This document shows positions 1-63,691 of a stretch of 63,691 nt of DNA, one piece after another (the first letter of the stretch is position 1; each line of letters opens with the position of its first letter). The DNA is from Desulfurococcaceae archaeon. GTDB taxonomy: Archaea > Thermoproteota > Thermoprotei_A > Sulfolobales > Desulfurococcaceae. Made by a program: the position numbers and the translations under genes. Under the pieces are notes generated by a model that made no database searches, was not told the DNA's origin, and worked only from the letters and a program-made list of their open reading frames with translations. The DNA lies in contig JAWBAI010000009.1 in the NCBI GenBank assembly GCA_038816475.1, positions 1-63,691 on the forward strand, read 5' to 3'.

Positions 1-331
1 CAGAGAAAGCACTAGTGGTTAAGGTTTCTCCACACAACACCTCTCGAACCTGCCCACGATGCGGGTACGTGGTAAAGACCCGAGTGGGCAGGATGTTCAA
101 ATGCCCAAAGTGCAGTCTCGAAATGGATAGGCAGAAGCTCGCATCCATAAACATCTACCTCAAGTACACCAAGATGTGGGGGTTTCCTCACAGCAATGAA
201 CCCAATGAGGGTGAGCTGTGGATTGGGGTTACCCTGAACGGGTGGAGACCAATGACATGGGCACCGATGAAAGGTGCCCCGAGGTCTATGAAGCCAAGGG
301 TTAAAATCAAACAACATGAAACCCGAACCCC
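1..331 (+). mobile_element. Right end of a tnpB-carrying element, including probable omegaRNA scaffold
   Basis: Identity with the second copy at 40795-41013 (-) stops at ...ATGAAACCCGAACCCC (331); hairpin GGGCACC-gatgaaa-GGTGCCC at 259-279. Confidence 0.75.
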
Positions 332-383
332 GAACCCTATGAGACCTATTCTCCACGTGCGCACGGTCACTCGGCTCACTTGA
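1..383 (+). CDS. tnpB: TnpB (IS200/605/607 family RNA-guided nuclease), C-terminal part, 5'-truncated by window edge
   Basis: VSPHNTSRTCPRCG...FKCPKC zinc ribbon followed by a RuvC-III-like DRQKLASINI motif. Confidence 0.9.
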   Translation, partial: EKALVVKVSPHNTSRTCPRCGYVVKTRVGRMFKCPKCSLEMDRQKLASINIYLKYTKMWGFPHSNEPNEGELWIGVTLNGWRPMTWAPMKGAPRSMKPRVKIKQHETRTPNPMRPILHVRTVTRLT

Positions 384-455
384 TTATACGAATTGGTTTC
401 GTTAATGGCTTCGAAACAGCGTCTCTGAGAATAAAAGCTGTGCTCGGGGCGTCCT

Positions 456-1805
456 CTACTTTCCAGCGACTTTAACCTTTCTTATCCACATTGAGGGTGT
501 ACCTGTATTGTCAACAATGTACACGTCTTCTCCGACTTCAACTAGGTTTCTAGATAACCACTCGTACACGTTTCCTCCTAGTACAACCCCTTTAACGGGC
601 TTCACGATGCTTCCTTTCTCGATGAGCAAACCGTGGGTTACGGTTGTTTTAACGCTACCTGTAACAGGGTCGCTCATCCAGTATCCTATAACCTCGTAAA
701 CAACGAGCCCTTTCTCGAGTTCCTCTGCGAACTTGTCCAGTTTGCCTTTCCCGGGTTTCACCACGAAGTTCGTGAAGCCTGGTACAGGATGTGTAGCCGG
801 TGATTGCCTTACACCGTTACCCGTTGGCTCAGTGTTCATTCTACGCGAGGTGTAGTAGCTCTGAAGTATTGTTGTGAACACACCCTTCTCTACAACAGGT
901 TTTGCTCTAGCTGGTACACCCTCATCGTCGAACGATCTCGTGCCTGTGGCACCCTTGAGGAAGGGGTCATCGATTATTGTCACTTTTTCGCTCATCACCA
1001 GCTGTCCATGCTTGTTTCTCAGAGGACTCCTGTTCTCGAGTATGTTCGAAGCTGAGAACGCTGGTGCTAGACTCGATGTGAGCACGAGGCCTGCAACGGA
1101 TGGGTCCAGTACTACGTCGTAGACTCCTGACTCAACAGGTTGCGCGTTGAAGAAGAGCATTGCTAGTTCACCTTCTCTGGTTGCTGCTTCAGCCAAAGCA
1201 TTCTCGTCAATGAGGTTTTTAGCGTAGACAAGAGTTTTACTCGAGGAAGATCCGTTCTTCTCCACGCTGAGAACAAGCCACAGTGAAACCTCGGTGTACA
1301 TCTCGCGGAGGTTCACTCCGTTGGAGTTGACTATGCTAAGCTCGGCTCTTGCAACCTCAAACATTCCCTCGGTAACCACAGCTTTCGTAGCACCCTTGGA
1401 GAGAGCTGGCTCTTTGAACATGTCCATAGTGTACTTCAGCACCTCCACGTACTCTTCCTCGCTCATGGAAGCTGTTCTCTCATCGTAGGTTTTCGGCTTC
1501 GCAACGAGCTTGTAAACTGGTGGAAAACCACCCCAGTACGGATCCTCCTGTGAAGCTCTGGTGATCGACAGGAGCTTTTCGAGAACACTGTCTACTTCTT
1601 CGAGAGTGTTAACCCTAATACTCCCTACTCTTCTTCCAACAGCTCCACGCAGACCTATGTCCAGTCGTTTTCTCCAAGAAGACTCGATCACTCTGTCGTT
1701 AGCCACCGTGAACTGAACCGTGGCCGATTCAACAGCGTAAACCTCAGCATCGCTTAATCCTTTGCCAACGGCTTTTTTAACCACAGTCTCGTAGTCTAGG
1801 CTCAT
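456..1805 (-). CDS. TldE/PmbA family protein
   Basis: FDDEGVP and PTGNG motifs, no HExxH; directly downstream of tldD. Confidence 0.9.
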   Translation of the reverse strand: MSLDYETVVKKAVGKGLSDAEVYAVESATVQFTVANDRVIESSWRKRLDIGLRGAVGRRVGSIRVNTLEEVDSVLEKLLSITRASQEDPYWGGFPPVYKLVAKPKTYDERTASMSEEEYVEVLKYTMDMFKEPALSKGATKAVVTEGMFEVARAELSIVNSNGVNLREMYTEVSLWLVLSVEKNGSSSSKTLVYAKNLIDENALAEAATREGELAMLFFNAQPVESGVYDVVLDPSVAGLVLTSSLAPAFSASNILENRSPLRNKHGQLVMSEKVTIIDDPFLKGATGTRSFDDEGVPARAKPVVEKGVFTTILQSYYTSRRMNTEPTGNGVRQSPATHPVPGFTNFVVKPGKGKLDKFAEELEKGLVVYEVIGYWMSDPVTGSVKTTVTHGLLIEKGSIVKPVKGVVLGGNVYEWLSRNLVEVGEDVYIVDNTGTPSMWIRKVKVAGK

Positions 1806-1807
1806 CG

Positions 1808-3220
1808 CTATCCACCTCCGATCGTGAATCCTCGTACTCTCACATGGGGTCCACCATCACCAACTCTAACTGTTTGCCCACCTTTCCCGCATCCGCCGAA
1901 CACGCTTGTTCTAACCACGAGGTCTCTGCCAACAGCGTCAACGTTCTTCAGAGTCTCCAGTATAAGCCCTGAGAGCATCACTCCCTTAACCAGCTGTTTC
2001 AGCTCCCCGTTCTCGATCAAGTAGCTTGGTCCACTGGTGAACGTGAAGGCTCCTGTGAGAGGGTTCACCTGGCCGCCCAGAGCACCTCTACCTCTCACGT
2101 ACAGGCCTCTTCTCGTATCCTTGATCATCTCCTCAACGCTCCAGTCCCCGGGCTCCATGTACGTGTTGGTTTGCCTAACGAGTATTGGGTCCTGGTAGCT
2201 CATCACGCGAGCATTCCCCGTAGGCTCCTGCTTTAGCATTTTAGCTGTTGTAAGGCTGTGTAGGAAGCCCACTAGAACACCGTTTTTCACAGTGTAGGTT
2301 TTCCTCTTTGGTGTTCCCTCGTCGTCGTAGGGTACGAGTACACCGCCCTCTACTAGTCCATCGTCTACTATTGAGACAAGGTCGCTTGCAACTTTCTTCC
2401 CTATTCTTCCTCCGAGAATGCTTCCACCCGCTAACACTATGTCACCTTCAGATGCGTGACCAAATGCTTCGTGGAGCATTAACCCAACCATGTCGTTGTC
2501 TAGCACTACGTCGTACCTACTCGGTTTAACTCTCTCGGCTCTAGCTGCTTCAACCACGAGCTTGGCTCTCTCTTTCACCCAATCGCTCCAGTTGATCGAC
2601 TTAATAAACTCCCAGCCAGCAACAGCCGATTCACTATCGTAGAGTGTTTCGTAAGCACCTTCAACGCTCGCTACAAGCCTCGCCGAAGCCCCGATCATCC
2701 TCCTAGTGAACTCAACGTAGTCCCCGTTGCTCGACACGTAGACTCTCTTGTCCTTCTCGAAACCGTACCTCAACGTAATACTCGAAAGCTCGCGAACCTC
2801 GCGTGCACAGTTGTACATGTCCCTGAGTAGTTCAACCTTCTCCGAGAAGTCAACGTTCTCCGGGTCTACAGTGTATGTGGACTCGAGAGAATCCTTCACG
2901 GTTCGTCGAGCGTAGAGATCCACGCTGAGAGAGTACTTCGAGGAGGCTTTAGCTAGCTTGAAAGCTCTCAGAACAGCATCTCTCACAGCGGTCTTCTCGA
3001 GGCTTGACGTGGAAGAGTAAGCTACGTATCCCTTGTATACAACTCTGACACCAACCCCTTGAACACTGTTAACTACGAAGTCTCTCACAACACCGTTATC
3101 GTATACAACCAGCTCACTGTAGTAGTACTGTATTCTTACATCAACGAAGTCTAAACCAAGCTCACCCTGGAGCCTAGCAATGAAGTCCAAGTCGATCAAG
3201 AACTCACCACCAAGATCCAA
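1808..3220 (-). CDS. tldD: TldD metalloprotease
   Basis: HEAFGH zinc motif, YDDEG, C-terminal GGCGKGGQ and GGPH. Confidence 0.93.
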   Translation of the reverse strand: MDLGGEFLIDLDFIARLQGELGLDFVDVRIQYYYSELVVYDNGVVRDFVVNSVQGVGVRVVYKGYVAYSSTSSLEKTAVRDAVLRAFKLAKASSKYSLSVDLYARRTVKDSLESTYTVDPENVDFSEKVELLRDMYNCAREVRELSSITLRYGFEKDKRVYVSSNGDYVEFTRRMIGASARLVASVEGAYETLYDSESAVAGWEFIKSINWSDWVKERAKLVVEAARAERVKPSRYDVVLDNDMVGLMLHEAFGHASEGDIVLAGGSILGGRIGKKVASDLVSIVDDGLVEGGVLVPYDDEGTPKRKTYTVKNGVLVGFLHSLTTAKMLKQEPTGNARVMSYQDPILVRQTNTYMEPGDWSVEEMIKDTRRGLYVRGRGALGGQVNPLTGAFTFTSGPSYLIENGELKQLVKGVMLSGLILETLKNVDAVGRDLVVRTSVFGGCGKGGQTVRVGDGGPHVRVRGFTIGGG

Positions 3221-3453
3221 GAAACACTCCGTCTAGCTAATAACTCTAGCTCCACGATCACCTCACAATAGAGAGGTGCACGAACGGTTAAATCTCCTCA
3301 CTCTGAAGACCAAAGGTTCCGAGTTGTAAATTCAATGCCTTGCGCATCTGCTGTTCAGGAGGTAGCTCGTCACGAAGAGGCTACAGTGTTGACCACGAAG
3401 AGCTCTTCAAATCGCATGGATGCCCACCTTATTTAATTGCCATGGATTAACCA

Positions 3454-4497
3454 TTGTGGGGGAATGAATTGAGCTCTGGCCGCGCAATGTGTGTAGGTTG
3501 CGGGAAGATCTGTTCAGCTTTACGCTTAGCACTGGTTCTTTCACTCCTCTTGTACTCGTTTTTCTCGTGGATACATCTCAGCGTGCAGGCATCGCAGAGT
3601 AACCCGTCTAGTACTTCGCGCGAAGATCTCTGTAGCTTCGTCGCATCTCTCTACAGGGATTTCGGTGAGTTTGGTTGCTGCGTTGAATCACCAGTGGTTG
3701 AACCAGACGTATGCTACACGTCCAGTAACCTTCTAGCGGAGTATGTTCTCAGAAACGTATGCGGTAAACCGGGCATCGCTGATAAGATCAAAAGGTTCCT
3801 GGAGAAGTACTCCTCCAGCTTCTACGACTACTACCAGGTTTTACTTGGGTTAAACTACTCCTTGCCCTTCACGGTTGTTGAACACGTTTTAGCCGATGTC
3901 GTTGACTCCGTTAGAGTTGTACACGTGAATAGAACTGAAACCGTGATCGAGGACTACTACGACTACGCTAACCTATTGGTTTACAAGGCGCTATTGCACA
4001 TTGCTCAAGGCGAGGAAAACGAAGCATTAAAGGAGTTGACCACGCTCAGCGAGATGTTCAACGGGTATGGGTTCGCGGATGCATACTACAGGGTATACGG
4101 AAAGTACGAAACGTACAAGGTAGCACTAGCTATCATAGCCTACAGAGCACTCGGACACGCATCGGAGGTGGAGAAGTACAGGAGCGTACTGGAGAAGATA
4201 AAGCCACTGGCAACACTCTACGAGCAAGGCTTCAAGGGCACAGGCGACTTGAACCTGGAAACAGCATCCCTGGTGCTAATAGCTCTCTACGGAGACCTAC
4301 ACGAACTAGTGAGGAAGCCAGAACCGAGAAACGAAGCCATCTCTCAGCTACCAGAGATTCTAGTAGTTGTACTCCCTGCTGTACTAACATTGTTAGCTAT
4401 TCTTTACACTGCATTCTGCAAGAAGTTCAAGCTCGGCCACAGAAAGTTTACAAAGCCTTTCAATTCTTTACATTGCATTCAGCACACAAAAGCGTAA
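3454..4497 (+). CDS. Secreted, membrane-anchored hypothetical protein
   Basis: N-terminal hydrophobic signal, C-terminal TM plus basic tail, Tyr/Asp-rich motifs (YYDYANL, YETYKVAL); start uncertain. Confidence 0.7.
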   Translation: MWGNELSSGRAMCVGCGKICSALRLALVLSLLLYSFFSWIHLSVQASQSNPSSTSREDLCSFVASLYRDFGEFGCCVESPVVEPDVCYTSSNLLAEYVLRNVCGKPGIADKIKRFLEKYSSSFYDYYQVLLGLNYSLPFTVVEHVLADVVDSVRVVHVNRTETVIEDYYDYANLLVYKALLHIAQGEENEALKELTTLSEMFNGYGFADAYYRVYGKYETYKVALAIIAYRALGHASEVEKYRSVLEKIKPLATLYEQGFKGTGDLNLETASLVLIALYGDLHELVRKPEPRNEAISQLPEILVVVLPAVLTLLAILYTAFCKKFKLGHRKFTKPFNSLHCIQHTKA

Positions 4498-4516
4498 GGG
4501 GTCTATGATGATCAAG

Positions 4517-4574
4517 CATTTAAGTTTTCTCCGTGATCAAGCGTGTGGAAAGTTCCATGGTGTTCATGGATGTT
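4517..4574 (+). repeat. Dispersed imperfect repeat, copy A (TTTAAG...TGATCAA...GTGGAAA...CATGGTG.TCATGGATGTT)
   Basis: Aligns with the reverse complement of 26740-26796. Confidence 0.6.
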
Positions 4575-4943
4575 CGAGAAAAGCCCATCAACAAGATGTA
4601 GCCACGATGCTTCCTGCGCTGATCAGGGATGATCGCATCATTGAATCAGGAGCAGTTTAATAATACGAGAGCAGTTTTTACTCGAGCAGTCGTGGAGCAG
4701 TTCATTAACCGGGTTTTACTTGTTGATCGATCATTCCTGCTCTGAACGGGACGTTCTACTGCAGCGTCTGGAAGCTTCGTGCCAATGACTTGAGCGTTTT
4801 CTAACCTGGTTATCTCGCAGATGCAACTATAGATACTGCTAAGTAAATGCTCCTCGTAAGCAATAATTGAGATTAAACCTGGAGGCCAGCCTTCACCTGT
4901 GCATCGCTTAGAGTGTGGAGTGCACGGTTTCCTGAATGATGGC

Positions 4944-5702
4944 TTAGCTCGCTGAGGATGCTAGCTGGTCGAGTACTCTGGTTACCTCGGAGAGTAGTTG
5001 TCTAGCCTTCTTTACCTCTTCGATAACGTTGTTCAGCTTCTCTGCAAGCATGTTTTTGTCCCTCGTGATCTCCTCTCGTTCTCTTCTAAGGGATTCCAGC
5101 TCGGATTCAACACTACTTAGTCTGCTTCTGAGATTTTCTATCTCGGATTCCTTGGTGGCTAGCTGTGTTCTAAGGTTTTCCACTTCAGCATCTCTACTGC
5201 TCAGTTTTGCTTTCAACTCCTCGTTCTCGCGTTTGAGGTTCTCCACCTGCTGTTCTAGTGCTTTAACCTGCTCTCGGAGTGCTTCAACTTCTCTTCGCAA
5301 CGCTTCCATCTGCTCCTCAGCACCTGCCACCGGTGCTCTTATGAAGGGTACTACTAGCCTGAGTTCACCCCGCTTCAGCTTCTCGTAGGTTTCAGCTACG
5401 AGCTTACCAGCTTTCGTTTTCTGCGCGAGATGGCTTCTCACAGTGGTCTCGGACCTGCCGATCTCCTCGGCTATTTGCGTGGTTGGCATTCCAGCCTTAT
5501 GCCTGGCGAACGCAGCAGCTGCAACAGCCAAGCTGTCTATCCAGGTTAATCTCTCAATGGGATCCTTGATGAGCTCGAGCACCTCGGGACTGTAGAGTAC
5601 ACCGATGATCAGCGCCATCTCGAGCTGCGTGATCTCCTTTTTACCCATGGGCTTCAAGGGGACGTTCGAAAGATCTATGTAGACCTCTTCGCTCAAGGTC
5701 AT
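4944..5702 (-). CDS. KaiC-associated HTH regulator (COG1318-like) with long C-terminal coiled coil
   Basis: ERLTWIDSLAVAAAAFAR..AG....IAEEIGRSETTVRSHL..KTKAGKLV signature; heptad tail; co-directional with kaiC. Confidence 0.85.
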   Translation of the reverse strand: MTLSEEVYIDLSNVPLKPMGKKEITQLEMALIIGVLYSPEVLELIKDPIERLTWIDSLAVAAAAFARHKAGMPTTQIAEEIGRSETTVRSHLAQKTKAGKLVAETYEKLKRGELRLVVPFIRAPVAGAEEQMEALRREVEALREQVKALEQQVENLKRENEELKAKLSSRDAEVENLRTQLATKESEIENLRSRLSSVESELESLRREREEITRDKNMLAEKLNNVIEEVKKARQLLSEVTRVLDQLASSAS

Positions 5703-5714
5703 TACCCCGGGAAA

Positions 5715-6446
5715 CTACCTGCTGTACTTTAGCACTTTGTCAGGGTGTACAACTATGCCTTTATCCGTGATCTCGAAGAGATGCCTCTTCATACTGTGGC
5801 TTGTACCTCTCATTTTCCACACAACCAGGCTTCTAACGAGTTCACCGTTGATCTCGTCGAGGTCAAGCCTCACGATACCATCAGCAGCGTGCTCTACACC
5901 GGGTCCTCCGAATCCTCTCTCGGTTACAGAAACCTGTGATACCAGGATACTGGTTGTTCCCATGCCCGAGAGAACCTTCTTGAGCTGGAGAACAACGCTT
6001 CTCGCAACCGACGGCTTTGTCAAGTACAGCGTTGAAACACTATCAACAACCACTCTCTGCGCATTCGTTTCCCTGATAGCCTCACGGAGAACATCCACAA
6101 GCTCGTTCACGCTATCAGGGTCCTTAACAACGTACTTCTCACGCTTAGCAGCTTCACCAACACCAGCAGTGAAGGCATCAACAACAGCGAATTTACCCTC
6201 CTGCTCGTACTGTTTAACATCCCAGCCGAAGTTCCTCATGTTAACTCTAACCTGAACCGGGTGCTCCTCGAGAGCAACGTAGATACCGGGTTCACCCATC
6301 TGCAGCCCATTCCACAGGAACTGCATTGAGAATATGCTCTTACCAGTACCCGGGCCCCCGCTCAACAGTACAACGTTCCTCCTCGGAATACCACCGTTCA
6401 ATATCTCATCGAAACCCGGTATACCTGTTTTAACGCGTTCAACCAT
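5715..6446 (-). CDS. Single-domain KaiC-like RecA-family ATPase
   Basis: TGIPGFD, Walker [12 protein letters not shown], Walker B VVVDS, KMRGT; likely start MVERVKTG at 6446. Confidence 0.93.
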
Positions 6447-6621
6447 GCAATAACACCCGTGACAAACACTAATCCATATTAAATATACAATATACAAAAC
6501 ACTTTTATACATTGAAAACTAACACGGTTACACGAGAAAAAGCTATGAAGTAGCGACTACTTGGTGAAATCATCTACAATCACAGCTCCCGTTGAATAGG
6601 ATTACGGGGTCATCTTCGAGG

Positions 6622-7770
6622 TTAACTACAAATTGCTCTTATCTTAGCCGCTTCCTTCGGGAGTAGATTAATCACTCTCGCTTTGTTTGAGCCGAGTATA
6701 CTGTTGCACAGTTTGCTCTTAAGCTCGTTGTAGTCCCTTACCACAAGGGTAAGCACGGGTTCAACGCGCTCAGCATCTACATCCTCTCGTTTAACACCAT
6801 GGTCATAGAACTCTATTCTAACCTCCTGCTTCTCCTTGAGCAAACTAGCAATTCTCTGCGAAGCCCCCAGCAGAGTGAGCGGTTCATTGTTCACTCTCAC
6901 GAAGCCTCCGTATCCATGTGTGAATCTGAACCATTTCAGCAGCTCGCGGATTTCATCGCCAAGAGCCTTGAAGCCCGGAGGTACACCACTCTCGACCATA
7001 CTGTAAGCTAGCAGAGCGTACACTTCTCTCGCATTCCTTTCGAGAAGCTTCAGTAGATTCTCGAGCAGTTTTAACGGAGAGTACGAGCGATCCTCAACAG
7101 GGTCGTAAGCTGACACCAGGAGGTCAAGCTTACCTACAATCTCCTTCAGCTCTCCGTATTCGCGAACTCTACTTGCAACCCTGTAAGGTGTATCTTCACC
7201 TGGTCTCTCACGTGCAACATACTCCGCGGCTAAGTCTACTACGTGGTGAAGAAGAGCGTACTCTAAAGCCCTCTTCTCAACAAGCAACCTAGTACCCTGG
7301 TGCAAGTACCATGCTAACACAAGCTTCTCTTCGAAAGTACCGCGTTCCCCCATCTCATCAAGATACACAGAGGCAGCTACACCGAAAAGCTCAACAGCTC
7401 TGCTCAGAGCAGGGTTCGCTTTCTCAAGCTCCATTAAGGGGTACTGAGAGCTTTGCTGAAGAGAAGCCCCCATGAACTGCTTGCTGAGGCTTCTCAGGTA
7501 GTTGCTGACATCGCCGAGAGCACCCTCCAGGTATCTTCTCAAATCCTCTAGTTGCTGTAGCAGAGTTCCATCGAGGGTTCTTGCTCCACGGAAGTAGTGT
7601 TTAACGAGGAGAGCAGCGAACCTTAAGCTGTCTCTTCTATCTTTTTCTCTTCCAACATCGTGCACGTAGTGTGTATCGATAAGCTCATCTACTCTGACGA
7701 GATCATCTGAGCAGTAGTTCCAGCCGAGGAGACGCCTGCAGATATCCAGGTGAACACTCCACGAGGGCAA
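6622..7770 (-). CDS. Hypothetical protein, putative Zn-dependent hydrolase (phospholipase C/P1-nuclease-like motif pattern)
   Basis: N-terminal MPSWSVH, D..HD and LHHVVD motifs; 382-aa open frame. Confidence 0.6.
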   Translation of the reverse strand: MPSWSVHLDICRRLLGWNYCSDDLVRVDELIDTHYVHDVGREKDRRDSLRFAALLVKHYFRGARTLDGTLLQQLEDLRRYLEGALGDVSNYLRSLSKQFMGASLQQSSQYPLMELEKANPALSRAVELFGVAASVYLDEMGERGTFEEKLVLAWYLHQGTRLLVEKRALEYALLHHVVDLAAEYVARERPGEDTPYRVASRVREYGELKEIVGKLDLLVSAYDPVEDRSYSPLKLLENLLKLLERNAREVYALLAYSMVESGVPPGFKALGDEIRELLKWFRFTHGYGGFVRVNNEPLTLLGASQRIASLLKEKQEVRIEFYDHGVKREDVDAERVEPVLTLVVRDYNELKSKLCNSILGSNKARVINLLPKEAAKIRAICS

Positions 7771-7933
7771 GAGAACACACCTACTGTGTATATCAGAAAC
7801 CCGAAGTATTTAAGGACCGTGAATGGTAAATTGAATTCGGAAGCGGGCTCGTGGTGCAGGTAATTTGTTTGCTTCAATAGCTGTTCTTTCTCTTGCCTAG
7901 CTTACGGTTAAATACACGCTACGTTAATGTAAT

Positions 7934-9283
7934 ATGGTAATGGTACAGGGATCTATGGGTAAGAACTCGGATTTCACCGAGGAAGTTGTTGAAAAGGACT
8001 TCGAGGAAATAGAGGACAGGTACGAGGTAGTTGAAGAGGACGCGGTAGTTACTCCTGATGAACCCTTCGAGAAGGTTAAGACCCGTGGCTACGAGAGGTT
8101 TAAAACCTACCTGCAGCTCTTTCAACGTGCTTTGCTAAGGTTTGAGGGTTACGTAGCGAAGCATCGTGATCAATGGTTTCTGGTAGCTGTACCCGGAGGT
8201 GAACCCGTTGTGAAACTAGTGTTTGAAACTAGTCCCCCTATACACAACTCCTACATAAAAGTAGATAGATACCGTGAACAACGGGACCCCGAAAGCGGAG
8301 CAAGAGTTATCGTTGTATACGACTGGAGTTACATTCCGTTTGAAGTAGAACCCCCCCGTGTAAGTCTCAGCGGCTTTGAATCAATGGTTCTAAACGGCGT
8401 GGAGTTCACTAACAAGATCTTCGAAGAGCTCTACGTATACCACTTGATAAGTTCACCTTTCATTGTAACTCAGAGCAGGAGATACTACATAGGTGGTTCA
8501 AGACTAGCTCTCTTTGGTGAACACTCAAGTAGCCTTGTGAGCGGTGTACTAGCGCTTAGAAACTACATGCACAAGCCTGTCTCATACGTGAGGGGAACGT
8601 ACGTGAACATCTTAGTGAAATCCCCCAGTAGCATCTTCGAGAAAGTAGCTACGAAAAACCAAAAGATAATAACCTCGGTGAACGCCCCGGTGGAGTCTAT
8701 TGGTATTGTTGAACGAGCACCCGTGGACTACAGCATAGATCCAGACGCAGTTGAGCTCATATTCTACTACAAGGTTGCATACCCAGTAATGTTCTTGAAT
8801 GACGAGGAGCTTGTCAGAAAAGAAGAACTTCTACTCAGAGATACGCTACGCAGAGTAGACCTTAGACCCTCGTTAAGGAAAATCATGAACACAGATCTCG
8901 AGGGGGCCATGCTCGCTGTTCTAAGACTTGCAACAGCTGTAGCTAGAACCAGAAGGTCTTCAATGGTCACCGAGGAAATCCTCAGCATTGCTCACAACAG
9001 GTTCTACGATGCACTCGAAGAGATCGCATGGGAGTTTGGATTAACCGGGGACATGATAACATTTAGATTAATGCACAAGGATATAGTCTGGATAATCGAG
9101 AAGTACGGGTTTGATGCTCAAGGAACTAAGTGTATCGAGGAAGAAGAGCTGGTGAAGAAGCTCGTAGAAGACTACAAGCTGAGTAGAAAAGAAGCAGAAG
9201 ATAGAGTAGAGAGAGCGCGGCGTTCAGGCGTAATATATAAACCGTACTGGAGCAGAGGTTTGCTCTGTTTAACAACACAATAA
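7934..9283 (+). CDS. Degenerate MCM-like protein (OB-like region, inactive AAA+, winged helix)
   Basis: LRLATAVARTRRSSMVTEE resembles the MCM lid helix; C-terminal EAEDRVERARRSGVIYKP resembles the MCM winged helix; no GKS/T Walker A. Confidence 0.6.
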   Translation: MVMVQGSMGKNSDFTEEVVEKDFEEIEDRYEVVEEDAVVTPDEPFEKVKTRGYERFKTYLQLFQRALLRFEGYVAKHRDQWFLVAVPGGEPVVKLVFETSPPIHNSYIKVDRYREQRDPESGARVIVVYDWSYIPFEVEPPRVSLSGFESMVLNGVEFTNKIFEELYVYHLISSPFIVTQSRRYYIGGSRLALFGEHSSSLVSGVLALRNYMHKPVSYVRGTYVNILVKSPSSIFEKVATKNQKIITSVNAPVESIGIVERAPVDYSIDPDAVELIFYYKVAYPVMFLNDEELVRKEELLLRDTLRRVDLRPSLRKIMNTDLEGAMLAVLRLATAVARTRRSSMVTEEILSIAHNRFYDALEEIAWEFGLTGDMITFRLMHKDIVWIIEKYGFDAQGTKCIEEEELVKKLVEDYKLSRKEAEDRVERARRSGVIYKPYWSRGLLCLTTQ

Positions 9284-9630
9284 ACTACAATATTCACGCG
9301 TAATCAGCTCAGTTGATCCATCTTCGATCAAACCTTTCATTTATTCGGTACCACGATACTACTGCAATAGTTCCCGTTTGATCAGCTAGAGATGTTCAAC
9401 CTTAACAACTACTGTGAAACGCTTTGTGTGCATACCGTATACATGCTAGCACGTGGCAAAGACTGTGGTAAACGTGATCGCTCTTCTTGCAGGAAAAAAG
9501 AGAACATACTTTTCAAGTACGGCATTCAACCCTTCTCGTTGTATCTATCGTGTACTGAAGTGTACCTTGAAACACGATCAGGAGCAACCTTGAAACGAAT
9601 TGGAGGAACCAGTAATCGTATTTTTGTTTT

Positions 9631-10599
9631 CTACCGACTAGCATACAACCAGCACTTTACGTATCTGCTCTCTCCGACTCTAATAAACGGTGGTTCTTCC
9701 TTGGAGCATTTCTCAAACATAAATGGACATCGTGGATGTAGACGACAACCTTTTGGTGGATTTGCAGGGTCTCCTATTTCACCTTTAAGGTACACTTTCT
9801 CCAGTCCTATTTCTTCGCTAACTAACGGTATAGCACTCAGTAGTGCTTTTGTGTAGGGATGCAATGGTTCCTTTACGATGCTCTCTACGGGGCCTTCTTC
9901 AACTAGTTGTGCCAAGTACATTACACCAATTCTGTTAGCTATGAGGCTTAAGAGTACAATGTCGTGTGTAATGAACAAAATGGATTGACCATATTTCTTT
10001 TTGAAACCTAAGAGAAGCTCTATTATGGACGTTCTTATTGATGCATCAAGATTACTGGTGGGTTCATCTGCAACTATGTACTTTGGTTTTAGGATCATTG
10101 CACGAGCTATTACAGCTCTCTGTAATTGTCCTCCACTTAGTTCGTGAGGTCTTCTCCGAGCGAAGTCCTCTGAAGGTATTAAGCCAACCTCCTCCAGAGA
10201 CTTGTGAACATGCTCCATAGCTTCACTTTTACTCATTTCGTAGTGGATCATTAAGGGTTCAGCGATCGCTTCACCAATAGTCTGTATGGGGTTAATGGCA
10301 CTGTAGGGATCTTGTGGTATTAATTGCATTTCTCTTCTCAAAGATCTTAGAGCTCTTTCGGGTACTTTCGTGATATCAATACCTTTATAAACAACTCTAC
10401 CTTTAACAGGCTTGTACAATCTCAACGAGACCTTGCCAAGTGTAGATTTTCCACTACCACTTTCTCCAACCAGTCCGTAAATCTCACCTTCTAGTATCCT
10501 CAGAGAAACATGGTCAACCGCTCTTACTCTCTTCTTTCTTCCAAACAAACCAACCTCGAAATCCATGACTACGTTATCCAGTTCTAGGATTACGCTCAC
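9631..10599 (-). CDS. oppF: Oligopeptide ABC transporter ATPase (OppF/DppF)
   Basis: GESGSGKS, LSGGQ, ADEPT, HPYT, C-terminal GCRLHPRC Fe-S motif. Confidence 0.95.
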   Translation of the reverse strand: MSVILELDNVVMDFEVGLFGRKKRVRAVDHVSLRILEGEIYGLVGESGSGKSTLGKVSLRLYKPVKGRVVYKGIDITKVPERALRSLRREMQLIPQDPYSAINPIQTIGEAIAEPLMIHYEMSKSEAMEHVHKSLEEVGLIPSEDFARRRPHELSGGQLQRAVIARAMILKPKYIVADEPTSNLDASIRTSIIELLLGFKKKYGQSILFITHDIVLLSLIANRIGVMYLAQLVEEGPVESIVKEPLHPYTKALLSAIPLVSEEIGLEKVYLKGEIGDPANPPKGCRLHPRCPFMFEKCSKEEPPFIRVGESRYVKCWLYASR

Positions 10600-11555
10600 T
10601 CGCTATCACCAAGTAGATGACAAGCTACGAAGTGACCGCGTTTGACCTCTCTTAGAAGAGGTGTACTTAGCTTACACTTCTCCCGCGCGTACTTGCATCT
10701 CGGGTGAAAAACGCACCCAGATGGCGGGTTCCGTAGGTCTGGTGGATATCCCGGAAGAGACTTAGGAATTTTTCTCTGAGATATTCTTGGTAGCGACTCG
10801 AAGAGTGCTCTTGTGTAGGGATGTACCATGTTTGATACTAGTTCGTCTTTCTCAGCTAGTTCCATTACGTGACCACCATACATCACCATCACTGTATCAG
10901 CTCTTTCCAGCGCTAAAGCTAAGTCGTGTGTTATGAGAACTACTGAAGTACCTGCACGTTTTCTAATGTCATCAATCAAGTCCATTATTTGTCTTTGAAC
11001 GATAACATCGAGCGCTGTGGTTGGCTCATCTGCAACAACTACATCTGGGTTTAGTGCTACAGCCATCGCTATTGAAACCCTCTGCTTCTGGCCTCCACTG
11101 AGTTGATGAGGATACAAGTCTACAGTTCTCTCCGGTAAACCCACAGCTAGCAGAACCTCCTTGATCATAGACCTTGCCTTGGCCTGGTCAACACCATGCT
11201 CTAAGAGAAACTCCTCAAACTGTGAACCAACTTTTCTCAAGGGATCTAGTGTTGTGAAGGGGTCTTGAAAGATCATTGATACCCTGCTACCTCTGATCTT
11301 TCTGATTTCCTCGTTGCTTAACCTCAGTAAATCTAATCCATCAAGCAGTACTTGTCCTCGCACAACCCTACCTGGTTTCGGAACCATGTTTAGTAAAGCG
11401 TATCCCAGAGTAGATTTTCCACTACCACTTTCTCCAACTACAGCTATCATTTCACCTTTACGGAGTTGGAAACTTACACCTGAAACAGCGTGTACAATTC
11501 CACTCAGCGTGTAGTACTTAATCCATAGATCGCTTACTTCTAGTATCTTCCTCAA
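10596..11555 (-). CDS. oppD: Oligopeptide ABC transporter ATPase (OppD/DppD)
   Basis: GESGSGKS, YPHQLSGGQ, ADEPTTALD, HPYT. Confidence 0.95.
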   Translation of the reverse strand: MRKILEVSDLWIKYYTLSGIVHAVSGVSFQLRKGEMIAVVGESGSGKSTLGYALLNMVPKPGRVVRGQVLLDGLDLLRLSNEEIRKIRGSRVSMIFQDPFTTLDPLRKVGSQFEEFLLEHGVDQAKARSMIKEVLLAVGLPERTVDLYPHQLSGGQKQRVSIAMAVALNPDVVVADEPTTALDVIVQRQIMDLIDDIRKRAGTSVVLITHDLALALERADTVMVMYGGHVMELAEKDELVSNMVHPYTRALFESLPRISQRKIPKSLPGYPPDLRNPPSGCVFHPRCKYAREKCKLSTPLLREVKRGHFVACHLLGDSE

Positions 11556-11561
11556 GCTACC

Positions 11562-12395
11562 TTACCTCTTTAGCGATGATCTTGAAATACCTTCACTTAT
11601 AAGCGCAAAGCCTATTGCAAGTAGTGTAATCATGGCTCCTGGGAAGAGAAGCATCCACCATGCACCAGCTAGTACAAACCCTCTACCTTTGTAGAGATCA
11701 AACCCCCAGTCAGGTGTAGGTGGTTGAACTGTAAGACCCATGAAGCTTAATGCAGCCTCCGTGAGAATAGCATCTGCACTATTCATACTGAAAACAACCA
11801 TTAATGTTTGTGTTAGGTGTGGAAGAATATGCTTTAAGATTATTTTCGCTGGTGGTATTCCAAGAGCCTTAGCCATTTCGATAAAAAGCTCGTTCTTAAA
11901 ACTTAGAACTTGTCCTCTAATCATGCGGAAGTATGTTGGTATGTATACAACAGCTATTGCTATAGCAGCATTTAGAGGACTGGGACCCAGTGCAACGGAT
12001 AGTGCTATTGCTAGTATTAGAGGTGGAAAAGCATATATAGAGTCCATTACAAACGACAACACGCGGTCCGGGAGTCCACCAACGTAACCACTTATAAGCC
12101 CTAAAACTGTTCCTACAACTCCGCTCAAAGATACAGCAATCGCCACAATAGTAAGCATTATTCGTGAACCATAAATTACTCTTGACAATATATCTCGCCC
12201 AAGATTATCCGTTCCCATCAAGTACTGCAGAGAGGGTGGGTGAAGAGGTGGGCCCACGCTCTCGACCGGTGAGTACGGGGAGATGACATCGGCTAAGAGA
12301 GCCATCAACGCAAAGAACACTACTATGGCTAGCCCTACTAAGAAGTACAGGTTTCTAGTAATAGCTGAGCTTCCAAGTACTTTGTAGAAACGCAC
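11562..12395 (-). CDS. oppC: Oligopeptide ABC permease (OppC/DppC)
   Basis: GTDNLGRD, EAA-loop-like FIEMAKALG, PPTPDWG. Confidence 0.93.
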   Translation of the reverse strand: MRFYKVLGSSAITRNLYFLVGLAIVVFFALMALLADVISPYSPVESVGPPLHPPSLQYLMGTDNLGRDILSRVIYGSRIMLTIVAIAVSLSGVVGTVLGLISGYVGGLPDRVLSFVMDSIYAFPPLILAIALSVALGPSPLNAAIAIAVVYIPTYFRMIRGQVLSFKNELFIEMAKALGIPPAKIILKHILPHLTQTLMVVFSMNSADAILTEAALSFMGLTVQPPTPDWGFDLYKGRGFVLAGAWWMLLFPGAMITLLAIGFALISEGISRSSLKR

Positions 12396-13405
12396 TAGTA
12401 CCTCACCCTGGGATCTATTAGAGCGTAGATCAGGTCAACAATAAGGCTAGTTAGTCCAACTATTATCGCGAATATTATGATAACAGCTTGAATAGCTGTG
12501 TAATCACGATACATAACTTTATCAACTAGGTATGTTCCTATCCCAGGCCAGCTGAACGTTGTTTCTGTTAGTACAGCTCCTCCCATCAACAGTGCGAATT
12601 GTAAACCAGTATAGGTTACTATGGGTATGAGAACATGTTTAAACGCATGACGTAGAATACGTTCTTCTCTTACTCCTCTAGATCTATACGCTACTATGAT
12701 CTTGGATTCCATTATCTGCTCCATGTTGTTCAAAGTCAACCTCATGTATGGACCTGATATAACCAAACCCAGGGTAAAAGCCGGCAATACAATGTGCTTT
12801 AAAGCATCCAAGAACGCTACTAAATCCAGTTGAAGAACAGCATCTACTGTATATAGTCCTGTTACCGGTTTAATGAAGACTCCAGCGGATAATCTACCTC
12901 CGGTTGGTAATAAATTAAGCCATCTTGAAAACACGAGCTGTAAAGAGAGCCCGAGAGCGGGTATAAATAGCACGAAAACCACGGACCCGAGTAGCCTAGT
13001 AAATGCCTTAATAATTTCACTTCTACAACGAGCACTGAAGTAGCCTATACCTACGCCTATCATGATACTGAAGGCTATTGCCCAAATGGAGAGCTCTAGC
13101 GTTGCTGGTAATCTATCCCAAACATCGCGGGCTATCGGTCTTCCACGTATGATCATGGATTTCCCCATATCCCCCATGGTGAAGTTCAATAAGTACTCAA
13201 AGTACTGCAGGTAAAGTGGCTTATCTAAGCCAAGATCCCTCATAATAGCTTTCAGCTGCTCCTCTGGAATACTCTTTGTACCTAATGTTGCGAGCACCGG
13301 GTTACCTGGAAGTACTCTTAAAACAATGAATACCATCGTGTACAGAACAAGTATTGTTGGAATTATGAGTAGTGCTCTAATTAAAACATAGCGTACTAAC
13401 CCCAT
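12395..13405 (-). CDS. oppB: Oligopeptide ABC permease (OppB/DppB)
   Basis: GLDKPLYLQY, LPATLEL, ETTFSWPGIG, DPRVRY. Confidence 0.95.
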   Translation of the reverse strand: MGLVRYVLIRALLIIPTILVLYTMVFIVLRVLPGNPVLATLGTKSIPEEQLKAIMRDLGLDKPLYLQYFEYLLNFTMGDMGKSMIIRGRPIARDVWDRLPATLELSIWAIAFSIMIGVGIGYFSARCRSEIIKAFTRLLGSVVFVLFIPALGLSLQLVFSRWLNLLPTGGRLSAGVFIKPVTGLYTVDAVLQLDLVAFLDALKHIVLPAFTLGLVISGPYMRLTLNNMEQIMESKIIVAYRSRGVREERILRHAFKHVLIPIVTYTGLQFALLMGGAVLTETTFSWPGIGTYLVDKVMYRDYTAIQAVIIIFAIIVGLTSLIVDLIYALIDPRVRY

Positions 13406-13487
13406 TACTATAGCCCCGGGTTCTTATCTCCACGAGTTTACAGTAATAAAGCTATTTAAAATATGATGCACTACCTTATTATCTTGG

Positions 13488-15065
13488 GTGAGATCTTTGA
13501 AAAAGCGAATCCTAGTAGCTGTAGCTATTGCAATCGTAGTGATCATTGCAGTATTCGCGCTCCTCTTATACCCGAGAGCTCCAGTAACACCTGGTTATGC
13601 TGAAACAGTTGTTATAGGCGTAACTGATAAGGTTACAGACTTGGATCCCTCGAACGCCTACGACTTCTTTACATGGGAAGTTCTATCTAATATCATGGAG
13701 GGACTAGTTAAGTACAAGCCTGGAACGGATGAGCTAGTTCCAGGTATAGCTGAGAAGTGGGATGTTCTCGACAATGGTGCCGTTTGGATATTCTACTTGA
13801 AGAAGAACGTTACCATGTGCGATGGAAGACGAGTCAATGCACAGGACGTTGTTAGAAGCATTAAGCGTGTAATGACTATTCAGGGAGACCCATCTTGGCT
13901 TGTTACAGAGTTCGTCGAAGACGTAGTTGCTCTCGATGACTATACAGTTAAGTTTGTTCTCAAAACTCCAGCTAGCTACTTCTTAGCTGTTGTTGCTACT
14001 CCACCGTACTTCCCTGTGCATCCTAACTACCCGGACAATGAAATAGTGAGTGATGCAACATGGGGTGGTGCAGGTCCTTACTGTATAAAGGAGTTCAAGA
14101 GGGATGAGTACATAGTACTCGAGGCGAACCCGTACTATCACGGTGAACAACCCAAGACTAGAAGGGTGATCATAAAGTTTTACAGAGATGCTACAGCACT
14201 TAGACTAGCACTCGAGAAAGGTGAGATTGACATCGCGTGGAGAACACTAAGACCTCAGGACTACGTAGACCTTGCAAAGAATCCCAATTTCGTTGTTAGT
14301 TCAATACCTGGGACCTTCATAAGGTACATCATTATAAGTACGAAAATGGACCCGGTGAGCAACGTTCTTGTCAGAAGAGCAATAGCGGCAGCGATAAACA
14401 GAACAGAGCTTGCGGAGAGAGTGTTCTTCAATACAATGACACCACTCTACAGTCTTGTTCCAGCTGGTATGTGGAGTCACATTGATGCATTTAAGGAAAA
14501 GTATGGAACTGGACCTAATATTACACTAGCAAGAGAACTTCTTAGACAAGCAGGCTATAGTGAAGAGAACAAACTGTTGATAGAGCTATGGTATACTCCA
14601 ACACACTACGGTGATACAGAAGCGGATCTTGCAGCATTAATCAAAAGCCAGTTAGAAGCTACAGGTATGATCAGAGTTGAGATCAAGAGTGCTGAGTGGG
14701 CAACCTACGTGGACAATGCTAGAAACGCGAGAATGATGTTAAGTCTATTTGGCTGGTATCCAGACTACATAGACCCAGACAACTTCCTAACACCGTTCCT
14801 GATGAGCACAGCTAACAAGTGGACTGGCTCTCAATACGCGAATCCAACCGTTGATGATCTACTGAGAAACGCTATGATCGAGGTAGATAAAGACAAGAGA
14901 ATAACTATTTATGAGCAGGTTCAAAGAATACTAGCAGATGACGTTCCATTCATACCACTATTACAGGGTAACTTAATGATCGTGTATGCTAAGAACGTGC
15001 ATGACGTAATTGTAGGTCCACCAATGCTACTACCATACTATACAATATACAAGACCACAGGCTAA
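13488..15065 (+). CDS. Peptide ABC substrate-binding protein (SBP family 5), divergent from the permeases
   Basis: N-terminal TM anchor; LDP, EGLV, PGIAEKW, VRRAIAAAINR, GWYPDYIDPDNFL. Confidence 0.93.
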   Translation: MRSLKKRILVAVAIAIVVIIAVFALLLYPRAPVTPGYAETVVIGVTDKVTDLDPSNAYDFFTWEVLSNIMEGLVKYKPGTDELVPGIAEKWDVLDNGAVWIFYLKKNVTMCDGRRVNAQDVVRSIKRVMTIQGDPSWLVTEFVEDVVALDDYTVKFVLKTPASYFLAVVATPPYFPVHPNYPDNEIVSDATWGGAGPYCIKEFKRDEYIVLEANPYYHGEQPKTRRVIIKFYRDATALRLALEKGEIDIAWRTLRPQDYVDLAKNPNFVVSSIPGTFIRYIIISTKMDPVSNVLVRRAIAAAINRTELAERVFFNTMTPLYSLVPAGMWSHIDAFKEKYGTGPNITLARELLRQAGYSEENKLLIELWYTPTHYGDTEADLAALIKSQLEATGMIRVEIKSAEWATYVDNARNARMMLSLFGWYPDYIDPDNFLTPFLMSTANKWTGSQYANPTVDDLLRNAMIEVDKDKRITIYEQVQRILADDVPFIPLLQGNLMIVYAKNVHDVIVGPPMLLPYYTIYKTTG

Positions 15066-15310
15066 CCATTATTTCTAGCATCAACGCTTAACGCAAAAGG
15101 TTTTATTCAATATTTTTCTTACCTTAGTTCGAAGAAGAATAGTTCGGTATTTTCAGCTTCTTTTTCTACTATGTACAAGATAGAAGCTAGGACCATGTTT
15201 AACATGTACTAAGGATTGCTCGAAGGGTTGTTCAAAAGATTATCCGATTATTTACAAGCTTACTCGTTGTATACAGCGTAGCTTTAACCCTGTATGCATT
15301 TGATAAGTAA

Positions 15311-15544
15311 ATGATGTTGTTTCTGAGCGAAGTACTATGTATACGTATATCAAGGGAGTTGAAGAGGAAGATTAAGGAGCTAAGTAGAGTAAACTGAAAA
15401 GATAAGATAGTATTGTTTCTAACTGAGAGAGTTAAGTACTACGAGAGACTAAGATTTATCCGCGAGGTACGTAGAGTAATCGAGAGTATAACTGAAGCTG
15501 AGCCAGGAACAGCCGTCAAGTACACAAGGAAGGATCGTGAATAG
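15311..15544 (+). pseudogene. vapB: VapB-type (RHH) antitoxin pseudogene
   Basis: LSEVLCIRISRELKRKIKELSRVN*KDKIVLFLTERV...RKDRE; in-frame TGA at 15395 where Trp is typical (VNW). Confidence 0.65.
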
Positions 15545-15744
15545 TAATTGATGCTTCAGCACTAGCTAAGTACCTGCTAAGGGAACTAGGTTACATCACG
15601 GTTGAACAGTACTTGATCAAAGGTGCTCAATCGGTTGACCACGTATTGAAGGAGGTATCCAATGCTATATGGAAACATGCCATCGTATACAGAAGAGTAC
15701 CGCTGCATCTCGTAAGGAACTGCACAGAGCGCTTCTACATCTAA
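15537..15744 (+). pseudogene. vapC: VapC PIN-domain toxin pseudogene (start frameshifted, truncated)
   Basis: IVIDASALAKYLLRE...LKEVSNAIWKH from 15541; GTG start is out of frame by one base; stop at 15742-15744. Confidence 0.7.
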
Positions 15745-15992
15745 ACACCCCGCTCATTTGAATTATGTGCAAAAGAGAATTAAGCAAGTAACGTTCTCGT
15801 AGTCTTTGAAAGTTTAACGAATTACGAAAAACATTGTTGAGGAAATCTTAGAGATCCCTCACTGTTACATAGTTCGGAGTTCTCGGAAGACTTCGTGTAT
15901 AAGGTCTTAACTAAAAGCTAGTCGACCTGCTTTTCTCCAGAAGATAAATATGAAAAACTTGGCGAGTTCTTCGGAGTATTAGCTGTGTCACC

Positions 15993-16160
15993 TTAATTAC
16001 GAGCTGAATGTTTCGGAGCTAAGGTAGTGTAGATTTTAATAGCGTTGGCAGTTTTCCTTAAGCTCACATACTCGTTCATGGCATGGACTTCTTCGCTACT
16101 GTCTTCAAACGTGATCGCTTTAATACCTGCGTTACCTAATAAAGTCATTTCCATGAAACC
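15993..16160 (-). pseudogene. C-terminal fragment of an M20 (ArgE/DapE) peptidase/deacylase
   Basis: GFMEMTLLGNAGIKAITFEDSSEEVHAMNEYVSL...IKIY resembles the M20 C-terminal GIP..FGPG..AH..NEY motif. Confidence 0.5.
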
Positions 16161-16199
16161 TGTTTCACGCTCACAAATGGAAGATGCTCTGTAACCGCC

Positions 16200-17008
16200 T
16201 TAGCTATTCTAGCTATATGGGCTGTTTCCGTTGATGTAGCCATTTGATGGACACTAAGATATGCTAGAAAAGTTAAGGTGGATCCCACGAAGAGCTTAAT
16301 GTACGGAATAGAAGTTCCTATAAAGCCTAGACCCGTGGAAGAGCTGGTGAAAACTCCTTTGACATTGCGCAGAGCGCTTGCTCTAGCTTTCTTCATGGCA
16401 GCTTTCGTTATTCTTGTATATGGTGTATTCGTTCTTGAATGGTGGTTTACTGAAATGTCTGCTCTATTTGTCGCGATGGCTGTAGTAATAGGGCTTGTTG
16501 GAGGATTAGGCTTTAGTGGTACCTTCGCGAAGTTTGTTGACGCGCAATGAGCTTGACCTACAGTGCACTCATAGTTGGTTTTGCAAGATCCATTTCCATA
16601 GCCTTGAGAAAGGGCAGAATACTCGATACTGTAGTTTACTACCTCGCTGAACCACTACGGGGAGCACCCTCAGCAATACTCGCAATAGGGCATCTCGCTG
16701 TTCAAACAGCTATAGATTTCTTCATACCATCAGGTAGTGGTCAAGCTGTTGCAATAATGCCAATAATGATCCCTGTAGCTGACATAACTGGTGTACTCAG
16801 ACAGGTGGCTGTACAAGCGTTCGTATTCGGAGATGGTATTACTAACTTAATATGGTCTACAGCTGGTGTAATGATGGCGGCTATAGGCATGATCAACCTC
16901 CCCTACAGCAAGTGGCTAAAATGGGTGTTACCGTTAGCGTTAATATGGTACGCCATTGCAATCGTAGTCTTAGTGCTTGGGCAAGTACTCGGATGGGGCC
17001 CATTCTGA
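16200..17008 (+). pseudogene. YfcC/ArcD-like (DcuC-family) transporter, N-truncated and frameshifted near 16547
   Basis: YARKVKVDPTKSLMY, WWFTEMSALF, FFIPSGSGQA, FGDGITN, PYSKWLKW split over ORFs 16278-16550 and 16547-17008. Confidence 0.8.
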
Positions 17009-17216
17009 ATAAGCAAGCTATTCTAACCTTCAACTTAATTCATTTATTTATTTTTATTTTGAAACTCAACTAACACCTTATTAGCTTAAAAGCACGTCCC
17101 CAACACGATGTTAGCACACGATCTAGCACTACAAAAGATTTTAATGGAACTGTAGTAGCTCCTTGCTCAAGAAGAGCTTTATGATGAAGGTAGAAAGAGA
17201 AAAACAAAAAAGTGAA

Positions 17217-18998
17217 TTAAGAAGTGTAGAAGGATGTTGGTAATGGCCATGGATGTAGCTTTAGGTATGGTCCTGCAAAATAGCCTGGTACATGTGCCGT
17301 TAGAACGTCAACTACGTAGGGTTCCCCGGATTTAAGGGCCTCTTTTACAGCTGGCTTGATCTCTTCTGGTTTAGTGATCCTAGTTGCTCTGCAACCCATT
17401 GCTTCTGCGAGTTTAACTATGTCAGGATTCCATGGTGTCTTGGTTTTCTCTTTCATGTAGATAGTGTAGGCTTCTTTACCCAGGAAGTCTTGCATCAGTA
17501 GCGTCTCTATTAGAACAGCAGCGTTATCCATTACTATCCAAACAGCCGGTATATCGTATTCGTATGCTGTTGCAAGTGAGTATAGAACCATGAAGAACGA
17601 GCCATCACCAGTTACAGCTACAGCTGGATGCTCGGGGTTAGCTAGCTTTGCGCCAAGTATTCCTGCAGTTGCAAAGCCCATTTGAGCCCAGTGACCGTTG
17701 GTGCTCACAAACCTGCTATAGGCTTTCCAGAAAGCTGGAGCAAAGGAGTGTGTTAAACCAGTATCGAATAGCACTGACGTCTGACGGTCAACTTCTGCAA
17801 TCACTTCTGAAGCGTCGTGGAACACTCTCGCGTAGTGCAGTGGCGACGTTGAAGAGCCCTTTAGGTCTTTAACAGAGTTCTCCCATTCGATCAAATACTC
17901 CTTGAGTTTTCCAAGCCAAGTATCTGAACCTATCGGTCTCTTTCCAATTCTGGATACTAGTGCTTCATTGAGCGCTCTTAGTGCAAGCTTAGCATCTGAT
18001 ATGATAGCTACTTCCGGTGGATACACCCGCCCTATCTCGATCGGATCTATATCTATGTGTATAAGCTTAGTTTCTTTGGGTATTTTGTAAAGCTGATACC
18101 CGATGGTGTTCATCTCACTAAATCTTGCGCCAATCGCTATGAGAACATCTGCTTCTCTCACAGCTTTTGTTGCATGTCCTGTACCACATATTCCAGCTAC
18201 TCCAAGGCTTAAGGGGTGATCTTCGGGTATTGCTCCTTTACCCATAAACGTTGTAGCTACTGGTATATTGAACGCTTCTGCGAGAGTTCTAAGCTCATCC
18301 CAGGCTTGAGCATTATGTACACCACTACCAGCTAATATCACTGGTCTCTCAGCTCTAATGATAATGTCTGCGGCTTTAGATACAGCCTCCGGGTCTGGCG
18401 CTATTTTAGGAGTTTTAATAGCCTGATCCGGCTCAATCCATATTTTCTCTGTTTCTATTTTATGGTACTGTATGTCAACAGGTATATGCATTGATACAGG
18501 ACCTGGTCTTCCGTTAACTGAGACGTTGGCTGCTCTTGCGAGCATTTCCAGTGCAAGTTCAGGTCTATTCACGTATATTGCTCTCTTAGTTATAGGTTTC
18601 ATAATGTCTACCCAGTGTTCTGGAGCGTACCTGTAGGTTTCCTCAAGTCTACCTTTATCTGTCCAGTGCGTTGGGGTAATTCCCGCTAGCAGAATCAGTG
18701 CGCTAGAATCGAAAAACGCGTTTGCAAGAGCTGGTATAGTGTTTGCTACGCCGGGGCCTGTTGTAACAACCACAATTGAAGGTGGAGGAGAACGCTTCAT
18801 ACGCCAATAAGCGTCAGCCATGAATACGGCTTGGTCTTCTCTACGGGTTACTATACCTGTAATATCACTTTCGTACTTTATTGAGTAAAGTAAGGGCAAG
18901 TCTGTATGGCCAGCATATACAAAGGCGTGTTTAACACCCCATTTGTTAAGGAACCTCACAAGAATTGTTGCTACTCTTTCCTCCAAGGACTTCCCCAT
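17217..18998 (-). CDS. Thiamine-diphosphate enzyme, acetolactate synthase large-subunit family
   Basis: TGPGVAN, GRPGPV, GDGSF...DN ThDP motif; no small subunit nearby. Confidence 0.88.
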   Translation of the reverse strand: MGKSLEERVATILVRFLNKWGVKHAFVYAGHTDLPLLYSIKYESDITGIVTRREDQAVFMADAYWRMKRSPPPSIVVVTTGPGVANTIPALANAFFDSSALILLAGITPTHWTDKGRLEETYRYAPEHWVDIMKPITKRAIYVNRPELALEMLARAANVSVNGRPGPVSMHIPVDIQYHKIETEKIWIEPDQAIKTPKIAPDPEAVSKAADIIIRAERPVILAGSGVHNAQAWDELRTLAEAFNIPVATTFMGKGAIPEDHPLSLGVAGICGTGHATKAVREADVLIAIGARFSEMNTIGYQLYKIPKETKLIHIDIDPIEIGRVYPPEVAIISDAKLALRALNEALVSRIGKRPIGSDTWLGKLKEYLIEWENSVKDLKGSSTSPLHYARVFHDASEVIAEVDRQTSVLFDTGLTHSFAPAFWKAYSRFVSTNGHWAQMGFATAGILGAKLANPEHPAVAVTGDGSFFMVLYSLATAYEYDIPAVWIVMDNAAVLIETLLMQDFLGKEAYTIYMKEKTKTPWNPDIVKLAEAMGCRATRITKPEEIKPAVKEALKSGEPYVVDVLTAHVPGYFAGPYLKLHPWPLPTSFYTS

Positions 18999-19350
18999 TT
19001 ACGTATCATGTCTGTTCGTGTTTTAAGTTTTTCACATTAACAGCTCACATGTGTTCTCAAAAGAACCTAAATTATTAATATCGCGCCATAGTTACCCGTG
19101 CAGATCTCTGTGTTCCCTCAACATAGAGAATAGTTATGTCATCAATCTCGAAGATACCATTACTAGAACATTTACCATTTGTTTAGATAATCATTTGGCA
19201 AAGTTCGTGGCAATCATCTACAGTCCAAGAACGTGCTTATCTATGTTGAAGTCTGTGAAATTGCTATAAAGACAGATATTCAACGATTTTAAGCATATAT
19301 GCTGTACCTATAACATAGTTATAATTACAGGCATAGTGGTGATGTGGATC

Positions 19351-19581
19351 ATGAAGACTGGTGAGCACGTGGACCCTGTATGTGGTATGAGAGTGGATCC
19401 CTCTGCTTCGAAGTACAAAACAATTTACAAGGGCAAAGTGTACTACTTCTGCAGTCTTCACTGCCTTAGGGAGTTTGAGAGAAAACCAGAGTTCTACCTC
19501 CGTGAAGGACCCCAGGGAATGCCCGTTAAGCACGTAGAGCACAACTGGGTGAAGCATCAGCGTGAGAAAGCTCGTGATTAG
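19351..19581 (+). CDS. YHS/TRASH-domain metallochaperone
   Basis: DPVCGM...YYFCSLHC; overlaps the start of the P1B ATPase. Confidence 0.85.
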   Translation: MKTGEHVDPVCGMRVDPSASKYKTIYKGKVYYFCSLHCLREFERKPEFYLREGPQGMPVKHVEHNWVKHQREKARD

Positions 19582-21964
19582 AATAATTGGAGTGGATTGC
19601 CCAACGTGTGTTTACTCGATTGAGAGAAGGCTGAAGAGTGTTAGGGGTTTTGCAGAGCTAAGAGTGGATGTTTCTACGGGCTTAGCAGAGGTTATCTGTA
19701 GCGAGGACTGCTCTGCAAGGGAAGTGTACGAAGCGATAAGGGAAGCAGGCTATGACGTCTACAAGGATACAGTGGAAGTTTACCTTGATGTATCCCCTGA
19801 ACAGGTGAGCATCGTAGAGAAGAGGATCTCGGGTATAAGCGGTGTTCTTGAAGCAAGAGTATCGCCATCCACGGGGCTAGCTAGAATAGGCTTTAATCCT
19901 CTCGAAACAACGAGAGACCAGCTATACCAGGAGCTCTCGAGGATCGGTGTTAAAACCAGGCGAGCCCCGAGAACCCGGTTGATCCACTCCGAGAAATTCA
20001 ACCTCGCTACGAGGCTTACAGCCTTCGCGGTGGCTTTGGGAGTTATATCCTACTCTATGGCTGGTATGCTATCCCCCTCGATCAGACTGGACGAATGGGT
20101 AGTGGGATCTGCAGCTTTCCTAGTTCTGGTGCTTTCGAGCTCGTTCATCAAGAGGGGATTTAAAGCTCTGCTCATGAGAGCACCCACTATGGAATCCCTG
20201 GTTGCACTGTCCTCCACGATATCCTTCACGGCTGGGTTAATCCTGAGCTTGGGGTTTCCAGAGCTGGATCATCAGGTACACGGATTAGTTCACACTTCAT
20301 CGTTCTATGAAGCATCAGTGGGGGTTCTAGGCTTTGTAAGCATGGGTAAGTACCTTGAGGAGAGATTGAAGCAAAAAGCTTTCAAGTATCTCGAGGAACT
20401 CGAGAAAGCCTCAGAGGGTAAAGCCAGAGTTTTTCGCGGAGACAGCGTGGTGGAGGTTGACGTATCCCAGGTCCACGTGAACGACATTGTTGAAGCTAGA
20501 AGCGGTGACAGAATCCCCGTGGACGGTGTGGTAGTGGAGGGTTCAGCCTACGTGGATGAGTCGCTTCTAACCGGGGAATCACGCCCCGTTCTGAAGAAAG
20601 CTGAGAACAGGGACTACGTGCTTGCGGGTTCAACTGTGCTCAGTGGTTACTTGAGGATCAGGGTAACCCGCGTTGGACGAGACACTACTGTAGCTCGAAT
20701 AGCTGAAGAAGCTGGCAGAGCACAGTTCTACAAGCCGGGGATTCAAAGGCTTGCCGACAGAGTTGTAGGGTTTATAACATGGGTAGTTATAGCAGTAGCG
20801 CTCGTGGTTGCTACTACTTGGTACATGCTAACGGGCAACCCGCTCCTCTCAGTTCTCACAGCAGTAGCAGTTCTTGCTGTAACATGCCCTTGTCCACTCG
20901 GAATTGCAATACCAATGGCTGTTTCAATCGGAGTAGTGAAAGCCTCGAGAAAAGGCATACTGGTGAGGCGGGGAGACGTTTTCGAGAGAATTACGAGGTC
21001 GAACACAGTAATCTTCGATAAGACCGGAACACTTACAACAGGTGAACCAAGGGTTACCAGGGTTATCAAGCGAGGTAAGTACGATGAGAGAACGGTTATG
21101 AGCTACGCGTGCAGTATTGAAGCTAGAAGTGAGCATAGGCTAGCGCAAGCCATCGTAGAGTACTGCAGGGAGAACAATTACGCTTTCCACGAGAGCGTTG
21201 AGGACTTCAACTACTTCCCAGGTCTAGGAGTAGTGGGTAGAGTTAACGGACATCTCGTTGCCGTGGGTAGCATTGAACTTGCTACTAGACTAGGATTAAG
21301 CATTGATGAAGAAACAGGAAGGATGGTATCTATGATTGGAAGCAACGCTAAAACACCTGTGCTCGTGATCGTGGATGATGAGCTGGCGGCTGTCGTGGAG
21401 ATATCCGATACTCCTAGACCAGAAGCTCGCTTTGTTGTTAAGCGGCTTAAGGAACTAGGCTTCAGGGTTGGAGTTGCAAGTGGTGACGTGGAATCGGCTG
21501 TTCAGAGAATCAGGGAGGACCTTGAATTGGACTTTGCAGTTGGAGAGCTTAAGCCAATGGATAAAGCTGAGCTTGTTCGCGAAACCCAGATGAAAGGAGG
21601 AAAAGTAGTGTTCATCGGTGATGGTGTTAATGATGCACCAGCACTAGGAGTAGCGTTCGTGGGAGTTGCCATGGGTAAAGCAACGGACATAGCGAAGAAC
21701 GCTGGAGACGTTGTTCTCGTATCAAACGACCTTAGGGGTTTACTCGAGATCTACGAGCTAAGCAGAAGAGTTAACAGAATTGCACTTGAGAACCTAGCGT
21801 GGGCGTTCGTGTACAACGCGGTACTAATTCCAATAGCAGCTGGAGCACTCTACCCGAGCCACGGTGTTCTCCTAAAGCCCGAGTGGGCTGCTTTAGCAAT
21901 GATCTTAAGCGATATATCAGTAGTAGCGAACTCTCTTAGACTCGTAGCTGGTAAACCCTCTTAG
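19562..21964 (+). CDS. copA: Heavy-metal P1B-type ATPase (CopA-like)
   Basis: N-terminal CPTC HMA domain, TGES, CPC, DKTGTLT, GDGVND, YN. Confidence 0.93.
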   Translation: MRKLVIRIIGVDCPTCVYSIERRLKSVRGFAELRVDVSTGLAEVICSEDCSAREVYEAIREAGYDVYKDTVEVYLDVSPEQVSIVEKRISGISGVLEARVSPSTGLARIGFNPLETTRDQLYQELSRIGVKTRRAPRTRLIHSEKFNLATRLTAFAVALGVISYSMAGMLSPSIRLDEWVVGSAAFLVLVLSSSFIKRGFKALLMRAPTMESLVALSSTISFTAGLILSLGFPELDHQVHGLVHTSSFYEASVGVLGFVSMGKYLEERLKQKAFKYLEELEKASEGKARVFRGDSVVEVDVSQVHVNDIVEARSGDRIPVDGVVVEGSAYVDESLLTGESRPVLKKAENRDYVLAGSTVLSGYLRIRVTRVGRDTTVARIAEEAGRAQFYKPGIQRLADRVVGFITWVVIAVALVVATTWYMLTGNPLLSVLTAVAVLAVTCPCPLGIAIPMAVSIGVVKASRKGILVRRGDVFERITRSNTVIFDKTGTLTTGEPRVTRVIKRGKYDERTVMSYACSIEARSEHRLAQAIVEYCRENNYAFHESVEDFNYFPGLGVVGRVNGHLVAVGSIELATRLGLSIDEETGRMVSMIGSNAKTPVLVIVDDELAAVVEISDTPRPEARFVVKRLKELGFRVGVASGDVESAVQRIREDLELDFAVGELKPMDKAELVRETQMKGGKVVFIGDGVNDAPALGVAFVGVAMGKATDIAKNAGDVVLVSNDLRGLLEIYELSRRVNRIALENLAWAFVYNAVLIPIAAGALYPSHGVLLKPEWAALAMILSDISVVANSLRLVAGKPS

Positions 21965-22173
21965 AGAAACCCAAAAGCACCTCCTAAGCATTGAATAACA
22001 CAAACAAGGCTGAAGCAATACTGTTCAACATTCACCCGCGAGTACTTTGATGAAATATGCAGAAAATCGGAGGATTGTAACCCGAGAGCATAGATGAACG
22101 ATCTATAAAAACAGGGTTCTAATTTCAAATCGCGGTTCAATAGCGGCGTACAGTATCATCTACCAATCGGCAA

Positions 22174-24279
22174 TCAAATATGCTTGCGTGTTTTAATCCT
22201 CAAGGTTACTAGTGCAACCGTGATAGCAACTACTACGACAACAGCTCCTATCAGAACATGGCTCGGCATGGCACCATATAATGGGGCTTGTGCAGATGTC
22301 GGCGGTGTTTCCACAGTAGGTGCTGGAGAAACCTCGGTCTCTGTTATGGTCAACGTCTCCTGGGGGATCTCATGCTTGTACGCAGCGTTCAGCAGTAATA
22401 CAGCTGTTAGTGGTGGTATAACAATTGAGGTACCATTGATCACGGGTTCTTCACCACTTGATGTGTATAGAACAATCCACTCGTACTCAGCGAGATCACC
22501 TGGTAGCTTGAAGATAGCTGGTTCCAGCTTGTTGTTAGCAACAACCAGGACCTCGTCGTTGTAGCCTCTTGTGTACGCTAGAACTCCGCCTTGTGTCTCG
22601 AACACTCTTATTATACTCGTGTGGAGAGGTTTAAGGTTGTTCTTGAACCACCCTAGTTTCTTGTAGTGCTCGAAAACCTCGGTATTCAGTTTATCCCACT
22701 GTATGGGGTATCGGTGTTCTTCCCACGGGTATGCTCTCATACCCGGTAAACCGCGCTCATCACCTTGGAATATGATGGGTGCACCAGGCTGCGTGTACTG
22801 TAGTGTTGACATGAGCTTCAACCTTAGAATGGATTCTCTCGGTGGGTTTGGCTCAGGGAATAGTCTACCACCACCGAGCATTGTTAGAACTCTGTCTGTG
22901 TCGTGTGATCCCACTATGTTGAATCCCATGCCTGCAACGGCTACGCTGTACCTTGCGTAGTACGAGGAGAGCACGTACGCTATGTTACCTTCGTACCTGC
23001 CTCTAGCATACTCAACTAGGATGTCTAGTCCCAGAGCGTAGTTCATGAGCGAGTCAAAGGGTCCTCTGTTAACCCACTCCGGTCTCTGCTCCCATATTTC
23101 GCCCACTATGTAGGCATTGGGAAACCTAGATTTAACAGCTCTGTGAAGCTCCTCGAAGAACTCGCGTGGGTTAAGGAGATCCAGTGGTGTATCTATTCTA
23201 ACACCATCGAACCCCAGCTCTAGCCAGTGAAGAACAGCGTTGATCAAGTGCTCTTTAACCTCGGGTACTGTGGTGTTCAGCTGTGGTAAGTGACCAAGGT
23301 TCCACCAGCATCTGTAGGCTCTACCATCACCAGGTGTGAATGGCCACCTGTAGACCGTGAACCAGTTCCAGTAGGTGCTGTTCGGGCCCTTTACAACCAC
23401 GTCTTGGAAAGCCCAGTGTCCAAGCCCTACGTGTCCTGGTACGAAGTCGAAGATCACCTTGATGTTCCTTCTGTGGGCTTCCTCGAGGAGTTCCCTGAGA
23501 TCATCGAGTGTACCGAACCTTGGGTGTAGCTTGTAGTGGTCAAACGTGTCGTAGCAGTGCGTGCTCCCGCAGAGGAAGATGGGTGTTATGTATAGTAAGC
23601 CAACTCCAAGCTCCTTGAGATAGTCCAGCTTGGCTATAATGCCTCTGAGGTCTCCACCGTAGTACTGGTGGCAGCAGTGGTGTGGTATGTGCGGTGGATC
23701 ACTCCAGTTCGAGAGAACAGGTTTATCCGATGTGGTGTTGTCGTAGAGAAGTGCGTCGTAGATCAGTGCGTAGTGGTCGTTGGTGGGATCCCCATTGTAG
23801 AACCTGTCGGGGAACACCTGGTAACCCACTCTGCTTCGAACCCAGCTTACCTGAGGATACCTGTTGACACCGTCAAAGCGGAAGAACGGAGCTTCCCTTC
23901 TCTGGTACACCAGAATGGTTGTGCCGTTGGTCAAGTGTAATCTGAAGTAGTAGCTTATCTCTGAGCCCGTGTACACTATGTGCCCGAACCAGACAACGCG
24001 GTCCACTAGGAACAGCTGGGGTTTCATCTTAACTTCTCTATTGTTTACAACCAGGTACGCTTCTGCAACTTCAACAGCACGATTAACTGCTAGTCTCACT
24101 ACAACGTGGTCGTCTGCAATGGACAGGTACACGGGGTCCTCGGGTACGTGGACAAGTAGATCCATTTCGCTCACGTACACAACGCTCTCGCTTCCCGTGG
24201 TAGCGGGAACTCCTATGAGCATGCTTGCGATGATCATCTGCAATACCAGTTTTACGGTTAATGCTTTCTTCCACATCAC
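22174..24279 (-). CDS. Extracellular membrane-anchored GH13 pullulanase/neopullulanase-type enzyme
   Basis: YQVFPDRF, GGDLRGI, DGVRIDT, GEIW, GSHDTDR; signal peptide, Thr/Pro linker, C-terminal TM. Confidence 0.92.
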   Translation of the reverse strand: MMWKKALTVKLVLQMIIASMLIGVPATTGSESVVYVSEMDLLVHVPEDPVYLSIADDHVVVRLAVNRAVEVAEAYLVVNNREVKMKPQLFLVDRVVWFGHIVYTGSEISYYFRLHLTNGTTILVYQRREAPFFRFDGVNRYPQVSWVRSRVGYQVFPDRFYNGDPTNDHYALIYDALLYDNTTSDKPVLSNWSDPPHIPHHCCHQYYGGDLRGIIAKLDYLKELGVGLLYITPIFLCGSTHCYDTFDHYKLHPRFGTLDDLRELLEEAHRRNIKVIFDFVPGHVGLGHWAFQDVVVKGPNSTYWNWFTVYRWPFTPGDGRAYRCWWNLGHLPQLNTTVPEVKEHLINAVLHWLELGFDGVRIDTPLDLLNPREFFEELHRAVKSRFPNAYIVGEIWEQRPEWVNRGPFDSLMNYALGLDILVEYARGRYEGNIAYVLSSYYARYSVAVAGMGFNIVGSHDTDRVLTMLGGGRLFPEPNPPRESILRLKLMSTLQYTQPGAPIIFQGDERGLPGMRAYPWEEHRYPIQWDKLNTEVFEHYKKLGWFKNNLKPLHTSIIRVFETQGGVLAYTRGYNDEVLVVANNKLEPAIFKLPGDLAEYEWIVLYTSSGEEPVINGTSIVIPPLTAVLLLNAAYKHEIPQETLTITETEVSPAPTVETPPTSAQAPLYGAMPSHVLIGAVVVVVAITVALVTLRIKTRKHI

Positions 24280-24388
24280 GGTAACCAGCCTCGCCTGCAG
24301 GCTCGTGGAGACTATCGCGTAGAAGGGTAATAAGCGTGCTGTTCTACTATGTATGTTCTGGGTTTGGTGGTGTACTCGGGGGTTTCTC

Positions 24389-26284
24389 TTGCCTTTAGGC
24401 TACAATGGTAGATGGCTTAGAGTAAATCTAACCGATGGAAGCGTTAGAGTTGAAGAAGTCCCGGAGGATGTTTACAGGTTGTTCCTCGGTGGAAGAGGCT
24501 TCGCAGCCTATGTGCTCTTCAGGGAGGTGAAACCGGGTACTGATCCCCTGGGACCCGGGAACAAGCTTGTGTTCGCCACGAGTGCTATCACCGGTGTACC
24601 GGTTCCAGGGGTTAACAGGGTGACCTTGGCTGCTAAGTCTCCTCAGACCGGAACTTATGGTGACAGCGAAGCAGGCGGGTTCTTCGCTGTAGAGCTCAAG
24701 TACGCTGGTTTCGACGTGGTAATCTTTGAAGGCGCATCCGAGAAGCCCGTTTACCTGTGGATCAAGGATGGGGAAGCAGAGCTGAGAGATGCTTCACATC
24801 TCTGGGGTAAAACAACGAAGGAAACCGTGCTAGAGATCAGGCGTGAACTCGGCGAGCCATTGGCTAGAGTAGCCTGCATAGGTCCAGCTGGTGAAAAGCT
24901 GGTGAAGTTCGCCAGCGTGATCTTCGACTGCAGGTATGCAGCTGGGCGCAGCGGTATGGGTGCTGTTATGGGGTCCAAGAAACTTAAAGCTGTTGCTGTG
25001 AAGGCCTCAAGGAGAACACTCGTGTTCCACGACGAGAAGAAGCTCGTAGAGCTCACCAGGTGGTTCAACGAGAACTGGAGAAAGCAACCCGGTGCTGTTT
25101 CCAGAAGCACCTATGGAACAGCTGAGCTCGTGGTACCGCTCAACAGGGATGGTATACTTCCAACGATGAACTTCAGAACGGGGTTCTTCGAGAAAGCGGA
25201 CGAGATCAGCGGTGAGACCCTCAACAAAACCATCCTGGTTAAACGCGAGGGCTGCTTTGCATGCCCACTGATGTGTAAACCCGTGGTCAAGGGTAAACCT
25301 CCGTACGAAACAGACTCCGACTACGGTGGACCAGAGTACGAGACCATTGCAGCCTTCGGCTCACTCCTGGGCATCAGCGACCTCAGCGCGATAGCCTACG
25401 CAAACCAGCTGTGCAACGCCTTCGGATTGGATACCATAAGCACTGGAGCTATTATAGCGTTCGCGTTCGAGCTCTACGAGAAGGGCATCATAACCCGGGA
25501 GGATGTGGGTGGACTAGAGCTCGGGTTCGGAAAAGTGGAGGCAGCGCTAGAACTCCTGAGAATGATCGTGAACCGTGAGGGATTCGGGAACCTACTAGCC
25601 GAGGGTGTTGCGAATGCTTCGCGAACCATAGGTAAAGGCTCGGAGAAGTACGCATTGCACGTCAAGGGTAAAGAAATACCCATGCACGAGCCTCGCGGTA
25701 AAGTTGGCGTTGGGTTAGCCTACGCGATCTCACCTACTGGAGCAGACCACCTCCAAGCACCACACGATCCAACCTTCGAGAGAAGGAGGTTAGACCTCAT
25801 GCAGCTCGGCGTGGAAAAACCGGTTGGTAGACTAGACCTCGGACCAGCCAAGGTTAAAGCACTCTACTACACGTGGCTCTGGTGGAACCTCGAGGACTGC
25901 CTTGGCTTATGCAAGTTCACAGTACTACCACACTCAGCAGGGGTCTTCTACCCAAGTCATGTAGTTGAGATCGTCAACGCGGCAACAGGTTGGCAAATAA
26001 CGCTCTGGGAGCTGATGAAAGTAAGCGAGAGAGTTTTAAACCTTGTGAAAGCCTTCAACACCCGCGAGGGCTTTACCTCAAGAGATGACACACTACCGGA
26101 GAGGTTCTTCGAACCTCTGGAAACAGGTCCCAGGGCTGGTCAGAGAATAGATAGAGAAGAGTTCGAGAAAGCACTAAAGCTCTTCTACGAAATAGCAGGC
26201 TGGGACATGGACGGTAGACCAACGAAGGCTAAGCTCTACGAGCTTGACCTCGACTGGGTTGCAGATGAGCTCTACAAGAGTTAG
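24389..26284 (+). CDS. aor: Tungsten aldehyde:ferredoxin oxidoreductase family
   Basis: AKSPQTG, GRSGMGAVMGSKKLKA, CFACPLMC, EYET, GLDTIS, DCLGLCKF; likely TTG start at 24389. Confidence 0.95.
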   Translation: MPLGYNGRWLRVNLTDGSVRVEEVPEDVYRLFLGGRGFAAYVLFREVKPGTDPLGPGNKLVFATSAITGVPVPGVNRVTLAAKSPQTGTYGDSEAGGFFAVELKYAGFDVVIFEGASEKPVYLWIKDGEAELRDASHLWGKTTKETVLEIRRELGEPLARVACIGPAGEKLVKFASVIFDCRYAAGRSGMGAVMGSKKLKAVAVKASRRTLVFHDEKKLVELTRWFNENWRKQPGAVSRSTYGTAELVVPLNRDGILPTMNFRTGFFEKADEISGETLNKTILVKREGCFACPLMCKPVVKGKPPYETDSDYGGPEYETIAAFGSLLGISDLSAIAYANQLCNAFGLDTISTGAIIAFAFELYEKGIITREDVGGLELGFGKVEAALELLRMIVNREGFGNLLAEGVANASRTIGKGSEKYALHVKGKEIPMHEPRGKVGVGLAYAISPTGADHLQAPHDPTFERRRLDLMQLGVEKPVGRLDLGPAKVKALYYTWLWWNLEDCLGLCKFTVLPHSAGVFYPSHVVEIVNAATGWQITLWELMKVSERVLNLVKAFNTREGFTSRDDTLPERFFEPLETGPRAGQRIDREEFEKALKLFYEIAGWDMDGRPTKAKLYELDLDWVADELYKS

Positions 26285-26567
26285 AGTAGTACTCATACCA
26301 ATGCATCTTAGGGAACTCGCTGGAGTAACTGAAGAAGAGCTTGAACTAGGCGATAATCCAACCGTGATGAGTCTTCTAGCTAAGCTGAGAGAAGTACATG
26401 GACCTCGGCTATACGAACAACTCTACGACGAGAAAACAAAAGACCTTAGAAGCGGAATTCTGCTCATCGTCGACAACAGGGTAGTCCAGAGTACAAGCGA
26501 AAAACTAGAGAACGGATTCACGGTCATCGTAACAATAGCGTACGAAGGAGGAACACGTGGTGAGTAA
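26265..26567 (+). CDS. MoaD/ThiS/SAMP ubiquitin-like sulfur carrier with extension after GG
   Basis: Beta-grasp pattern; ends ...AYEGG-TRGE; overlaps the aor stop. Confidence 0.8.
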   Translation: MSSTRVRVVLIPMHLRELAGVTEEELELGDNPTVMSLLAKLREVHGPRLYEQLYDEKTKDLRSGILLIVDNRVVQSTSEKLENGFTVIVTIAYEGGTRGE

Positions 26568-26593
26568 AGTATCCCGTTCGGATCGGAGATGCT

Positions 26594-26796
26594 TGATCAA
26601 CACATGGAAACAACCATGTGAACCGAACAAAACTGCTTGTATAAAGCTGTTATGTAACATTGAACGGCTCTGATCAACCAAGCGACCCCCGATTAACCGG
26701 GGATTCGTCTAGTAATAACCCATTGATAAGATTTGATCTAACATCCATGATCACCATGAAGTTTTCCACGGGGTTGATCAGAGCAAAGCTTAAAAT
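26594..26796. repeat. TGATCA-rich intergenic segment with 13-bp perfect inverted repeat and copy B of the dispersed repeat
   Basis: GCTCTGATCAACC (26667-26679) and GGTTGATCAGAGC (26772-26784); 26740-26796 matches 4517-4574 in reverse. Confidence 0.55.
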
Positions 26797-26847
26797 CCCT
26801 CCAACGTAGATAAAGTTGAAGAAAACAATTCAAATCAAAGCTCACAT

Positions 26848-27360
26848 TTAGAATACAATGACAAAGAATTGAAAGCTGCTTAGACCAAGTTTATCTCCAA
26901 CAGTATAAACAACGGGAGCAGACATAAGTGCGCCTCCGGGAACAGGCAGTAAACCCATAACAGCTGGAACAACTGATGCAACAAGCTTAGGTTTTTCAAG
27001 GAGTTTTACGATTTCTTTACCAAGCTTAGAGATGAAACCCGTTGTGTTGTAGAGGTTCACCAGTATAGCTATCATGAACACTACTAGAACAAGGTCAAAC
27101 GTTGCTGTACTATGAGCCGTTGAAAGCAATGTAGAAGTGAAACCGTTGAGTCCGGAGCCTATCAACCCCATGGTCATTGAAGCTAGCAGAAGAGCTAGCC
27201 ATACAGGTTTCTTTAAGCCGAGAACTAACGCTAACACAGTAAACCCAGCTATAATACCAAGCTCGCTGTGCAACGCGTCTTCGCCTCGTGGTTCTTTTAA
27301 AGTACTTACGCCACGGGTTTCCAGGATCATCGAAGCACACTTTATATACGCAAAGATCAC
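26848..27360 (-). pseudogene. DUF401-family membrane protein, C-terminally truncated
   Basis: PAVMGLLPVPGGALMSAP motif; frame ends after about 170 aa, much shorter than typical family members. Confidence 0.65.
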
Positions 27361-27679
27361 TCACATTTACTAGTTATCCATGTTTGAGTTTTCCATTATA
27401 GCTGAAAACCCTAATATTACACTTGACGAGTTCCTAAACTAGTGGTCTTCTTGAGAAATCCATTAAGACGGACCTCGTGCTAAGCTATTCTCGGCATGTC
27501 TTTACACATCTAGCTCATGATTATACACATTAACACTCGCTTTCTCACCCGATTACTTCGAGGTGTCTTTATGAATAGAAACTCCTTCGAGAGAAGTGAT
27601 TTTCAGATTTCAACATTGCAATAACTAGGATTTAACTAAGCTTATATCAAGAGATGAGGCTCATTCTACTTGGTGTATT

Positions 27680-29152
27680 TTGTTGAGCTTTGTAAAGAAC
27701 CAATTGCTTGTTGGACTAGATATTGGAACTAGTAGTGTTAAGGCTTGCGTTTACGATAGACATGGTGCTAAGTACTTCTCTACGAGAAAACCACTTCTAA
27801 ATACCATTTACTCCGGCTCCATGGTTGAGCAGGATCCCTACGAGGTCTTATCAGCTGTAGTTGAGGTTTTAAAGACCCTGGCTAATGTGTTCAAAGACGA
27901 GGAGTTATATATAGGATTATCGTCAACCTCACCATCACTAGTTGTAGTTGACGGTGAGTGCAATCCTCTTTACAACATAATAGCTTGGATGGATAGAAGA
28001 GCTGTTGAGGAAGCAAAGCTCCTCGAGAGCCAGATCGGCAGATTTGAAATTGTAAGAAAAACTGGGCTTTACTGTGATTCTATATTTACAGCACCAAAGA
28101 TCCTTTGGGTCAAAAGGCATCTTCCAAGTTTATTCAATAAAGCGAAGTTCTTTATTCAGCTGAAGGACTACGTGTTTTATCATCTAACCATGCAGCCATA
28201 TACGGATTTCTCACATATAAGCGAGACATTGCTATACACACTCAAAGGAGATTTCTACAGCGAGATACTGAATTTAATTGGTATAACACCGGAGAACATC
28301 TTTAAACCAGCATCCTCGAGTAGTATTTTTAAAATAAACCCATCCCCGCTCATGAGGGAGTTGCAGGAGTTAAGAGGAAGAGTATTTATAGCACTTGGGG
28401 GAGTAGACTCCGTAGTTGCAAACCTCGGAGCAGGTGCTGTGAGTTCCAACATAGCCTCTGATACAACAGGTACATCAACCTGCATAAACATAATACTTAA
28501 GGAACCATCTGAGAAGTTTATTGGTGTATTCGAGATATACAGGCATGTAATAGACAATTACTTCGTACTAGAAGCATCATTACCTACAAGTGGCTTTTTC
28601 CTTGATAAAATATTGGACCTTGTAGGAGCCGACTACACATTATTGGACAAACTCGATGAAAAACCATCAACTCTGCTTGTTCATCCTTTTCTCGAGGGTA
28701 CAAGATCCCCTGACTGGAATCCTAGAATGCTTGGATCAATCTATGGCTTATCAACGTCAGTAAGCAAAGAGGACTTGGTAAAGGGAGTATTAGAGGGCGT
28801 TGCTTTCTGGATTAGGAACATTATTGACATAGTAAAGAACGGCGGGTTGCAAATAGATGAAGTAAGGTCTGGTGGTGGAGGGGGTCGAGGTGTATGGAAT
28901 AAGATTAAAGCTAATGTAACAGGAGTTGTCTATAAAGAGCCACTTGAGTTAGAAACATCTTCGCTTGGTGCTGCGATACTTGCTGGGCTAGGAGCTGGGT
29001 TCTTCAAAGACGTTGTTGAAGCTGTTTCATCGATGGTTAAGATAAATCGTACATTCTTTCCAAATCCTAATTATAAGCCTATATATGATGATAAGTACAG
29101 GAATTGGTTATCTATATGGAGTTTTTATAGAAAGCTCTTAACGATGAAGTAG
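27680..29152 (+). CDS. FGGY-family carbohydrate kinase (xylulokinase/gluconokinase-like)
   Basis: GLDIGTSSVK, EQDP, WMDRRA, GTS, PFLEGTRSP, EGVAF, LGAAILAG. Confidence 0.92.
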   Translation: MLSFVKNQLLVGLDIGTSSVKACVYDRHGAKYFSTRKPLLNTIYSGSMVEQDPYEVLSAVVEVLKTLANVFKDEELYIGLSSTSPSLVVVDGECNPLYNIIAWMDRRAVEEAKLLESQIGRFEIVRKTGLYCDSIFTAPKILWVKRHLPSLFNKAKFFIQLKDYVFYHLTMQPYTDFSHISETLLYTLKGDFYSEILNLIGITPENIFKPASSSSIFKINPSPLMRELQELRGRVFIALGGVDSVVANLGAGAVSSNIASDTTGTSTCINIILKEPSEKFIGVFEIYRHVIDNYFVLEASLPTSGFFLDKILDLVGADYTLLDKLDEKPSTLLVHPFLEGTRSPDWNPRMLGSIYGLSTSVSKEDLVKGVLEGVAFWIRNIIDIVKNGGLQIDEVRSGGGGGRGVWNKIKANVTGVVYKEPLELETSSLGAAILAGLGAGFFKDVVEAVSSMVKINRTFFPNPNYKPIYDDKYRNWLSIWSFYRKLLTMK

Positions 29153-29217
29153 AATTGTTGTACTCTAATTTACAACATTTTATTGAGAAGTTCATTGTGT
29201 AAATTAATTATTGGCGA

Positions 29218-30807
29218 ATGCCCCATTCATTTTATGGGAATTCTGTGGGAGTCGAAGTTAAGTATAGAAGAGCATCTGGACTTGTTAGAACAATAGGAGC
29301 ATTTGATGCGTTAAACCTTAATGTAGCAATGTGTAGTCCTCCGCAAGGTGTTCTGTGGGCTTGGACATGGGGCGCTGCAATGTTCCCAGCTGCTTTAATA
29401 AGCCTCTCATATCTTCTCGGGATCTTCGCAGTGCTCCCAATAACAATACTGTATGTGTTCTGGACGGTTGCTATGCCAAGATCCGGTGGAGACTATGTAT
29501 GGCTGAGTAGAGCATATCATCCAATCTTAGGATTCATGGTGAACTTTTTCTTAACCTTTGTAATGCTAAACTGGTATGCAATGAATCTTCAAACTACAGG
29601 CCCGTTTTTCCTGGCCACGTTCTTTGAAGCTTTTGGTATGAGAGAGATAGCAATGTTTGTTGCCAGCGTTGAGGGATCAATGCTAGTGGGAACACTATTT
29701 CTAATAGTATACGCTATACTCCTCGTAAGAGGTACACGGGTGTTCAACATCTTTCTAAGAGTATTCTTTATATTATCGCTAATCGGATCCTTTGTATTCA
29801 TATTAGCTACATTATTAACACCGCAATCGGTAATAGTGAGTAATTTCGCTAAGTATGCTGGGATCTCACCAGATGAGCTTGTAAAAAGAGCTGTTGCACT
29901 AGGGTTTACTGGAACAACTGTTCTACTATACCCAACATTATTAGCACTCATCTTTCCGTTCCAGAACTACAGCTGGGGCTCTTTCCCAGCTTACGTTGCT
30001 GGTGAAATGAAGGAAGTTAGAAGAACTGCTTGGATAGGAATGGTGGGAGGAGTTATTGCAATGGGCATATGGTATGTTGTACTCGGACACATGGTTTATG
30101 TACCTATAGGATACGCGGCACACTCAGCTCTGTCGTGGCTTTATCAATGGCACCCGGAGCAGTATCCACTACCGTTTCCACCATACCCGCAGAACTACGC
30201 GTTTTTCCTCACTGATAACATAGTAATAATATTCATAATAGCATTTGGATGGCTAGCTAGTGGAATCTACTTAACACCACCGAATTTAATGATAGTTTCA
30301 AGAAATGTATTCGCGTGGGCTGTTGACGGACTGATGCCTCAGGTGTTAAGAAAAGTCAAGTACGGTTCACCCATAGGATCAATAATAACTCTATCTATCA
30401 TCACATTACCCTTAATGTACATTGTTAGCCAAGCAACTTATCAGGTCATGATAGTTAATACGTTCTTCTTCATGCAGCTAGCATTAATCATAGTAGCATT
30501 GTCGTCAGCGTTTCTCCCATACGTTAAAAAATCCGTCTTTGAAGTTTTACCATCCTACGCTAAGATTAAGATTGGTTCGGTTTACGTAGTAACAATTATT
30601 GGTTTGCTAGCAGCAGTACTACACGGATGGGTTGCCTATGCTGCTATAACAGCTCCTGCACTTGGTGGACTACACTGGTTATCATTTCTCTTCAATTTAG
30701 CAGTCTTCTTGTTCCCAATACCATGGTATTTAGCAGTAAGGTACTACAGGTTAAAGAAGGAGGGTATAGACATAGCACTTCTCTTCAGAGAAGTACCGGT
30801 AGAGTAG
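29218..30807 (+). CDS. APC-family amino acid/polyamine permease
   Basis: AMPRSGGDYVWLSR, AGEMK, SRNVFAWAVDGLMP; about 12 hydrophobic segments. Confidence 0.9.
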   Translation: MPHSFYGNSVGVEVKYRRASGLVRTIGAFDALNLNVAMCSPPQGVLWAWTWGAAMFPAALISLSYLLGIFAVLPITILYVFWTVAMPRSGGDYVWLSRAYHPILGFMVNFFLTFVMLNWYAMNLQTTGPFFLATFFEAFGMREIAMFVASVEGSMLVGTLFLIVYAILLVRGTRVFNIFLRVFFILSLIGSFVFILATLLTPQSVIVSNFAKYAGISPDELVKRAVALGFTGTTVLLYPTLLALIFPFQNYSWGSFPAYVAGEMKEVRRTAWIGMVGGVIAMGIWYVVLGHMVYVPIGYAAHSALSWLYQWHPEQYPLPFPPYPQNYAFFLTDNIVIIFIIAFGWLASGIYLTPPNLMIVSRNVFAWAVDGLMPQVLRKVKYGSPIGSIITLSIITLPLMYIVSQATYQVMIVNTFFFMQLALIIVALSSAFLPYVKKSVFEVLPSYAKIKIGSVYVVTIIGLLAAVLHGWVAYAAITAPALGGLHWLSFLFNLAVFLFPIPWYLAVRYYRLKKEGIDIALLFREVPVE

Positions 30808-30808
30808 C

Positions 30809-31759
30809 ATGGTGCAGATAAGACTGATATACGCTACAGACCTGCACGGATCCGACTTGATGTTTAAGAAGCTAGTGTCAGCGGCTCTTCTCTATAAAGC
30901 TAATGTTGTAGTTGTTGGCGGAGATATCACTGGCAAAGGAATAGTTCCTATAGTTCAGAAAAGAACCGGTGAGTATGAAGCGAGTGTGTACGGGACACGG
31001 TATACAGCCAAATCAAGGGAAGAACTGGATAAAATTCTCAAATTAATATCGAATTACGGCTTCTACCCTTATATTACTAGCGAACATGAGCTAGAAGCGT
31101 TTAGTGATCAACAGGCTTTTGAAAAACTATACTATCAGCTATCTACTAAAAGACTTAGAGAGTGGATAGAGTACGCCAGGGATAAGCTCAAAGAGGCAAA
31201 TGTGGAGTTCTATATGATGCCAGGCAACGATGATCCCTACGAGGTAGATGAGGTACTAAAAGACGACTTCGTAGTAAATCATGCTCGTAAGGCATTGGAA
31301 ATAGCGGATGGAAGATACGTTTTGATAGGATACGATAGGACAAATGTAACTCCATGGAAATGCCCTCGAGACGTAGATGAAGAGCTTATTGAAAAAGAGC
31401 TCGAAGAAATATGTTCTAGAGTAAGAATGGGACGACCTGTAATACTTAACACTCATTGCCCACCTTACGGAACACTACTGGACTTAGCACCTAAGCTTGA
31501 TAAAGACTTAAAACCGGTTATTTCGGGTGGTTCGGTAATAATGGAGCATGTTGGTTGCGTATCGGTGAGGCGGATTATAGAGAAGTATCAGCCTCTTCTC
31601 GGTCTTCATGGGCATATACACGAGTCAAGAGCCGTTGACAATCTGAGAAAGACAATAATTGTTAACCCGGGTAGCGCATACAATGAGGGAGTTTTATTTA
31701 TGGCTCTGGTAGTACTAGAGAATGGTAAGGTAAAGAGTACTTTGTTATTGAAAGGTTAA
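30809..31759 (+). CDS. Calcineurin-like (Icc-type) metallophosphoesterase
   Basis: DLHG, GGDITG, PGNDD, HCPP, HGHIHE motifs. Confidence 0.9.
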   Translation: MVQIRLIYATDLHGSDLMFKKLVSAALLYKANVVVVGGDITGKGIVPIVQKRTGEYEASVYGTRYTAKSREELDKILKLISNYGFYPYITSEHELEAFSDQQAFEKLYYQLSTKRLREWIEYARDKLKEANVEFYMMPGNDDPYEVDEVLKDDFVVNHARKALEIADGRYVLIGYDRTNVTPWKCPRDVDEELIEKELEEICSRVRMGRPVILNTHCPPYGTLLDLAPKLDKDLKPVISGGSVIMEHVGCVSVRRIIEKYQPLLGLHGHIHESRAVDNLRKTIIVNPGSAYNEGVLFMALVVLENGKVKSTLLLKG

Positions 31760-32571
31760 ACCTCCTCTACCACGTTGTACCACCTTTTTTTAGTACCTAT
31801 CCTTGCTCTTTTTAACCATCTAGTTGATTTTGGAGCCTCGTTTAAGACCTTTATTAGTTGATTAATTTTTCCGAGAACAGAGTTAGCTAACTCTACCATG
31901 CTACTAGGTTGATCTTTCATCACAGACTCAACGAAGTTAGAGAGTTTGTTAAGGTTCATTAATGCATCGTACCAGAAACCCCAGTCATCAGACAAGATGC
32001 TAACCACACGCTCTATGTTAATAACACTGGGTTTTTCTTCATGGGAGAGATCAAAACAGGCAAGCAGAGCAGTCGCATCTCCAAGGTCTTTTCTATTAAT
32101 ATCGTGTATTTGCAGCTTCAGTAAAAGAAGGTCCGCTAGTGATAGTGTATACGGGTGTAGCTCTAATCTTCCCTCCAGGTCTACCGTGTGACTAAACTCG
32201 AGAGGAGTAAAGAACACATCTAGGGTATAGTGCGAATGAGCATGGTAGAATGTAAGTCGTTTGTCGCTGAAGAACGCGTTTATATACTCATCGGGCTTAA
32301 AGCCCATCTCCAGGAAGAATTTTTCGAGGTTATTTTTGTTCTTCTTATATGATACAAGGTCTACATCTGTAAGTGTGATCTCACCTGCTTGAAGTCTTCC
32401 TATAGAGTTGTAAAATTTCATACATAACTCGCTACCTGAGTTCCTTAAGTGGTAATAGATTGCAACCGCACCCATGACTCTTATCACTAGATTTCTTTCA
32501 CGCGCTTTATCAATAAGGCTCTTTATCTCTTCAAGAAGCTGATCACCGGTTATTTTAACGGCCTTATGCAT
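31756..32571 (-). CDS. Nucleotidyltransferase-fold protein (AbiEii/DUF2204-like motif set)
   Basis: MGAVA, TLTDVDL (DxD), LDVF, LLLKLQ...RKDLGD. Confidence 0.65.
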   Translation of the reverse strand: MHKAVKITGDQLLEEIKSLIDKARERNLVIRVMGAVAIYYHLRNSGSELCMKFYNSIGRLQAGEITLTDVDLVSYKKNKNNLEKFFLEMGFKPDEYINAFFSDKRLTFYHAHSHYTLDVFFTPLEFSHTVDLEGRLELHPYTLSLADLLLLKLQIHDINRKDLGDATALLACFDLSHEEKPSVINIERVVSILSDDWGFWYDALMNLNKLSNFVESVMKDQPSSMVELANSVLGKINQLIKVLNEAPKSTRWLKRARIGTKKRWYNVVEEV

Positions 32572-32704
32572 AGAAACGCCCTCAATCGTAATTCTTCATC
32601 CATCTCTTTTATATACCTTGGGATTCAGAATAGTATGGCGTTTGTAGGGGTTTATTTAAAGAAGCAAGTTTCAATACAACAAATTAGCCAGGGATTGAAC
32701 AATC

Positions 32705-33466
32705 ATGGAATGCTTTGATCGCTCGAACCTCAAGAAAATGGACGGTGTTCTCAGAGAACTATATGAGCTAAAGCTACTATGCTTACTCGGGATTATTACA
32801 AGAAAAACTTCTCTTAGAAAGCTATCTACTCAGCTTGGAGTTGATACATCTATTTTAAGTAAGTATATGAACAGACAAATTAAGCCAAGATACCCCCGCC
32901 TGCAGAGTATTCTAAGCAAACTTGGCGAGATCGAAATAGAGGATGCCATTAGGGAATGCTATGATAAGGGAGTATACGGATTTCCCGAGGTGAATAATAT
33001 CAGCTGGATGTGCCCACACGTTTACCAATGCATCATCTACAAACTCGCAGAGTTCATACTTAACAAAGATTTTACAGCGTTCTTAACAGTTGAAGGAGGT
33101 GGGTTGTACATAGCAGCAGGCCTAAATCGGGTTTTTCCACGCAAAAAAATACTCTATGCTCTCAGAGATGTTTTAGTGCAGGGAGGATTCAGTCTTAGGT
33201 ATAAGTATGTACCAGCATACGCAGCTGGCCCTAGAATAAAAAGGTACCTTACGTTGCCGATCAGTAGAAATGTTCTAGCTGGAGAGAAGATCGTTATAGT
33301 TGATGATTTTATGTGGACAGGGGAAACAGTAAAAGCACTCTCAAAATATGCAAGAAGCAAGGGTGCTTCAATAGTCTCCATAATTCTAATAGGTGCACGT
33401 TCCGAAGCTGTTGAAAATGTTACAAAGCACATTGGAATAAAGCCTTACTTCCTCGTCGAATTTTAA
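32705..33466 (+). CDS. HTH plus phosphoribosyltransferase-domain protein, probable transcription regulator
   Basis: SLRKLSTQLGVDTSILSKYM HTH; PRPP-binding motif VIVDDFMWTGET. Confidence 0.8.
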   Translation: MECFDRSNLKKMDGVLRELYELKLLCLLGIITRKTSLRKLSTQLGVDTSILSKYMNRQIKPRYPRLQSILSKLGEIEIEDAIRECYDKGVYGFPEVNNISWMCPHVYQCIIYKLAEFILNKDFTAFLTVEGGGLYIAAGLNRVFPRKKILYALRDVLVQGGFSLRYKYVPAYAAGPRIKRYLTLPISRNVLAGEKIVIVDDFMWTGETVKALSKYARSKGASIVSIILIGARSEAVENVTKHIGIKPYFLVEF

Positions 33467-33511
33467 GAAGATTAAGTCCAAAAGGATTGTTGACATCTAG
33501 GTCTCAACATT

Positions 33512-35044
33512 TTGCAGATTCAATCAAGCTACGACATAAATCATCTAGTAAGTAAAAATTTATCGGTGAACGAATCTGTGAGTGCAAAGGCGGCTCAGTT
33601 CGTAGCTAGTAAGTTTGCTTTCGTTCCCAACCCTAGCGAGATTATAAGAAACGCCGAGTCTTTCGGTTTTGGACCTAGGTCAGTAGAGTTGATCAAGAGA
33701 GCTCTTGAGGTTGAATCCTTAGGTGCGATGCCGTTCGGTATGTATTTAGCCCCGCCGATCATAGAAAAAGCCTATGAGGAAGACGCTATTGTAGAAGATG
33801 CTGATGGCAAGAAGTATATTGATATGATGGCTGGATTCGCTGTCAGCAATATTGGACACCATAGAAGAGCTGTACTAGAAGCCATCATAGAACAGTTTAA
33901 CAAAATTGTGCAATACTCCGAGATGCTCTCGGAGATCAGGATCAAGCTAGGTGAGAAGCTCGTAAGCATAACTCCCGGCTCTTTTAAAAAGAAGGTTTTC
34001 TACGGATTAACGGGAACTGATGCAAACGAAATAGCAATAAAGCTTGCCAGATACTACACTGGGAGACCGATCATTATAACTCAATGGGGAGACTACCACG
34101 GTAGAAGCATTGGAACAGTACCATTCACAACGAGCTTCTCAACATGGAGTCAGAATTACCCATTGATGGGAGCTGATATAAATGTTGTTAGAATACCGTT
34201 TCCTTATAGGTACAGGTGTCCATGTGATCCAAAAGCGGATGAGGATGCGTGCGGAGAAGCCTGTCTTAACCTGGTAGACTACATGTTAAGGCATTCATAC
34301 TATGGGCTATGTGAGCCTGATAAGCGACTTTGCAATGTTGCCGGATTCTTAATAGAGCCCTTCCAGAGTGCAGCAGGATATATAATACCACCAGATATTT
34401 GGATCCCAGGTTTATACAAGCTTGCTCGAGAACATGATATTCTATTCATGGTCGACGAGATTCAAACAGGTTGGTGTCGTACTGGCAAGACTTGGGCTAT
34501 AGAGTACTATCACGGAGTAGAACCGGACCTCTTTTTAGTTGCAAAGTCCATTGCTAACGGATTACCATTCTCTGCGGTGATCGGGCGAGCTGAAATACTC
34601 GATAGCTGGGGTCCTGGAGCGCACTCATCCACATTCGCTGGGTATATGCTTGGATGTGCTGCTGCTTTGAAAACTATTGAGATTATGGAGAAAGAAAACA
34701 TGGCGTACCAAGCTCTTGTTAAGGGGTCCAAGTTGTTAAAGGGTCTTCAAGACTTAATGGAACATCATCCAATAGTGGGGTTTGTGGAGGGAAAAGGATT
34801 ATATATAGGAGTAGAGTTCGTCGTTGATCGTAGGACGAAGAAGCCGGCGGTTAAAGAAACCGCGTGGATGACGAACAGACTACTACAGTTAGGTATGCTC
34901 GTTAAGAGAGCTGGGTATTTACATAATCGGTTTGCACTCTCACCCCCATTAACAATTACAAATGAAACCATTGACAAAGCTCTCGAGCTCTTTGACAAAG
35001 TATTCGGAGAAGCTGAGGAAAGATTCTCTATACAAAAAACCTGA
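33512..35044 (+). CDS. Class-III PLP-dependent aminotransferase-fold enzyme
   Basis: DADGKKYID, GTDANE, YHGR, DEIQTG, AKSIANG (PLP Lys), STFAG; start uncertain. Confidence 0.92.
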   Translation: MQIQSSYDINHLVSKNLSVNESVSAKAAQFVASKFAFVPNPSEIIRNAESFGFGPRSVELIKRALEVESLGAMPFGMYLAPPIIEKAYEEDAIVEDADGKKYIDMMAGFAVSNIGHHRRAVLEAIIEQFNKIVQYSEMLSEIRIKLGEKLVSITPGSFKKKVFYGLTGTDANEIAIKLARYYTGRPIIITQWGDYHGRSIGTVPFTTSFSTWSQNYPLMGADINVVRIPFPYRYRCPCDPKADEDACGEACLNLVDYMLRHSYYGLCEPDKRLCNVAGFLIEPFQSAAGYIIPPDIWIPGLYKLAREHDILFMVDEIQTGWCRTGKTWAIEYYHGVEPDLFLVAKSIANGLPFSAVIGRAEILDSWGPGAHSSTFAGYMLGCAAALKTIEIMEKENMAYQALVKGSKLLKGLQDLMEHHPIVGFVEGKGLYIGVEFVVDRRTKKPAVKETAWMTNRLLQLGMLVKRAGYLHNRFALSPPLTITNETIDKALELFDKVFGEAEERFSIQKT

Positions 35045-35047
35045 AGC

Positions 35048-35962
35048 TTATATCATTTTTCCAATGATCTCCTCTAAGTGTTTTTGAATGGTCTGAGCAA
35101 CAGATACTTTGCTTATCGGACTCATGATCGTATCCGTTGCGTACAAATCTCTTAAACCTAATGAGAGCAATTTATCGAGAGCATTACCAACTAGTATAGC
35201 GTGAACTACGCCGACGAACACCTCACTCGCCCCTTGTTCTCTAAGCGCTTTCACAGCTTCCACGATCGTCCCACCAGTGCTTATAATGTCATCAACCAGC
35301 AAAACGTTTTTCCCCTTTACGTTAACACCTCTCGCTTCGACAATAACCTTGTTAGCTGAGATCCTCGTCTTATACATAACACCATATTCTACTCCGCCGA
35401 GTTCCTCGGCAGCTATACGTGCCCACTGCTCAGCTTCCTCGTCAGGACCAACAACAACAGTGTTTCTCACGGATTCTCGGTAATTGGTGTAGTAATATTT
35501 TGCTAAGTCCCTTACACCAGTTATGTTAACGAATCTCGCTCCAAAGAGAGCCGAAGGATCACTTATTCTGTGCAAATGCATGTCCACAGTTACCATGTGA
35601 TCTACATTGATAGCTCTGAAGAGTTTAGCTATTGTTTGAATACTAATAGCTTCTCCTGGTTTAAACCTATAGTCCTGCCTAGCATAGCTTATGTAAGGGA
35701 TAACGGCAATAAGTTTAACTGCTCCAAGATCCCTCAACGCATCAATAGTAAGAAAAGTCTCTATGAGCGATTCGTTAGGACTCTTCTGCAAGCTATTAAC
35801 ATACACAACAATTTTACCCGATACATCAATAGGAATTCTAACGTAAAGTTCTCCATCTGGAAACCTGTCTATTATGACTTTGGAATAGTGATACCCTCCT
35901 ATACTAGCGATTTTTTCAGCAAGATGTGCCCCGTTAGACCCTCCCACAACCACGATGTTCAT
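35048..35962 (-). CDS. prs: Ribose-phosphate pyrophosphokinase
   Basis: FPDGE, PYISYARQD, VDDIISTGGT; likely start MNIVVV at 35962. Confidence 0.95.
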   Translation of the reverse strand: MNIVVVGGSNGAHLAEKIASIGGYHYSKVIIDRFPDGELYVRIPIDVSGKIVVYVNSLQKSPNESLIETFLTIDALRDLGAVKLIAVIPYISYARQDYRFKPGEAISIQTIAKLFRAINVDHMVTVDMHLHRISDPSALFGARFVNITGVRDLAKYYYTNYRESVRNTVVVGPDEEAEQWARIAAEELGGVEYGVMYKTRISANKVIVEARGVNVKGKNVLLVDDIISTGGTIVEAVKALREQGASEVFVGVVHAILVGNALDKLLSLGLRDLYATDTIMSPISKVSVAQTIQKHLEEIIGKMI

Positions 35963-36303
35963 CGCAACTCTCCTATCAGAAATAACAGGTGAGAGTAAAT
36001 ATAAGACAACAAGCAGGAATCTCGGAGAGTGTTGAAAATTAAGAATCCATGTATACGTGTAAGTTCTTGATACCATGCTAGGTCTTGAACACATAGCTTA
36101 GGTGGGTCAATTCGATTACGCTGACAGAGATTAAGGCTCTCCGCATCGACAGATCTCGCAGTAGGATAAAGGTTCATGCTAAAGAGCTCTAGAATGACAT
36201 CTGTGAGAGAAATAACAGTTAAGGAGTTTACTTAGTTGAGTAGTAAGATATCCGAGCTTCATGGGTGAAATATTAAATTTACTGGTTAACTGTTACTATA
36301 AGA

Positions 36304-37155
36304 TTACATTGCACTCAGCGACTTTACCGGCTTAGTACACTTCCTGGCTTCGCAGATTACTTCAGACCATATGCTAATAGCTATCTCCTCCGGGGTGTCA
36401 GAGCCTATGTCTAATCCTGCTGGCATGTGCAACCTGTCTTTTAACTGCTCGATATCGAAGCCCTCGGACTTGAGTCTGCCGAGCATCCACTCTGCTCTTC
36501 TCCTACTGCACAGTACCCATATGGGTCCCTTGAACCCTTTTTTAAGAGTGTTTCTCACAGCTCTGTAGTCTACCTCGGGGTCTCCGTAGACAACTACGAG
36601 TACATCACTGTCGGTTAACTCCAGTTTTTCAAGCTCTTCGACAACGTTGCCAACAAGCACTTGCTCAGCGTAGGGGTATCTATCCCTGCTAGCTAGTCTC
36701 GGATCGGAGTCTAGGACCACGACTCTATAGCCAAGAATGTTGCCGATGTCTGCAACCGGTTTACCCACGTGGCCAGCACCCACAATGATCACTCTGGGCT
36801 TCGGGTTGATCACGTTGATGAAGACTTCAATTACACCACCGCATAGAGCTCTAACTCTGACAGCGTCCTCAGGGGGTTTTTCAGCACCAAGCGATACCCT
36901 GATCCTTTTAACTCTACCTGTTCTCAGGGAGTCAAGAGCCTCCTCAACTATCCTCTTCTCGAGGTCACCACCACCAATGCTCCCTATCTTCTCTCCCGTG
37001 GAGGATACAGCCATCATAGCACCAGGATCTCTGGGTCCACTACCCTCCTTACCTATGACCGTGATCAGGGCTACACTGCGCCCCTTCGAGAGCTCTCTAA
37101 GACACCAATCGAGGATTTCCGCGGAGTCCACGGTTATCAGCCCTGTTCTCCACAT
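36304..37155 (-). CDS. XdhC/CoxI family molybdoenzyme maturation factor
   Basis: GSGPRDPGA, GSIGGG, CGG, GAGHV, PAGLDIGSDTPEEIAISI. Confidence 0.92.
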   Translation of the reverse strand: MWRTGLITVDSAEILDWCLRELSKGRSVALITVIGKEGSGPRDPGAMMAVSSTGEKIGSIGGGDLEKRIVEEALDSLRTGRVKRIRVSLGAEKPPEDAVRVRALCGGVIEVFINVINPKPRVIIVGAGHVGKPVADIGNILGYRVVVLDSDPRLASRDRYPYAEQVLVGNVVEELEKLELTDSDVLVVVYGDPEVDYRAVRNTLKKGFKGPIWVLCSRRRAEWMLGRLKSEGFDIEQLKDRLHMPAGLDIGSDTPEEIAISIWSEVICEARKCTKPVKSLSAM

Positions 37156-37253
37156 TTATACACTGTTGATTACCTGGATATTAAACTTGAACCTTACAAA
37201 TAGAAGGCAACTATATTAGTTACCAACCATTTAGAAAGGTTTGAGATCGGTGC

Positions 37254-37787
37254 TTGATCTTGAGCTTCAACATGGTTTTAACACACGAGCAAGGCTTGGA
37301 CAACTACAGGTTTGTGATGAGCAGGCTAAGGAGAACCGGTTTAGACTTCGTAGTGGTAGACAAGGGTCCATCAGTAATACTTCTCAGAGTAGTCGACCCG
37401 TACAAAGCTGTGGAAGAGATAAGACCCTGGGTTCACGAAATACCTGTACTCTACAGGGTTATACCCGTGGACGCTGTTGTAGACCCATACGTTGAAGCTG
37501 TAGCGGAGAAGGCGCGGGAGTTATCAGAGCAGAAGATACCAGTGGATAAGACCTTCAGGGTAACACTACACGGTAGACTGTACTGGGCTGAAACAAGACT
37601 ACCTGCTCACACCATGGACGCGATCAGGGTCATCGCCAACGGAATCAACAGGCAAGTATCCTTAACACACCCGGACTACCTGGTCTACGTTAGAAGTATA
37701 AAGCTCTACCACAGGAAGAGGTACGCAACCATCACTGTAGCACAACCCAGCATGATAATAGCGCTGAAAGCTAGTAAACCCTGGTAA
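37254..37787 (+). CDS. THUMP-domain RNA-binding protein
   Basis: RVIPVD, TFRVTLHGR, VSLTHPD pattern. Confidence 0.8.
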   Translation: MILSFNMVLTHEQGLDNYRFVMSRLRRTGLDFVVVDKGPSVILLRVVDPYKAVEEIRPWVHEIPVLYRVIPVDAVVDPYVEAVAEKARELSEQKIPVDKTFRVTLHGRLYWAETRLPAHTMDAIRVIANGINRQVSLTHPDYLVYVRSIKLYHRKRYATITVAQPSMIIALKASKPW

Positions 37788-37788
37788 A

Positions 37789-38379
37789 CTACCTTGGTTT
37801 ACCCACGGGGAAAACATAGAGAGCTATGTAGTTCTCTCCGAGACCAATCAGCTTAAGTAGCTCATCGTCCTCGAAGGCACCAATGGCAACCGTTCCAAGC
37901 CCCATCTCGGTTGCAGCGAGGTATATGTTCTGTCCAACGTGACCAGCCTCCATGTAGATGTACCTGAACCCGCGCTCACCGTACCACCTGGTGGTTCTCT
38001 CGTAGTACGCCACCAGAACAATGTTAACTGGTGCTTCACGAACCCACCTCTGATCAAGGCAAGCCCTGGAGAGCTCTCTGGAGAAATCACCCTTCTTAAC
38101 CAGCACGAGCTTGTGCCCGCGATCATCGTACCTGTAGATTCCTGGTTCCAGGCCTTCAACTCTTCTCGCGAAAACGTACACCTCGATCGGGAACGTTGCT
38201 CCCGCTGACGGTGCAACATGCCTCTTCGAATCTACGAGTCCGTAGGTGGCCCAGAGAAGCTTCGAGAGCTCGTTCAACGTTAAAGCTTCATCAGCATACT
38301 TTCTAACGCTTTTTCTCTTCAGTAGTAGTTCCATCAAGGGGCTACTCGTATCCGGTTTAGGCAGTACTACCTCCTCCAT
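37789..38379 (-). CDS. SagB/ThcOx-type nitroreductase family protein
   Basis: RKSVRKY, APSAGA, EAGHVGQN, GTVAIGAF. Confidence 0.9.
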   Translation of the reverse strand: MEEVVLPKPDTSSPLMELLLKRKSVRKYADEALTLNELSKLLWATYGLVDSKRHVAPSAGATFPIEVYVFARRVEGLEPGIYRYDDRGHKLVLVKKGDFSRELSRACLDQRWVREAPVNIVLVAYYERTTRWYGERGFRYIYMEAGHVGQNIYLAATEMGLGTVAIGAFEDDELLKLIGLGENYIALYVFPVGKPR

Positions 38380-38496
38380 ACCAAGGTTCACCGTTATACA
38401 CTCAGGCGTTTTAAGGTAAATATAGTGCAAAGAGTAACGAGCGTTCAACACTATATAAACCTCGTGACCTGATCTACTCGAAACGGTGGAGAGTCT

Positions 38497-39159
38497 TTGA
38501 AGCTGCTTTCAGATGTACTGCCGGATTCACTCATGACCAACCTGGAGAAGTACGTTTCTACGGTGGAGGATGCTAGCAGGGAGTTCACGAAGGCTATTAG
38601 CCTACTGAACAACGTTAGGATCGGTGAAGCAAGGGTTTCGTTCACAAGAACAATAAAGCTTCTAGACGAGTCAGGTGCTCTGAAGAGCAGTATTGAAGAA
38701 GAGATCGCAAACCTAAGCCTTGACCCTGGCTTAAAGGAGGAGCTTCTAAACCTTATAGACATGTTCGACGATATCAGTGACTCATTGAAGGAGTCTGCTA
38801 GAGAGTTCACGATCATACCATTCCTAGAGCTACCGGAGCGACTACGCAACGGTATACTACGACTCTCGGAGAAAGTAGTAAAGTCCATGAACCTACTCGC
38901 GAACACACTAAAGTTCTTCATAGAAGGGCGCTACAAGGAAGTAGAGAAAGTGTTCTCAGAGATACTCAAAGTAGAAGAAGAAGCAGATGCTCTAGAGCTG
39001 GAGAACAGGAGTCTCATACTAGAGCTCAGCGAGAAGATAAAGCCCTATGCGCTACAGCTACTAGCTTATCACTTAATTAATCAGCTTGAATCAACAACGG
39101 ACCTCTGCGCTAGAGTTGCTGAAAGAGTAAGACTTATCTCAATGGCTTGGCTCACTTAG
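38497..39159 (+). CDS. DUF47 (PhoU-like) phosphate transport regulator
   Basis: Helical repeat with EEEAD and D..D motifs. Confidence 0.8.
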   Translation: MKLLSDVLPDSLMTNLEKYVSTVEDASREFTKAISLLNNVRIGEARVSFTRTIKLLDESGALKSSIEEEIANLSLDPGLKEELLNLIDMFDDISDSLKESAREFTIIPFLELPERLRNGILRLSEKVVKSMNLLANTLKFFIEGRYKEVEKVFSEILKVEEEADALELENRSLILELSEKIKPYALQLLAYHLINQLESTTDLCARVAERVRLISMAWLT

Positions 39160-39238
39160 AGCCTTCCTTGAGTGAATTCCCTGAAGTAAAACAAATAAAT
39201 ACCTTGATAGGATCATAATGAACAACTTGGTGACCTGA

Positions 39239-39457
39239 ATGGCAGAGAAAAAAGTTGAGGAAATAATGAAGAAGTACCTAGGGATCAGTGCACCAAGACT
39301 GGTAATCGCATTGTTAATGATAATCTTCGGTATAGTAATCATAGTATGGCCTGAACTCGTAGCAATACTCATCGGAATTTACCTGTTGATCAGCGGAATA
39401 TTAGCACTAGTTGACGAGCTACTTAAGGGTAAAGCGTTAAAAGCGCTGACCAAGTAA
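39239..39457 (+). CDS. Small membrane protein (DUF3096-like)
   Basis: GIVIIVWPELVAILIGIYLLISGIL; GGTGA RBS upstream. Confidence 0.7.
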   Translation: MAEKKVEEIMKKYLGISAPRLVIALLMIIFGIVIIVWPELVAILIGIYLLISGILALVDELLKGKALKALTK

Positions 39458-39597
39458 AAGCTGAGCAGGACTAATCTAAAGCTCAAGTAAACCAACCATT
39501 TTTAAGCCTCTCATCCACACGAACTATTTTTCGATGAACGCGTTAACACAAAACTGTGTATCGTATAAACAACGGGTATGTGTAGCACCAGTAACTC

Positions 39598-39730
39598 GGC
39601 TTATGCCATAAGTCATCGGTTCCACGTATCTGGACATGGTGAGGATTGCTGAGAACCGGTTCAGCAAAACTGTGTGAAACCCTGATTCGTTCACAGAGCA
39701 CTTTGAAGAGTATGCTCGCGGAATCGGGAA
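39598..39730 (+). pseudogene. Decayed C-terminal fragment of a beta-CASP/RNase J-like metallo-beta-lactamase
   Basis: HRFHVSGH followed by a frameshifted (P)VHTEH-like segment. Confidence 0.4.
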
Positions 39731-39830
39731 GGTGTTTTTGAGAACTCTGAGCTCAGGAGGTCTTCTGGTTTATACACATAGCTTAGCCTACAAGTTACTT
39801 GGTGTGGAAAAGGTTTATTGGTAGTGAAAC

Positions 39831-40787
39831 TTGATGCGGATGCGTCTTGTTACGTTTGATGAGTACCTTGAGTACGTCAAGAAGCGCAGAGGGGTAGTCG
39901 TCGAGGACACTGTGATCAGGGTTGGTGTGAAGCACGAGATCAAGGAGTACCAGCCAAGGGACTTTACACTTGAAACCACGACTGTTTGGAGCTTTCCTGA
40001 GAGGGGTGATTGGGCTACTCACAAAGGGGACTACAGAGGGAACTGGTCCCCAAGGCTTGTACGAAATCTCCTCCTGAGGTACACTAGGCCTGGTGAATGG
40101 GTATTGGATCAGATGTGTGGTAGTGGTACAACTCTTGTTGAGTGCAAGCTCCTGGGTAGAAACGCTATAGGAGTAGATATAAACTATGAAGCAGTGATCC
40201 TGACCTTGGACAGGTTGAACTTCACGTACAAACCACTCATCCCCGACTGGAAGGAGCCCGAGATCAGAGTGTATCATGGGGATGCTAGGAACCTTGACCT
40301 AATAGAAGATGAATCCATAGATTTCATTGCAACGCATCCGCCCTACTTCAACATTATACCCTACTCGAAGCGGAAACCAGTACCCGGAGACTTGTCTCAG
40401 GTGAGTAGCTTAGAGGAGTACCTTGTCGGCATGAGGAGGGTTGCCGAGGAGAGCTATAGGGTTCTGAAGCCTGGAAGGTACTGCGCGATACTCGTTGGTG
40501 ACACCAGGCAAAACAGGCACTACGTTCCCATAGCCTTCCGCGTCATGCAACAGTTCCTCGACGTTGGATTCATACTGAAGGAGAACATCATCAAGATCCA
40601 GTGGAACACCAGAGTTACAGAGCAACGGTGGAGAAAGCTGGTTAAATCCTCCTGCGAGTGCTGGGTTGAAGAGAACTGCGGAGGAAAGGACTTCTACCTG
40701 ATAGCCCACGAGCACCTCTTCATCTTTCGCAAACCCGAAAAGGGTGAGGACGTAAGCCAGTACAAGCTGAGCACGAAGTGGTGGTAG
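39831..40787 (+). CDS. Amino-DNA methyltransferase (N4-C/N6-A family), orphan in this window
   Basis: YRGNWSP, LDQMCGSGTT (SAM binding), THPPY (catalytic), VLKPG, HEHLFIFRK. Confidence 0.85.
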   Translation: MMRMRLVTFDEYLEYVKKRRGVVVEDTVIRVGVKHEIKEYQPRDFTLETTTVWSFPERGDWATHKGDYRGNWSPRLVRNLLLRYTRPGEWVLDQMCGSGTTLVECKLLGRNAIGVDINYEAVILTLDRLNFTYKPLIPDWKEPEIRVYHGDARNLDLIEDESIDFIATHPPYFNIIPYSKRKPVPGDLSQVSSLEEYLVGMRRVAEESYRVLKPGRYCAILVGDTRQNRHYVPIAFRVMQQFLDVGFILKENIIKIQWNTRVTEQRWRKLVKSSCECWVEENCGGKDFYLIAHEHLFIFRKPEKGEDVSQYKLSTKWW

Positions 40788-40794
40788 TAAACGT

Positions 40795-41076
40795 GGGGTT
40801 CGGGTTTCATGTTGGTTGATGTTTCAACCCTTGGCTTCATAGACCTCGGGGCACCTTTCATCGGTGCCCATGTCATTGGTCTCCGCCCGTTCAGGGTAAC
40901 CCCAGCCCACACCTCTCCTTCATCTAGCTCGGGTTCATTGCTGTGGGGAAACCCCCACATCCTGGCTTTGAATGCCCCACCCACTTGGGTCTTTACCACG
41001 TACCCGCATCGTGAATGAGTTCAATCCACAGTAAAACAACCATCATCAATTCTTATAAACCTATATGAAACCCGAA
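40795..41076 (-). mobile_element. Non-autonomous mini-element derived from the tnpB element (12-bp TIRs, omegaRNA-like body)
   Basis: 40795-41013 is a reverse-complement homolog of about 56-331 with an internal deletion; TTCGGGTTTCAT (40799-40810) and ATGAAACCCGAA (41065-41076) are perfect inverted repeats. Confidence 0.8.
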
Positions 41077-41298
41077 ACAGTTGCGCGAGGCGTTAGTATC
41101 CTACGAATACGAAAACACGATCTCAGCGGTATTGTCTGGGAACATCTCGATTTTTAAGGCCTGTTGTTCGCGGTAAGAGTGAAGAATCTTGGGGCATGTT
41201 TCAGTGCTAGTCTACGTGGTTCGGAGGACAGTGTTCAACTATAAATGAGTAGACGTGTGGATTATTAAGGTTGGAACACTTTATATGCTCCTACACAG

Positions 41299-41826
41299 GT
41301 GGTCTTTGTGGCGTACAGGTTGCTGTACCCGTTTAGAACGTACCTTGTTGTCTCTGGTAGGTATGGTGAGGAGGTGAACGTTATGACTGCTGACTGGGTT
41401 ACACCGGTTTCAGCTAAGCCGTTCATGGTGGCTGTAGCTGTTGCTCCGACTCGTTACACCTACAAGCTACTGGAGAAGTACGGTGAGTACGTGATTAGTG
41501 TTCCAAGCCTTGAAAACCTCCGCGATGTTTGGATCGTTGGCTCAGAGCATGGACCCGAGAAGCTGAAGAAAACAAAGTTCGAGTTCACACCTGCAAGTAA
41601 AGTGGGCACACCGATCATCAGGAACGCTCTTGCAAACCTGGAGTGCAGAGTGTACGATAAACGCACTTACGGTGACCACGTGCTCTACGTTGGAGAAGTT
41701 CTGGCGTATCACTATAGAGAGAATGCATACGTGAACTATGAGCCAAGGCTCGAAGCGGGTTTCATAGCTCACATAGCTATGAACAAGTTCACAACGTTCG
41801 GTCGCGAAGTGATCACCGTTCAGTAG
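41299..41826 (+). CDS. Flavin reductase-like (DIM6/NTAB) protein
   Basis: NVMTADW, GSEHG, LECRV, GDHVLYVGEV. Confidence 0.9.
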   Translation: MVFVAYRLLYPFRTYLVVSGRYGEEVNVMTADWVTPVSAKPFMVAVAVAPTRYTYKLLEKYGEYVISVPSLENLRDVWIVGSEHGPEKLKKTKFEFTPASKVGTPIIRNALANLECRVYDKRTYGDHVLYVGEVLAYHYRENAYVNYEPRLEAGFIAHIAMNKFTTFGREVITVQ

Positions 41827-41887
41827 TGTCTCTTTCTAAGTATGCTTTTTTAAACCAGAGTTACCATGTGCAAGTTAGGGTTGAGTA

Positions 41888-43111
41888 TTGGCAAGACCAG
41901 ACTACGCCAAGTTCCTTAGTAGTAGATGCAACTACGTTGAGCCGAGTCCTATACGTGAGTTTGTATCCAGAATTGCTGTAAAATCCAGGGAAACACCGGT
42001 TATAAGCTTTGCAGCAGGAGACCCCGATCCTGACGTTATCCCCAGGTTGGTGTACGCTGAGCTCGCAAAAGAGATTTTCGAGAAGGAGAAGCGTTCCGTC
42101 ATATACTCGCCAACTGAGGGGATTCCAGAGATTCGCGAGGAGATAGCTAAATTCATGAGGGAGTACGAGGGTGTTAACGCAAAGCCTGGTAACATCGTGG
42201 TTACCCACGGTGGTAGTCAAGCTGTAGACTTGATTGGTAGATTAATGATAGACCCCGGTGACATCGTTATCGTCGAAAACCCGTCCTACGTGAACACTCT
42301 ACTAGCATGGAAGCACTACGGTGTAAGCCTCGTAGGTGTACCAATGGATGAACAAGGTATGAAGACTGATGTGTTAGAGCAAACCGTGAAGAAGCTGAAA
42401 AGCGAAGGTAAACTCGTAAAACTAGTGTACACCATTCCCACTGGTCAAAATCCCTCTGGCTTAACGCTCTCTCTTGAGAGACGCAAGCATCTGCTTGAAA
42501 TCGCTAGTACGTATGACCTGCTAGTGGTAGAAGATGGGGCTTACAACCACCTTGTTTATGAGCCGATCGAGATAAGATCCCTCAAGTCCATGGACAAGGA
42601 GGATAGAGTTATATTCGTAGGTACGTACAGCAAAGTTCTTGGAACAGGTTTAAGAGTAGGTTGGCTGGTACTTCCCAATGAGATAACGGATCTGTTCAGG
42701 TCGGCTAAAGGCCCCACCGATATGTGTCCAAGTGTACCATCACAGCTACTCATAGTCTGGGCTTTGAGAAAAGGTGTTTTCGAGGAAACCAGAAAGAAAG
42801 CTATCGAGGAGTACAGAGCTAAGAGAGACTTAATGATTAAAGCCATTGAAAACTACCTACCGGGTTCCAAGCACACCAGGCCCGTTGCTGGAATGTTTGT
42901 ACTGCTCTGGTTACCAGAGAAGATAGACTCGTGGAGCTTCGCGATTGAGCTATTAGACAAGTACGCTGTTGCAGTAATCCCAGCAGCACCCTTCTATACT
43001 GACAACACGGGTAGAAATGTTATACGATTAAACTTCTCAATGCCAAAGAAGGAGGTTATCGAGGAGGGAGTAAAGAGGATCTCGGTTCTCTTAAAGGAGA
43101 AGCTACAGTAG
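41888..43111 (+). CDS. Class-I PLP aminotransferase (2-aminoadipate/aromatic, MocR-type catalytic domain)
   Basis: ISFAAGDP, QNPSG, EDGAY, TYSKVLGTGLRVGW. Confidence 0.92.
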   Translation: MARPDYAKFLSSRCNYVEPSPIREFVSRIAVKSRETPVISFAAGDPDPDVIPRLVYAELAKEIFEKEKRSVIYSPTEGIPEIREEIAKFMREYEGVNAKPGNIVVTHGGSQAVDLIGRLMIDPGDIVIVENPSYVNTLLAWKHYGVSLVGVPMDEQGMKTDVLEQTVKKLKSEGKLVKLVYTIPTGQNPSGLTLSLERRKHLLEIASTYDLLVVEDGAYNHLVYEPIEIRSLKSMDKEDRVIFVGTYSKVLGTGLRVGWLVLPNEITDLFRSAKGPTDMCPSVPSQLLIVWALRKGVFEETRKKAIEEYRAKRDLMIKAIENYLPGSKHTRPVAGMFVLLWLPEKIDSWSFAIELLDKYAVAVIPAAPFYTDNTGRNVIRLNFSMPKKEVIEEGVKRISVLLKEKLQ

Positions 43112-43148
43112 CGACCTCAATTGTTTTTTTCACCTTGCTTTTGAACCA

Positions 43149-43895
43149 CTATTCCTTGATCCAGCCACATGTTGGGCACTGCGGGTTTCTGGTAACGATG
43201 ATCTCGTGGAATTTCATGTTGTAACCGTCGTAGACTATGAGCTTGTTGAGCGCGGGAGCACCGTAGCCTGTTAGAAGCTTTATGGCTTCTGTAACCTGTA
43301 TCATCGCGATTAAACCAGGAGTAGGGCCAAGTACAGGGAGTCCAGGTTTCTCCTCGGCTGGTTCCCTGGGTAGAATACAGCTTAAGCACGGTGTTTTACC
43401 TGGTACTATAACCATGACTTGACCATAGAGTCCTTGTACACCTCCATGTACAAACGGTTTTCTAAACTTAACGCAGGCTTTGTTAACTATGAACCTCGTT
43501 CTCCAGTTATCCAGGCCATCCACTACGATGTCCACTTCTCTGATCAAGCTCTCAATGAGCTCTTCATCAGCGTCCTTTTGCACGGGAACCACTTCTACAT
43601 TGGGGTTAAGCTCCTTCAGCTTCTCGAACGCGACCAGAGCTTTGGGTTTACCCAGGTCTCTAGTTGAGTACAGGATTTGCCTGTTGAGGTTGCTCAGTTC
43701 AACCTTCTCCTTGTCTACGATTACAAGTTTACCCACACCAGCAGCAGCTAGATAGATTGAAGCAGGAGATCCTAAGCCTCCGAGTCCAACGACAAGAACA
43801 CGGGAGTTCTTAAGCTTAAGTTGACCATCGATCCCGAACAGCTTGATCTGCCTATCATAGCGTTCCAGCTCTTCCAGTTTGAGCAACTCTTGCAT
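43149..43895 (-). CDS. ThiF/MoeB/UbaA E1-like adenylyltransferase
   Basis: RYDRQ, GLGGLG, SNLNRQ, CLSC and CPTC zinc ligands. Confidence 0.93.
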   Translation of the reverse strand: MQELLKLEELERYDRQIKLFGIDGQLKLKNSRVLVVGLGGLGSPASIYLAAAGVGKLVIVDKEKVELSNLNRQILYSTRDLGKPKALVAFEKLKELNPNVEVVPVQKDADEELIESLIREVDIVVDGLDNWRTRFIVNKACVKFRKPFVHGGVQGLYGQVMVIVPGKTPCLSCILPREPAEEKPGLPVLGPTPGLIAMIQVTEAIKLLTGYGAPALNKLIVYDGYNMKFHEIIVTRNPQCPTCGWIKE

Positions 43896-44007
43896 CACCA
43901 GAATATCAGTACCATCAACAAGTATATAACCGGTGCGTGTTTTCAGCGAATTAATCGCGTTCACGTGCTGGTGTACCCTTAAATAGCTTCATGCAGTACC
44001 ATGTATT

Positions 44008-44067
44008 CGGGATGACGACGCCCTGCCGCTGGTGATCCCGTGAGCCCACGAACCCCTGGCTGACTCC
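44008..44067 (+). ncRNA. Candidate C/D-box guide sRNA
   Basis: C-like box ATGACGA (44012-44018), D box CTGA (44060-44063), about 52-nt span, GC-rich guides, TTAAATA about 25 nt upstream; internal D'/C' boxes degenerate. Confidence 0.5.
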
Positions 44068-44083
44068 AACTGGCTGACTCCAA
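44056..44083 (+). repeat. 14-bp tandem duplication CTGGCTGACTCCAA x2
   Basis: Read directly at 44056-44069 and 44070-44083. Confidence 0.9.
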
Positions 44084-44122
44084 GCGGAGTTTCCACCAGG
44101 CAAGTATTCATCGTTGCAGGTT

Positions 44123-44833
44123 CTACTTAACAAGGAAAATGGTTATAACGAGAACTAGTACAACAGAGTAGAGCAAGACATCGTTTCTCTTGAAGTAGGT
44201 GAACTTAGCTCTAGGCTTCAGCGATGCTCTGTAGATTAAGTGTGCTTCGTATAGTCCTCTTGCAGTGTAGAGCGAGAGCAGTATAAGGGGCACTACTAGC
44301 TTGTAGAGCTTTCTGCCCTTGAACTTCAGCTTGATTGCTACAGCTGACTCGGAGAGGTAGTTTAAGAGCACTGGTATATGAGCTACAGCAACGGACAACA
44401 CTAACGCCTGAGTTTTCAAGCCAAGCTTGTTGTACAAATATCTCCACTCCTCAAGGCTTAGTATCTGGAAGAAAAGCGAGAAGGATAGGAAGAACGCTAC
44501 GAGTCTTAGTGCACCAACTGGTATGTATGCGGGGTCCAAGGTAAACCAACCTAGGAGGCTACTTAAGTAGAAAACGAGTGCACTAGCAAGCGTGAACAAT
44601 AGGATCAACCTGGCTCCTTCAAGCACAACTCTCAATCCACGTACAAGAGACGAGATCGCGAGAACCATCGATAGCGCAATGACTGTTCTAACCACCTCGG
44701 TGCCGAGTTCAGCTCCGAACCTTGCGTAGGTAAGGTACGCCAGAATGGATAGGGCTGTGAATAGCCTAGACAACGTGCTGAACTGCTCTAGTCTCTTGGA
44801 CTGAACAAGAAGATAGGATAAGCTTCTAAGCAC
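44123..44833 (-). CDS. ECF transporter transmembrane (T) component
   Basis: Hydrophobic; overlaps the ECF ATPase stop; likely GTG start at 44833. Confidence 0.7.
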   Translation of the reverse strand: MLRSLSYLLVQSKRLEQFSTLSRLFTALSILAYLTYARFGAELGTEVVRTVIALSMVLAISSLVRGLRVVLEGARLILLFTLASALVFYLSSLLGWFTLDPAYIPVGALRLVAFFLSFSLFFQILSLEEWRYLYNKLGLKTQALVLSVAVAHIPVLLNYLSESAVAIKLKFKGRKLYKLVVPLILLSLYTARGLYEAHLIYRASLKPRAKFTYFKRNDVLLYSVVLVLVITIFLVK

Positions 44834-46268
44834 GATCCAACACCTCGCTGTAAAGCTTCGACGCGTAAACAAGGTCGTGGTGAACTCGTTCTCCATCCAA
44901 GACGAGCTTGCTGAGCACTCCGTTCTCCAACTTGTACATGGATGTCCACACGGGGGATACAGCTGCATCCAGGCTACTAGTTGCAACAACAACAGATGCG
45001 CTGAGACGGGAGATGTGCTCTAGAAGCAGGAATCTACTCTTGTACGTTAAACCAGAGAACGGTTCGTCCAGCAGTAGTAAGCCAGCGCCCGAGAGAACTC
45101 CGAGCTCTACTGCAAGCTTCACCATTTGTCCATGACTTAGGTTGAAGGGGGATTGACTTGGATCTAGTCCCAATTGCGCAACTCTGCTCAGACCCTCTTC
45201 GACGCATTTCTCTCCAAGCTTCCTGGTTTTGCATAGCTCCCTTACCTCCTTCTCGACTGTTTCCTCAGTGTAGAAGAGTGCTATGTTTTGAGGTATGTAG
45301 ACTGCGTCCACGTATCTTTCAACCTTTCCCTTCTTGGGCTTCAGATAACCCGAGAGCAACTTGAGTAGCGTTGTTTTACCAGAACCATTGGACCCGTAGA
45401 TGAGAACAATGTCACCCTCCGAGAGTTCTAAGTTAACACCCTTCAGAACATGATTGTTCTCGTAACCGTAGTGCAGTTCTTTAGCTCTAAGAACGGGTTT
45501 TCTAGCTTCTCCGCTTCTACCACTCTTGGACGTGAACTGTGCTTTTATCTGTGATTCTGAGTTTTCAACGCGAGTGAAAACTAGCTCTGTTGCATCCCTG
45601 AGAACACCGTTCTTCAGAACCATGATCCTGTCGAAGTACCTGTATATGGGTAGAAACCTGTGTTCAATGACAAGCACGGATTTACCAAGTCTCCTCAGGA
45701 CATGAAGAAGCTCTACAAAGTTCTTTACACCTTCATCGTCAAGCCACATCAGCGGCTCATCGAACACTATGAGCGAGGGGTTCGCCATGATCGACTTAGT
45801 AACCAGAACTCTCTTTGCTTCACCACCCGATAGTTCGAAGAAGTACCGATCGAGCAACCTGTAGATGCCGGTTGCTTCAACTGCTTTAACTAAAGCTTGC
45901 TTAGCTATCCTGATCTCTCCGTGAACCCTGAGCGAGTAAGCTAGCAGGTCGTCTCTTACAATGGGCTCTGTGAAGTATAGGTAGGGGTTTTGACCAATGA
46001 TGTGAATTACCTTAAAAACATCCTCTGGTTCAAGGTTCTTCAAGTTTTTACCATCTACTAGTACTTCGCCCCTGGATTCACCACCGTAAACTAGTTCACC
46101 CACACCCGTTACTGCTCTTACCAGCGTTGTTTTACCCGACCCTGTTTCTCCTATGATCAGCACATGCTCTCCTTTCTCGATAACGAGATCCACTCCTCTG
46201 AGAACCCAGTTACCTCCCGGGTACCTGAACCACAGGTGTTTTACTTCAACAACCGGTTTGCTGTTCAT
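44826..46268 (-). CDS. ECF transporter ATPase, two fused ABC domains
   Basis: GETGSGKT/LSGGE/FDEP and GSNGSGKT/LSHGQ/LDEP. Confidence 0.9.
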   Translation of the reverse strand: MNSKPVVEVKHLWFRYPGGNWVLRGVDLVIEKGEHVLIIGETGSGKTTLVRAVTGVGELVYGGESRGEVLVDGKNLKNLEPEDVFKVIHIIGQNPYLYFTEPIVRDDLLAYSLRVHGEIRIAKQALVKAVEATGIYRLLDRYFFELSGGEAKRVLVTKSIMANPSLIVFDEPLMWLDDEGVKNFVELLHVLRRLGKSVLVIEHRFLPIYRYFDRIMVLKNGVLRDATELVFTRVENSESQIKAQFTSKSGRSGEARKPVLRAKELHYGYENNHVLKGVNLELSEGDIVLIYGSNGSGKTTLLKLLSGYLKPKKGKVERYVDAVYIPQNIALFYTEETVEKEVRELCKTRKLGEKCVEEGLSRVAQLGLDPSQSPFNLSHGQMVKLAVELGVLSGAGLLLLDEPFSGLTYKSRFLLLEHISRLSASVVVATSSLDAAVSPVWTSMYKLENGVLSKLVLDGERVHHDLVYASKLYSEVLDRA

Positions 46269-46834
46269 CTCAGTATGCCTGTTCTGGTTAAAACCCTGTA
46301 GACACGTATGGAAAGAGGTGATACTATTAAGGCTATCGTTAGGTTAAATATTACTGAGTGTGGCAGTATGAAGCTTACGGTAAACTCGTAAGCTTGTTCA
46401 AAGCTCTCTATACCTGGATACTTGACAAATAAGAGCCAGTGGGGTGTGACGAGGTAATTGGCCAAAGACATTATTGCTACGCGCGATACGGTTGCAACGG
46501 CTACGGCTATCATGGTAGCATCGCTACGCTTTCCGTGAAGTTTCCTAAAAGTCAATGCAAGAGGTGTAAAAGTTGATAGTTCAGCTAAGCACTTCATTGC
46601 CATACCAATAGAGTCCGTGCCCAAGGCTACGGGTATAATAAAGTATATTGGAAGAACACTATAAGCAGCACGAAGGTTCATAAACGCTATTACGGCTAGT
46701 GGAACACCTGATGCATCGTACTTTAAGAATGGTGCTGGTGGGTATGGGAGCTCGAAAAACCTCAAAATAACAGCTAGTGCTGTTAGCGCTGCTACGAAGT
46801 AAACTACGGGGGTGAGTTTAGTCATGGTATTCAC
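46265..46834 (-). CDS. ECF transporter substrate (S) component, RibU-like
   Basis: PFLKYDASGVP, ANYLVTP, FNL motifs. Confidence 0.8.
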   Translation of the reverse strand: MNTMTKLTPVVYFVAALTALAVILRFFELPYPPAPFLKYDASGVPLAVIAFMNLRAAYSVLPIYFIIPVALGTDSIGMAMKCLAELSTFTPLALTFRKLHGKRSDATMIAVAVATVSRVAIMSLANYLVTPHWLLFVKYPGIESFEQAYEFTVSFILPHSVIFNLTIALIVSPLSIRVYRVLTRTGILR

Positions 46835-46935
46835 CTCCCGAGGTTCCGACTGAGAGAAAATCTTAAAAGCCAGATGGCACCGATAGCATTATAACACCCT
46901 GCCACCATAGATGTATTGATCCACGGTGTACAGCT

Positions 46936-47469
46936 TTGAATGATTACTTGGAGTTTCTCAGGTCCAGAAGGAGTATTAGGAAATTCAAGGATCAACCCCC
47001 TCCGCTTGAGGAAGTGCTCAAAGCTATAGACGTAGCGAGATTTGCTCCGAGCGCTAAGAACGCTCAACCATGGAGGTTCATTTTGGTCAAGGATCCCGAT
47101 GTGAAGAGTAAACTGAGCAGGATCCATCCAGCTGCTAAACCACTCGAGAGAGCACCGCTCGCTGTTGTTGTTGCCTGCAACATAGATGAGTCTCCTGTCT
47201 CCTACATGCTTGACTGTTCAGCTGCTACAGTGTACTTCCTTCTTGCTGCTCACGCTCTGGGACTTGGAACGGTGTGGATTCAAACCATGAGAAACATTGA
47301 AAACATAAGAGAAGTACTCGGTATGCCTTCTTCAACCGTTCCTATAGCTATAGTAGCTGTTGGATACCCCGATGAAGCACCGGAACCTCCTCCACGTAAA
47401 CCACTGGAGAGCGTAGTTTACCTTAACAGATACGGTGAACCGATGATTAAATCCCATGGTTCTAAATAA
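46936..47469 (+). CDS. Nitroreductase family protein
   Basis: RRSIRKF, APSAKNAQPW, GLGTVW, GYP. Confidence 0.93.
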   Translation: MNDYLEFLRSRRSIRKFKDQPPPLEEVLKAIDVARFAPSAKNAQPWRFILVKDPDVKSKLSRIHPAAKPLERAPLAVVVACNIDESPVSYMLDCSAATVYFLLAAHALGLGTVWIQTMRNIENIREVLGMPSSTVPIAIVAVGYPDEAPEPPPRKPLESVVYLNRYGEPMIKSHGSK

Positions 47470-48820
47470 CTGGACCCAACGGGGTCCACGAGTAGAATTC
47501 CAGGCTCCTGCTTACTACCACCGCTGGTATGGCTAACAGTGCGGTTGCAGCTGATATTAGGCAAAGACTACTTAGAACCTTCATTTCAGCTCTGCTTGCT
47601 TTAAGCTCGTAGTCGATCACTATGACGTTCCCAGGTCTCCAGGTGTAAACAGCTCCTACTCTAGTGTACACTACAACTTTGCTTCTGAGTTCGCCACTGG
47701 AGTACACGACGAACCCGTGCTCATCGTAGGTAACTATAGCATTTAATACCACTGGTACATTTAAACCACTAACTAGTGCCTGATACTCCTGGGTAATAGT
47801 TAAGTTTTCACCGGCTAACATTGGATTGTAAAGAACACCTGCACCAGCTAGCCTATTAACGAGTATTCTCACATTATCGGATACTACTGGTGAAAAGTCC
47901 AATTTCCCATCGTCAACGTAGAACGTTACAACTTCGCGTTGAACGTTGCTATCAACAACGGTTTCAACGGTTGACGCGTAAACTAGAAAACCAGAGGACA
48001 GTGTAGTGTAGTACGTGTATATGAAACCAACCGCTGTTAACAACAGTAATACCGCTAGTATAGCCTTAACACCTCCGCTCAGCCCGGGTTTACGCGGAAT
48101 TACTATTCCTAAAACCGACTCCATGTACCTTATGATGGCATCCTCGTAGTACATTCTTCTCCTAGCAAGCGATCTCGCCATAAGCGGTGTTAAAACAAGA
48201 CCCATTACAAATCCACCCACGTGCGCAAAGTAGGCTACACCCCCGAGAACCACGTATCCGTATATGACTTGCTGAGCAAACCAGAACACTATGAAAACGT
48301 ACGCTGGTAGAGAGAAGCAGAGTGGTATAAGGAAGAAGAACATGCACATAGCAAGTCTTGTTCTCGGTAGAAGAAGCAGGTATATACCTAGCAAACCACT
48401 AATAGCACCAGATGCGCCTACCGCTGAAATGCCCAAGGCTCCAAACCCGGCGAAGGGTGCAAAGGATGTGTGGAACACAACAGCCATTATACCCGAGAGC
48501 ACGTAGAGCAATAGGAACTTCGTGTGTCCCAGGAGCTTCTCGACCCTCGAGCCGAAGACCCAGAGAAACAGCATGTTGAAGAACAAGTGGAATAAATCAG
48601 CGTGAATAAACATGCTCGTGAAAATAGTCTTAAGAGCCAAGGAAGCATCGTAGAGCAGGTACACCGGTTTAAACCCGTAGTTTACAACGTAGTAGTCCAG
48701 TGTTCTCACAAGTAATCCCCCGCTTGTGTAAAAGTAAATCGCTACGTTGAGAGCTATAAGCGTTATCGTGAGGAATGGTCTATGTCTACCAGGAATTTTT
48801 TCACCAGCAACAACAGTCAA
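47462..48820 (-). CDS. Rhomboid intramembrane serine protease with C-terminal extension
   Basis: HLFFNM, GASGAISG (Ser), AHVGG (His). Confidence 0.9.
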   Translation of the reverse strand: MTVVAGEKIPGRHRPFLTITLIALNVAIYFYTSGGLLVRTLDYYVVNYGFKPVYLLYDASLALKTIFTSMFIHADLFHLFFNMLFLWVFGSRVEKLLGHTKFLLLYVLSGIMAVVFHTSFAPFAGFGALGISAVGASGAISGLLGIYLLLLPRTRLAMCMFFFLIPLCFSLPAYVFIVFWFAQQVIYGYVVLGGVAYFAHVGGFVMGLVLTPLMARSLARRRMYYEDAIIRYMESVLGIVIPRKPGLSGGVKAILAVLLLLTAVGFIYTYYTTLSSGFLVYASTVETVVDSNVQREVVTFYVDDGKLDFSPVVSDNVRILVNRLAGAGVLYNPMLAGENLTITQEYQALVSGLNVPVVLNAIVTYDEHGFVVYSSGELRSKVVVYTRVGAVYTWRPGNVIVIDYELKASRAEMKVLSSLCLISAATALLAIPAVVVSRSLEFYSWTPLGPVI

Positions 48821-49082
48821 TTAACCCTACCTCCCCTAGTTTCTCACCAATCCCAAGGTATACCTAACGAGTTGTGCATTTATATAGTAGCGCTTTTGAA
48901 CCGGAAAACTTGAACTGCTCACATCGTTTCAACCTCGCGAAGTCTCAGGGAAAGGAAAAATACCCCCCTTTACCATGGATCTAAATGGATTTTGTTTTCT
49001 AGAAAGTGTCTTTCGACTTTGAACTCTATTCAGCTGAACCGTATCATGCTTTGTCAATAGACTATTAGCGTAAGGCTTAGAG

Positions 49083-49997
49083 GTGGTGTTCGTGGAATAC
49101 AGGGCTATTGAGCACAGGCTAAGAAGAGCTATGAGCGGGTTCAAGGTATCCTTTTGGTTAAGCTTACTTGGTACTACAGTTGAAGCACTAGTTGTTATGG
49201 TCATGTACAACATTGTGCTTTTCGCTGATCTCGCGCACTGGGTTGTAGATACTGTTCTCGAGGCTTTGTTCATGGTGTCGTTGAACCACGCTTCCAGGAC
49301 TAGCAGAAGATTCCCCCTTGGAACACTATTTCTTGAATCCATACTTGTAACAGTTGTTGCAGTTATAGTAATAGGAGTGTACGGTTACGTTTTCGTTGAC
49401 TACTTCATCAACTACAGGAACCAGGAGCTAAGTGGTGTGTACCACCCGGCGTTATCCCTGGTTACAGCATTAGGTGCTGTGCTAACAGCTACAACCATGC
49501 TTATACAAAAGAGGAAGTACGAGGAGCTCAAGCTGGAGATCGTGAGGATAGACTACGTACACGCTGTTCTCGACACGTTTGCAGCGATCATTGCTACACT
49601 CGGTATGCTGGTCGTAGCGTTCACCCAGAACTCTGGCTTCGAAGCGCTATTCACGGCAGTACTTACGTTCTTCGTTTTCCACAGCATCATCGAAGTTCTA
49701 AGAGACACGTTTAGAACAGTTACTGGCAGGAACGTTGATCCCGACCTCAAGTTAAGGGTTTTTGAAAAGCTGGTTAGAGAACTCGCTGATGTACGCGTGA
49801 AGAACGTGGATGCCAGGAAGATCGGGTCGTTTTACATAGTCAGTGTTCACGTTGGAGTCGATCCGAGAACCACTATTCTGGAAGCATATAGGATTCGTTC
49901 GAGGATTGTAGATGCTGTGCGTGAAGTAAGCGACCTAATATACCACGTAGATGTATCAATATCACCTTATAGAGCACAGAGAAGAAAGCACAAGTAG
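49083..49997 (+). CDS. Cation diffusion facilitator transporter
   Basis: HWVVD and HAVLD metal sites; C-terminal dimerisation domain. Confidence 0.88.
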   Translation: MVFVEYRAIEHRLRRAMSGFKVSFWLSLLGTTVEALVVMVMYNIVLFADLAHWVVDTVLEALFMVSLNHASRTSRRFPLGTLFLESILVTVVAVIVIGVYGYVFVDYFINYRNQELSGVYHPALSLVTALGAVLTATTMLIQKRKYEELKLEIVRIDYVHAVLDTFAAIIATLGMLVVAFTQNSGFEALFTAVLTFFVFHSIIEVLRDTFRTVTGRNVDPDLKLRVFEKLVRELADVRVKNVDARKIGSFYIVSVHVGVDPRTTILEAYRIRSRIVDAVREVSDLIYHVDVSISPYRAQRRKHK

Positions 49998-50044
49998 GAT
50001 TCAAGGTATTTAAGTTCTGCATCTATATAGATATCAGGGCTCAG

Positions 50045-51061
50045 TTGAAAAGGTACATGCGTAGAGTGCAATTTACAGGCAGATCAACCTATATAGTTTC
50101 GTTGCCCAAGGAGTGGGCTATAAAGCACGGTTTAAAACCGGGTAGCCAGGTCATAGTTGAGGAAACAGACCACGCTGTAACCATAAGACCATCGCTTGCT
50201 TCAACGCGAGAGCTCAAGCGCATAGTACTCAACGTGAGCTCTGATCAGGAGCCAGAGACGGTTGTTCGCTGGATCATAGGTGCATACGTCATGGGGTACG
50301 ACGAGATCGTGGTTAAGAGCAACAGTATACATCCACAGCTCAGAAACTCCATTAGGAGCGTTGTTCTCAGCAGGTTACCGGCTGCAGAGATCACGAACGA
50401 GGATGTGGATGAGATCAGAATAAGCGTTATTCTAGCACCGGATAAACAGCCTCTTCATACAGCACTCAAGCGGTTGGTCAAAGTGGTGTTGTCCGTCTTC
50501 AGTGATTCCTGCATGGTTCTCAGCAGAAAAGACCCTGAGACGGCAGCGGAGATCCTCAGAGAGGATGATAGCATAGACAGAGTGTACTTTTACGTCAACA
50601 GACTCATAAACATGAGCGCTCTGGGTAGAACAGAGGTAACTGAAGATGTGAGTAGTCTTGACTTGATAATGTACAGAGCTCTATCAAAGCTTCTGGAGAG
50701 AATAGGTGATCACGTTGTTAACATTGCAAAGCAAGTGATGGAGCTTGCGGCAGCTCAAATACCCAGCGAAGCTCACAAGCTATGTTTTGACGTAATGAAC
50801 GTATGTAAAAAGTCTACGGACGCTTTCCTCAGTAAGGACCCGTTTCTCGTTCAGGAGGTCTCATCGTTCGTTGACAGCGTTAAACAGCTTGAGAAGAAGC
50901 TGGTTGAAGACTACTCCAGGTTGCTTAAACCAAATGAACTAGTATCCTTTAAGCTTCTACTGGAGAGCTTGAGAAGAATAGCTGAGTACTCGAAGGACAT
51001 AGCCGAGCTAGCGCTTGACATGGGTCTCGATAAGATATCTGCTACTGGTGAAGGTAAATAA
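50045..51061 (+). CDS. AbrB-PhoU phosphate uptake regulator
   Basis: RRVQFTGRSTYIVSLPKEW, LERIGDH, LRRIAEY. Confidence 0.92.
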   Translation: MKRYMRRVQFTGRSTYIVSLPKEWAIKHGLKPGSQVIVEETDHAVTIRPSLASTRELKRIVLNVSSDQEPETVVRWIIGAYVMGYDEIVVKSNSIHPQLRNSIRSVVLSRLPAAEITNEDVDEIRISVILAPDKQPLHTALKRLVKVVLSVFSDSCMVLSRKDPETAAEILREDDSIDRVYFYVNRLINMSALGRTEVTEDVSSLDLIMYRALSKLLERIGDHVVNIAKQVMELAAAQIPSEAHKLCFDVMNVCKKSTDAFLSKDPFLVQEVSSFVDSVKQLEKKLVEDYSRLLKPNELVSFKLLLESLRRIAEYSKDIAELALDMGLDKISATGEGK

Positions 51062-51088
51062 ACCTGGACGCTGTTTAACACAGACTCT

Positions 51089-52126
51089 GTGTTAGACATG
51101 TTCGAGCTACTTGAAAAGGGCAAACACGCACTTGTGATAGCCATTGGTGGTGGAGGAGACATAGCTTCCGCTGTTGTAATAGCCAGGTTCCTAGCGAGGT
51201 TCAACGTTAAGTACACTCTTGCATCCATAGCATGGGAAAGGTACATTAACGACCCTGTTCCAGGCCCCATAAAGCTAGATGAGGTTAAAAACTACGTTAA
51301 GAGAGGTGAAGGCTACGTTGTTGTGGATGGAAACTCCTATGCTGTTAGAAACAGCAGAAAGGTCGTATTTCAAGCTGTTAATGCTTCAAAGGCTACGGGT
51401 GAACATGTCTACGTGGTAGATGTGTACGGTGGTGTAAGAGGTTACGTTGAAGCTTTGAAAGAGGTGATCTCAGGCACGGGCGCTGACTACGTACTGGGAG
51501 TTGATGTAGGTGGAGATAGCCTAGCTACTGGATGCGAGGAAACGCTTTGGAGCCCTCTTGCTGACTGGATGGGTGTTTCTGCTGTAGGAAGTCTCAAGGG
51601 TGTTTTAGCTGTTCACTCCCTGGGTAGCGATGGTGAACTTGAACAAAACTACCTGTTAACCAGAGTAGACGAGATATCGCAGCGCGGAGGATTAATAGCT
51701 GTTTCATCTCTATCGCGCAGAGACGCTGAGCTACTGGAGGAGATACTTCGGTACGTTAAGAGCGAGGCTTCAATGGTATCGCTACTTGCGTTAAAGGGGT
51801 ACAGAGGTCCCTTTAAGCTTAGAATGGGCTCGAGAAGTGTTAACGTAAACCTCATTAGTACTTTCACCTTTTACTTACTAGCAGATGTTGTAAGCAGGGA
51901 TGTTGCTGTTCTAGAGGAATTAGCATCAACGCGATCCCTGAGTGAAGCCAACAACCTGCTGAACAAGTATGGAATATACACAGAGCTCAACCTCGAGGAA
52001 GACCTAGCTGAGCTCGGAGTTAAACCAGAAGAGCTCACTGCTGATCATCTCACGAACGTGAGGAGTAAAGGGCTTAGGGAGCTCGAGAACGCTAGGAGGT
52101 CCTACTGTACTAAGCAACTGCCGTAG
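51089..52126 (+). CDS. DUF1152 family protein
   Basis: IGGGGDI, WER...DPVPGP, DVGGDSLA, SPLAD, DGEL. Confidence 0.85.
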   Translation: MLDMFELLEKGKHALVIAIGGGGDIASAVVIARFLARFNVKYTLASIAWERYINDPVPGPIKLDEVKNYVKRGEGYVVVDGNSYAVRNSRKVVFQAVNASKATGEHVYVVDVYGGVRGYVEALKEVISGTGADYVLGVDVGGDSLATGCEETLWSPLADWMGVSAVGSLKGVLAVHSLGSDGELEQNYLLTRVDEISQRGGLIAVSSLSRRDAELLEEILRYVKSEASMVSLLALKGYRGPFKLRMGSRSVNVNLISTFTFYLLADVVSRDVAVLEELASTRSLSEANNLLNKYGIYTELNLEEDLAELGVKPEELTADHLTNVRSKGLRELENARRSYCTKQLP

Positions 52127-52224
52127 AAGAGCCCTGTAGCTTTTATATACTGTTTCCTCATTTTTGCATATGGCACAAATGCATTCATGCAGAGCTGGGT
52201 GCGAGCAGTACAGGTTGGTGCTGT

Positions 52225-53772
52225 ATGCCTAGTGTGGTTGTGTTCTTCGAGGTTCACCAGCCCTACAGGCTTAACAGGAGAATGCACGAGAAGCTAATAT
52301 CGAGAGCGCTGTCGGGTAGGCTAGACCTCATTGACCTGGAGGAGATCGTGTTCGACAATGAGCTGAACAGTCGGGTTATCGAGAGAGTAGCTGACAAATG
52401 CTATCTTCCAGCGACTAGGATCATAGTTGAGAACATAGAAAAGTACAAGAACACGAGTAAACCGTTCAAGGTTACATTCAGCCTGAGCGGTGTTTTCCTT
52501 GAGCAGGCTAGGAAGTGGAGACCGGACGTAGTGGACTTGTTCAAGAAAGCTGTAGACACAGGCTTTGTAGAGCTCGCTGAGCAAACCTACTACCACAGTG
52601 TAGTCGCTTTCATGCCCTACTATGGGCTGGAGGAGCTCGCTGAGCAGGTGAACGAGCATAGGCGTATCACCGAGGAGACGTTTGGTTACAGACCTGTAAC
52701 CGTGGAGAACACAGAGTTCACCTACAACAATGAGCTAGCCTGCTTCCTGTACAGGTTAGGATTTAAAGTTATGCTTACAGAGGGTGTTGACTGGGTTCTC
52801 GGGTGGAGAAGCCCAAACTACGTGTACCGAGCCGATGGGTGTGATATGAGGGTTCTCACGAGAAACTACAGGCTTAGTGATGATGTGGGTTTCAGATTTA
52901 GCGATAGAAGATGGGACCAGTACCCTTTAACTGCTGATAAGTACGCTGCATGGCTTTCTGCAACTCCGGGAGACGTTGTTTTCATAGCAATGGACTACGA
53001 AACCTTTGGAGAACACCACTGGCCTGAGACCGGCATATACGAGTTCCTTAGATGGTTACCGGGTGAAGTACTGAAGTACGGTAACCTAGAGTTCCTTTCA
53101 ACTTCCGAAGCAGCCTTCAAGTACCCAGCTAGAGATGTGCTCAGTGTTCCATGGTGGTCCACGATCAGCTGGGCTGATGAGCGTGACTTGTCTGCATGGC
53201 TTGGAAACACCATGCAGCAAACAGCATTTAACCTTGTCACGGACCTTAGACCATACGTTAAAGCTGTTGAGAAACCTGAGCTTATTAGGCTGTGGAAGCT
53301 TCTGACGATCAGCGATCACTACTACTACATGGCAACAAAGTTCGGAGCTTCGGGTGAAGTGCATGCTTACTTTTCACCCTACAAGGATGCTTCAGTAGCC
53401 TACGGATTGCTCATGGAGGTTGCTGGGTTACTCGTTAAGCTTGTAGCAGACGAGATCAGAGCCAACAAGACCAGGATTATTTCGAAGCTAGTACTACCAC
53501 AGCACAAAGCCTTCTACTTCAACATGCCAACAGGTGAGTTCACCGGTTACTCTGCTAGGTCTTTACCAGAGTTCCTGGAGATGCTTGAGAAGGTTCCAGC
53601 AGAGTCCTTCATTTACCACTTGAACAGAGGTGACTTCGAGAACTGGCTTAGGCAGGTCTTCTTTCTGGAGGATGAAGCTGAGGAGATATCGCGAGTAAAG
53701 CAGGAACCCGGCTCTTACCGGGAGAAGCTTACAGGTGTTGCAAGAGTTATCAGAAGAGCTCTAGGGGTGTAA
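52225..53772 (+). CDS. GH57 alpha-amylase with C-terminal DUF5752-like domain
   Basis: EVHQP, TYYHS, NTE, DYETFGEH, SWAD, SDHYYYM; C-terminal YHLNRGDFENW. Confidence 0.92.
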   Translation: MPSVVVFFEVHQPYRLNRRMHEKLISRALSGRLDLIDLEEIVFDNELNSRVIERVADKCYLPATRIIVENIEKYKNTSKPFKVTFSLSGVFLEQARKWRPDVVDLFKKAVDTGFVELAEQTYYHSVVAFMPYYGLEELAEQVNEHRRITEETFGYRPVTVENTEFTYNNELACFLYRLGFKVMLTEGVDWVLGWRSPNYVYRADGCDMRVLTRNYRLSDDVGFRFSDRRWDQYPLTADKYAAWLSATPGDVVFIAMDYETFGEHHWPETGIYEFLRWLPGEVLKYGNLEFLSTSEAAFKYPARDVLSVPWWSTISWADERDLSAWLGNTMQQTAFNLVTDLRPYVKAVEKPELIRLWKLLTISDHYYYMATKFGASGEVHAYFSPYKDASVAYGLLMEVAGLLVKLVADEIRANKTRIISKLVLPQHKAFYFNMPTGEFTGYSARSLPEFLEMLEKVPAESFIYHLNRGDFENWLRQVFFLEDEAEEISRVKQEPGSYREKLTGVARVIRRALGV

Positions 53773-53777
53773 GCAGA

Positions 53778-55697
53778 GTGCCAGTTAACTTCGCTTTTGT
53801 ACTTCACTTCCATCAGCCTCATGGTCAACTGAAGTGGATCAACGAGAGAATATTCGAGAACAGCTATAAACTACTCCTCAGCATAATGAGGGATTACAGT
53901 GATCTAAAGTTCGTTGTTCACATAAGTGGACCCCTACTGCTGTACCTGGAGGAATATCACCCTGATTGGTTGAACGAAATGTTCAAGCTCGGGGACATAG
54001 GAACAGTTGAGTTCATCGCTGGAACTATAAGTGAGTCTATTCTACCGCTGGTTCCGAGCTGGGACAGAGTTAAGCAGATAACACTGTACCTAGAGCGCTT
54101 CGAGAAGATCTCGGGTATTAGACCACGTGGTTTCTGGCTACCTGAGAGAGTTTGGGAGCCATGGTTACCTGAGGTTCTCGCATCAGCGGGCATTGAGTAC
54201 GTTCTACTGGATGATGCCGTGCTGAGGAAATCGGGTTATTCTCAGGACTACTCGAAGTATGCATGGATTACCGAGGAGAGCGGTCTACCGGTTAAGGTGT
54301 TCTTCATAGATGAAAAACTTAGGTACATTCTTCCGTGGGAGCAACCTGAGAGAGTAGTTGAGTACATGGTTCAACAGGGTAGAGACGAGTCCGTTGTTCT
54401 CGTGTGGGGGAGCGATGCAGAGAAGTTCGGAGAATGGATGGATCCGGGGAGAAGTGAGTGGTGGTTGAGAAGATTCCTCGACACTTTGAGAACTGAGAGC
54501 AGAGTTCAAACTGTGCATTTGTCGGGATACCTGAGGGAGTACGGAGTAAAAGGCTACTTATACCTGGACACCGGTAGTTACGATAAAATGCTCGAGTGGA
54601 GCGGTGGCTTCTTCAGGAACTTCCTTCGGAAGTACGCTGAGAGTAACAACATGCACAAGAAAGCACTGTGGGTTAGGAGAAAGCTTGAGAGAGCTTACGG
54701 TGATCAAGGGGTTTACCCGCTGGACTACTACATGGCTTACTGCAACGATGCATACTGGCATGGCTTGTTCGGTGGTGTATACCTGGCACACCTCAGGCAA
54801 GCCATCTATGAAAGCCTCATACGAGTTGAGGTAAGAGCAGAGGAGCTCACAGATTACTTCAGAAGCGAGAATGTTAAGAGGATTCTCGTGGACTTCGACT
54901 ACGATGGAAACCTCGAGTTGCTCGTTGAAACACCGAGTTACAACCTCTACGTTAAACCATCCGATGGTGGAACGCTATTCGAGTTCGACGTTAAGGTGAA
55001 GGGGCTTGAGCACAATGTTCAGGACACCATGACCAGGTACCCGGAGCCATACCTCGAGGGGTTCATCAACCCGGACTGGTACAGGAGAACGAGCTGGAGA
55101 GTACATGTATGGGGTCGCGAAACAACCATACACGACTGGATGTACAACACACCGTTCAAGGACATGAGCGATCTAGCACTAGCGAAGTACTCAACGGTCT
55201 TTACCGAGAACAGTGGTATATTCCGTCTGAGAACAATCGGTGGCGTATACTACTATGGTTCAAGAGCAGCTATGCTGCTGTTTGAAAAGGAGGTGAGACT
55301 ACTGGACAAGGGCTACGAAACTAAATACCTGGTTAGAAACCTTGGTGAGAACGCTGTTGTAGGTAAAATAGGGCTAGAGTACCATGTTGCGTGGAAGATC
55401 AACAGAATCCGTGAGCAAAAGCCCTGGTACACGGTGGATGGAGAAAAGTTCAGTGTTGACGAGTGGTTCTCGGGCAGAGGAGGAACCGTGAAGCTTTACT
55501 CTGAACCGTATCCACCGATCACTCTTGAGTCTAGCAGAGAGCTTGAGCTCTGGGTTGCTAGGTTGTCAAGCTACGCTAGAACAGAGAAGGGTCTCAGAGA
55601 GATACCTCAGGGGCTTGGTGTAATGTTCCTGGAGGATGTTGACCTGAAGAAGGGGGATACATTCGAGGTGGTCATCAAGCACGTGGTTGAGCTCTGA
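53778..55697 (+). CDS. GH57 4-alpha-glucanotransferase/alpha-amylase
   Basis: HFHQP, WLPERVWEP, DAEKFG, NDAYWHGLFGG. Confidence 0.92.
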   Translation: MPVNFAFVLHFHQPHGQLKWINERIFENSYKLLLSIMRDYSDLKFVVHISGPLLLYLEEYHPDWLNEMFKLGDIGTVEFIAGTISESILPLVPSWDRVKQITLYLERFEKISGIRPRGFWLPERVWEPWLPEVLASAGIEYVLLDDAVLRKSGYSQDYSKYAWITEESGLPVKVFFIDEKLRYILPWEQPERVVEYMVQQGRDESVVLVWGSDAEKFGEWMDPGRSEWWLRRFLDTLRTESRVQTVHLSGYLREYGVKGYLYLDTGSYDKMLEWSGGFFRNFLRKYAESNNMHKKALWVRRKLERAYGDQGVYPLDYYMAYCNDAYWHGLFGGVYLAHLRQAIYESLIRVEVRAEELTDYFRSENVKRILVDFDYDGNLELLVETPSYNLYVKPSDGGTLFEFDVKVKGLEHNVQDTMTRYPEPYLEGFINPDWYRRTSWRVHVWGRETTIHDWMYNTPFKDMSDLALAKYSTVFTENSGIFRLRTIGGVYYYGSRAAMLLFEKEVRLLDKGYETKYLVRNLGENAVVGKIGLEYHVAWKINRIREQKPWYTVDGEKFSVDEWFSGRGGTVKLYSEPYPPITLESSRELELWVARLSSYARTEKGLREIPQGLGVMFLEDVDLKKGDTFEVVIKHVVEL

Positions 55698-55732
55698 GCT
55701 AGGCTTCTTCAGCAACACCTAGGTGACCCCAG

Positions 55733-57265
55733 TTGCACAGTGTTTCCAAGGTGGTAATGTTCACCTTCGAGTCGATCTACACTAGGAAGGTTGGTGGGTT
55801 AGCCGAGGTTCCGCCCAGGCTTGGAAAAGCCCTAGTAGAGCAGGGTGTTGAAGTAGAGATATTCACTCCGAACCATGGGTGCATCGATGCTTGTAGAAAC
55901 CCTGTGTTCAGCTCTAGTAAAGGAGGGTTCTGCATTAGTCTACTGGAGAACACTGAGCCAAGACACTACGTTGTTGGTGGAGGTGTACTGGATGACCCCG
56001 TGGTGTACTCGCCGCAGCTGCTCTTGGATAAATCACTCGCCTTCGCGATGGCTGTTGCGGAGTACCTAGGTGAAAGGCTTAAGCACGAGCGAGATTCCAT
56101 TGTTTTCCACGGCCACGACTGGCACAGCTACCCCGCGCTTCTCGCAGTCAACACTATCTCCACAAGGGAGGCTCGCAGGAGTATACTGGTTTACCATGTT
56201 CACCTCTTGTCGAAGACGAGGATTCACGCTGAGAAGCTATGCTCTGCTCTGGGCGTGTGCGGTGAAACCTTTGTTCGCGGTGTTCACGGGGTAAAACCAT
56301 TCTCGTACTACTACAGCGTGTCAGGAGGACTAGTGGAGAAGCTTGCAGCTTTAACCGTAGATGCTATCGTAACCGTTAGCCGTGGTTACTCCAAGAGCCT
56401 TGAGAGAACTATGGGTCCCTCTGCCTGGTACCGTGTAAGCGTTGTACCAAACGCTTCACCAGTAAGCTGGAGCGAGGTGAAGAGTGTTCTCGCGAGGAAA
56501 ACCGGTGTTCGGAGACCGGAGGATCCGGAGTGCAGGCTCGAGCTCAGGAAGTGGTTATTGACAAAGGGGATTAAAGAGGTTAAACTAACCTGGGGGTCAG
56601 CTGAGCTGGAGAACAACGTTAAGAAACTGCTCGATCGCTACGGGGTTGAGTACAGTAAGCCGTTTGATAGCGATGGACCACTGGTCTTCGCCATAGGTAG
56701 ATTGGCTAAGCAGAAGGGTTTTGACACTCTTCTTAAAGCTCTCGACATGGTAACGCTTCACATTCCAAGAGCAAGGGTGGTTCTAGCTGTTGCACCCCTT
56801 GAGTGGAGTCTAGAAGACCTGAGAAGTATGATTGAAGCATCACTAGTCTACGAGGAGAATCTTCGCGTACTACCAGGCATGATCTCCCGGGAGGATGCCA
56901 TTATGTTCTACTACGCATCTAACACTACTCTTGTTCCAAGCAGGTCTGAGCCCTTTGGACTAGTGGCACTTGAATCAATGGCCTCGGGAACGCCGGTTGC
57001 AGCTTCCCGTGTTGAAGGGCTTATCGACGTAGTTTTGGACGTAAGATCCCACGGACCCAGGGGAACCGGCGTTCTCTTCGAGCCATTAAACCCCGTAGAC
57101 CTTGCACAAGCTGTTTCAATCCTCGTTGAACTGGTCGAGAGAGCCTACAAGGGGGACGTGATTGGTCTTCAAGTACGAGAGTCCTGCGTGAAGAGGTCAG
57201 AGGAGTTCAACTGGAGAATTTCAGCTTTAAAAGCCCTCGAAGTATACACGAAGTCGCATGGATAA
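55733..57265 (+). CDS. glgA: Glycogen/starch synthase
   Basis: KVGGL, HGHDWH, GRLAKQKG, PSRSEPFGLVALE. Confidence 0.85.
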   Translation: MHSVSKVVMFTFESIYTRKVGGLAEVPPRLGKALVEQGVEVEIFTPNHGCIDACRNPVFSSSKGGFCISLLENTEPRHYVVGGGVLDDPVVYSPQLLLDKSLAFAMAVAEYLGERLKHERDSIVFHGHDWHSYPALLAVNTISTREARRSILVYHVHLLSKTRIHAEKLCSALGVCGETFVRGVHGVKPFSYYYSVSGGLVEKLAALTVDAIVTVSRGYSKSLERTMGPSAWYRVSVVPNASPVSWSEVKSVLARKTGVRRPEDPECRLELRKWLLTKGIKEVKLTWGSAELENNVKKLLDRYGVEYSKPFDSDGPLVFAIGRLAKQKGFDTLLKALDMVTLHIPRARVVLAVAPLEWSLEDLRSMIEASLVYEENLRVLPGMISREDAIMFYYASNTTLVPSRSEPFGLVALESMASGTPVAASRVEGLIDVVLDVRSHGPRGTGVLFEPLNPVDLAQAVSILVELVERAYKGDVIGLQVRESCVKRSEEFNWRISALKALEVYTKSHG

Positions 57266-57274
57266 CCCGTACAG

Positions 57275-57586
57275 GTGGTAACCGTGCAGAGCATAGTCAG
57301 CAGGTTATCAAGGTACTTCCAGCTAAGCGAGGACGAGGCTTTAGACTTGTACGATGAGCTGGACACCCTCTACAACGAGCTCAAAGCAAGGTTCCTCGAA
57401 GCACTAGTGTACCCGGATAGAAACAGAGAACTCGTTGAAAGGATCTTCGACATGGTATCCAAGCTCTTGACGAAGGAATCGAGAACACTCGAAGAGGACC
57501 TCTTACTGATAGCTCTACTCGATATTCTATCAACCGACCTGCACGATAGAACAATAGGGTTCGTTGAAGCAGAGCAGGAGGAGTAA
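57275..57586 (+). CDS. Acidic helical hypothetical protein
   Basis: Co-directional at the end of the glycogen cluster; 103 aa. Confidence 0.6.
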   Translation: MVTVQSIVSRLSRYFQLSEDEALDLYDELDTLYNELKARFLEALVYPDRNRELVERIFDMVSKLLTKESRTLEEDLLLIALLDILSTDLHDRTIGFVEAEQEE

Positions 57587-57749
57587 GCGGAAAACCCCAT
57601 TCGGAGACTCCACGGGAACAATCCAGGCAAACGTAGTTCTGTAAGCCTAGCTGTAGCCCGTTGAATAATCCTTTGATGAACGCCCCGTTCAGACTATAAA
57701 ACTTATAAGCCAAGGCGTTATGTAATAGGATCTGTAAAAGGGTGATCTC

Positions 57750-59105
57750 ATGGCCTTCGAGGAGCTAGTAAACGCCGTTGTAGACGTAGCAAGAGCTATT
57801 ATTCAAGCTATACCAGCTGTTCTGCTGGCAATAGTAGTGATCCTTGTTGGATACCTGATCGGTAAAGTGTTTGGAGCTGTTGTAAGGCTCGTTTACCACA
57901 GGGTTGTATGGAGATTCCTGAAACCTACTGCTATAGGCAGGAAACTGGAAGAAGCTAAAGTGGACCTTGGAGCAGTACTGGGGGGCATTGTCACAGCTGT
58001 TATAACAGCACTGGCTATTCTACTAGCTATAAACATGCTTGGCTTTCTTGGACCAGCCGTTGAGTTCATCGCCATGTTCATAAGGTTGGTCATTGGAATA
58101 CTTGGAGGTGTTGTTGTACTTGTTCTCGGTATACCGCTCGCGATGCTTGCTGCAGAGTACATTGCCAAGCTAATTGGCTGGTCTCTGGGAGAACGGGATG
58201 GCATAATACCAATTCTAACCACTATTATAGGTGTTCTCCTGCTGCTCTTCGTCTTCGGTTTAGCAATTGCAGTTATGTTTGGAGCAACTGAGCTCCTCAC
58301 TATTCTCACGGCTTCGCTCCCAGCAGCTTTCATGGCTGCTGTAATAATCATTGTTGGCTACATAGTGGCCGATCTCGTGGCTAAGGTCGTAAGACTGTTC
58401 CTTGAGAAGATAAGCAAACCTCTCGAAGCAACTGATATTGGCGCAGCGCTTAAGGGTGCTGGCGTAGACATAGTTTCGTTGATCGCAGGCCTTGTGAAGG
58501 CAGCCATAATAGTCATCGCGATAACCGTTGGACTCGGAATGATCGGTGCTGCAGGTGTAGCTGCTGATGTGCTGGGCGTTGTAACCTACTATCTACCAAG
58601 AATACTGGCGTCAATAGCTCTGCTAACTCTTGGTTTAGCACTCGTGCTGGTGCTAGCCAGGTACATTGGGAAAATCTTTAGAACTGTCGCCAAGGATAAG
58701 TACGTCGCCATCGGAGACCTCTTCGAGAACCTCATCGCCATCGGTCTAATAGCTGTTTTCATAACGATAGCACTGAACATTCTTGGTTTGTACGGTGACT
58801 TCGTCTACTCGCTGATCATTGGTGCACTGATAATAGCGGTTGGCATCGTGATCGTTGATGCTATAACCAGTGTTCTAAGACTTGTACACCCAGCCTTCGA
58901 GAAGTTCACACCGCTGATAGGAGCGGTGTTCGTCTTCGTATTCGCGTACGTTGGTGTCAGCGCAATACTGTCTCAGCTACCAGAAGCCATGACCGTGCTG
59001 AGAACAATATCGTGGGGTGTAGCAATAGCCTTCGCCCTGATGATCATACCAGTAGTGTTCTACCTGGTAAGAGTTGCCTGGAGAGAAGCAGCTTCAACAG
59101 CCTAA
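57750..59105 (+). CDS. Polytopic membrane protein with TM_helix (CmpX-like) repeats
   Basis: Internal duplication ILVGYLIG..VVRL..IGRKL / IIVGYIVA..VVRL..IGAAL; GGTGA RBS. Confidence 0.75.
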   Translation: MAFEELVNAVVDVARAIIQAIPAVLLAIVVILVGYLIGKVFGAVVRLVYHRVVWRFLKPTAIGRKLEEAKVDLGAVLGGIVTAVITALAILLAINMLGFLGPAVEFIAMFIRLVIGILGGVVVLVLGIPLAMLAAEYIAKLIGWSLGERDGIIPILTTIIGVLLLLFVFGLAIAVMFGATELLTILTASLPAAFMAAVIIIVGYIVADLVAKVVRLFLEKISKPLEATDIGAALKGAGVDIVSLIAGLVKAAIIVIAITVGLGMIGAAGVAADVLGVVTYYLPRILASIALLTLGLALVLVLARYIGKIFRTVAKDKYVAIGDLFENLIAIGLIAVFITIALNILGLYGDFVYSLIIGALIIAVGIVIVDAITSVLRLVHPAFEKFTPLIGAVFVFVFAYVGVSAILSQLPEAMTVLRTISWGVAIAFALMIIPVVFYLVRVAWREAASTA

Positions 59106-59137
59106 ACCTTTTTTCTCACCTCCTCTAATCCTCGAGG

Positions 59138-60181
59138 CTAAAGCCCTACGGCTTCTCTACCCAGTTTATCAATGAGCATTTGAACGCATTCAAGCGTTCC
59201 GCAGAATACTCCAACGTTACCTATCTTCACGTGATTCAGCTTAAACCTCAGCATCCTGTACCCAGCTACAATTTCGTCTACCGTGGGAGACCTGTAGTTT
59301 GCGAGCTTGTACTCGGGGAAGAACGCAAGTAGTATAACGGGTATATCTGGGTCAACGGATGCGATGTGCTCTGCGAACTTAGACAGCTGATCCACTTCTA
59401 CGAGTCCTGGTATGTAGAGTAGTACTACCTCGAGAACAAGCCCCATGTCGTGCAATACAGCGGGTAGTTCGAGCACGCGCTTGTTGCTTGTTCCACAGAG
59501 AAACCTGTAGGTGTCCTCCTTGTAGGCTTTCATGTCCAACCACACTGAGTCTAAACCGGTTTCGTAGAGAACCTCTAGGTTTCTTGGTGTTAAACCATAG
59601 CCGTTTGTTTCAATGTGTATCCACAAGTCAGGAGCCTCCCGCTTGATAAGCCTGAAGGCTTTAGCGTAGAATGCCGGCTGGCAGTAGAGGTCTCCACCCG
59701 TGAAGGAAACTATGTTGCGTGCTGGACCATAACCCTGAGGTGACCACAGAACCTGCTCTGGCTTCAGCTTACCGGGGCAGAAGAACCCTCTAGTACCCGT
59801 TAGTACGCATGAACCGCAGTGCGCACAGAGATCCGATGCATGCCACATTGTTGCTCTACTACGAGGCTCCCACATGGTTATCTGCTTCCTGTACTCGAGG
59901 ACTATCTTCACGATGTCTTCGGGCGTTATCCAAGAGCCCTTAGCGTACTGAGCGAAGTACCAGCTGTGGCACTTGAGGCAGTTGTGGTTGCACCCACTCT
60001 GGTATATCGATAGGTAGTCCTCGGGCCTGGAGAGCACCGCGTCGAATACTAGCCTCTGTATTCTCCCACCCTGGATCCTCAGGCCAGCTCTGCAGGGTTG
60101 AAACGGTCTACCGTTCACGTAGGTGAAGCAGTTGCAGGGCTCATATCCCTGGTTCTTCAGAGTGCATGCGAGACTGTGCAT
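59138..60181 (-). CDS. Radical SAM protein (PflA-activase-like)
   Basis: CNHNCLKC, FTGG, ETNG, DMKA; extra CAHCGSC...C insert. Confidence 0.9.
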   Translation of the reverse strand: MHSLACTLKNQGYEPCNCFTYVNGRPFQPCRAGLRIQGGRIQRLVFDAVLSRPEDYLSIYQSGCNHNCLKCHSWYFAQYAKGSWITPEDIVKIVLEYRKQITMWEPRSRATMWHASDLCAHCGSCVLTGTRGFFCPGKLKPEQVLWSPQGYGPARNIVSFTGGDLYCQPAFYAKAFRLIKREAPDLWIHIETNGYGLTPRNLEVLYETGLDSVWLDMKAYKEDTYRFLCGTSNKRVLELPAVLHDMGLVLEVVLLYIPGLVEVDQLSKFAEHIASVDPDIPVILLAFFPEYKLANYRSPTVDEIVAGYRMLRFKLNHVKIGNVGVFCGTLECVQMLIDKLGREAVGL

Positions 60182-60334
60182 TACACCACCAAAACCTTTA
60201 CCCAGGTTTCTGGTTGAGCTACAGGATTATTAGCTGATTGCCAAAACCTGCACCTAGCCGGGGGATTCGTAAGGTTTTTTACGGTTTAACGATAACACGG
60301 TTATTGAGGAAAACATAGCAGGCGTGCTTACGAA

Positions 60335-61039
60335 ATGAGCGTACTTGAAGTAGCTGATTTAACAGTTGCTTACGGAGGTAGGGAAGCGGTCAGCAACACT
60401 AGCTTTGAACTCAACGAAGGAGACCTATTCTTCCTGCTTGGACCCAACGGTAGTGGCAAGTCCACTTTGCTCAGAGCTATTGTGGGATACCCGGGGCTCG
60501 AGGTGTTGTCTGGGAAGATAGTGTTCGAGGGTGTGGACATCACGCGTGAACCCATGGAGGAGAGAGTTGCACGTGGCTTAACGATAGCTCATCAAATACC
60601 ACCGAGGCTAACGGGCGTTAAATGCAGACAGCTGCTTGAGGCTCTCTGCAGGAAAAGCAAGTGTGATCCCTACGAGATAGCTAACGACCTGGAGATAAAT
60701 CACTTGCTTGAAAGAGACTTCGGCAAGGGGTTCTCCGGTGGTGAGCTCAAGAGAGCTGAGATAGCAATGCTACTAGCTCAGAAGCCCAAGCTACCCCTCA
60801 TAGATGAACCAGACAGCGGTGTTGACGTTGACTCGATAGCTGTTATTGCTAAGGCTATCAGGAGGATCGTGGATGAAGCACCCTACAAGTCGGCGATCAT
60901 AGTAACGCACTCGGCTCTGATCGCTAGGTACATTCAGCCAACGAAGGTCTGCGTTATGATCAAGGGTTCCATCAGGCTCTGCGGTGGGAGAGAAATAGTG
61001 GACGAGGTGTTCAGCCATGGCTTCAGAGAGCTGGCTTAG
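60335..61039 (+). CDS. sufC: Fe-S assembly ATPase SufC
   Basis: GPNGSGKS, GFSGGELKR, DEPDSGVD. Confidence 0.92.
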   Translation: MSVLEVADLTVAYGGREAVSNTSFELNEGDLFFLLGPNGSGKSTLLRAIVGYPGLEVLSGKIVFEGVDITREPMEERVARGLTIAHQIPPRLTGVKCRQLLEALCRKSKCDPYEIANDLEINHLLERDFGKGFSGGELKRAEIAMLLAQKPKLPLIDEPDSGVDVDSIAVIAKAIRRIVDEAPYKSAIIVTHSALIARYIQPTKVCVMIKGSIRLCGGREIVDEVFSHGFRELA

Positions 61040-62216
61040 AGAAGTGCGCAATAGGGCTAAAGCAGCTCTCAGTAAGCCTTCACCATACGGAAGAGACGTG
61101 GATGTAACGCGGTACGTGGAGTACGTGGCTGGAAAAGAGCCTAAGCTCATCGAGGAGAGAGCTCGCGAGGTTGGTGTTGACTTCTCGGCTAAAGCTATTT
61201 ACACGCAGGTGGATCAAGCCTACTTCAGGTACTTGAGCCGAATACCTGGTATCGAGGTTAAAAGCATTGAGGACTTCATCGAGGAGAACCCGGATATAGC
61301 TAGAGACTACGTGTGGAAGCTCCTGGACCCGGCACTCGACAAGTACACGGCTGTAGCAGCTTTGAAGGGCCGCGGAGGATTCTTCATCAGGGTTAAGGAG
61401 AACACTAGGGTCGACGATCCGGTTATGACGTGTATGTTCATGAGCGTTGGTGGACTGCAGGCGCCACACAACGTTATTGTTCTCGAGAAGGGCTCACAGG
61501 TGACTGTGTACACTGGTTGCACCATAGCACCAGAGTCCTTTGGGCTTCACGTGGGGTTGTCTGAGTTCTACGTTGGCGAGAAAGCAGAGCTAAGGTACGT
61601 CATGGTTCACGCGTGGAACAACGTAACTCACGTTAGGCCCAGAACGGTTGTTCACGTAGCCGAGGAGGGCAAGTACATCTCCTACTACGTGAACATGAGT
61701 AGAGTTAGAACACTTCAAACATACCCAAAGGTTATCCAGGAGAGTAACACCTACGCTCTGCAAGCCTCGGTGCTACTGGGTCTTGGTGATAGCGAGCAGG
61801 ATGTTGGTGGTATGAGCGTGTTGAGAGGGCATGAGTCCCGCTCCGAGATAGTATCCAGGATAGTCGCCAGAGATGAGTCTAGAGTTGTATCGAGAGCAAG
61901 GATCACAACAGGTGTGAACGTAGCTGCGAGAGGTCACATTGAGTGCAGAGGAATGCTTCTCTCCGATAGAGCAGTAGTTGAGACCATACCTGAGCTAGAA
62001 GCACTATCACCAAACGCTGTACTAACGCACGAAGCATCCATAGGCAAACTGGCAGAGGACGAAATAAACTACCTTGTAACGAGAGGGTTCAAGAGAGATG
62101 AAGCCGTGGGAATACTGATAAGAGGCTTTGTAAGCATAGACGTAAAGAACATACCCGAAAGAGTGAAAAAACACATAGAAACACTCGAGAGAATAGTAGC
62201 TGAGAAAGCACTGTAA
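61017..62216 (+). CDS. sufB: Fe-S assembly scaffold SufB/SufD family
   Basis: TGCT, GHIECRG, IPEL, HEASIG, YLVTRG. Confidence 0.9.
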   Translation: MASESWLREVRNRAKAALSKPSPYGRDVDVTRYVEYVAGKEPKLIEERAREVGVDFSAKAIYTQVDQAYFRYLSRIPGIEVKSIEDFIEENPDIARDYVWKLLDPALDKYTAVAALKGRGGFFIRVKENTRVDDPVMTCMFMSVGGLQAPHNVIVLEKGSQVTVYTGCTIAPESFGLHVGLSEFYVGEKAELRYVMVHAWNNVTHVRPRTVVHVAEEGKYISYYVNMSRVRTLQTYPKVIQESNTYALQASVLLGLGDSEQDVGGMSVLRGHESRSEIVSRIVARDESRVVSRARITTGVNVAARGHIECRGMLLSDRAVVETIPELEALSPNAVLTHEASIGKLAEDEINYLVTRGFKRDEAVGILIRGFVSIDVKNIPERVKKHIETLERIVAEKAL

Positions 62217-62391
62217 GCGCCCTCCAGCAGAACGTTCTTTCCAAACAAAATGCTACTTCTTTACTAGCTTGTATACCCTTGGCAGAGCAAGCTCTTCTCT
62301 CAGCTATCATACATAAAACATCTGCAAAACGATGAAAGCGCAGTTTATAACCTCTACTCAGGGTCTTATCGTTCTCAACTAGTCATCGAAT

Positions 62392-62907
62392 CTAGATGCT
62401 TTGCAATCCCAGTTTTCTAGCTTTCTCGTAGAGCTCTCTGTACCACTCAGCAAGCCTTAGCTTACCTGGATCTACTAATCTGTCCGGTGTGTAGGGTCTT
62501 ATGTCCAGCACGGGTGTTCCATCGTACAGGTCCAGTCCTTTAACGTAGAGCTTATTACCCTCGACCCTCACGAGCTCAGCTATTGTTACAGCAATGGGGT
62601 TTGGTCTGTGGGGGGAATCTAGAGCGAAGACTCCGACCTCGGGTAGCTCCTCGAGCTTGAAGCCGAACCTCGTTAGCCTCCTCGGTTTGGCTTTGAGTGT
62701 TCTGCGGGCTTCTTCGGGGACCCTGTGGAGATACGCTACTATTAAAACGTGCGAGAAGCCTTCAAGACCCTTTAAGCCTTCTGCGTACTCCTCGAGCACC
62801 TCCACGAACCCCTCAACACCGTGAGGCCACGCGCTTCTGACTTCATCATCTCTAAACACTGTTCTCACGTAGCCGATCGGCTTAAAGCATACGGAGCAGC
62901 TGCTCAT
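62392..62907 (-). CDS. trmO: TrmO/TsaA (YaeB) tRNA methyltransferase
   Basis: GLEGFSH, GVFALDSPHRPNPI, GTPVLDIRPY. Confidence 0.9.
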   Translation of the reverse strand: MSSCSVCFKPIGYVRTVFRDDEVRSAWPHGVEGFVEVLEEYAEGLKGLEGFSHVLIVAYLHRVPEEARRTLKAKPRRLTRFGFKLEELPEVGVFALDSPHRPNPIAVTIAELVRVEGNKLYVKGLDLYDGTPVLDIRPYTPDRLVDPGKLRLAEWYRELYEKARKLGLQSI

Positions 62908-63030
62908 GCTCGTTCACCGCTTCCTCGTGTGATCTGCTGACATCTCTCACTATTATCTATTCCCAGCTTAGTGCTCCAGCTGACCAGGTGGTACTTCGTT
63001 TTTAATCCTCGAGTGAGATTACTGCCTAGG

Positions 63031-63420
63031 GTGCTTGAAGTGCTTGCTGCGCGCTTCACGAGGATTCCAGAGGGTGGTGATGTCCACGGATTCCTAAGGG
63101 ACTTCATAGTTCGAAACAAGCTTAGGAGTGGTTTGATCATTGGTATTGGTGGACTAGAGTACGCTGAGGTAGGGTATTTCAATCCGGTGACAAAGTCCTA
63201 CAGCTCGGTTGTGGTTAAAGCGGATGATATAGTTGTTGAGGTTGGTTCACTGCTCGGTAACTACGTTGTTGATGAGAACGGGAACGTTAGAATACACGTA
63301 CACGTATCATTATCAAAGCCCGGTGAAACCTACTCAGGACACCTGATCAAGGGTGTTGCGAAGCCTTTTCTCGAGGTGTATCTACTCGAAGCCGAGAATG
63401 CTATGGAAGCTCAACAATAG
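63031..63420 (+). CDS. PPC/DUF296 domain protein
   Basis: GIGG, LLGN, HVHVSL, SGHL; start uncertain. Confidence 0.85.
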   Translation: MLEVLAARFTRIPEGGDVHGFLRDFIVRNKLRSGLIIGIGGLEYAEVGYFNPVTKSYSSVVVKADDIVVEVGSLLGNYVVDENGNVRIHVHVSLSKPGETYSGHLIKGVAKPFLEVYLLEAENAMEAQQ

Positions 63421-63524
63421 GTCGGCAGCTAATCCCGAAGGTATTTGAAGACTGTGTCTTCTGTAAAAGTTTTTAAGCTGTTTTAGCTACTATAGATACT
63501 TGGAATCAATAGAGGTACTAGATA

Positions 63525-63691
63525 GTGTCCGAGAGGCTCTATAGAACTAGTGAGGTTGCTGAGTTACTGAACATTAGTGTTTCTACTGTTAAAAAGTGGA
63601 TAAAGCAGGGTAGACTACATGCTCTCAGAGTTGGAAAGCTGTGGATGATCCCTGAGAGCGAAGTCAGGAGGATTCTGAGTGGTGTTGAGAG
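63525..63691 (+). CDS. MerR/excisionase-type HTH N-terminus, probably IS607 TnpA serine recombinase (3'-truncated by window edge)
   Basis: MSERLYRTSEVAELLNISVSTVKKWIKQGRLHALRVGKLWMIPESEVRRIL; absent from the ORF track. Confidence 0.65.
   Translation, partial: MSERLYRTSEVAELLNISVSTVKKWIKQGRLHALRVGKLWMIPESEVRRILSGVE

Follow-up and report, generated by a model that had tools for sequence, protein, structure and literature searches.

The literature gives a simple picture of how archaeal replication is initiated, with a single initiator of the Orc1/Cdc6 type recruiting a single MCM homohexamer; we know of no dedicated archaeal helicase regulator. The canonical archaeal MCM is defined by the Pfam domains MCM_N, MCM_OB, PF00493 (MCM), MCM_lid and MCM_WH_arc. 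MCM2 of Methanopyrus kandleri (PDB 3f8t) was reportedly described by Bae et al. in 2009 as a naturally inactive MCM homolog. Contacts with the initiator have been described for Sulfolobus MCM, the winged helix (WH) of which binds the ATPase domain of Cdc6-1 and is required for initiation at oriC1 (PMC5333045), and Orc1-1 in its ATP-bound form is described as sufficient for MCM recruitment (PMC12141716). MCMBP (PF09739), a distant MCM relative that has neither Walker A/B nor an arginine finger, is described as acting by binding MCM subunits (PMC10317167), and integrated elements and plasmids of archaea are on record as carrying divergent 'shell' copies of MCM (Krupovic et al. 2010, as cited in PMC3914693 and PMC3984812).

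The window analysed here is the whole stretch of DNA, 63,691 nt in length. A reading made from the letters alone (the sequence-only reading) had singled out one of its genes as encoding an ATPase-dead, MCM-like paralog, and this was borne out by profile-profile alignment, by matches of the family profile to PDB sequences and to MCM C-termini in genomes, and by fold searches. As shown by alignment and modelling, the predicted gene product derives from the replicative helicase MCM but is catalytically dead and has an internal deletion (Table 1); homology to MCM together with loss of catalysis is well supported, and we regard it as highly probable. All of the strings quoted in that reading (LISSP, GGSRLALFGEHSSS, LRLATAVARTRRSSMVTEE and RRSGVIYKP) are present in the ORF, as is the acidic N-terminus. 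Translation perhaps starts at the ATG at 7940 or 7955, because a 96%-identical database protein begins at Met8. The host was also found to carry a single canonical MCM, as had been anticipated, on another contig of a 1.15-Mb, 92%-complete genome.

Table 1. Features of the paralog gene and its surroundings (positions in the window).
Feature	Position	Strand	Remarks
Orphan gene, no family, divergently transcribed	6622..7770	-	382 aa; neighbour of the paralog ORF
AT-rich box TTAAATA, candidate archaeal TATA box (leaderless mRNA)	7908..7914	+	read by eye; ~20-26 nt 5' of the first ATG
ORF, MCM-derived paralog without motifs	7934..9283	+	449 aa, uninterrupted; coordinates include the stop codon
Residues 1-49, acidic tail, predicted disordered	7934..8080	+	net charge -11; pLDDT <50
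Residues 70-135, five-strand beta domain at the MCM OB-fold position, without zinc finger	8141..8338	+	AlphaFold2 model and structural alignments
Residues 140-264, AAA+ core remnant: alpha0, beta1, alpha1, low-confidence linker, beta5	8351..8725	+	fold and profile alignment
Residues 195-202, GEHSSSLV, dead P-loop	8516..8539	+	pairs with MCM Walker A GDPGTAKS
Residues 265-370, AAA+ lid, with LRLATAVAR helix (R331, R338)	8726..9043	+	helix pairs with MCM IRLAEAHAK
Residues 375-449, MCM-type WH, ending in RSGVIYKP	9056..9280	+	profile and fold matches

When a profile of the family was compared by hhalign with one of 30 MCMs from the order, residues 171-448 paired with MCM 328-703 (96.9%, E 1.4e-10); a 22-member superfamily profile matched MCM at E 7.5e-13, over residues 54-448 and MCM 111-703. 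Taken part by part, the WH (E 6e-11), the lid (P 2.5e-4) and the mid region (4.5e-3) gave separate, collinear matches to MCM in hhalign, as expected from the lid-like helix and WH-like C-terminus of the sequence-only reading, and lid and WH together reached P 1.7e-11, again collinear. Residues 140-264 were marginal by sequence alone (P 0.0045-0.013) and collinear with MCM 309-403, the N-terminal 264 residues alone gave P ~0.01, and it is the C-terminal half of the paralog in which sequence similarity goes beyond chance. Among PDB sequences, the top matches of the family profile were MCM chains (4fdg, E 8.6e-7; 8x7t, 1.1e-5), the Sulfolobus chain 4fdg being matched at residues 511-688 (lid and WH); the WH also found 2m45 (E 1.9e-5), 2ma3 and the RPA32 WH. 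Run on genomes, the same profile recovered canonical MCMs by their C-termini, with E-values as low as 4e-16. Positions held in common with MCM include G187 (the G of RGD), G195 (G351 in MCM) and R331/R338 (the IRL..AHAR helix). Domain libraries returned sub-threshold matches only: MCM_WH_arc scored 15.3 bits on the paralog, under its cut-off of 26.1, NF040949 (NCBIfam) scored 12.7 bits against a cut-off of 940, and MCM_lid matched five of ten members below threshold. PF00493 gave no match at E <= 1 in the paralog, in ten family members or in five distant members, and neither MCM_OB nor MCM_N matched the paralog or the ten members.

The fold was modelled by AlphaFold2 with the family alignment, the single-sequence model being unusable (pLDDT 39.6). 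Model quality is middling (pLDDT 65, pTM 0.60), with residues 175-191 and 215-253 below 50. The beta-rich, OB-like segment of the earlier reading was recovered in part: the model has five beta strands at residues 71-133, whereas profile alignment of this domain with the MCM OB fold gave no significant sequence match (P ~0.2). Every match listed by Foldseek against the PDB was an MCM subunit (best E 4.9e-5, ~490 aligned columns). In VIA structural alignments, model residues 136-368 were superposed on MCM5 318-655 (190 residues at 4.4 Å, Z 10.6), and two alignments reached the MCM N-terminal domain, those with 3f8t (66-366 to 107-492) and 9gjp_2 (64-377 to 304-859); Z scores of 9-10 are in the middling range by the tool's own scale. 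Among the best 50 matches of a Foldseek-free search of 48,161 chains, seven spanned model residues 50-370, all of them MCMs, and the remaining 43 covered the WH only. The WH was aligned with 2ma3 over 67 residues at 2.7 Å (Z 8.8). A Foldseek search of BFVD returned unnamed viral proteins and helicase-primases with low TM scores (E >= 3.9e-5) and was uninformative.

Profile-profile alignment places GGSRLALFGEHSSS opposite the MCM P-loop RGDIHVLIIGDPGTAKS, as the sequence-only reading had it; residues G195-E-H-S-S-S-L-V202 pair with G351-D-P-G-T-A-K-S358 of the host MCM, and the Walker A lysine (Lys357) is replaced by Leu201. The reading was also correct that Walker A, Walker B and the zinc finger are missing, as the paralog contains no [AG]xxxxGK[ST], no hhhhD[DE] and no CxxC, and has two cysteines only. 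Across 22 members, the Walker A pattern occurs in none and hhhhD[DE] in two, at unrelated positions, and no Walker B is conserved. The stretch corresponding to MCM 372-484 (~113 residues, with Walker B, sensor 1 and arginine finger) is shrunk to residues 215-255 (~41). In the family alignment no arginine is conserved ahead of the beta5-like VESIGIV that could stand for an arginine finger, and the sensor-2 column, counted from the MCM alignment, holds Gly or Ala in place of a conserved Arg. "ATPase-dead" therefore holds for the motifs but understates the change, the middle of the AAA+ core having been deleted and not merely mutated. As alignment and modelling show, the parts predicted to be kept are the beta domain at the OB position, the first AAA+ strand and helix, the last core strand, the lid and the WH; those predicted to be lost are the N-terminal A subdomain, the zinc finger, Walker A, the Walker B/sensor 1 stretch, the arginine finger and sensor 2. 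The DNA-translocating hairpins of MCM presumably lie in the missing core stretch. With these ATPase motifs and this stretch lost, the paralog would neither hydrolyse ATP nor translocate along DNA.

The paralog belongs to a superfamily without annotation, 417-494 aa in length, which occurs in ~3-5% of the sampled Thermoproteota genomes and in two classes. Carriers numbered 14 of 351 genomes of the class, 7 of 201, and 16 of 301 in another order, a rarity that argues against a general role in replication; within the genus, 2 of 17 genomes carry the family. It has no entry in Pfam, NCBIfam, PHROGs or PADLOC, and no description of it was found in a full-text literature search. A homologous-protein search with the single protein or the alignment returned its own cluster (P0001) only, the word index having no reach to relatives. 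In a tree of lid and WH, the family branch is 3.3 substitutions per site from all 41 sampled MCMs; with no outgroup and very long family branches, this tree does not nest the family within any sampled MCM lineage and indicates neither donor nor date. The acidic tail is conserved within subgroup A only (dN/dS 0.08). The gene is most likely an accessory ('shell') replication gene, often gained and lost, and not a core component.

Housekeeping and metabolic genes surround the window copy, and no gene for replication is found within 63 kb. The neighbouring orphan gene has the same 2/17 presence in the genus, and the two may form a two-gene accessory unit; as a conserved partner the orphan was rejected, as it has four homologs and was not found beside other family members. 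When the locus was compared across the genus, synteny was limited to a coiled-coil/KaiC pair, shared by G002, G008 and G012. No neighbour is conserved family-wide. In two genomes of one genus of another class (G492 and G504), the gene order is family member, GINS, MCM and Hel308-like helicase, the successive genes being 0, -8 and 17 nt apart; RFC-S and RFC-L lie upstream on the opposite strand, and the MCM of this cluster is that genome's sole MCM. The GINS-MCM adjacency counts as one independent case (two loci in one genus, of 12 distant-subgroup loci with wide flanks), and the members concerned are related only distantly to the protein of the window. At two further loci, a UvrD-like helicase follows the member by 150 nt (G548) and a Cdc6/Orc1 gene lies 2.4 kb away (G1021).

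Instead of unwinding DNA, the paralog probably binds partners in replication. We tentatively infer, as a plausible though far from assured reading, that it modulates helicase loading, or serves as an adaptor in it, without catalysis of its own; the sequence-only reading had offered a non-catalytic MCM modulator or a domesticated mobile-element relic. In this accessory, non-enzymatic part in replication, it would use its MCM-like surfaces, of which the WH is the best-kept part, to bind MCM's own partners; these might be the initiator (Orc1-1/Cdc6-1), the MCM-GINS assembly or both, and the recruitment or activity of the helicase would be modulated by the paralog as decoy or adaptor. A complex prediction with host MCM 110-625 and paralog 50-449, run with alignments, gave ipSAE 0.00 in two runs without controls and is evidence neither way. 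A broader and rather doubtful proposal is that Thermoproteota carry horizontally mobile 'dead MCM' licensing factors, whose WH and lid would dock on ATP-bound Orc1/Cdc6 or on MCM-GINS and decide the loading of the single host MCM. Such factors might throttle or hijack initiation for cells or mobile elements, and would be an independently evolved counterpart of MCMBP or Cdt1-type regulators.

An additional scenario, somewhat unlikely in our estimate, is that mobile elements use the dead MCM to capture or block host helicase loading, for their own replication or for the exclusion of rivals, the chromosomal copies being recent integrations or domesticated survivors. It is favoured by the patchy distribution at every level (genus, class and other order), by the variable gene context, by the co-occurrence of the window copy with the orphan gene as a two-gene unit, and by internal family branches 5-10 times longer than those of MCM in the lid and WH tree; the 'shell' copies from integrated elements (PMC3914693) offer a recorded parallel. 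Some distant copies adjoin a portal/HK97-like capsid module (L093), a MobA/MobL relaxase (L097), AbiEii (L098) or a PIN toxin (L092), and such provirus, relaxase and toxin-antitoxin neighbours are as compatible with a function for mobile elements as with one for the host. However, the window protein as query retrieved no relative from IMG/VR contigs, from 50,697 phage records or from 72,556 plasmid records, a search that reaches close relatives only, and no family was significant in PHROGs (best E 1.5e-3, one of 14 members) or in PADLOC (best E 3.7e-4, a CARF-WH model, one of 14), where the matches were weak and of WH/HTH type. The window itself contains neither an integrase gene nor genes of viruses, the chromosomal surroundings of subgroup B (MobB-FeS, dCTP deaminase, HAD) are stable in three genomes, and in one genus the gene sits in the core GINS-MCM operon.

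The protein could also have been repurposed as a DNA-binding regulator, its WH and OB-like domain binding DNA and its role being that of a transcription or chromatin factor apart from helicase loading. We consider this distinctly unlikely. That the WH is the best-conserved domain would suit such a function; in the Foldseek-free search it was as close to the WHs of DNA-binding repressors (MecI, Z 9.3; BlaI, Z 8.0) as to that of MCM, weak matches to TrmB, LexA, AbiEi and CARF-WH were seen, and Orc1-2 is described as a precedent of a replication AAA+ protein turned regulator (PMC9738581). The sequence of the WH, however, is specifically of the MCM type, as the matches to MCM, 2m45 and the RPA32 WH show; the protein as a whole carries an acidic net charge of -9, its WH being almost neutral (+1), and a kept lid and core remnants would be superfluous in a plain regulator. 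A pseudogenised extra MCM without present function might be suspected from the loss of all catalytic motifs, from the internal deletion and from degraded relatives, one shortened to 246 aa with an IS-like ORF after it (L004), another a fragment with three stops (G022). This possibility is largely refuted and very improbable, because the gene is under purifying selection, with dN/dS of 0.15 (G000 vs G009) and 0.09 (G036 vs G199), on a par with a neighbouring aminoacyl-tRNA synthetase (0.096); moreover, the frames of the 14 members in the alignment are open over 417-480 aa, and nine residues are invariant among these 14 and five across 22 members of two classes. Least probable of all, to the point of being negligible, is that there is no kinship with MCM and that the likeness is that of a generic AAA+ lid and a generic winged helix. 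The sub-threshold Pfam and NCBIfam matches, the weakness of the N-terminal 264 residues alone and the promiscuity of the WH matches could be read in this way, but the alignment is collinear from P-loop to C-terminus, MCM-specific positions (G187, G195, R331/R338) are shared, and neither the body-spanning matches listed in the 48,161-chain search nor the PDB matches listed by Foldseek include another AAA+ family.

A conserved, selected protein that has the partner-contact parts of MCM and lacks the catalytic ones is a candidate helicase regulator; equally possible is a mobile-element device aimed at the host helicase. If the modulator or adaptor reading is true, the family would join eukaryotic MCMBP as a second case, independent of the first, in which an MCM has become a factor of the MCM pathway without enzymatic activity. 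The family is small and thermostable and has clear partners, so that the question is directly testable.

Among known systems, the canonical archaeal MCM (the host's own 703-aa protein and Sulfolobus 4fdg) resembles the paralog in domain order (beta/OB-like, AAA+ beta1-alpha1, lid, WH), in a sequence collinear from residue 171 to the end, and in the G-x-IY-x-P end of the WH and the R-x-A-x-x-x-A-R lid helix. In contrast to it, the paralog is ~250 residues shorter and has no A subdomain, zinc finger, Walker A/B, sensor 1, arginine finger, sensor 2 or hairpin-bearing core part. M. kandleri MCM2 is likewise an archaeal MCM paralog of reduced length that accompanies a canonical MCM, and its structural alignment with the model was the longest obtained (249 residues, Z 8.9). 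It comes from a different phylum and has no sequence match to the family profile at E <= 10; unlike it, the window family has an internal core deletion and keeps the WH, and the two are most likely independent degenerations. The comparison with MCM-BP drawn by the sequence-only reading found no sequence counterpart, PF09739 (MCM_bind) having no match at E <= 1 in ten family members, and an ESM Atlas feature search placed an MCMBP cluster at 0.82, under the tool's lead level of 0.9, while ranking three unnamed Methanobacteriota clusters at 0.96-0.97, candidates for an extension of the superfamily outside Thermoproteota; MCMBP, which is eukaryote-specific, may serve as a functional analogy, as a motif-less MCM relative. 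The 'shell' MCM copies, as the cited passages describe them, are like the family extra, fast-evolving, patchy and MCM-derived, with non-conserved contexts. Those passages call them MCM homologs or paralogs and make no mention of motif loss, whereas the window family is without an ATPase site and did not turn up when collections of viruses, phages and plasmids were searched for close relatives of the window protein.

All of the strings quoted in the sequence-only reading, which had described an ATPase-dead MCM-like paralog, were found to lie within one open frame, and the observation as a whole was confirmed. The 5' neighbour of the gene, an orphan, is divergent and the 3' neighbour, encoding an ABC-transporter ATPase, is convergent; the MCM-like gene is therefore a lone transcription unit, preceded by a candidate TTAAATA box read by eye. 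The closest database protein, 96% identical and named 'hypothetical protein' (Desulfurococcaceae MAG), begins at Met8, so that the start codon of the window protein is uncertain by up to seven codons. In the source genome (1.15 Mb, 92% complete; the window is its contig 9) a single canonical MCM is present, on contig 6, as the earlier mention of one MCM in such archaea had implied.

Matches of the window protein to curated models were all below threshold: 15.3 bits for MCM_WH_arc (WH, winged helix), 15.2 for MCM_lid and 12.7 for NCBIfam MCM, the last covering model positions 559-674. An exhaustive phmmer search among 1.84 billion representatives returned only eight relatives, from which the profile for the PDB and genome searches was built. 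Among PDB sequences MCM chains were best (Sulfolobus 4fdg, in which chain 511-688 matched profile 265-436 at E 8.6e-7; 8x7t, E 1.1e-5), and winged helices of MCM and RPA32, with eukaryotic Mcm7, Mcm4 and Mcm3, ranked next. When 351 genomes of the class were searched, ordinary MCMs of 680-730 aa were matched at their C-termini, with E down to 4e-16. Profile-profile comparisons were one-to-one, so that E equals P. The family aligned to 30 MCMs of the order with 96.9% probability (E 1.4e-10, residues 171-448 to MCM 328-703), and a 22-member superfamily alignment aligned over 54-448 to MCM 111-703 (E 7.5e-13). With the latter profile the WH alone (6e-11), the lid alone (2.5e-4) and residues 140-264 alone (to MCM 309-403, 4.5e-3) were each collinear with MCM; the beta domain alone gave a non-significant 0.21.

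The AlphaFold2 model built from the family alignment was of middling quality (pLDDT 65, pTM 0.60; pLDDT below 50 at residues 1-49, 175-191, 215-253 and 371-379). All PDB matches listed by Foldseek were MCM subunits (best E 4.9e-5, about 490 aligned columns); their TM scores were low, which is expected where several domains can orient freely. Alignment of the Foldseek candidates by VIA-align gave Z 10.6 for human MCM5 (190 residues, 4.4 A, model 136-368 to 318-655) and Z 8.9 for 3f8t, an MCM homolog from Methanopyrus kandleri (249 residues, model 66-366 to chain 107-492). When 48,161 representative chains were searched independently of Foldseek, model 50-370 was spanned by seven of the best 50, all MCMs (8q67_A, 3f8t_A, 8ouw_7, 3ja8_5, 4r7z_A, 8s09_3 and 6raw_2); the other 43, generic winged helices, match the WH alone (about 375-449). 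No other AAA+ family was seen among the body-spanning matches listed from these chains. Z values of 9-10 are middling on the scale of the tool; the fold argument rests on this MCM specificity and on the agreement with the sequence profiles.

In the profile-profile alignment with the 30 MCMs, P175 pairs with MCM P332, G187 with G343 (the G of RGD), strand VESIGIVERA with FDLIFIV and helix LRLATAVAR (R331, R338) with IRLAEAHAK. At Walker A, G195-E-H-S-S-S-L-V202 pairs with MCM G351-D-P-G-T-A-K-S358, Leu replacing the Lys, and the pattern [AG]xxxxGK[ST] was found in 0 of 22 members. All that corresponds to MCM 372-484, which holds Walker B (DEIDKM), sensor 1 and the SRFD arginine finger, is residues 215-255, where model confidence is low. 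The pattern hhhhD[DE] occurs in only two of the 22, at unrelated positions, and no conserved CxxC was found across them; the Walker A Lys, Walker B and zinc finger are thus absent, as first noticed. The sensor-2 Arg column, counted by hand, holds Gly or Ala; G72, P175, G188, P284 and R338 are invariant in all 22. These losses therefore amount to more than active-site mutation: the middle of the ATPase core is gone, as are the A subdomain and the zinc finger. We conclude that the window protein is an MCM descendant that is incapable of ATPase or helicase activity; descent together with lost catalysis is well supported by profiles and fold, and very probable.

Two subgroups were found in the window's class. 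The N-terminus is acidic in A, to which the window protein belongs, and basic in B, whose beta domain is also shorter. Of the 351 genomes searched in the class, 14, from four taxonomic families, have a member that is full-length or nearly so; in the window's genus 2 of 17 genomes have one. A 401-genome phylum-wide sample added five genomes of other classes (ORFs of 461-490 aa), whose members we term subgroup C; four belong to one class, where members occur in 7 of 201 sampled genomes and, in an order within it, in 16 of 301 (two of them fragments). Subgroup C also carries the diagnostic motifs (GY-V, ENSY-V-V-G, SSP...GG, YYGKP-S-IRLAL, G-IY-P) and has sub-threshold MCM_C, MCM_WH_arc and MCM_lid matches. 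By language-model features, the top ranks of the ESM Atlas were three unnamed archaeal clusters, mostly Methanobacteriota (0.96-0.97; 412, 414 and 511 aa; 139, 81 and 464 members, respectively), followed lower down by viral MCM (0.88), MCMBP (0.82) and MCM5 (0.82); as a lead only, these clusters may be further dead-MCM-like families outside Thermoproteota. In a tree of lid and WH, a single branch of 3.3 substitutions/site (SH-aLRT 98) divides the 14 family rows from the 41 of MCM, family branches being several times longer than MCM branches; having no outgroup, the tree gives no donor or date. Canonical MCM frames of 965-2299 aa, with the PF00493 match in 2-4 pieces within one open frame, were observed in genomes G034, G039, G042, G047, G050, G052, G056, G057, G063 and G068, a pattern that would be expected of intein-bearing MCM genes.

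The dN/dS ratio was 0.15 between genomes G000 and G009 (all five segments below 0.32). For G036 against G199 it was 0.09, the neighbouring aminoacyl-tRNA synthetase of this pair giving 0.096. Decay was also seen: one member ends at 246 aa and is followed by an ORF resembling, by eye, a TnpB/OrfB-type IS, and another relative is a 73-codon fragment with three stops. The MCM surfaces used for contacts appear to have been kept by selection; they comprise the WH, the lid helix and, in the core, its first strand and helix. According to a review, in Sulfolobus islandicus the MCM WH binds the Cdc6-1 ATPase domain, and this contact is needed for initiation at oriC1 (PMC5333045). The most economical reading would be that the protein intervenes at helicase loading, as a decoy or adaptor, or that it is a partner of MCM-GINS. 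Of the earlier proposal of an MCM modulator or mobile-element relic, dead MCM descent has stood, and the replication-loading modulator is a tentative suggestion to which we give somewhat less than an even chance.

Alternatively, a mobile element may be the real user of the dead-MCM protein, as the rarity of the family and the element-like neighbours of some copies would allow. Among 12 subgroup C loci with wide flanks, one member has a portal/HK97-like capsid module 1.6 kb away (L093, G1002:C9), one adjoins a MobA/MobL relaxase and two adjoin toxin genes (AbiEii, PIN). No relatives were found in virus, phage and plasmid collections with the window protein as query, and the window, ordinary chromosome with TldD/PmbA, a coiled-coil protein and KaiC, an Opp-type ABC transporter, a P-type ATPase, an amylase and AOR, yielded no integrase, virus or replication genes over its 63,691 nt. 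As for the replication-loading role, two of the 12 loci, from the same genus, have the order member, GINS, MCM, Hel308-like helicase (gaps 0, -8 and 17 nt), with RFC-S and RFC-L upstream on the opposite strand; this MCM is the sole one of each genome. A UvrD-like helicase lies 150 nt downstream of the member at one locus, and a Cdc6/Orc1 gene 2.4 kb away at another single locus. In subgroup B, three genomes keep the order MobB-FeS, member, dCTP deaminase, HAD. No neighbour is common to all family members.

The divergent orphan has four homologs and shows the same 2/17 pattern in the genus; the two genes are kept as a pair, in the same place, in the sister genome G009, and the orphan was not found beside other family members. 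The only neighbourhood part syntenic in other genomes of the genus is the coiled-coil/KaiC pair. The Opp-type transporter operon differs between window and sister genome (about 10 kb in all). At four loci a small Cys-rich ORF (83-129 aa) is convergent with the distant member and abuts its 3' end or overlaps it; one of these ORFs has a Zn_ribbon_8 match (E 1.6e-5).

Coordinates of the MCM-like gene, its surroundings and features at related loci
Feature	Sequence	Position	Strand	Remark
MCM-like paralog	window	7934-9283	+	single open frame, 449 aa
Orphan neighbour	window	6622-7770	-	382 aa, divergent
ABC-transporter ATPase gene	window	9631-10599	-	convergent
TTAAATA box, candidate	window	20-26 nt upstream of first ATG	+	by eye
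Coiled-coil protein	window	4944-5702	-	weak HTH; adjoins KaiC
KaiC, single-domain	window	5715-6512	-	thermo_KaiC_1, E 3.8e-136
Region compared with L118 (G009:C12)	window	9631-15065		Opp-type transporter operon differs
TnpB/Cas12f-like fragment	window	15-383	+	Cas12f1-like_TNB, E 7.6e-14; ORF cut by contig end
N6/N4 DNA methyltransferase	window	39831-40787	+	N6_N4_Mtase, E 3.9e-28; no restriction enzyme beside it named by Pfam scan
ABC ATPase remnant, 108 aa	L118 (G009:C12), sister genome	10551-10838		between MCM-like gene and P-type ATPase
Cut family member	L004/L043 (G017:C121)	151-891
TnpB/OrfB-type IS-like ORF	L004/L043 (G017:C121)	1283-2344		354+ aa
Head-tailed provirus-like module	L093	197-7233		portal (Phage_portal_3), DUF2213, minor capsid/cement protein, Linocin_M18/HK97-like capsid
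Small Cys-rich ORF	L065	1106-1495
Small Cys-rich ORF	L094	7878-8129
Small Cys-rich ORF	L096	7826-8086
Small Cys-rich ORF	L093	8561-8857

The family was absent from Pfam, NCBIfam, PHROGs and PADLOC. Among known MCMs, the M. kandleri MCM2 was reportedly described by Bae et al. in 2009 as naturally inactive. In full-text searches and in passages of reviews and papers on archaeal replication, no motif-less, internally deleted Thermoproteota MCM paralog was found; additional, divergent 'shell' copies of MCM are reported there, as are inactivated paralogs of PolB and RecJ. The shell-copy tables of Raymann et al. 2014 (PMC3914693) might list members under a different name. In eukaryotes MCMBP, as described in PMC10317167, is distantly related to MCM, lacks Walker A/B and the arginine finger, and works by binding MCM subunits, and in the former respects the window family would resemble it. 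The family, however, fails to match the MCMBP profile, and MCMBP is therefore an analogy for these archaeal proteins and not a family to which they belong.
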